Below are positions 1 to 12,096 of a stretch of DNA of 12,096 bases, in pieces. This DNA comes from an uncultured bacterium. Its GTDB lineage: Bacteria > Zixibacteria > MSB-5A5 > UBA10806. A program made the translations under genes and the position numbers. How positions within the stretch are numbered: position 1 is the stretch's first letter; every line of letters begins with the position of its first letter. Location of the stretch: the NCBI GenBank assembly GCA_965541585.1, contig CBEUCH010000032.1, positions 1-12,096 on the forward strand, in the 5' to 3' direction. The notes beneath the pieces are model-generated. The model searched no databases. It was not told where the DNA came from and saw nothing but the letters and a program-made list of their open reading frames with translations.

Positions 1-616
1 CATCCGTGGTAAAGCTGTAGCACCCCCCATATTTCCCCTGGGCGACTGTGGGGCCGTTCACCGTGCCGTTGTTGCCGAGGCCGGAAACGTCGGGGGTGTA
101 GAGTTCTTGGAGGGTGATGTCGTCCAGATATAGAACATCCCCCGCATTCATAGCAGCGGTGCGAATGAAACAACCTGCGGCAGAAGCACAAATAAAATCC
201 TGTCGAAACCTTACCATAGAGGTAGTGTTAACAGTCCCCGTGGCAAGAACGGAAGACCCATCATACACGGTTATAGTTGCAGACCTGCCTGCATTCATGG
301 CAGACCAACAATCCATCCGATATTTCTTGCCTACTGTTAAATCAGTGATTAAATCATCGCTATCCCTAAAAAAGAGTTTCATCCCCAAAGAATTGTCAAC
401 GTAGGTATTTTTAATGCTCTGAGCCCCACCATGGGCAATATCATTAGAGACTTCAATGGTATTGGAACCTTCCCCTGCCCACGATTCCGTATCTACCTCA
501 AAAGTGCCCTTATTTGGGTCGAATAGTTCAGGGCCGACAAACTCCCCCTGCATCGGCAGGTCGAGCACCAGCCCTGGGGGTTTGATGATGCCTCTCGGCA
601 TGATGATGCGCGACAT
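1..616 (-). CDS. LamG/concanavalin A-like jelly-roll virion protein with inserted CBM4/9-like domain (runs off the window, C-terminus missing)
   Basis: Not in the ORF track. ATG at 616 overlaps the upstream TGA (TGATG) with SD GAGGAGG. Translation: MSRIIMPRGIIKPPGLVLDLPMQGEF...GTFEVDTESW...AHGGAQSIK...LTVGKKYR...VLYLDDITLQELYTPDVSGLGNNGTVNGPTVAQGKYGGCYSFTTD, open to the edge. GLVLxLPM and DxSGxGNxGT..GKYGG match the LamG N-terminal pattern. Confidence 0.8.
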   Translation of the reverse strand, partial: MSRIIMPRGIIKPPGLVLDLPMQGEFVGPELFDPNKGTFEVDTESWAGEGSNTIEVSNDIAHGGAQSIKNTYVDNSLGMKLFFRDSDDLITDLTVGKKYRMDCWSAMNAGRSATITVYDGSSVLATGTVNTTSMVRFRQDFICASAAGCFIRTAAMNAGDVLYLDDITLQELYTPDVSGLGNNGTVNGPTVAQGKYGGCYSFTTD

Positions 617-909
617 CAGGCCACCTCCTCAACGACGACGCAGGGCTGGTTAGGCTCGCCCGTATATTCGGAGTGATAACATTCATGGATATGGGAGCCG
701 GTGGCCATGACCTTTTTCTTTAATTCTGTCCAGAGTGCCTGCGCGTCCGCATCCTCTTCCATCACCACGTCCATGGCCACCACGTCGTTATCGTCTTTAT
801 CCTTTGCGCTCCCGACGTCTTGCTTGAGCGTGTCTTTGGTCCCGATCAGCTGTAAGGCGTCCGCCTCCGTAAACGGTGGTTTGACCTGGGCCATGATCCT
901 GAGTTTCAC
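616..909 (-). CDS. Phage hypothetical protein (97 aa) with C-terminal HxCxH...PC motif
   Basis: GTG start overlaps the upstream TGA (GTGA), and its stop overlaps the next ATG. C-terminus HIHECYHSEYTGEPNQPC. Confidence 0.75.
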   Translation of the reverse strand: MKLRIMAQVKPPFTEADALQLIGTKDTLKQDVGSAKDKDDNDVVAMDVVMEEDADAQALWTELKKKVMATGSHIHECYHSEYTGEPNQPCVVVEEVA

Positions 910-1184
910 TGTGAGAGCCTCCCCACAACCGGCCCTGATGTGTAATTCCCTGTTTTCACACCGAATCGGTAAATCACACCATCCTCCGGCTCAGTGCCGA
1001 CAAGCTCCACATTGCCGGTATATTGCCCGACATCCATCCAAGTAGAGCCGTCGTATGACCGCTGAACATGAACGGTGGCTACCCACGTTCCACTCAGCGA
1101 TAAGTTATACATGCCTTTTAATTCCACCGTGCCGGAGAATGTATTCTGCGCCGAAATACTTGCTTCAACTTCTTTGATCGCCAT
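906..1184 (-). CDS. Small beta-rich phage hypothetical protein (92 aa), putative head accessory
   Basis: SD GAGGAGG upstream. Sequence SLSGTWVATVHVQRSYDGSTWMDV...YRFGVKTGNYTSG resembles small all-beta proteins found downstream of phage capsid genes. Confidence 0.8.
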   Translation of the reverse strand: MAIKEVEASISAQNTFSGTVELKGMYNLSLSGTWVATVHVQRSYDGSTWMDVGQYTGNVELVGTEPEDGVIYRFGVKTGNYTSGPVVGRLSQ

Positions 1185-1326
1185 TTATCGCCTCCTCTGC
1201 TCGATCTCCTCTCCCCACCTTTCGCTTCCTGGCCCGCGGCATCATAGCGTTCTCATCTGCCTCCATCATGGTGGACTCCAGAGCGCGTGTTTTTATCTTC
1301 TTTCGTTTTGGCCGCTTCTTGCTCAT
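1165..1326 (-). CDS. Small basic phage protein (53 aa)
   Basis: Not in the ORF track. ATG overlaps the upstream TGA (ATGA) and the ORF fills the 1184-1323 gap. Translation MSKKRPKRKKIKTRALESTMMEADENAMMPRARKRKVGRGDRAEEAINGDQRS. Confidence 0.7.
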   Translation of the reverse strand: MSKKRPKRKKIKTRALESTMMEADENAMMPRARKRKVGRGDRAEEAINGDQRS

Positions 1327-2021
1327 AGGATCTGAATCGCTCGAATCCAGTCGATCGTCGCTGTCTCCGCGCTTGCCGCTCCGGTGAGCAGAGCGATCGA
1401 TGGAGTCAGAACCGTGGAGGGAATATTAGTGGCGACCTGAGTTCCAGCCACGCCATCCACGAAAGGCTGACAGTTCACGCCATCGAAAAAGAACTCATAG
1501 ATGTGAACTGAGGTGTCGGCCGTATCTTCGACGGTCGCCGTTTCGGTGCTGGATGCCTCGGTCACGAAATTCACATCCGTGGAAGCATCGACCTTCCGGA
1601 AATAAACGCCGTCGGTCATGCCGCCCAAAAGCGTGGTATCCGTGATGCAGAGACCGGCCAGGAAATCGAGCTGTGTCGCTTCGCTGAGTGTCAGCCTGAA
1701 TCCGAAATAACAGGGTTTGTCAGCGGCCAGGGCATAGGCTTCGCCCTTGAGCTGTATTTGAATTCCATCGTTGTCATTGCCGGCCGTGGTCAGTATCAGG
1801 TCGCCGCCGGCCGCGGTTCCCAGAACCGCGGTGCTGTTCCCAGCGCCGACCTCTACCACGGTGGCCGTCCATTCGGTAGGATCTCCGGTGGCGTCGTCTG
1901 TAGGAAGTGAAACGAAATGGTTGATATACTTGAGGACGTCTGGCCCGATGGCATCGACCCAGCGTTCTTTGTGCGTATCCCAGAAAACCAGGTTGCCGTT
2001 AACCCATTTACTATGAAGCAT
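1323..2021 (-). CDS. Phage structural protein (232 aa), probable lectin-like/jelly-roll head decoration protein
   Basis: SD GGAGGG upstream. Acidic, Thr/Ala/Gly-rich and beta-strand-like (HIYEFFFDG...FVDGV...IDWIRAIQ). Lies two genes downstream of the major capsid gene. Confidence 0.75.
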   Translation of the reverse strand: MLHSKWVNGNLVFWDTHKERWVDAIGPDVLKYINHFVSLPTDDATGDPTEWTATVVEVGAGNSTAVLGTAAGGDLILTTAGNDNDGIQIQLKGEAYALAADKPCYFGFRLTLSEATQLDFLAGLCITDTTLLGGMTDGVYFRKVDASTDVNFVTEASSTETATVEDTADTSVHIYEFFFDGVNCQPFVDGVAGTQVATNIPSTVLTPSIALLTGAASAETATIDWIRAIQIL

Positions 2022-2044
2022 TTTTCCCTCCGCTCTTTAATGAG

Positions 2045-2074
2045 CGCCTGGCCCGGATCCCTCCGAGCCAGGCG
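2045..2074 (-). promoter_or_regulatory. GC-rich stem-loop with GNRA (GGGA) tetraloop and no U-tract
   Basis: Minus strand CGCCTGGCTCGGA-GGGA-TCCGGGCCAGGCG: 13-bp stem with one G-U pair, in the intergenic gap after the capsid and 157-aa genes. Confidence 0.6.
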
Positions 2075-2092
2075 AAGGTTCTTAAAATGTTA

Positions 2093-2566
2093 TCAAGTGA
2101 TCGCTGTCGGCGTCACCGCCTGAGCATACCTGGGGTTCGTGAGAACCGCCACGGCGCTGGCCAGCGTCGCCGCCGCGGGATCGCTCATCTTCAACACCAG
2201 ATAAGGATAACCGTCAGTGAGCTGATCGGCATCGATCTCGATTACATAGATGATCCCGTCATTGGTGGAGGTGGCGAATCCTGTCGCGGTGGCCGCCGTC
2301 CTTGCTCCCAGCGTGTCGCCGCCCGCTGTCTCCTCAGCGTAATAGGCGAAAGCGATGGCGTTCTCATCAGATCCAGCGTTGTCATCGCTCTCCTCAACGG
2401 TGACCGTGCTGGCCGCTCCAGTCACCCCCAGCGTCAGGAGGATGGAGCAGTGAGCATAAAGCGCCATCGAAAAATAGTCGCTTACCTGAGCGGATCCGTT
2501 GATATCCACCGGATTGAGAATATTGACGACATGAGCATTTTCTGCGACATTAAATCTTGCGGTCAT
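2093..2566 (-). CDS. Putative capsid decoration/cement protein (157 aa)
   Basis: Immediately downstream of the major capsid gene with SD GAGGAGGTG. Ala/Thr-rich beta protein (TVTVEESDD...YVIEIDADQLTDGYPYLVL) of the type commonly found at this position. Confidence 0.75.
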   Translation of the reverse strand: MTARFNVAENAHVVNILNPVDINGSAQVSDYFSMALYAHCSILLTLGVTGAASTVTVEESDDNAGSDENAIAFAYYAEETAGGDTLGARTAATATGFATSTNDGIIYVIEIDADQLTDGYPYLVLKMSDPAAATLASAVAVLTNPRYAQAVTPTAIT

Positions 2567-2584
2567 TATTTCATCACCTCCTCT

Positions 2585-3907
2585 TTAGGCTCTGGTTTGC
2601 AGTGCTATGAAAGGACTGAGAGTGTTCGATCCCTTGTAGGGAATCAGCGCGGCGTTCCAGATCGGCTGACCATCGATCCGGTAAGTAAACCGGTAGGTCA
2701 TTTCGTCGTTGAGAAATCGAACGTGGATCGAGCTGGCGCTTTTCATCACGCCCTTATCGGCCGTGACGTATTGGCTGAAATCGCCGAGTATGATATCGCC
2801 GACTGTTCCCAGCGTCGCGCATTGCTCGATCGGCAAAAGCGGCCGACCCATGAGCGTCGAATATGGTGAGTTTGCCAGGCTGTTCGCCGGCATATAAACC
2901 GGAACGCCGCCGGTTCCCACGGCCAGGCTCATGGTAAACAGGGAAGGTTCGATGTCCTGGTTGATCATCCACACGGCGTTTCCACGCGAGCGGCCCCACA
3001 TCCGTGACCACATCTTGACGATGTTCTCCACCTGGACGGTGGCCGCCGCCTGGCCGGTCTCTTTATTCACCGTTACCAGACAATCAGCGTTCAGGATTCC
3101 CAGAGGTTTCCCAGCTCCATCGCCGTTCACCAGGGCATCGTCGAGCTTGAAGCCGAATTCCTCGGCGAAACCATCCATGAGAATGGATTCCATGGCTTCG
3201 CTGTCCTCAAGCAGTTCGTCGGTGGCGTAACATAGGCCGGTCAGTTTATGGAGCGTTAACTCTATCTGGCGGAGTTTTGGCGCTGATCCGGTGAGCGCCG
3301 CGGCTTCATCAGCCCAATAAGCCCGAATCCCGCCCAGCCTGGAACCATCGGCTCGACTCGATTCTGCATAGGCATTGATCTTGAGACCGTTCGACCGACG
3401 GCTGATCGGGATCCGCCGTGTCCGGCCGGCCAGGAGTCCGGTCTCATAAGTCCGTTTCAGGAGTTCGTCCACGAAATCCTTTTGAACCATGAAACCGCCG
3501 TCGGATGGAACCGCCTCTCCAACTCCGCTGGCCGCGCGAACGTCGATGAGCCTCTGATCAATCGTTCCTCCAGGGATCCCCGCATTGGTGACGGCCATCA
3601 TGAACTCGCCGAAAGTGGCGAACCTCTTTTCGTGAGTCGGATCGGGATCGCCGCCATCGCCATCGCCGTCCACGTCCGGTTTCGTGGGATCGCTTTGAGA
3701 GCTTTTAAGATCGGCGGTCGTTTTGGTCATCCGTTCCTCGACGGCGATCTCTTTCTGGATGGTTTCGATGTCATCCAGGAAACCGTTCATCTGATCGATC
3801 TCGGTCTCCGTCAGGCTCCTTTCCTCCTCGCCGGCGAGCTTTTTAATCCCTTCGACTTTCTCATAAAGCTCGCGCATCTCTTGTCTGAGCTTTGCTATTT
3901 TGTCCAT
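2585..3907 (-). CDS. HK97-family major capsid protein with N-terminal delta (scaffold) domain
   Basis: N-terminal coiled coil, then SDGGFMVQKDF, AYWADE, ELTLHKL, TDELLEDS, GDGAGKPLGILN, TLMGRP, IILGDFSQY and RFTYRIDGQP. SD AAAGGAG. Confidence 0.96.
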   Translation of the reverse strand: MDKIAKLRQEMRELYEKVEGIKKLAGEEERSLTETEIDQMNGFLDDIETIQKEIAVEERMTKTTADLKSSQSDPTKPDVDGDGDGGDPDPTHEKRFATFGEFMMAVTNAGIPGGTIDQRLIDVRAASGVGEAVPSDGGFMVQKDFVDELLKRTYETGLLAGRTRRIPISRRSNGLKINAYAESSRADGSRLGGIRAYWADEAAALTGSAPKLRQIELTLHKLTGLCYATDELLEDSEAMESILMDGFAEEFGFKLDDALVNGDGAGKPLGILNADCLVTVNKETGQAAATVQVENIVKMWSRMWGRSRGNAVWMINQDIEPSLFTMSLAVGTGGVPVYMPANSLANSPYSTLMGRPLLPIEQCATLGTVGDIILGDFSQYVTADKGVMKSASSIHVRFLNDEMTYRFTYRIDGQPIWNAALIPYKGSNTLSPFIALQTRA

Positions 3908-3922
3908 AGCTTATTTTCTCCT

Positions 3923-4840
3923 TTATAAAAATTCTTTGATTCTGGTCATCCTCTCTCTGATCTCCAGAGTCCTGATTTGAGAGTGGATCTTCTGATCCGG
4001 CTCTCCATCACCATCCGAGTGGATCCCCTGATCCGGCTCGCCTGGTATATAACCTTGTAAAAGGTCGATCGCTGATAAAAGGATTTCAAGATCTCTTTCT
4101 TCGAGATCTAAACCCTGATCGCATTTCTCCATGGCCCCGTTGAGATCTTCATACCCGATCCCTTTGTCATCGAATATCGATCTAATATGCAAGTCGGTCT
4201 GAGGATAAGCCGGAAACGTCACCATTGAGATATCGAACAGCTTCACCTCCAGGAGTTCCCTGGTCACCTCTCCCTTTTTGTTCTGACCCCAGATCTCTTT
4301 ATCCGGAACTGACTGAAACCCGAAACTATTATGATGAATATCTCCACGTCTTATAGGTTCCAGAACCAGCTCATCGATGATCTGTGTCTGCGGAGGATGC
4401 GCCTCATAAGCCAGACCTCTCTTATCCTCCTCCAGAAAAAGTGTCTGTTCTTTTTTGTTTTTGGAATTCCCCAGAACGAAATTAGGATCATGATTGAATA
4501 AAGCCCTCACCTCGGCCTCTTTGATGGTTTTGGCGAAAGCTCCTTTCCTTATTTTTTCCCTCATGCCCCACATCGGCTCGCTCCACTTATCGAACACCGC
4601 GGCATGGCCCACGATTATCGGAGCGGTATCATCATCGTCGGCGATCCTCAGCTCCATCAACGGGAACACCCTGCGCTCCATCTCATTAAAAGTTCTCCGT
4701 TTTGAATGCCCCCATAATGAATTTGAAATTGCTTTCCGCTTTTCGTCGGTTTCGTATTCCTCTATCACCGACTTGTCAGCCATGAAACGATCAACGTATT
4801 TGACCTTGCTCTCTCCTGGATCCGGTCTCGGTAATAACAT
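3923..4840 (-). CDS. HK97-family prohead (maturation) protease with N- and C-terminal extensions
   Basis: GHAAVFD, REKIRKGAF, ALFNHD (catalytic His), SFGF (catalytic Ser) and DISMVTFPAYPQT. Lies between portal and capsid genes. Confidence 0.95.
   Translation of the reverse strand: MLLPRPDPGESKVKYVDRFMADKSVIEEYETDEKRKAISNSLWGHSKRRTFNEMERRVFPLMELRIADDDDTAPIIVGHAAVFDKWSEPMWGMREKIRKGAFAKTIKEAEVRALFNHDPNFVLGNSKNKKEQTLFLEEDKRGLAYEAHPPQTQIIDELVLEPIRRGDIHHNSFGFQSVPDKEIWGQNKKGEVTRELLEVKLFDISMVTFPAYPQTDLHIRSIFDDKGIGYEDLNGAMEKCDQGLDLEERDLEILLSAIDLLQGYIPGEPDQGIHSDGDGEPDQKIHSQIRTLEIRERMTRIKEFL
3981..4042. repeat. Two 26-nt imperfect direct repeats (36-nt period) in the protease C-terminus
   Basis: gagtggatcttctgatccggctctcc (3981-4006) and gagtggatcccctgatccggctcgcc (4017-4042), encoding GEPDQGIHS / GEPDQKIHS. 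Confidence 0.85.
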
Positions 4841-4854
4841 TTTTTATCTCCCAC

Positions 4855-6816
4855 TTAAACAGGCTCTATTGTGCAATCACAACCACTGTGAATCGGAGGA
4901 TGAGCGATGTTCGTCCTGGTGATCAATTTCTTTTCGGGATCGTCGCCTTCAAAGGTCTCGCCTTTGCTGGCGAAATGTTCTCGGATACCCACGGTTTTTC
5001 CATTAAGTTTATTGCAGAAAGGACAATTCTCGCCGTGTGCGCGCCATACTAAATGAGTGATCCCGCCCATGATAAAGACAGCTCGCGCAATGGCATTTCC
5101 GGATTGAACGGTTTCCCTCTTTGCGATCCTTCCAGGTCGCTCCTCCTCCCATTGGTTCAAGCGTTCATCAAGCGCCTCATTCACATCCTCGTCGGCTTCC
5201 TCGGTTTCGAGAATGAGTTTCCGGAGCTGGTTGATCGATGAACCAATATGGCGAACCGTAAAGGTCTCCATATAAGCCCTCACGAATTCCTCAACCTCTG
5301 GCGTCATTTCCTCAACTGCATCCCCGATCTCTCCGGATGCCTCAACCTGAATGCTTTCAGCATAGGTGAGAAAAACAGGGAGCATCTGTCGCTCCATGAA
5401 TAACGGATGACTCCGATAAAATTCCTCCAGCCAGGCCAGGAAATCGGGAACATTTCTTCGATCCAGATATTTTTTCATCGCCTTCCGGATGTCATTGACC
5501 TCTCTCCTGACGACCTTCCCTGCGGCGTCTTTGAAAATTTTCTGGTATTTCTCGCCGAGTCGCCGGCGAGCTGTGGAGGATCGACTCTCTTTTAATGTCA
5601 GGAGGCGTTGATCTCCATCTCCCTCTGGTATCTCGCCGACGCTGGAAGCAGGAACCATATTCAGAGGAACCAGATATTGATCCCCCTCCTCTCCGATGGA
5701 GTTCATATTCTCCAGCCGCCGGATCTCATTCGCCGAGAGCCAGCCCCACTGTCGAGCTACGGCATAAGCATCATATCGGCTTTTCGTGTCTCCCCGTAAT
5801 AGGCCGGCAATAAGGAATTCGGCGAAATGAGTCTCATATTCCTGTTCATTGAAAAGCGTGTTCTGGATGGCGCTCTCCCAATTCACCAACCAGGGCATCA
5901 CGGAATCGGTCACGAACTCAATGCTCTGATGCTCGATATTGGAAAAAGTGGCTCGCTCCAGATCCATCAGCTTGTGAGGAGGGAGGCCATACCACCTTGC
6001 GATTTCGATCACCTGGAATTTCCTGGTCTCCAGGAATTGAGCATCCTCCGGAGGGATCCCGATCTGTTTCCACTCGATGCCTTCCTCCAGGATCAAGAGC
6101 CGATGCATATTGCTTAATCCACCATGAGCCTTATTCATTCCTCGATCCAGCCGCTTGTGAGCGACGTCGCTCATTTTTGAAGGATGCTGGAGGATCCCCC
6201 CTGGTTTCATTCCCTGGCCGAATAACCTGGCGCCGGCTTCCTCGGTCGCCAGGCCCAGACCGATGGACTCCCTGGCGATCTTGATCGGCGAATAACCGAT
6301 CACGCCGTTTATCGAGAATCCTCGGAGATGAAATATCTGAGCAAAACTGAAAGTTTTGGGTTCCCCGCTCGGAAGCCGATATTCATAAACCAGGGATCCG
6401 GCTTTTCTCTTGACTTTCATGCTCGCCGGATTCAGCGGCCATAAAGCCTTGACGATTCCCATGTTATCTCTCTCGATCTCTGAGTAAGCGTTCCCCCAAA
6501 GGAGGAGATGCCCCTGGATCGCTGAACGGTAATTAAAAGATGATTGCTCTGGATTCGGTTTGTCGTGGAGGATCCTAAAAAGCGGATGTTCCGGAGAGCG
6601 CTCTTTTTCGGAATTATCCAATCTGCGGTAAACGGGAAGCGGCAACATGGCCACCGTGTTTGAAAGCAAACTGATCGCTCGATAAACCGCTGAATAATTA
6701 AGAGCGCGTGCCTCATCGACTCGCGCTCCGGAGTTCGTCTCTACGCCAAAATCATCATAATACCGATCGTCGGTGGGATTCCATTTCCTTTTTTCCAGCC
6801 TGGATAATATTCCCAT
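4855..6816 (-). CDS. HK97-family portal protein fused to a C-terminal MuF/SPP1 gp7-like head morphogenesis domain
   Basis: Portal motifs over about the first 390 aa: SAVYRAI, LLLWGNAY, IFHLRG, GYSPI, DAQFLETRKF, EIARWYGLPPH, SNIEHQ and NEIRRLEN. The tail has RIAKRETV, LVWRAHGENCPFCNKLNG and HPPIHSGCDC. Confidence 0.93.
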   Translation of the reverse strand: MGILSRLEKRKWNPTDDRYYDDFGVETNSGARVDEARALNYSAVYRAISLLSNTVAMLPLPVYRRLDNSEKERSPEHPLFRILHDKPNPEQSSFNYRSAIQGHLLLWGNAYSEIERDNMGIVKALWPLNPASMKVKRKAGSLVYEYRLPSGEPKTFSFAQIFHLRGFSINGVIGYSPIKIARESIGLGLATEEAGARLFGQGMKPGGILQHPSKMSDVAHKRLDRGMNKAHGGLSNMHRLLILEEGIEWKQIGIPPEDAQFLETRKFQVIEIARWYGLPPHKLMDLERATFSNIEHQSIEFVTDSVMPWLVNWESAIQNTLFNEQEYETHFAEFLIAGLLRGDTKSRYDAYAVARQWGWLSANEIRRLENMNSIGEEGDQYLVPLNMVPASSVGEIPEGDGDQRLLTLKESRSSTARRRLGEKYQKIFKDAAGKVVRREVNDIRKAMKKYLDRRNVPDFLAWLEEFYRSHPLFMERQMLPVFLTYAESIQVEASGEIGDAVEEMTPEVEEFVRAYMETFTVRHIGSSINQLRKLILETEEADEDVNEALDERLNQWEEERPGRIAKRETVQSGNAIARAVFIMGGITHLVWRAHGENCPFCNKLNGKTVGIREHFASKGETFEGDDPEKKLITRTNIAHPPIHSGCDCTIEPV

Positions 6817-6968
6817 TATTTAAAAATCCCTATCGCAGAGATCACCGCGCCGGCCACCACCGGCCCGATCCATTTAAGTTCGGCTGGTTCAAAGATCATC
6901 CATAAACCGAAAGCGACCACGGCCAGACCGCCGAAAAATAAAATGTCTTTGAGAGTATCATCTTTCAT
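6816..6968 (-). CDS. Small 2-TM membrane protein preceding portal (50 aa)
   Basis: Not in the ORF track. MKDDTLKDILFFGGLAVVAFGLWMIFEPAELKWIGPVVAGAVISAIGIFK; its TAA overlaps the portal ATG (TAATG). Such small hydrophobic genes are common between terL and portal. Confidence 0.8.
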   Translation of the reverse strand: MKDDTLKDILFFGGLAVVAFGLWMIFEPAELKWIGPVVAGAVISAIGIFK

Positions 6969-7002
6969 AAAAAAAGGAGACCAGCCTTTCAGCCGGTCTC
7001 CT
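6969..7002 (-). terminator. Rho-independent terminator
   Basis: Minus strand AGGAGACCGGCT-GAAA-GGCTGGTCTCCT (12-bp stem with two G-U pairs) followed by TTTTTT. Confidence 0.85.
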
Positions 7003-7060
7003 CTCTATAATTGAAAGTCTATTCAAGCCTCATGTTTTAATGCTTCTGCTCACCTGTTAC

Positions 7061-7081
7061 TTAAAACCTACCACTCAACAT
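7061..7081 (-). other. Six-codon mini-ORF MLSGRF with a near-perfect Shine-Dalgarno
   Basis: AGAAAGGAGG (7086-7095) GCTT ATG TTG AGT GGT AGG TTT TAA. Confidence 0.45.
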
Positions 7082-7114
7082 AAGCCCTCCTTTCTATTAT
7101 TTAACCATCCCGGA

Positions 7115-7147
7115 ATTGTAATTAGCATAAAACGGTTTTTCTGTCAA
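7115..7147 (-). promoter_or_regulatory. Candidate sigma70-type promoter just after the terL stop
   Basis: Perfect -35 TTGACA (7142-7147). At 17-bp spacing there is TGC-TAATTA, an imperfect extended -10; TACAAT occurs at 21 bp. Confidence 0.4.
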
Positions 7148-7158
7148 TCGAAATGTAG

Positions 7159-8841
7159 TTATCCCACCGAAAGGACTCCCCGCTCATCGTAAGGACTCCC
7201 CTCCTCTTTCTCCTGAGCGATGCATCTCCCCAGCGCCATGATGCTGGCCACCAGACCGTCGATCTTATTTTTCGGGATCTCCTTTGTCGGATAGATCTGG
7301 CGCTTGTCGTTCTCTTTGGAAACCAGGTTACTGGCCATCCAGCTCATTACCGGATTTCCGTCATGATGCCATTTCTTTGAAAGTGTCAGAGCTTCCAGTT
7401 CATGCATGGGTTCTGAGAAATTCTTATATGCCGCATTGACCTCTACCATCGGCGCTCCCTCGGCCAGCATGTGCATCGCGAGCTGTGTCGCCTGGAAAGG
7501 ATCATAAGGGATCTGTTCGACCTGATAAATGGAGGTTACTCGCCTCAGCTCCTCCTCGATGAGATCCATATCGATAATGTTCCCCTCCGTCGTTCGGATC
7601 CAGCCGGCTTCGGCCCAGCCTCGATATTGTGCATTGTTAGTCTCCGCGATAACATCCTCCGGAAGCCAGAACGTCGGAAATACATAATAATGGCCGTCCT
7701 TCGGAAACAGGATCACCATCACATTAAAGTCTGTCTTGCTGGCCAGGTCGAGTCCGATAAAGCATGGCTGACCTTTGAAATCCTCGATCTTTATTTTTGT
7801 ATCCTTACATGCCCGCCATTTTTCCATGTCCAGAAAAGCATTCAGGGAGCCGACCCATATATCGAGATGCCTTTGCTTGAACGTCGGCGCGGCGCTGGGA
7901 GTGACGCTGGCTTTTTTATGTGCGCTTTTCATATAAGTAGGGAGAACGGAAACGCCATAATTCGGATTCGCTTTTTTCCAGGTGTCCTCGGAATTCCAAT
8001 CATCACCCTCATCAATAGTATAGATCACCCCGAAAAAGGAATCGTCCTCAAACACTCTTTGAAGAATTTTCTCCAGGTAATCTCTGACCTCATAGCAGAT
8101 GCCAGAAATATCGTTGCCGGCCGTGGTGATCAGCCAAAGTAAAGGCTGAGTTCGGGATCCCATGGAGGTCTCAATGACATCATATACATCACGCGTTTTG
8201 TGCGCGTGGAATTCATCGATGATTCCGCAATAGGTATTGAATCCTTCCAGCCCTTTGGCATCTGAGGAAACCGGTTGAAAGAACGAATCTGTGGATCTCA
8301 CGATGATGGAATGAGCCAGCGGAGTGACGCCGAAAGCGGCCTTGAATTTCGGCGTCTTTGACGCCATCAGGTTCGCGGCCTTGAATACAATTCCCGCCTG
8401 GCTCCTGGTGGTAGCCGCCGAATAGACCTCCGCCCCAGGTTCGTCATCGATCGCCAGCATCTTGAGGCCGACTCCCGCGCTCAATGTGCTTTTGGCGTTC
8501 TTTCTGGGAACCTCAACATAGACCGATCGGAAGCGTCGGAGATCTGTCTTTTTGTTTTGCCAGCCGAATACGGACGTCAGGATGAAACATTGCCATGGCT
8601 CCAGGGAGATCTTTTCTTTCCGTTGCGCCCACTGGCCCTTAATGTGCGGAAACAGCTCGATGGCCGCGCAAACGTCATCGCCTTCCTCGGCATTAAAATA
8701 AAAAGGCCAGGCTTTTCGCCTGGCCCTTTCGAGATCATCGAGATGTCGCTGACATGCCTGCTTAATTAATTCACATGCCGGCGTTTCGCCGTTGACTACA
8801 TCCTCACAATATTGCAGAGCTTTCTCAGAATATTTTTTCAT
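7159..8841 (-). CDS. terL: Terminase large subunit (Terminase_1-like)
   Basis: LEPWQCF, Walker A VPRKNAKST, YSAATTRSQA, Walker B IIDEFH, ITTAG, WKKANP, and nuclease motifs GLDLASKTD, YDPFQA and NKIDGLVA. Confidence 0.97.
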   Translation of the reverse strand: MKKYSEKALQYCEDVVNGETPACELIKQACQRHLDDLERARRKAWPFYFNAEEGDDVCAAIELFPHIKGQWAQRKEKISLEPWQCFILTSVFGWQNKKTDLRRFRSVYVEVPRKNAKSTLSAGVGLKMLAIDDEPGAEVYSAATTRSQAGIVFKAANLMASKTPKFKAAFGVTPLAHSIIVRSTDSFFQPVSSDAKGLEGFNTYCGIIDEFHAHKTRDVYDVIETSMGSRTQPLLWLITTAGNDISGICYEVRDYLEKILQRVFEDDSFFGVIYTIDEGDDWNSEDTWKKANPNYGVSVLPTYMKSAHKKASVTPSAAPTFKQRHLDIWVGSLNAFLDMEKWRACKDTKIKIEDFKGQPCFIGLDLASKTDFNVMVILFPKDGHYYVFPTFWLPEDVIAETNNAQYRGWAEAGWIRTTEGNIIDMDLIEEELRRVTSIYQVEQIPYDPFQATQLAMHMLAEGAPMVEVNAAYKNFSEPMHELEALTLSKKWHHDGNPVMSWMASNLVSKENDKRQIYPTKEIPKNKIDGLVASIMALGRCIAQEKEEGSPYDERGVLSVG

Positions 8842-8849
8842 TCAGTATC

Positions 8850-8915
8850 CCTGGAGGAGAGCGACGAACACTGTGGCCCGCCAGCTCCCCACCAGGCTCC
8901 GGAGACCGGCCGGAG
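8850..8915 (-). promoter_or_regulatory. Tandem stem-loops in the terL leader; the larger one overlaps the likely terL SD
   Basis: Minus strand CTCCGG-CCGGTCT-CCGGAG, then CCTGG.T.GGGGAGC.T.GGCGGGC-CACAGT-GTTCGTC.GCTCTCC.T.CCAGG, then GATACTGAATG (terL start). Confidence 0.55.
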
Positions 8916-8931
8916 TTTAAGATGGTTTATT

Positions 8932-9942
8932 CTATACCGGCCGGCGCTGTAAGTCAACATTGAGATCTATTTCGGTAGCTTCTAAAGGTCTTAAAACTGA
9001 TTTCCAATGTATACCCGCATCCATAGAGGAAACGATGCCCGCCACTTCAAGATAATTCTCCGCGATTATAAAACTTTCCGGCATTTCATCATTGAGACAA
9101 TTCGTATTTTCCTTAACCGCTATAATGGGAATGCCCGCCTTTAAACATGCATGATGCGGTGGCCCCACACAATCTATCGGCGTGATCAGACAGTCCATAT
9201 CATAAACACTTAAAGCCCTTCGTGACCATGATAACCGTGGAGCTTTGTGTAACCCTTTTAAAACACTATGCAGATAACATATTGAAATCATTTCAGCCGA
9301 CATTCGTGGATCAACTATTTCCTTAAAGTCTTCAAGCGTGTCCCCACTGGGAGCATGAGCCACTGGTTTATTTATCCACTGAGCAATTAATCTTGATGCC
9401 TTCGCTTCAACACCTCCCCATGGATTAATCCCACCATTCCTTAAATAATTCTCAGCTATCTCTTTTTCCACTTTAATCGGTGTAGTAATAGCAAGAGCAT
9501 CATATTCGTATCCATCAACTTGACGTGCTAACTCCTTCCATCCATGAACCTCTCCGGAAGCTCCTTTCTCTGTCATCGTTGCGATCATCTCCAGCGGAGT
9601 TTCGAGTTCAATAACCTTAGCGTCAATTCCTATCGTCGCCCTTCCAGCCGATACCGCGTTTATAGTTTCCTTCTTTATCGGTGAATTGACGGCCACTAAT
9701 ATCTTATTATAATTAATAGGTTGAAGTCTTATTTCACTACGTAAAAAACGATCCAAAATACTCCCTTCGACATAAAGCGTGTTTTCCGTCATTTCGTTTA
9801 TATCGCTGGCGTTCACCACGTTAGGATGAGTAATGAGAATATCTGAGACAGACGCCATAAGTTTCGCCACCGGATTTCCATCCCCTGCATGACCACCGAT
9901 TTCACATCCGATCCCTGTCGGAATGATTAAAACCACGTTCAT
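8932..9942 (-). CDS. DUF3326-family protein (336 aa)
   Basis: N-terminus VVLIIPTGIGCEIGGHAGDG...LITHPNVVNAS...LYVEGSILDRFL, plus GGINPWGGVEA and IIAVKENT, match the DUF3326 pattern known mainly from cyanobacteria and plants. Visibly more AT-rich than terS and terL. Confidence 0.85.
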   Translation of the reverse strand: MNVVLIIPTGIGCEIGGHAGDGNPVAKLMASVSDILITHPNVVNASDINEMTENTLYVEGSILDRFLRSEIRLQPINYNKILVAVNSPIKKETINAVSAGRATIGIDAKVIELETPLEMIATMTEKGASGEVHGWKELARQVDGYEYDALAITTPIKVEKEIAENYLRNGGINPWGGVEAKASRLIAQWINKPVAHAPSGDTLEDFKEIVDPRMSAEMISICYLHSVLKGLHKAPRLSWSRRALSVYDMDCLITPIDCVGPPHHACLKAGIPIIAVKENTNCLNDEMPESFIIAENYLEVAGIVSSMDAGIHWKSVLRPLEATEIDLNVDLQRRPV

Positions 9943-10419
9943 TTATTTTCCCTTTTTGAATCTGTTCCATTCATTATGCTGGCCGCCCCTTCCCTCTGTA
10001 ACGGTCACCTTTGTCCTGGCCGCCGGCGTCAAACCGAACTCGGCATATAATCCCTTGATCGCCGACCTGACCGTGTTCCTTTGCCCCAGCTCCGGCCTCG
10101 GCCGCTGAACGAATCCTCCGGTGGTTTTCCTGGTTTTATACGTCATGCCTTTCTCGGCCAGGTAAGCGTTCAGATCATCCAGCTCCGCTTGCATGGTAGC
10201 CAATAAAAGAAGCGCCGGCCCATCGGTCATCGTGAGGATCCCCAGCTCATCAATGACCGCGGCCAGGCGCTTATAAACCTTTCTCACGTTCTTAGGAGTT
10301 CCGATCGGACACCTCGGAATCCCCTCAGCCGGATCCGGCTCGGCCGGATTATCTCGATCGGCCCTGGCCGTCCCTTGAATGAGGTGGAGTTTAGCCGGCT
10401 TCCTTTTCCTTCCCGCCAT
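9943..10419 (-). CDS. terS: Terminase small subunit, P27 family
   Basis: MAGRKRKPAKLHLIQGT N-terminus, LGILTMTD and C-terminal AEFGLTPAARTKV. SD AAGGA. Confidence 0.93.
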   Translation of the reverse strand: MAGRKRKPAKLHLIQGTARADRDNPAEPDPAEGIPRCPIGTPKNVRKVYKRLAAVIDELGILTMTDGPALLLLATMQAELDDLNAYLAEKGMTYKTRKTTGGFVQRPRPELGQRNTVRSAIKGLYAEFGLTPAARTKVTVTEGRGGQHNEWNRFKKGK

Positions 10420-10422
10420 CCA

Positions 10423-10654
10423 TCAATCCTTCATCAATCGCAGAAATTCTGGAACCACCGCCGGAACGATGGCGTTTCCAAGGGTTCTAAGTCTGTCCAC
10501 CCGAGAGGGAACCCCATGAGCCACTCGACCCACGTCGGGTTCAGTTGTCCACCAACCTTCTCGCCCAAGTTCCCCTTGCCCCGATCTATTATGCTGTCCT
10601 TGTGCATGAACTGTCTCGGCGTAGGCCATGTTCTTACCGCCACATCCAAACTCT
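10423..10654 (-). pseudogene. 3' remnant of a phage C5-cytosine DNA methyltransferase (alpha frame, motif X)
   Basis: WWTTEPDVGRVAHGVPSRVDRLRTLGNAIVP is a typical phage Dcm-like C-terminus. Upstream of ~10654 the frame runs into antisense transposase DNA, and motifs I-VIII are absent. Confidence 0.8.
10434..10654 (-). pseudogene. 3' part of the overlapping alternative-frame methyltransferase polypeptide (beta frame, motif IX-like)
   Basis: SLDVAVRTWPTP...GQLNPTWVEWLMGFPLGWTDL resembles C5-MTase motif IX (LTPRExxRLQGFP), encoded in a different frame nested inside the motif X ORF. Confidence 0.7.
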
Positions 10655-11056
10655 GGAGCCGTTGAACGGAATGGTAAACTTGCGATTGCCAAAGTCCCCG
10701 ATGTCAAGTCCAAAACTCTTATCCCCTTTGTTTCTGGAAAGGTTGACCGCTCTGCCACAGTCCATACTGATGAACTGGCAAGCTATAAACCCCTCAGCAA
10801 GTCTGGATACAAGCATAAAACAGTCCATCACAACCTCAAGCTATATGTAATTGATGATGCCCACACAAACACCATTGACGGGTTCTGGAGCCTGCTCAAG
10901 CGTGGCATCAACGGTGTCTATCATTCAGTAAGCCCCCAGCATCTTCAGGGCTATCTAAACGAGTATTCCTTCAGATACAATCACCGGGAAGACGAAATCC
11001 CTATGTTTGAGACGATGCTCCACCGCGTTTCCCGACATCAGCAAGACGGCGAGTAA
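10655..11056 (+). pseudogene. IS1595-family (ISXO2-like) DDE transposase, 5'-truncated
   Basis: GAVERNG, VHTDELASY, HKTVHH, HTNTIDGFWSLLKRGINGVYHSVSPQHLQGYLNEYSFRYNHR. The Zn-ribbon, HTH and first catalytic Asp region are missing. The ATG at 10628 lies in antisense methyltransferase DNA. Confidence 0.9.
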
Positions 11057-11150
11057 CTTTTCCAAGGGCTGAGAAGAAATTTCGTCTTGTGATTTCTGGC
11101 TTTTCCTGCTCTCTTGGTTTTTTACTTTTTTTCTTCACTCTGACCCTCAT
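11001..11150 (-). CDS. Small basic protein (49 aa) overlapping the transposase 3' end in antisense
   Basis: Not in the ORF track. ATG overlaps the TGA of the 215-aa gene (ATGA). Translation MRVRVKKKSKKPREQEKPEITRRNFFSALGKVTRRLADVGKRGGASSQT. Confidence 0.5.
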   Translation of the reverse strand: MRVRVKKKSKKPREQEKPEITRRNFFSALGKVTRRLADVGKRGGASSQT

Positions 11151-11794
11151 TCATTAGATTTTTTAGGAATCCAACGAAGAACATACCCTTGACCAGGAAG
11201 TAAGTGCCCATTATATCGCCATGTTCCTATAATGTCTGGTTCTTCCTTTTGTGGTATGGGTGAAGCAAATTGGCACCTAAATTCAAATCGGTCTGAAATC
11301 TCTGTTCTAATCAATGTAACAGAACAATTTCTTGTAAGATGTTTCATATCACCACGCATTTGTCCTCCGTGTGTATAATAATGGACTTCTCGGCATCTCA
11401 TAAGTACTCGAATGGGATTATCAACTTCTATAGTATATTCGAATTTACCATTATCCATATATTTGTCTATATTTATAATCTCGTCACCTATTTGAACTTC
11501 ATCAAGAGATGGCAGTCCTTTATCAATAATCACGGGGTATTCATTGAGGCCAATATATATTGTGCATTTAACTGGGCGAGAAGATTGTTTTCTAAGCATA
11601 TATTCATGTTGTATCTCTATAACTACAAGGTCATCAATTTCATCTATCATTTGTAATCTTGCTGTATAGTCTGTACGTATTATTTTCGGTGATAGCAAAT
11701 CTGATAAGTATTCTACTATGTTTCCATTCGAATCTTGCTCAAGGCCCAATAATGACCGAATATTTATTTCCTGTAAATCTCTTTGCATTCTCAT
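11147..11794 (-). CDS. AT-rich hypothetical protein (IS passenger), probably 5'-truncated
   Basis: 215-aa ORF ending in LLPGQGYVLRW. The frame stays open upstream to 11878 (..GILETIVATGYFVDYFTQRRAIRGLM) with no ATG, so the true start may have been lost; AGAGGA lies just before ATG 11794. Confidence 0.65.
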   Translation of the reverse strand: MRMQRDLQEINIRSLLGLEQDSNGNIVEYLSDLLSPKIIRTDYTARLQMIDEIDDLVVIEIQHEYMLRKQSSRPVKCTIYIGLNEYPVIIDKGLPSLDEVQIGDEIINIDKYMDNGKFEYTIEVDNPIRVLMRCREVHYYTHGGQMRGDMKHLTRNCSVTLIRTEISDRFEFRCQFASPIPQKEEPDIIGTWRYNGHLLPGQGYVLRWIPKKSNE

Positions 11795-11878
11795 AAGTCC
11801 TCTTATAGCCCTTCTTTGAGTAAAATAATCAACAAAATAACCAGTAGCAACTATAGTTTCCAGAATTCCCTCGAGTGT

Positions 11879-12096
11879 TCATTTTTTGTTCCCTTCCGGC
11901 AAAGCTAATTGGTTGAATCCTTTCTCCTCCATCAGCTCGAACATAGTCTTTTTAGTAACAGGATTGTAGAGATATGGCAAGAAAATCTCCTCAACTCTCG
12001 CCATCCCGATATCCAAAAGCCAGAGCTGAGCCTCTATCCAATCCTTTATTATTCTCCAGGCGACTCGACTCGCCTGAGCCTCAGCCCATTCGCCAT
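11879..12096 (-). CDS. Conserved phage hypothetical protein, C-terminal part (starts outside the window)
   Basis: Not in the ORF track. GEWAEAQASRVAWRIIKDWIEAQLWLLDIGMARVEEIFLPYLYNPVTKKTMFELMEEKGFNQLALPEGNKK*, matching the QAxRVAWRIxKDWxEAQ...EExFLPY pattern I recognise from phage proteins. Confidence 0.8.
   Translation of the reverse strand, partial: GEWAEAQASRVAWRIIKDWIEAQLWLLDIGMARVEEIFLPYLYNPVTKKTMFELMEEKGFNQLALPEGNKK

Follow-up and report, generated by a model that had tools for sequence, protein, structure and literature searches.

A selected DUF3326 cargo gene in a phage head operon and its possible role in polyamine-type metabolism

An intact DUF3326 gene separates the terminase genes terS and terL in a phage head operon binned with an uncultured bacterium of the Zixibacteria. 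Why does the gene lie there, and what could its product do for the phage? The window, i.e., the whole stretch of 12,096 nucleotides that was analysed, is contig C32 in a 40-contig, 98%-complete genome. The literature search, mostly outside subscription journals, found no papers on phage DUF3326, and the search for PF11805 found no paper.

The DUF3326 gene and its operon

Features of the window are listed in Table 1. The terS, terL, portal, protease, and capsid genes were all five found in the customary HK97-type order.

Table 1. Predicted features of the window, with position and strand.
Feature	Position	Strand	Evidence or remark
Major capsid protein	2585-3907	-	PF05065, phrog_10
Prohead protease S78	3923-4840	-	PF04586
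HK97-type portal, C-terminal head-morphogenesis-like extension	4855-6816	-	PF04860; phrog_12, phrog_2662
Terminase large subunit terL	7159-8841	-	PF03354, PF20441, phrog_9
DUF3326-terL spacer, 90 nt	8842-8931	-	predicted hairpin over terL ribosome-binding region
DUF3326 gene	8932-9942	-	336 aa, PF11805 E 1.3e-73; probable amine-condensing enzyme, predicted two-domain alpha/beta
Terminase small subunit terS (P27 type)	9943-10419	-	PF05119 E 1.5e-17, phrog_83
Shine-Dalgarno-like AAGGGA	9949-9954	-	in terS end, 6 nt ahead of DUF3326 ATG; read from the sequence
DNA methyltransferase 3' remnant	10423-10758	-	phrog_32758 and phrog_363 over residues 51-110 only
Truncated IS1595-family transposase	10628-11056	+	PF12762, profile 42-153/153; NF033547, profile 100-215/215

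ORF inspection found zero internal stops in the DUF3326 gene. The PF11805 match covers residues 3-316 and profile positions 2-336 of 337, scoring 248 bits against a curated cut-off of 25, i.e., membership is full-length. The gene is a genuine DUF3326 member, as a profile check proposed in the first-pass annotation was meant to establish. That annotation had also described a complete, AT-richer ORF directly after the terS stop. Both points are confirmed, as the terS stop TAA (9945-9943) abuts the DUF3326 ATG (9942-9940) in the same frame, and GC3 is 0.37 (gene GC 0.43) versus 0.53-0.67 in seven other measured late genes.

Of 80 columns that are at least 90% conserved among 205 sequences, 78 were retained by the window protein. 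The invariant motifs, i.e., PTG, GG-x-x-GD, HPN-x-x-N, EG, NP-x-G-x-x-E, AH, E217, and Y-x-E, are all kept, and the earlier suggestion of an enzyme holds as a probable one. No PHROG or NCBIfam family matched the protein.

The AF2 model was predicted with pLDDT 88 and pTM 0.85. In the model, a Rossmann-like domain is formed from both termini and an alpha/beta domain (~75-238) is inserted, which had pLDDT 91 when predicted alone. In the structural check that had been recommended, Foldseek returned nothing at E<=0.001 from PDB and BFVD. Searches of PDB gave no sequence hit at E<=1 and, by profile, three weak lipoxygenase rows (E ~0.5). By VIA-align, GT-B enzymes gave the best match to the whole model, in their C-terminal domain (Z 10.2, with an rmsd of 3.2 across 124 residues), and lumazine synthase that to the inserted domain (74-238; Z 8.9, rmsd 4.0). 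These matches are generic arrangements, Rossmann-like for the whole model, from which no function was drawn, and judged by the predicted model no solved structure is close to DUF3326. The conserved Gly-rich loop and the His, Asp, Glu, and Asn residues would fit an active site between the two domains. The homodimer prediction scored 0.30, below its mark of 0.42, and counted neither for nor against a dimer.

Homology to deoxyhypusine synthase (DHS), an idea formed by eye, was rejected by hhalign (probability 0.7%, 124 DUF3326 versus 26 DHS-like sequences). PF01916 (DHS/SpeY) did not match the window protein, and DHS was absent from the 50 best structural rows for the model.

The distance between terS and terL is 1101 nt in the window. 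The control set consisted of 80 IMG/VR loci with terL 33-46% identical to that of the window, 77 of them with detectable terS. The gap was <200 nt in 70/77 and >=900 nt in 0/77, and DUF3326 was found in 0/80, so the insertion is unusual. From a regular HK97-type head operon, the window differs by a 1-kb foreign gene splitting terS and terL. DUF3326 resembles moron-type cargo in that its composition is foreign and related operons are without it.

The operon layout suggests read-through from terS rather than an own promoter. A sigma70-like site with 10/12 consensus match lies at 8957-8929. The promoter scan found 5 such sites versus 2.7 +/- 1.9 expected, i.e., the matches are not significant, and the terminator scan found none 3' of DUF3326. 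The fold of 8836-8940 has -44.9 kcal/mol (z -3.43), with 0/200 shuffles as stable. This hairpin on the minus strand pairs the terL ribosome-binding region and may restrict terL translation.

Some other features of the operon were recorded. In the portal (653 aa), a long stretch added at the C-terminus matches the head-morphogenesis families phrog_2662 and, weakly, phrog_24918. Shortly after the capsid gene, a cut ORF (2-616, -) showed a weak match to the carbohydrate-binding CBM_4_9.

Alleles, selection, and position among viral loci

A second terS-DUF3326 allele, 97% identical, was found on contig C39 of the same assembly (window 8868-10419 versus C39 1-1552). The two DUF3326 alleles differ by 32 synonymous and 11 non-synonymous changes (dN/dS 0.091, Fisher p 1.7e-13). 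Purifying selection on DUF3326 is strong, and neutral capture, against which a dN/dS check had been proposed, is not what the alleles indicate. The differences are patchy, lying in codons 8-82 and 232-336, while codons 83-231 and most of terS are identical. Because the diverged tracts continue into the spacer (8870, 8925) and the terS end (9949, 9970), the differences arose in the present context, and recombination among co-occurring phages with a common layout is suggested.

Four runs have contigs over the operon, and among the runs listed for it none was of RNA. A run X1 contig, X1 being possibly the source sample, covers 2769-10515, a run X2 contig from another study has terL-DUF3326-terS at ~93% identity, and pieces in runs X3 and X7 bridge terL and DUF3326. 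No joint bypassing DUF3326 was among the run-contig matches listed. Because the second allele and the other-run contigs preserve it, the terS-DUF3326-terL arrangement is not a misassembly. At the terS/DUF3326 junction (window 9952-9954), the X2 contig has ~100 additional bases, which might lengthen the end of terS or be what is left of a partner.

The interval 10420-11875, upstream of terS, is strain-variable. It holds the methyltransferase remnant, the IS1595 transposase, which overlaps the remnant and has a single copy in this assembly, and a 215-aa ORF (11147-11794) that is AT-rich (GC3 0.23) and has no family. The segment is missing from C39, where a DUF5131 gene and a 94-aa ORF form the counterpart, and is bypassed by a run X7 contig. 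At L035:7027-8004, a partnerless viral DUF3326 also has DUF5131 directly upstream; this resemblance to C39 may be chance.

The methyltransferase remnant had been taken for an adjacent methyltransferase locus, and a role of DUF3326 in DNA or nucleotide modification had been proposed from it. Such a role could be, e.g., amine supply for a hypermodified base. Phages contain polyamine-substituted thymines, and hypermodification clusters carry linked base-modifying genes such as an intact methyltransferase, an aGPT-Pplase, or an hmdU synthase or kinase. Of such genes, the window shows the broken remnant, part of the phage being unassembled. At two loci only, L009 and L020, a protein with an aGPT-Pplase-like motif was found with a glucosyltransferase-like gene. 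However, the argument fails for the window because the neighbour is a broken gene that neither the sister allele nor the X7 contig contains. Just a few of 225 loci have methyltransferase clusters, DUF3326 has no conserved base-modification neighbour, and late expression would poorly fit precursor-level modification. This role is the least probable of the readings considered here.

DUF3326 loci were gathered from IMG/VR (65 viral loci), metagenomes (best 80 of at least 405), and genomes (best 80 of at least 423). Viral homologues therefore exist, and the family, described earlier as mainly cyanobacterial and plant, is also common in uncultured phages. It is frequent in IMG/VR and metagenomes, unlike in cultured phage collections; the DUF3326 pair, i.e., DUF3326 with the decarboxylase described below, had no match in 50,697 INPHARED records.

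Gene labels within 2.5 kb, from 218 scanned neighbours and a few Pfam labels extended by cluster, placed 23 of 55 distinct viral loci at head/packaging genes and 5 at neck/tail genes. Another 16 had replication or metabolic genes only, and 11 had nothing labelled. The slots vary, i.e., between terS and terL (L008), terL and portal (L014, L209), or portal and scaffold (L004), before the protease (L010), and at the neck (L022) or tail (L002). By raw counts, head adjacency was 12/21 in contigs <20 kb, 5/10 in 20-40 kb, and 6/24 in >=40 kb, a class that includes jumbo phages, so much of this adjacency is probably detection bias. Since many slots are used and head closeness drops in long contigs, the site between terS and terL looks incidental, one of many tolerated landing sites. 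The link to the packaging motor drawn in the first-pass annotation is weak for the same reasons and by the empty terL control set. Late expression is compatible with the job of DUF3326.

The locus L008:64-4075 is an independent insertion of the order terS - decarboxylase - DUF3326, after which come a second terS-like ORF and then terL. As an ancestor of the window arrangement it was rejected, its terS and terL being only 32% identical.

These positions also bear on whether DUF3326 modifies virion proteins, i.e., transfers an aminoalkyl group onto capsid or packaging lysines in a DHS-like manner. Head, packaging, neck, or tail genes are near in 28/55 viral loci, the coupling to terS is tight in the window, and lysine N-aminoalkylation agrees with the chemistry proposed below. 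However, the 16 loci among replication or metabolic genes do not fit, the neighbouring structural genes are unrelated portal and capsid families, DHS profile similarity was not found (hhalign 0.7%), and DUF3326 is widespread in virion-free cells. Virion modification is considered very unlikely.

Decarboxylase partners and the partnerless copy

An AdoMetDC-fold pyruvoyl decarboxylase (PF02675) was found in 57/65 viral loci, 60/80 metagenome loci (best 80 of at least 405), and 27/80 genome loci (best 80 of at least 423). Among loci without it, 1 viral, 9 metagenome, and 6 genome loci end <1 kb upstream. When the viral loci were dereplicated at 90%, the decarboxylase remained in 49/55, every one co-oriented, and 40 of the 49 had it within 64 nt of DUF3326. 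The control terL loci (910 kb) carried an AdoMetDC-fold gene in 0/80. Two proteins, P0149 and P0210, are AdoMetDC-fold/DUF3326 fusions. The presumed cleavage serine of the partner lies mostly in xTS. At L045:5467-7320 and L055:4273-7983, just upstream of DUF3326, the AdoMetDC-like partner is fused C-terminally to 617- and 1236-aa proteins, respectively.

Non-homologous enzymes replace the partner in other loci. A PLP alanine-racemase-fold decarboxylase substitutes in 19/80 genome loci (best 80 of at least 423), and in L050 the substitute is phosphatidylserine-decarboxylase-like. Guilt by association is strong here, as the decarboxylases next to DUF3326 come from three unrelated families. At L063-L065, the place is taken by an ornithine cyclodeaminase family homologue.

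No decarboxylase was linked in 28/80 genome loci (best 80 of at least 423) and 11/80 metagenome loci (best 80 of at least 405). These are mostly one 40-tip clade (support 1.0), largely Planctomycetota and including L068-L096, with glycoside hydrolases and sulfatases as neighbours and the residues W175V and S220T. W175 and S220 are present in the window copy, as in paired copies. The stand-alone clade possibly has an altered reaction. Cyanobacterial DUF3326 copies cluster with fed3 and DUF650 (PMC4284462). Because of this clade and the cyanobacterial clusters, DUF3326 may have other reactions.

Additional neighbours were found in cellular loci, i.e., glutathionylspermidine synthase in 4 and an AMP-binding enzyme in 10 of the genome loci (best 80 of at least 423), and DUF350 in 12 cellular loci. 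These neighbours hint at conjugation of the DUF3326 product; example genes are L125:7116-8396, L116:2255-3178, and L144:4131-5297.

In the DUF3326 tree (FastTree, midpoint root), the window copy belongs to a 51-tip clade (support 0.90) with L002 and L003 as its sisters, and 44 of 49 other tips are decarboxylase-paired. As shown by the tree, the window copy derives from decarboxylase-paired phage copies. However, PF02675 had 0 matches in the window, C39, or the 40 contigs, and a custom partner HMM found nothing at E<1 in the assembled genome. The polyamine-type pathway is therefore incomplete as assembled. The first-pass annotation missed the decarboxylase because the window copy is without it; this selected copy without its partner is what the window adds to the family.

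The phage is fragmented. Tail, lysis, replication, and other phage-like genes are carried by C34, C36, C37, C38, and C40, and the pieces, ~30 kb together, showed no join to a host contig. The partner may thus sit in an unassembled part, and the host assignment rests on binning.

Another reading is that DUF3326 is a relic, i.e., it has only lately lost its partner, and the selection signal goes back to paired ancestors. The lack of a partner in the assembled genome fits this, as do substitutions at well-conserved positions, i.e., G69S in both alleles and A300V in the window allele alone, and the patchy allele differences, so that the diverged tracts could be recombination imports. However, the tracts run on into the terS end and the spacer, hence arose in place. 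The X2 phage, ~93% identical, keeps terS-DUF3326-terL, its extra bases being too few for a partner. The 2 deviations at 80 conserved columns equal the median of decarboxylase-paired copies, and the gene is bypassed by no contig among the matches listed. A relic is accordingly judged improbable.

The binned host has a DHS/SpeY-like gene and, close to one that is agmatinase-like, a gene for a pyruvoyl arginine decarboxylase. Its single PLP decarboxylase is read, from sequence, as a DAP decarboxylase, and SpeD, SpeE, an AAT-fold decarboxylase, and a cyclodeaminase were not found in the binned genome. The host could provide agmatine, lysine, or a decarboxylase to the window enzyme. A triamine from DUF3326 could be redundant, given the SpeY/DHS-like protein of the host. 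SpeY-type routes, as far as described in PMC13625781, need not release free putrescine.

DUF3326 occurs in 5/285 genomes of the host's phylum, the window genome included, and the other four have a PLP or AdoMetDC-like neighbour. Capture from the host was rejected, as DUF3326 was found in 0/40 relatives.

Candidate chemistry and comparable systems

The pavABC pavettamine cluster, like the window, has a DUF3326 domain, and in the published account the family is coupled there genetically to a decarboxylase. PavB carries DUF3326 and, with PavA, which contains Rieske and PLP decarboxylase domains, is reported as required for N-(5-aminopentyl)pentane-1,5-diamine (bioRxiv 10.64898/2026.06.12.731819). 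Among the DUF3326 members met in the literature search, PavB is the sole one with a product, a symmetrical triamine made with PavA. The same preprint gives cadaverine as present in all strains, pavA-lacking included, which suggests that diamine supply is not the whole task of the decarboxylase and that its substrate is probably the product of DUF3326. Free diamine is reported there to have failed to rescue decarboxylase loss, which argues against simple host-putrescine feeding.

The window is likened to pavABC by the DUF3326 domain description. It is without PavA or PavC (JmjC), has terS and terL as the genes flanking DUF3326, and is phage-borne. The viral DUF3326 partner has the pyruvoyl AdoMetDC fold, whereas PavA is described as Rieske and PLP decarboxylase. 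As assembled, the window locus is neither a pavABC system nor a complete AdoMetDC-like/DUF3326 pair.

Weighing this evidence, we slightly favour a polyamine-type route, as yet undescribed, in which the selected cargo gene supplies the condensing enzyme; this is the most likely role. The gene would have reached the late operon of an HK97-type phage family by horizontal transfer, as metabolic cargo. The earlier suggestion of a 'new auxiliary metabolic gene' is supported. DUF3326 would be a soluble enzyme linking two amino-acid- or diamine-derived chains by a new C-N bond. Its likeliest product would be an N-aminoalkylated ornithine or lysine, i.e., a carboxy-polyamine, which the partner decarboxylase would then convert to a symmetrical triamine, homospermidine or a C5 analogue. 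Translational coupling to terS would give late co-expression, and the benefit may be extra polycation in DNA packaging or infection. For the window copy, the decarboxylase may be in the unassembled phage part, a host enzyme may serve, or the undecarboxylated product may be useful.

The order of steps has a counterpart. In the carboxyspermidine dehydrogenase/decarboxylase route, a condensing enzyme is followed by a dedicated decarboxylase which acts on the carboxy-polyamine. This route, named in PMC10407285, may be analogous in logic, but no sequence or fold link to DUF3326 was found in the comparison. The DHS/SpeY homospermidine synthase would also resemble the proposal, as it is described to form a symmetrical triamine via a C-N bond (PMC13625781) and has a Rossmann-like core; however, its profile probability against DUF3326 is the 0.7% given above.

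Phage polyamine enzymes are documented (PMC9992855), and polyamines are reported to be packaged in virions and to neutralise DNA (PMC7226272). The phage AdoMetDC homologues SpeDA and SpeDC, described as lacking spermidine synthase, decarboxylate ornithine or arginine (PMC9992855, PMC10407285) and share their Pfam family with the usual partner of DUF3326. The partners given there for virus polyamine enzymes are SpeE, HSS, SpeY, or CASDH/CASDC, versus DUF3326 here, and neither paper turned up for DUF3326. By analogy, DUF3326 may work like phage polyamine auxiliary genes, with an uncharacterised enzyme.

The same chemistry could serve another purpose. The DUF3326 product would then be a small molecule for phage-host conflict, i.e., for counter-defence or for shielding phage DNA from nucleases. 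An AAA_15 ATPase and an HNH nuclease, Septu-like by Pfam labels, were found near bacterial copies in 8 genome loci each (best 80 of at least 423), for example at L106:3289-4524 and L101:4593-5327, and the distribution is patchy in the host's phylum. However, the phage pairs are without a fixed defence-related neighbour, and the late-operon slot better suits assembly than early counter-defence. This use of the product is thought unlikely.

The condensing role may also be extended to a wider picture, which is offered tentatively and as rather doubtful. An undescribed symmetrical-polyamine route, with DUF3326 as condensing enzyme, would be expressed late in many uncultured phages and load capsids with polycation. 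The window phage family would have one gene left, would recruit a host decarboxylase or use the carboxy-polyamine directly, and would have tied the gene to translation of the terminase, which would match supply to packaging.

That the gene sits between terS and terL is in itself of modest importance. Virus-encoded polyamine enzymes are an active topic, and a selected copy that naturally has no partner is well suited as a reagent for the question whether DUF3326 acts before or after decarboxylation. If the condensing role is true, it would mean a new enzyme and a new route in polyamine biosynthesis, and a suggested function for a family that cyanobacteria and many uncultured bacteria also carry.
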